In this document: positions 1-64,000 of the stretch, one piece after another
How the letters are laid out: each line of letters opens with the position of its first letter
Position numbering within the stretch: position 1 is the stretch's first letter
Notes under the pieces: model-generated
What the model was told of the DNA's origin: nothing
What the model saw: only the letters and a program-made list of their open reading frames with translations
The model's database searches: none
NCBI GenBank assembly: GCA_905234495.1
Contig: CAJOHE010000003.1
Span: 6,355-70,354, forward strand
Length of the DNA stretch: 64,000 nucleotides
Direction of reading: 5' to 3'
Source: an uncultured Eubacterium sp.
GTDB lineage: Bacteria > Bacillota > Clostridia > Oscillospirales > Acutalibacteraceae
Translations under genes and position numbers: made by a program

Positions 1-9297: not shown

Positions 9298-10484
9298 TGG
9301 AATACAGGTTTTCAGATAAAATTTCAACGCTTCAGCCAAGCGCAATCAGAGAGATACTGAAGGCGACGTCCGACCCGTCGATTATCCCGCTTGCAGCAGG
9401 CAATCCCGCGCCCGACGCTTTCCCGGTTGACGAGGTGCGCGAAATCACCGAAAGGGTGCTTCGCGAGCAGCCCATCACCGCCCTGCAGTACGGCATTTCC
9501 GAGGGCTATCAGCCCCTTCGCGAAACCGTTACCGCGTGGATGAAAGAGCACGAAAACATCGGCAGGGATTTTGACAGTACGCTCATTCTCTCGGGCGCTA
9601 CGCAGGTTATGGATTTAACGACGAAAATCCTCTGCAACGAGGGGGACACCGTCATCTGCGAGGAGCCCTCGTTCATCGGATCGCTCAACTGCTTCCGCTC
9701 TTACGGATGCAAGCTCATGGGCGTTCCCGTTGAGGCAGACGGTATGGACGTAAACGCGCTTGAAGAGGTGCTCAAAACCGCGGATAACGCAAAGTTTATC
9801 TATACAATTCCTAATTTCCAGAACCCCTCGGGGGCGACTATGTCGCTTGAAAAGCGCAAAAAGCTTTACGCTCTTGCGAAGGAATACAACGTAATCATTT
9901 TAGAGGATAACCCCTACGGCGACCTCAGGGTTGCGGGCGAAAACGTGCCCGCAATCAAGTCGATGGACGAGGACGGAATCGTCATCTACGCGGGCTCTTT
10001 TTCAAAGATTCTCTCGCCGGGTATCCGCGTTGCATACTGCATCGCACCCGCAGAGATTACCGCAAAAATGACGGTCGGCAAGCAGGCTGAGGACGTTCAC
10101 ACGGCATGCCTCAACCAGATGATTGTCTACGAGTGGTTCAGGAATTACGACGTCGGCGCCCATATCAAAAAGATACAGGGCATCTACCGCAAAAAGCTCA
10201 ACCTGATGTGCGACCTCATTGATGAGGAACTCGGCGATTTCGTCGACTACGTCAGACCCGAGGGCGGACTCTTCGTATGGTGCCGCCTTCCCGACGGGGT
10301 TGATATGCTCGATTTCGTCAGAAGAGCGGTTGAAAAGAAGGTTGCCGTCGTTCCCGGCAGCGCCTTCCTCACCGACGACACAAAGAGCACGCAGTACATC
10401 CGCCTCAATTTCTCAACCCCCACCGACGAGGGTATAGTTAAGGGAATTAAGGCTCTCGGCGAGCTTGCCAAAGAATATAATTAA
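9297..10484 (+). CDS. PLP-dependent aminotransferase, class I/II fold (2-aminoadipate/aromatic aminotransferase-like)
   Basis: 395 aa. N-terminal LQPSAIREIL and AGNPAPDAFP are typical of the family, with an SFSKILSPGIRV lysine motif. TAATG overlap with the upstream gene. Confidence 0.85.
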   Translation: MEYRFSDKISTLQPSAIREILKATSDPSIIPLAAGNPAPDAFPVDEVREITERVLREQPITALQYGISEGYQPLRETVTAWMKEHENIGRDFDSTLILSGATQVMDLTTKILCNEGDTVICEEPSFIGSLNCFRSYGCKLMGVPVEADGMDVNALEEVLKTADNAKFIYTIPNFQNPSGATMSLEKRKKLYALAKEYNVIILEDNPYGDLRVAGENVPAIKSMDEDGIVIYAGSFSKILSPGIRVAYCIAPAEITAKMTVGKQAEDVHTACLNQMIVYEWFRNYDVGAHIKKIQGIYRKKLNLMCDLIDEELGDFVDYVRPEGGLFVWCRLPDGVDMLDFVRRAVEKKVAVVPGSAFLTDDTKSTQYIRLNFSTPTDEGIVKGIKALGELAKEYN

Positions 10485-10496
10485 GGGGGATTAATT

Positions 10497-11510
10497 ATGC
10501 CCGAAGAAATTAAACAGGAAAGAAAAAAGAGAAGCCTCTCGCTCATTCAGCCGACCTCTGTTCCGACTCTCGGAAACTACCTCGGCGCGATGAGGGGATG
10601 GCCGCGTTTTCAGGATGATTTTGACACGGTTTTCGGTATTGCCGACCTTCATTCAATCACGGTAAGACAGGAGCCCGCGAAGCTTCGTCAGCAGACGACT
10701 CAGCTCTACGCTCTTCTTCTCGCAGTCGGTCTTGACCCCGAGAAGAGCATACTTTTCATCCAGTCCCACGTGCCCCAGCATTCCCAGCTCGGCTGGCTTC
10801 TCAACTGCTATACAATGTTCGGCGAGCTCAGCCGAATGACACAGTTCAAGGATAAGTCGCAGCAGCATTCCGACAATATCAACGCAGGACTTTTCACCTA
10901 TCCCTGCCTTATGGCTGCCGACATTCTTTTATATCAGGCGGACGTTGTTCCCGTAGGCGCCGACCAGAAGCAGCACCTTGAGATTGCAAGGGATATCGCC
11001 GAGCGATTCAACGGAATTTACGGCAACGTTTTTACTGTGCCCGAGCCCTATATTCCGAAGGCGGGCGCAAGGGTTATGAGCCTTGCGGACCCGACGAGGA
11101 AGATGAGCAAATCCGACCCGAATCCGAAGGGCACGGTTTTCCTCACCGACGAGCCAAGCGTTATTATGAAAAAGTTCAAGAGCGCCGTTACCGACAGCGA
11201 AATGAGCGTTCACTATGCTGACGGCAAGGACGGAATCAACAACCTGATGACGATTTATTCCGCTGTTACGGGCGACAGCCTTGAAAAGATTGAGGCTGAT
11301 TTCTCGGGCAGGGGATACGGCGATTTCAAGAAGGCGGTCGGCGAGGCGGTAGTTGCCGAGCTCGAGCCCGTTCAGAAGCGCTACAACGAGTATATGCAGG
11401 ATAAGGCATATCTCAAGGAACAGTGGACAAGGGGCGCCGATATTGCCTCAAGAGTGTCACAGAGAACGCTCGACAAGGCAATGAAAAAAATCGGCTTCCT
11501 TGCAAAATAA
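10497..11510 (+). CDS. trpS: Tryptophan--tRNA ligase
   Basis: Class I signature: the HIGH-region equivalent PTLGNYLG, plus KMSKS (RKMSKSDP). 337 aa. Confidence 0.95.
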   Translation: MPEEIKQERKKRSLSLIQPTSVPTLGNYLGAMRGWPRFQDDFDTVFGIADLHSITVRQEPAKLRQQTTQLYALLLAVGLDPEKSILFIQSHVPQHSQLGWLLNCYTMFGELSRMTQFKDKSQQHSDNINAGLFTYPCLMAADILLYQADVVPVGADQKQHLEIARDIAERFNGIYGNVFTVPEPYIPKAGARVMSLADPTRKMSKSDPNPKGTVFLTDEPSVIMKKFKSAVTDSEMSVHYADGKDGINNLMTIYSAVTGDSLEKIEADFSGRGYGDFKKAVGEAVVAELEPVQKRYNEYMQDKAYLKEQWTRGADIASRVSQRTLDKAMKKIGFLAK

Positions 11511-11512
11511 AT

Positions 11513-11541
11513 AAAAGCGTTCAGCAGTGCTGAACGCTTTT
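11513..11541. terminator. Bidirectional intrinsic terminator between convergent trpS and the 11543-12364 gene
   Basis: 13-bp stem AAAAGCGTTCAGC / GCTGAACGCTTTT with loop AGT, flanked by A and T runs. Confidence 0.75.
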
Positions 11542-11542
11542 A

Positions 11543-12364
11543 TTATTCATCTTCGCCCGTGGGAATACTCTCTGCGGTGCCGTAAAGCTTTATATCCTTC
11601 CGTGCCTTTTCCTCATCGGGTTTGTCAACAATTATATCAAGAATCTTCTTATACTTGTTGAGTCTGAAATTAGGCGCAAGCTTTTTCATTTTATTGTAAA
11701 ATCTGTTTTCTTTTGTAAAGCTTGTTGTTACGTTTCTAAACAGCTCGCTGTCCTTGATATTTTGCGTGATGCTGTCAAACTGCTCGCTCGTTTCGTCAAC
11801 GCCCTTCTGCGTTTCGGTGATAATGAGATTTTGCATTCTCTTAAGCTCGTTTGTCATATCCTTCAAATCCGAAACCGTAGCGGTAATATCAATGATAATC
11901 ACCGTGTAAAGGGCGAAACAGATTATGTACATTATATCGTGGGGGATTAAAGCCGTCAGCTTTATAACAAGCGGCTGAAGCACTTTGATAATAAGCACGG
12001 CACCCGCGCCGAACGTCAGAAGTCCGTTGAGGTAAACCCTTCCGTTTATGTTAAAGCGCCTGCCCGAATAATCCCACCACATAGCGTGAAAAGCCTTTTC
12101 CATAATAAAATGCGTCAGATATTCAAGCGTTCCGCAGAGAAGCAGACCGAAGAGGAAAACGAGAAAAATATTGTTAACCCTGCCGTAAAGCACAGCCGTG
12201 CAGAGCACTGCTCCCGTGCCGTAAATAGGGCAGAGCGGACCGAACAAAAAGCCCCTCTTGACAACCTTTTTATCCCTGATTAGATACAGAACGGTTTCCA
12301 TTATCCACCCTGCAATGCTGTAAAGCATAAACCAGAAAAAATAGCAGCATATTTTATATATCAT
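11543..12364 (-). CDS. Polytopic membrane protein (putative ABC-transporter type IV / CmpB-like family) with a charged C-terminal cytoplasmic tail
   Basis: 273 aa with about 5 TM helices followed by roughly 100 aa of hydrophilic coil. 4-nt overlap with the upstream HD gene. The family call comes from general resemblance only. Confidence 0.55.
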   Translation of the reverse strand: MIYKICCYFFWFMLYSIAGWIMETVLYLIRDKKVVKRGFLFGPLCPIYGTGAVLCTAVLYGRVNNIFLVFLFGLLLCGTLEYLTHFIMEKAFHAMWWDYSGRRFNINGRVYLNGLLTFGAGAVLIIKVLQPLVIKLTALIPHDIMYIICFALYTVIIIDITATVSDLKDMTNELKRMQNLIITETQKGVDETSEQFDSITQNIKDSELFRNVTTSFTKENRFYNKMKKLAPNFRLNKYKKILDIIVDKPDEEKARKDIKLYGTAESIPTGEDE

Positions 12365-12852
12365 AGCTTTTCAACCTTCCTGTTGATTTCGTTATATACG
12401 GGGATGAATTTTTTTGAGGTTTTAATATAGTCGGCGTTTGCGCAGTATTTGTCGGCAAGAGTCAGCGCCCAGCCCGCGGCTGAGTTCGGCGGCAGGGGAT
12501 AAAGCGGAAACATATGCCTTAAAACCATATCCTCTTCCTCTTTGTTAAGTTCAAGCATACCGTATTTCTTTATGTTTTCAACCGCCTTTTTCGGGTGGTA
12601 CCAGACGTGCATTTGCTCGTGCTTTTCAAAATGCCAGTCGTAAAGATAAAAGTCGTGAAGAAGCGAAACTTCAACAATTCTTTTAAGCGGCAGGTTTCTG
12701 CCCTTGCATAGCTCCATAACCGTGTATGCAACGTATACGCTGTGAAAATGAGTGTCAATCTCACCGTGGTGGTTATACTGCTTCATACTTTTGAATATAT
12801 CTGTTTTCAGTATATCTCCGCATAGTTCAATAAATAAATCTGTATCTTTCAT
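12361..12852 (-). CDS. HD-domain phosphohydrolase
   Basis: 163 aa; H...HD pattern (HFHSVYVA ... LLHDFYLYDWH). Confidence 0.75.
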   Translation of the reverse strand: MKDTDLFIELCGDILKTDIFKSMKQYNHHGEIDTHFHSVYVAYTVMELCKGRNLPLKRIVEVSLLHDFYLYDWHFEKHEQMHVWYHPKKAVENIKKYGMLELNKEEEDMVLRHMFPLYPLPPNSAAGWALTLADKYCANADYIKTSKKFIPVYNEINRKVEKL

Positions 12853-12989
12853 AATAACCCTCTTTTAATTTTCAACTAAATTATATATTTTTATCCATTT
12901 ATGTAAAGCCTTTTTTCGAAAAATTAATAAATATTTTATCTAATCAAAAGGCGTTACTAAATTGTAATCTTTTAATTTATTATCTTATA

Positions 12990-13018
12990 TTGTATGTAAA
13001 AAACATATATGATATAAT
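12990..13018 (+). promoter_or_regulatory. Sigma-A type promoter for the 13074-17882 operon
   Basis: TTGTAT (12990-12995), 17 nt spacer, TATAAT (13013-13018), inside a 220-nt AT-rich divergent intergenic region. Confidence 0.5.
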
Positions 13019-13073
13019 GAAACTGATATTTTATATGTGAAAGTCTATATTTTCACGGTAAGGGGGAATTATT

Positions 13074-13838
13074 TTGAAAGAAGCAAAAGCCATGGCATAT
13101 GCAAATATGTACGGCGTGCTTTGCACTCTTGAAAACCTTTGCGAGCTTGACGACGATGCAAAGAAAATCTGTCAGGAGCTCAAGAAGCCCGTTTCACTCT
13201 GTTTTGACGTTTCGGGCGGACCTTGCTGTACCTTTAATTTCACAAAGGACGGCTGTAAAATGACCGAGGGCAGCTACGGCTGTACCTGCAAGATGAATTT
13301 TTCATCACCCGAAAAATTCAACGCGCTTATCGACGACGCTAAGCCGGGTATTCCCGTAAAGAATATTCCGCAGGTGCTTTCCTTCCTGCTCGGCCCGTTC
13401 ACAAAGCTCACCGATTTGCTTGTGAAGTATCTCAAGCCCGAGGAAGAAGACCTCAAAAACCGCGATTTCTTTGAAAAGTCGACCATTATGACGATGTACA
13501 CAATCGGCGGCGCAATCTGCGCTCTTGCAAATAACGACTCAATTTCAAAGCTTTCCGCGTCCTACATCTGCGACGGCGATATCCAGATGGGTATAACCGA
13601 CGCCTGCTACGTAACAATCCGTTGCAGAAACCATAAGCTTGAGCTCATCAAAGAAAAGCCCGACACTCCGAGGGCAATTATGGAGTTCAAGACAATCGAC
13701 CTTGCAAACGGACTCTTCAACGGCACGGCTTCAACTATGGCGGAGCTTTGCGCGGGCAACATCTATATGAGCGGTATGATTAATATGATTGACAACGTTA
13801 ACCGTATTCTCGACAGAGTTGCCGTATATCTCGGATAA
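13074..13838 (+). CDS. Hypothetical protein with SCP2 (sterol-carrier-like) features; paralogue of 17085-17882
   Basis: TTG start 6 nt after GGGGGA; an alternative ATG at 13092 is poorly spaced from the RBS. The C-terminal KTIDLANGLFNGTASTMAELCAGNIYMSGMINM resembles the SCP2 pattern D-L..L..G......A...G.I...G. FSSPEKFNALI matches FSSMEKMNAFM in the paralogue. Confidence 0.55.
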   Translation: MKEAKAMAYANMYGVLCTLENLCELDDDAKKICQELKKPVSLCFDVSGGPCCTFNFTKDGCKMTEGSYGCTCKMNFSSPEKFNALIDDAKPGIPVKNIPQVLSFLLGPFTKLTDLLVKYLKPEEEDLKNRDFFEKSTIMTMYTIGGAICALANNDSISKLSASYICDGDIQMGITDACYVTIRCRNHKLELIKEKPDTPRAIMEFKTIDLANGLFNGTASTMAELCAGNIYMSGMINMIDNVNRILDRVAVYLG

Positions 13839-13850
13839 GGAGGGAATGTA

Positions 13851-15122
13851 ATGAGTAAATATCCTGAATATAAACACGAAAAATCACAGGAGTGGTTCAA
13901 CAGAGCGCTCAACGCAATTCCTTCGGGCGTTTACGGCCATCTCGGACCGAGTGAAGGTCTTTTTCTTCCTATTACAAAATGGCCGCTGATGTGCGACCAC
14001 GCCAAGGGAACCTATTTCTGGGACGTTGACGGCAACAAGTATCTCGACTTTATGTGCGCTTACGGACCGAATGTTCTCGGCTACTGCGACGACGACGTTG
14101 ACGCCGCCGCTATGGAACAGCTCAAAATCGGCAACTGCACGACCTCGCCTTCCTACAAGATGGTAGAGTGCGCCGAGCTTCTCAAGGACACGGTTGCAAT
14201 GGCTGACTGGGCGTTCTTTATGAAAAACGGTTCCGACGCCACAACCTTCAGCGTAATGTGCGCAAGAGCTCATACGGGCAAGAAAAAGATGATGTTCTTC
14301 AAGGGCTACTACCACGGCGATTTCCAGTGGTGCCAGAAGGCTGACTATCCGGGCATCCTTCCCGAAGAGGTTGCAAACAATATCATTGTTCCGTGGTTCG
14401 ACCTTGACGCTATGCAGGAGGCGTACGACGCTTGCGGCGGCGACGTTGCAGGTCTTATCGCACAGCCCTATGACCACGGTAATTTCTACGACAACGTTTG
14501 CGCTACCAAAGAGCAGTGGCAGGCAGTTCGTAAGTTCTGCGACGACCACGGTATGGTTCTCATTTTCGACGACGTTCGTACCGGCTTCAGGCTCGACATC
14601 GCGGGTTCCGACCATTACTACGGAATCAAGGCGGACCTCTGCTGCTTCTGTAAGGCTCTTGCAAACGGCTACAATATGTCCGCTGTCTGCGGTCAGGAGC
14701 ATATGAAAAACGCCGCGTCGTCGGTTGTTTACACGGGTTCATACTGGATGAGCGCAGAGCCCTTCGCGGCTTGCCTCGCGTGTATCCCGAAGATGAAGAG
14801 GCTCGACATCCCGACAATGTTCAGGGAAAAGGGCATCAAGCTCACCGAAGGCTTCAAGGCTGCGGGTAAGGAGCACGGCTTTGACCTCGTTGTATCGGGT
14901 GAGCCCGCGCTCTTCTATCTCAGAATTGCAAACGACGACAGCCTTATGCTTCATCAGGAGTGGATTGCAGAGTGCGTAAGCAGGGGACTTTTCCTCGCTT
15001 CCCACCACAACCACTTCATCAACGCCGCCGTTACGGACGACGATATTAAGCTTGCTATTGATATAGCAGAGGATGCTTTCGGCGTAGTTGCCGCAAATCA
15101 TCCCGAGCTTGATTTGAAATAA
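13851..15122 (+). CDS. Class-III (omega-amine / glutamate-1-semialdehyde aminomutase-like) PLP aminotransferase
   Basis: 423 aa; N-terminal NAIPSGV, DVDGNKYLDF, and a candidate PLP lysine in FCKALANGYNMSAV. Confidence 0.85.
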   Translation: MSKYPEYKHEKSQEWFNRALNAIPSGVYGHLGPSEGLFLPITKWPLMCDHAKGTYFWDVDGNKYLDFMCAYGPNVLGYCDDDVDAAAMEQLKIGNCTTSPSYKMVECAELLKDTVAMADWAFFMKNGSDATTFSVMCARAHTGKKKMMFFKGYYHGDFQWCQKADYPGILPEEVANNIIVPWFDLDAMQEAYDACGGDVAGLIAQPYDHGNFYDNVCATKEQWQAVRKFCDDHGMVLIFDDVRTGFRLDIAGSDHYYGIKADLCCFCKALANGYNMSAVCGQEHMKNAASSVVYTGSYWMSAEPFAACLACIPKMKRLDIPTMFREKGIKLTEGFKAAGKEHGFDLVVSGEPALFYLRIANDDSLMLHQEWIAECVSRGLFLASHHNHFINAAVTDDDIKLAIDIAEDAFGVVAANHPELDLK

Positions 15123-15140
15123 TTAAGGGGGTAAATAATA

Positions 15141-16034
15141 ATGCCGGCTGATTACAAACCATTTGACAGAGAAGAATGGTTACGCCTTGAAAAGAAGGCG
15201 GACGAATTAAGAAGACTCACAATCCAGACGTCTGTCTGGGGCGGTTCGGGACATCTCGGCGGAGCTATGAGCTGTATGGACGCCATGACAATCCTGTATC
15301 ACCGCTTTATGAAGATTGACGTAAACAATCCCGATTTGGAGGACAGGGACCGCTTTGTTCTCTCAAAGGGACACGCAGCAGTGGGATATGCCCCCGTTAT
15401 CTGCGACTACGGCTTTATGCCCATCGACGAGCTCAAGATTTTCAACCTCACGGGCGCTAAAATCGGTATGCACCTCGACTGCAACAAGGTAAGAGGTATC
15501 GACTGCTCAACGGGTTCTCTCGGTCACGGCATCTCGCTTGCAGTGGGCTTTGCGCTTGCAGGCAGAGTTAAGGGCATTGATTATATGAACTACGTTATCA
15601 CCGGTGACGGCGAGCTCAACGAGGGTTCAAACTGGGAAGCTGCTATGAGCGCCGCTCAGTTCAAGCTTTCAAACGTTGTCGTTATGGCTGATAACAACAA
15701 ATGTATGATTGACGGCAGAGTTGACGACGAGATGAAGGTAGAGCCCCTCGACAAGAAGTTCGAGGCGTTCGGCTTCAACGTATGCCGCGTTGACGGCCAC
15801 AATATGAAAGAGCTCAACGACGCTATCGAGGCTGCAATCAAAAATCATCAGGACGGCGGCGACAAGCCGACCGCAATCGTAATGGACACCTACAAGGGCG
15901 AGGGCGTTGACTTTATGAAGGATAACTACCTCTGGCATTACGGCTCGCTTGACGACGAGATGGTTAAGAAGGCAAACGAAAGCCTTGACAAGTACTACAA
16001 AGAACGCTGTGACAGAGCAGAGAAGGAGGCGTAA
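15141..16034 (+). CDS. Transketolase-family protein, N-terminal (TPP-binding) subunit
   Basis: GSGHLGGAMS and the TPP motif GDGELNEGSNWEA; 297 aa is the size of a split-type N subunit. Confidence 0.9.
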   Translation: MPADYKPFDREEWLRLEKKADELRRLTIQTSVWGGSGHLGGAMSCMDAMTILYHRFMKIDVNNPDLEDRDRFVLSKGHAAVGYAPVICDYGFMPIDELKIFNLTGAKIGMHLDCNKVRGIDCSTGSLGHGISLAVGFALAGRVKGIDYMNYVITGDGELNEGSNWEAAMSAAQFKLSNVVVMADNNKCMIDGRVDDEMKVEPLDKKFEAFGFNVCRVDGHNMKELNDAIEAAIKNHQDGGDKPTAIVMDTYKGEGVDFMKDNYLWHYGSLDDEMVKKANESLDKYYKERCDRAEKEA

Positions 16035-16036
16035 TT

Positions 16037-17047
16037 ATGGGCGGAATGACATATACAATGACGGATACCACAAAGCTTTCAACTGCTGAATGTTACGGTA
16101 TCGCGCTTTGCGAACTCGGCGAGGAGCATCAGGACGTTGTTGCCCTTACCGCTGACCTTGCCAAGTCAACTAAAATAGGAATGTTCGGCGAAAAATACCC
16201 CGACAGATTTTTCAACGTAGGTATTGCCGAGCAGAATCTTTTCGGCGTTGCAGCAGGTATGGCTAAAAACGGACTCGTTCCCTTTGCCTCAACCTTCGCA
16301 ATCTTTACGGCTGCCCGTTCTCTCGACCAGATTCACACCGATATCTGCTATCAGAACGTACCGGTTAAGATTATCGCAACCCACGCGGGAACATCCTTCG
16401 GTCAGGCTGGTTCAACCCACCATTCGCTCATCGATATGGCTTGTATGAGAGTTCTTCCTCATATGACCGTTATCTGCCCCTGCGACGGCGTTGAAACCTA
16501 CCACGCTGTTAAGGCGGCTTACGATATCGAAGGCCCCGTATATATCAGAATTAACCGCGGTTTCGACCAGGTTATCTATAAGAATCTCGACGACTGCAAG
16601 TTCGACTACAAAAAGGCAACCGTTATGAACGAGGGAACGGATATCACCGTTATCGCCTGCGGTTCCTGCGTATTCGAGGCAATGCAGGCTGCGCGTATGG
16701 CAGAGGCTGACGCAGGGCTCAAGGTAAGAGTGCTCAATATGCACACAATCAAGCCCGTTGACGAGGAGGCAATCCTCTCGGCAGTTGCCGACACACGCAG
16801 AATCATCACCGTTGAAGACCACGAGGTAATGGGCGGTCTCGGCTCAGCCGTTGCCGACGTTGTTGCAAAGTCGGGTAAGGGCTGCGCGTTCAGAATGCTC
16901 GGTCATCAGGACGACTTCTCAACAATCGGACTTCAGGAGGATCTTCTTTCTATGGCTAAGATTGACTCAAACGGAATCTTTGAGGCAATCAGCGAGGTTA
17001 TGCACGCAGACTTTGAGGCTGACGATGCATGGGACGACGAATTCTAA
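16037..17047 (+). CDS. Transketolase-family protein, C-terminal (pyrimidine-binding) subunit
   Basis: GIAEQNLFGVAAGMA motif; 336 aa; starts 2 nt after the N subunit stop. Confidence 0.9.
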   Translation: MGGMTYTMTDTTKLSTAECYGIALCELGEEHQDVVALTADLAKSTKIGMFGEKYPDRFFNVGIAEQNLFGVAAGMAKNGLVPFASTFAIFTAARSLDQIHTDICYQNVPVKIIATHAGTSFGQAGSTHHSLIDMACMRVLPHMTVICPCDGVETYHAVKAAYDIEGPVYIRINRGFDQVIYKNLDDCKFDYKKATVMNEGTDITVIACGSCVFEAMQAARMAEADAGLKVRVLNMHTIKPVDEEAILSAVADTRRIITVEDHEVMGGLGSAVADVVAKSGKGCAFRMLGHQDDFSTIGLQEDLLSMAKIDSNGIFEAISEVMHADFEADDAWDDEF

Positions 17048-17084
17048 ATCGAATTTGTTACCTTAATTGAAAGGAGTGACTTTA

Positions 17085-17882
17085 ATGGCAAGTGACGAAA
17101 CCCGTTACACCAATAAAATTTTTATGGCGGCAGCCCTGCCGCTTATGAAGACGATTGCAACGGACGTTCCCGAGCTGCACAAAAAGTTCGAGGGCGTAAA
17201 CGCAATCTATCAGGTCTCGGCAAAGGTGAACGCCGAGGACGTTGAGGCAATCCATTTCATCGTCGAAGACGGCGAATGGAACGTTAAACTCGGCGAATAC
17301 CTCGGTCAGAAGAAAATTGACGGCGAGCTTGCTTTTTCCTCAATGGAAAAGATGAACGCTTTTATGAAGGGCGATATGACAAAGCTACCCAAGTTTAAAA
17401 TCAAGTCCTTCGGCAAGTTCTTAAAGTTTATGCAGGTGCTTCTCAAGATGAGCGACCTGCTCGGAATTGCAGAGCCGCCTGAAAACGACGAGGAGCTTTC
17501 GCTTCTTCTCTGCAAGCTCTATTTCTACCTTCTGTCCTCGGGCATTTCCCAGCTCAACAAAATGGAGCATCCCGCAGTTCACGAATGGGCGCTCAAGAGC
17601 CCCGACCGCTGCTATCAGTGGGCGGTTGAAGGTCATCCCGAATGTACTGCGTATATGCGCGTTAAGGCAGGAAAGTCCAAGGCGGGCAGGGGAGAGTACA
17701 AGAGGGCGAAACCCTTCTTCTGTATGAAGTTTGACTGCGCAACCTCAGCGCTCAAAATTCTTCTCGGCACCGGCGATATGTTCCAGATGACTGCCGACAA
17801 GCAGCTCATTATGGAAGGCGCGCCCGAGTTCGGCGTACAAATCGGCGACTATATGATGATAGTCGGCGACCTTGCTAAATAG
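17085..17882 (+). CDS. Hypothetical protein with SCP2-like features; paralogue of 13074-13838
   Basis: ATG at 17085 is preferred because AAGGAG (17071-17076) lies 8 nt upstream; the ORF track starts at the TTG at 17067. The C-terminal FDCATSALKILLGTGDMFQMTADKQLIMEGAPEFG fits the SCP2-like pattern. Confidence 0.55.
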   Translation: MASDETRYTNKIFMAAALPLMKTIATDVPELHKKFEGVNAIYQVSAKVNAEDVEAIHFIVEDGEWNVKLGEYLGQKKIDGELAFSSMEKMNAFMKGDMTKLPKFKIKSFGKFLKFMQVLLKMSDLLGIAEPPENDEELSLLLCKLYFYLLSSGISQLNKMEHPAVHEWALKSPDRCYQWAVEGHPECTAYMRVKAGKSKAGRGEYKRAKPFFCMKFDCATSALKILLGTGDMFQMTADKQLIMEGAPEFGVQIGDYMMIVGDLAK

Positions 17883-17930
17883 GCTGCCGATAAGGGCGCA
17901 TAAACGTGACAGAATTTTATTATGATTTTA

Positions 17931-17958
17931 CGGGCGGGTTTTTCACCTGCCCGTTTTT
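17931..17958 (+). terminator. Intrinsic terminator of the operon; member of the TGTA-CGGGNGGG hairpin family
   Basis: Stem CGGGCGGG (17931-17938) / CCTGCCCG (17946-17953) with one G-U pair, a loop ending in TCA followed by C (TTCAC-like), and T-run 17954-17958. Confidence 0.7.
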
Positions 17959-18009
17959 ATATTGCATTTTTTTAAATATATGTTATTATATTAATATATT
18001 AAGAAGACG

Positions 18010-64000: not shown

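Follow-up and report, generated by a model that had tools for sequence, protein, structure and literature searches.

A conserved Clostridial operon of a FumI-type aminotransferase, a split transketolase with a predicted remodelled pocket and two SCP2-like proteins: a possible route of sphingoid-base breakdown

Results

The five-gene operon and its signals

The window analysed here, a stretch of 64,000 nucleotides from an uncultured Eubacterium sp., carries at 13074-17882 of its forward strand a five-gene operon, with all genes in the same orientation, between a likely promoter and a strong terminator. The first gene (13074..13838) encodes protein A, of 254 aa and with a TTG start, and is followed by the gene of a class-III PLP aminotransferase, AT (13851..15122), by those of a transketolase N-terminal subunit that would bind ThDP and Mg, TKN (15141..16034), and of a transketolase C-terminal subunit containing the pyrimidine-binding and C-terminal domains, TKC (16037..17047), and finally by the gene of protein B, of 265 aa (17085..17882). 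The intergenic gaps of 12, 18, 2, and 37 nt are those given in the original prediction, which had been made from the letters of the DNA and had proposed a self-contained operon, a reading borne out here. The Pfam search placed AT in PF00202, TKN in PF00456, and TKC in PF02779 and PF02780, all well over the cut-offs, and the motifs FSSPEKFNALI and FSSMEKMNAFM were located together with the cofactor motifs GDGELNEGSNWEA (TPP) and FCKALANGY (PLP lysine), both intact as had been claimed.

The open reading frame of B opens at 17067, but we take ATG 17085 as its start because the homologues are 265 aa long and because of the position of an AAAGGAG ribosome-binding site at 17070-17076. The TTG start of A has a GGGGGA ribosome-binding site upstream, and its N-terminus MKEAKAMA is kept in homologues. 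The terminator (17930..17962) consists of a hairpin at 17930-17954, with a stem of 10 bp (7 G-C pairs) and a loop of 5 nt, ahead of a T run. It is the best match of the terminator scan, and thus this predicted signal was confirmed. The predicted promoter at 12990..13018 fared less evenly: it is absent from the list of the consensus promoter scan, which gave weaker neighbouring sites instead, but read directly from the letters it appears as a likely sigma-70 promoter, with TTGTAT as the -35 box, a 17-nt spacer, and TGaTATAAT as an extended -10 box. The Rfam search of the 220-nt leader found no element.

Proteins A and B

Judged by profile comparison, A and B are indeed paralogues, as originally proposed, though distant ones: the pairwise BLASTP match is weak (E 0.006), and the profile-to-profile alignment by hhalign is collinear over 221 columns, with 97.9% probability and an E value of 4.7e-13. 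The SCP2-like character of both proteins also held, in part by another way than the Pfam profile, since the window's own A and B gave no Pfam match, whereas PF02036 was found in 45 of the 77 A-family members (best E 4.5e-11). The AlphaFold2 models are confident (pLDDT 97.4 for A and 92.8 for B), and the best 46 Foldseek matches of A in the PDB, like the best 37 of B, either have the SCP2 fold or are alkylsulfatases matched in their SCP2-like C-terminal domain. A is internally duplicated (N-half vs. C-half, hhalign 98.5%, E 2.7e-15), and for both A and B a tandem of two SCP2-like domains is predicted with high confidence. In every locus examined, the A gene adjoins the aminotransferase gene, and the B gene stays beside the transketolase genes where the operon is rearranged; A and B may bind lipids, and A may contact the aminotransferase and B the transketolase.

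The aminotransferase

The aminotransferase (PF00202, 127 bits) is publicly annotated as glutamate-1-semialdehyde aminomutase, an identity which we ruled out, given that it scores 183 bits against the HemL equivalog with its cut-off of 527, and that its best HemL match reaches 163 bits, vs. 278 bits for the far closer FumI. It falls far under the cut-offs of all the NCBIfam equivalogs, including HemL and GntE. FumI, the aminopentol aminotransferase 6hbs, is its best solved relative, matching end-to-end with an E value of 1e-81, and by its sequence the enzyme is of the FumI type. FumI converts HFB1, a 2-amino-3-hydroxy sphinganine analogue, to the 2-ketone, with pyruvate as the acceptor (PMC3136697). 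The operon enzyme also shares 60% identity with actinobacterial orthologues, as measured over 404 aa with that of Nocardia nova, whose gene precedes a ceramidase gene.

The split transketolase

The closest solved structures are the split transketolase of C. hydrogenoformans, 6yak, for TKN (PF00456, 158 bits), and 6yaj for TKC (E 5.6e-79). Residues are given in E. coli numbering, with the His261 equivalent assigned by hand, and the survey of the pocket changes covered 105 operon-linked sequences of the N-subunit and 98 operon-linked copies of the C-subunit. TKN retains His26, His66, His100, Asp155, and Asn185, and TKC retains Glu411, His461, His473, Arg520, and Ser385. In TKN, Arg91 is replaced by Asn, and the canonical GHP motifs have become GH[LIV] and [MIV]H[LMP] across the 105 N-subunit sequences, such that hydrophobic residues now lie beside His26 and His100. 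In TKC, Arg358 is replaced by Ala and Glu468-Asp469 by Gln-Ala. Position 469 is Ala in 98 of 98 operon-linked copies, all of which have lost both Asp469 and Arg91, two residues that pair in a salt bridge and are otherwise kept from E. coli to human, and the phosphate-binding Arg358 is replaced in most of them, namely in the main clade. The role of Asp469 is to bind sugar hydroxyls and to select the stereoisomer, that of Arg358 to bind phosphate, and His100 and His473 are among the residues hydrogen-bonding the sugar hydroxyls (PMC11387542). The engineered D469T change opens the pocket of the E. coli enzyme to non-polar aldehydes (PMC5073344).

From these residues, the operon transketolase appears to have its cofactor and catalytic machinery intact and its substrate pocket remodelled. 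The earlier claim that it is not an ordinary pentose-phosphate enzyme is thus supported by the replacement of Arg91 and Asp469 in every operon-linked copy, and the companion idea of a hydrophobic alpha-ketol substrate stands insofar as it would fit the loss of these two residues and, mostly, of Arg358. Some ordinary transketolase activity may remain, in view of the retained Arg520, His461, and Ser385 and of the summed score of both subunits, 510 bits against the NCBIfam transketolase equivalog with its cut-off of 488.

Conservation and modules

The operon is common in gut and rumen Clostridia and abundant in rumen and bioreactor samples. With unrelated flanks around it, the five-gene order recurs far above chance: 54 of 75 loci from species-level genomes have it, as do 29 of 80 from metagenomes. 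The linkage is strict across clades that are only 43–50% identical in A. Moreover, A plus the aminotransferase and the transketolase plus B move as two separate modules: the order TKN-TKC-B-A-AT was found, and loci with A-AT and no transketolase occur in Actinobacteria and some Clostridia.

The actinobacterial aminotransferase orthologues always lie downstream of an A homologue, and in many cases the stop codon of the one gene overlaps the start codon of the next. The Nocardia nova locus reads SDR-A-AT-MFS-alanine dehydrogenase-neutral ceramidase, and a Gordonia locus TetR-A-AT-MFS-neutral ceramidase, the ceramidase neighbour being confirmed by Pfam with 554 bits; in Frankia, A-AT is followed by GH1 and an endonuclease/exonuclease/phosphatase-family gene, and in Actinoplanes by GH3. 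Only 2 of the 10 loci from actinobacterial genomes (Nocardia and Gordonia) have a ceramidase, and none was seen in the 9 soil metagenome loci of the actinobacterial type or in the Clostridial loci examined. The Clostridial operon has housekeeping neighbours, and no regulator, transporter, or sphingolipid hydrolase accompanies it. The rearranged lineage has a class-3-like aldehyde dehydrogenase gene directly after that of the aminotransferase; in another clade, a PIG-L-family de-N-acetylase lies downstream of B; and one lineage has, after A-AT, the gene of a GH3-family amide synthetase that matches OlsH weakly.

Discussion

Two modules acting on a long-chain amino-diol

Our favoured reading, which we hold tentatively and with somewhat less than even confidence, is that two modules of enzyme plus carrier act in sequence on a long-chain 2-amino-1,3-diol, likeliest a sphingoid base. 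We infer the substrate, the order of the steps, and their direction as follows. The likeliest substrates would be sphinganine, sphingosine, and phytosphingosine from dietary, host, or bacterial sphingolipids. In the first module, A and the FumI-type aminotransferase would take the amino group off C2, with a 2-oxo acid (probably pyruvate) as its acceptor, leaving a 1,3-dihydroxy-2-ketone with the same head group as a ketose; transamination of a 2-amino-1,3-diol gives a transketolase-type donor, HOCH2-CO-CHOH-R. In the second, the split transketolase and B would cut the C2-C3 bond by ThDP chemistry, freeing a fatty aldehyde two carbons shorter, while the glycolaldehyde unit would stay on ThDP until it was released or taken up by an aldose phosphate. 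A and B, with their tandem SCP2 domains, would hold the water-insoluble substrate and product for the soluble enzymes, just as UbiJ probably holds ubiquinone intermediates for soluble enzymes. Engineered transketolase-transaminase cascades do interconvert 2-amino-1,3-diols and 1,3-dihydroxy-2-ketones (PMC5813273). If true, sphingosine-type lipids would be broken down by a previously undescribed route.

The independent A-aminotransferase module, the ceramidase neighbours, and the FumI substrate indicate that the direct substrate of the aminotransferase is most likely the lipid amine, from which it would yield the ketol for the transketolase, or the reverse. The original suggestion that it processes the carbonyl product of the transketolase, for example glycolaldehyde, is therefore probably not right, since A and the aminotransferase occur independently of the transketolase and FumI deaminates a sphinganine analogue. 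The aldehyde dehydrogenase and the de-N-acetylase of the variant loci fit the catabolic direction and an aldehyde product.

Several features count against sphingoid-base breakdown. The ketol from natural D-erythro bases would be (3R), but the form that canonical transketolases accept and produce is (3S), so the operon transketolase would need an inverted C3 specificity; mutation of His26 inverts the stereospecificity of the E. coli enzyme, but His26 is unchanged here. Housekeeping neighbours and the lack of a regulator or transporter are unusual for a niche catabolic pathway, and the ceramidase linkage is rare and absent from the Clostridial loci.

Alternative explanations

The same enzymes may run in reverse, which we consider unlikely. 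The transketolase would then take xylulose-5-P, fructose-6-P, or hydroxypyruvate as ketol donor and condense it with a fatty aldehyde to the 1,3-dihydroxy-2-ketone, which the aminotransferase would aminate to a sphingoid-like base; in this way these Firmicutes would make long-chain bases without serine palmitoyltransferase. Both reactions are reversible, and engineered cascades run so (PMC5813273). The strong, constitutive-looking promoter, the housekeeping neighbours, the very high conservation, and the lack of a regulator or transporter fit core biosynthesis better than inducible catabolism; with a non-canonical base as the product, the canonical (3S) stereochemistry would not stand in the way; and the amide synthetase after A-AT in one lineage points the same way, as may Flavonifractor plautii, a gut Clostridial species claimed to make phytosphingosine, with the genes not identified (PMC11914097). 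However, no conserved N-acyltransferase, head-group transferase, or fatty-aldehyde-forming reductase adjoins the operon, the orthologous actinobacterial modules bear hallmarks of catabolism or detoxification (TetR, MFS, ceramidase, glycosidases), and the aldehyde dehydrogenase and deacetylase of the variant loci also speak against synthesis.

A different hydrophobic pair of amine and alpha-ketol is likewise improbable to us, be it a 1-deoxysphingoid base, a hydrolysed fumonisin or AAL-type toxin, or the bacterium's own amino-polyol product or membrane lipid. The known FumI substrate is a 1-deoxy base (PMC3136697), such feed toxins do reach rumen and gut bacteria, an apolar transketolase pocket and SCP2 folds say no more of the ligand than that it is hydrophobic, and most actinobacterial loci lack the ceramidase. 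Nevertheless, the only lipid-specific neighbours found, the ceramidases, point to ordinary sphingolipids. The 1-deoxysphingoid bases and the hydrolysed toxins would give methyl ketones, whereas His100 and His473, which contact the donor C1 hydroxyl in transketolase-donor structures, are conserved and favour a hydroxymethyl ketone.

We give very little credence to the originally proposed DesAB-like desmolase, in which the transketolase would act on a steroid-type alpha-ketol side chain, the aminotransferase would convert glycolaldehyde or the keto product, and the SCP2 proteins would carry sterols. It would accord with a split transketolase of gut Clostridia having a non-canonical pocket and with SCP2 folds that can bind sterols (sterol carrier proteins are among the Foldseek matches), but found no support: the aminotransferase and its SCP2 partner occur without the transketolase and beside ceramidases, its nearest characterised relative works on a lipid amine, no hydroxysteroid dehydrogenase or steroid transporter lies in any neighbourhood examined, and the operon abounds in rumen and bioreactor samples. 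Equally far-fetched is a housekeeping split transketolase and HemL-like aminotransferase co-transcribed with two unrelated small proteins, since this matches the public annotation, the complete cofactor and catalytic residues, the summed transketolase score, and the housekeeping neighbours, but not the invariable loss of Arg91 and Asp469, the low HemL score, or the strict five-gene linkage across distant clades with unrelated flanks and module-wise rearrangement.

Comparison with known systems

FumI of Sphingopyxis sp. MTA144 (6hbs), among solved and characterised relatives the closest to the operon aminotransferase, shares its class-III PLP fold, and it deaminates C2 of a long-chain 2-amino-3-hydroxy lipid with pyruvate, as we propose for the operon enzyme; their relation, as read from sequence, is one of homology only. 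In contrast to the operon, FumI belongs to a proteobacterial fumonisin-degradation cluster with carboxylesterase and tricarballylate genes, for which no SCP2 partner or transketolase is reported, and its substrate has a methyl rather than a hydroxymethyl C1.

UbiJ and UbiT (6h6n-6h6p), the SCP2 accessory factors of ubiquinone synthesis, are among the best structural matches of A and B. Both are small, have the SCP2 fold and probably keep a hydrophobic intermediate for soluble enzymes, but they have a single SCP2 domain and serve another pathway, whereas A and B are each predicted to have two in tandem, and each is linked by its gene position to one enzyme.

The DesAB steroid-17,20-desmolase and the SqwGH sulfo-transketolase are specialised split transketolases of anaerobes. 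Likened by description, they share with the operon transketolase a split form in gut Clostridia and a cleavage of alpha-ketols outside the pentose-phosphate pathway, proposed in our case; their neighbourhoods differ, again by description, in holding steroid dehydrogenase and transporter genes or sulfoquinovose genes, and we know of no report of an aminotransferase or SCP2 proteins alongside them.

Engineered transketolase-transaminase cascades for chiral 2-amino-1,3-diols join the same reaction types through a 1,3-dihydroxy-2-ketone (PMC5813273), and the D469, R358, and R520 variants of the E. coli enzyme, evolved for non-phosphorylated, non-polar aldehydes, overlap in position with the natural replacements here (PMC5073344, PMC11387542). 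These are artificial systems without carrier proteins, and their substrates are short polar or aromatic compounds; the operon transketolase keeps Arg520, His461, and Ser385. A natural pair of transketolase-like ThDP enzyme and aminotransferase with non-phosphorylated substrates is AniP/AniQ of anisomycin biosynthesis (PMC11387542). Unlike the split operon transketolase, with its histidines kept, AniP is a single chain without the histidine-rich motif or any of the phosphate-binding residues, and acts on aromatic keto acids.

Known sphingoid-base catabolism proceeds by sphingosine kinase and sphingosine-1-phosphate lyase. Like the route favoured here, it cuts C2-C3 to give a fatty aldehyde and a C2 fragment, and it has a bacterial ceramidase linkage, the Pseudomonas aeruginosa SphR regulon reportedly including a ceramidase (PMC5150637). 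The known route is a PLP retro-aldol cleavage of the 1-phosphate, whereas the one proposed here would work by transamination and then ThDP ketol cleavage, with neither kinase nor lyase.

Organization of the Operon

The five genes of the operon lie on the forward strand exactly at the coordinates read in the original prediction, with intergenic gaps of 12, 18, 2, and 37 nt. They are the ORF of the first SCP2-like protein, A (13074-13838), the class-III aminotransferase AT (13851-15122, PF00202), the N- and C-terminal subunits of a split transketolase (TK), TKN (15141-16034, PF00456) and TKC (16037-17047, PF02779 and PF02780), and an ORF from 17067 that encodes the last SCP2-like protein, B. We place the true start of B at the ATG at 17085, because an AAAGGAG ribosome-binding site stands ahead of this codon and the homologues are 265 aa long. 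Downstream of B there is a strong intrinsic terminator on the same strand (17930-17954), and upstream of A a candidate forward-strand promoter (TTGTAT, 17 nt, TGaTATAAT) was read directly at 12990-13018; since this site is absent from the list given by the consensus promoter scan, the promoter has the standing of a direct reading, not of a computation. Neither the operon leader nor the 64-kb window as a whole contains a riboswitch or any further Rfam family at gathering score, and no tRNA genes were found in the window.

Divergent from the operon lies a 163-aa ORF (12361-12852, reverse strand) with no Pfam match, which has a 4-nt overlap with the stop of the gene for a CmpB-like membrane protein (PF06541) and has homologues near the operon at just two other loci, L002 and L020. 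At 4825-9297 there are two consecutive genes of the CDP-glycerol glycerophosphotransferase family, one of them encoding a protein of 1118 aa with two such domains, followed by a class-I/II aminotransferase; these genes look like teichoic-acid-type polymer synthesis and are without linkage to the operon in other species.

The Tandem SCP2-like Proteins A and B

The window proteins A and B have no Pfam match at E values up to 1, and sequence searches against the PDB returned nothing meaningful for them, so their fold had to be taken from predicted structures. The AlphaFold2 models of A and B are confident (pLDDT 97.4 and 92.8, respectively), and in each the same secondary-structure module occurs twice. 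When these models were compared with the PDB by Foldseek, the top 46 matches of A and the top 37 of B were solely proteins or domains of the SCP2 type, whose alpha/beta fold is a five-stranded sheet packed by helices; they include AF1534, UbiJ, insect, yeast, and human SCP2, and the SCP2-like C-terminal domain of alkylsulfatases, with target TM-scores of 0.46-0.67 per single-domain match. At the family level, the Pfam SCP2 model (PF02036) matches 45 of the 77 A-family members, with a best E of 4.5e-11, and the N- and C-terminal halves of A are homologous to each other (hhalign probability 98.5%, E 2.7e-15). A and B are barely similar in pairwise comparison (BLASTP E 0.006); the alignment of an A-family profile (77 sequences) with a B-family profile (42 sequences) gave a probability of 97.9% and an E value of 4.7e-13 over 221 columns. 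The claim that A and B are SCP2-like paralogues was thus right on account of both the Foldseek and the hhalign results, and according to the models each protein is a tandem of two SCP2-like domains.

The Aminotransferase and Its Actinobacterial Relatives

AT belongs to PF00202 (127.3 bits against a gathering cut-off of 30.5), and the lysine of its FCKALANGY motif aligns with that of CWGKCFANGY in FumI, the aminopentol aminotransferase of Sphingopyxis (PDB 6hbs); from this family membership it is most probably the PLP lysine. The public record names the protein glutamate-1-semialdehyde aminomutase. We reject this HemL identity, given that AT scores 183.5 bits with the HemL equivalog TIGR00713, whose cut-off is 527.3, and falls likewise far under the cut-offs of the other HemL models; the guanitoxin enzyme GntE was also rejected on score. 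The closest solved relative is FumI itself, matched end-to-end with 278 bits (E 1e-81) vs. 163 bits for the best HemL structure. FumI takes the C2 amino group off hydrolysed fumonisin B1, a sphinganine analogue, to leave a 2-ketone, with pyruvate as the preferred acceptor (PMC3136697).

A profile search with distant members of the A family found matches in Nocardia, Gordonia, Microbacterium, Demequina, Cellulomonas, Frankia, Actinoplanes, and Rathayibacter. An aminotransferase gene follows directly 3' of A in 10 of the 10 actinobacterial genome loci examined, frequently with overlapping stop and start codons, and the pair usually has an SDR gene and a TetR regulator upstream and an MFS transporter downstream; nine soil metagenome loci have the same appearance. 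The Nocardia nova aminotransferase is 60% identical to AT over 404 residues and, judged by sequence, the two are plainly one and the same enzyme. The N. nova module goes on with an alanine dehydrogenase and a neutral ceramidase, and in one Gordonia a ceramidase comes directly after the MFS gene (ceramidase assignment by Pfam, 554 bits), while the Frankia module continues with a GH1 glycosidase and an endonuclease/exonuclease/phosphatase-family protein, and that of Actinoplanes with a GH3 glycosidase. This ceramidase and glycosidase context, present in a minority of loci and with the ceramidase linked in two genera only, is the sole substrate-specific context that we found, and it points to sphingolipids. 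Taking homology and ceramidase gene context together, AT is a candidate FumI-type long-chain amino-alcohol aminotransferase, which would deaminate a 2-amino-3-hydroxy lipid at C2.

Two further observations were made on these relatives. AT (13851-15122) is 60% identical to the actinobacterial enzyme at L081:10774-12042, that is, between Clostridia and Actinobacteria, and the partner protein A just ~30%, which suggests either a very strong constraint on the enzyme or an old horizontal transfer of the module. Beside the A-AT pair of Frankia (L086:6200-8248) and Actinoplanes (L089:13195-15201) lies a protein of ~670 aa, 59% identical between the two, with no Pfam, NCBIfam, or PDB sequence match beyond a faint resemblance to Peptidase_M19 (amidohydrolase-like). 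Possibly this protein is an amidase not yet recognised as such, working ahead of AT.

The Split Transketolase

TKN and TKC are both closest to the characterised split transketolase of Carboxydothermus hydrogenoformans, and together they contain the three transketolase domains (PF00456, PF02779, PF02780) and the GDG...N ThDP/Mg motif. Compared with E. coli TktA, whose numbering we use, and with solved structures, the enzyme retains all residues for cofactor binding and catalysis, namely His26, His66, His100, Asp155, Asn185, the activator Glu411, His461, and His473; the equivalent of His261 (WH in NYLWHYG) falls in an alignment gap and was assigned manually by comparison with 6yak and human transketolase. 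The canonical sugar-phosphate pocket is not preserved: Arg358 is replaced by Ala, Glu468-Asp469 by Gln-Ala, and Arg91 by Asn, hydrophobic residues now stand after His26 and around His100, and Ser385, His461, and Arg520 are still present. Ala469 and Asn91 are invariant in 98 of the 98 operon-linked enzymes inspected, and Ala358 is found in the main clade, with Arg358 kept in a clade of rearranged gene order.

In transketolases, the substrate phosphate is bound by Arg358, Ser385, His461, and Arg520, and Asp469, through hydrogen bonds to the hydroxyls of the sugar, determines which stereoisomer is accepted (PMC11387542). Asp469 also makes a salt bridge with Arg91, and non-polar aldehydes gain access to the pocket once Asp469 is replaced (PMC5073344). 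Since both partners of this salt bridge are absent here, an ordinary pentose-phosphate role is unlikely for the operon enzyme, which seems fitted for an aldehyde or ketol tail that carries neither 2-hydroxyl nor phosphate. A tBLASTN search with both subunits found no second transketolase copy in the 64-kb window.

Conservation and Modular Structure

Scanning one genome per species, we collected 75 loci, all from uncultured gut or rumen Clostridia labelled as Eubacterium sp., Acutalibacteraceae, Oscillospiraceae, or Ruminococcaceae. All five genes stand in identical order at 54 of these loci, 5 more are interrupted by contig ends, and another 5 carry A-AT alone despite long flanks. The flanks vary among species and consist of housekeeping genes, and in more distant clades, where A is down to 43-50% identity, the five genes stand in unchanged order amid different neighbours. 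At L070, L102, and L103 the order is rearranged to TKN-TKC-B-A-AT; A stays with AT and B with the transketolase, and the operon is therefore made of two modules, A-AT and TK-B.

Several lineages have additional genes. In one Clostridial clade (L076-L079 and L138), a 146-aa SHOCT-domain protein occupies the gap between AT and TKN (L076:7570-8010) and a PIG-L-family de-N-acetylase comes directly after B (L076:10843-11583). In the rearranged operons L102 (8582-11222) and L103, a class-3-like aldehyde dehydrogenase (MdlD-like, 435 bits) follows AT on the same strand, and an Ldh_2-family dehydrogenase also lies on this strand 3' of AT. Among the A-AT-only loci, one lineage has as its next co-directional gene (L116:9338-10273) that of a GH3-family adenylating amide synthetase, which weakly matches the lyso-ornithine-lipid synthetase OlsH (65.8 bits, cut-off 620). 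Clustering of the recurrent neighbours of the 75 loci gave, among others, aspartate aminotransferase, TagF-like enzymes, phosphoglucomutase, ComM, MurB, WhiA, ROK kinase, HPr kinase, SHMT, and Fe-alcohol dehydrogenase, which we judged to be housekeeping and left outside the system; the last of these, convergent at 9 loci, could reduce an aldehyde, through a link too weak to claim.

Proposed Pathway and Alternatives

Every sphingoid base carries a 2-amino-1,3-diol as its head group, and transamination of this group at C2 gives HOCH2-CO-CHOH-R, the donor motif of transketolases. Because the predicted product of AT is the donor motif of the transketolase, one intermediate can link both enzymes, and this same link is used in engineered transketolase-transaminase cascades (PMC5813273). 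In the proposed route, A would hand a long-chain base to AT, the transketolase would split the resulting ketol into a fatty aldehyde and ThDP-bound glycolaldehyde, B would take the fatty aldehyde away, and the glycolaldehyde would be passed to an aldose phosphate, which would account for the kept Arg520, His461, and Ser385. A catabolic sphingoid-base route of transamination and transketolase cleavage is the reading that we tentatively prefer, at slightly less than even confidence. This direction is favoured by the class-3-like aldehyde dehydrogenase directly after AT in the rearranged lineage, by the PIG-L deacetylase after B in another clade, and by the catabolic look of the actinobacterial modules. 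Leaving the direction aside, a new sphingoid-base route of gut and rumen Firmicutes, combining C2 transamination with ThDP-dependent C2-C3 cleavage or formation, and in which each enzyme would have its own tandem-SCP2 lipid chaperone, is a serious possibility just short of probable.

The reverse direction, with the operon making long-chain bases, is suited at least as well by the Clostridial operon being without a regulator, transporter, or lipid hydrolase and lying in core-gene surroundings, and for this reason we retain it as a minor, rather unlikely reading. Touching on this point, the Oscillospiraceae gut species Flavonifractor plautii is reported to produce phytosphingosine, in a 2025 paper that names no genes (PMC11914097). 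Equally doubtful, in our estimation, is a different hydrophobic amine/ketol pair as the substrate. Natural D-erythro bases would give the (3R)-ketol and canonical transketolases handle (3S), and this mismatch implies that either the specificity is inverted in the operon enzyme or the substrate is another one. The original prediction of a DesAB-like steroid desmolase is rejected as very improbable, because no hydroxysteroid dehydrogenase, steroid transporter, or other steroid-related gene appears in any neighbourhood surveyed and the idea thus has no contextual support. That these are ordinary housekeeping genes is just as hard to believe, as it conflicts with pocket substitutions that never vary and with a linkage this strict.

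Significance and Comparison with Known Systems

Diet, host, and Bacteroides all supply sphingoid bases, lipids with potent signalling and antimicrobial activity, and little has been described of how other gut bacteria dispose of or make them. The operon is very common: clustered at 90% identity, AT falls in a group of 2,691 members, one of which occurs on 924 contigs. Public annotation gives its genes only as "glutamate-1-semialdehyde aminomutase", "transketolase", or "hypothetical", and can therefore misdirect heme and pentose-phosphate reconstructions. If the proposed pathway is true, it would be the first bacterial sphingoid-base degradation needing no phosphate or lyase or, alternatively, a long-chain base synthesis independent of serine palmitoyltransferase; it would also bring a new transketolase reaction type with a lipid ketol as substrate, a new class of lipid carrier in which a tandem-SCP2 protein is dedicated to one enzyme, and a natural counterpart to the engineered transketolase-transaminase cascades. 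The natural Asp469Ala/Arg91Asn enzyme could, in addition, serve as a biocatalyst for aliphatic aldehydes.

The specialised split transketolases DesAB and SqwGH, the FumI-type aminotransferases, and the UbiJ SCP2 accessory proteins are each known. Full-text literature searches turned up no account of sphingoid bases being metabolised by an aminotransferase/transketolase/SCP2 route, and what is new here, within the literature searched, is this combination together with the predicted lipid-ketol chemistry. The AniP-type ThDP enzymes are without the transketolase histidine motif and without all of the phosphate-binding residues (PMC11387542); unlike them, the operon transketolase has kept its histidines plus Arg520, His461, and Ser385.
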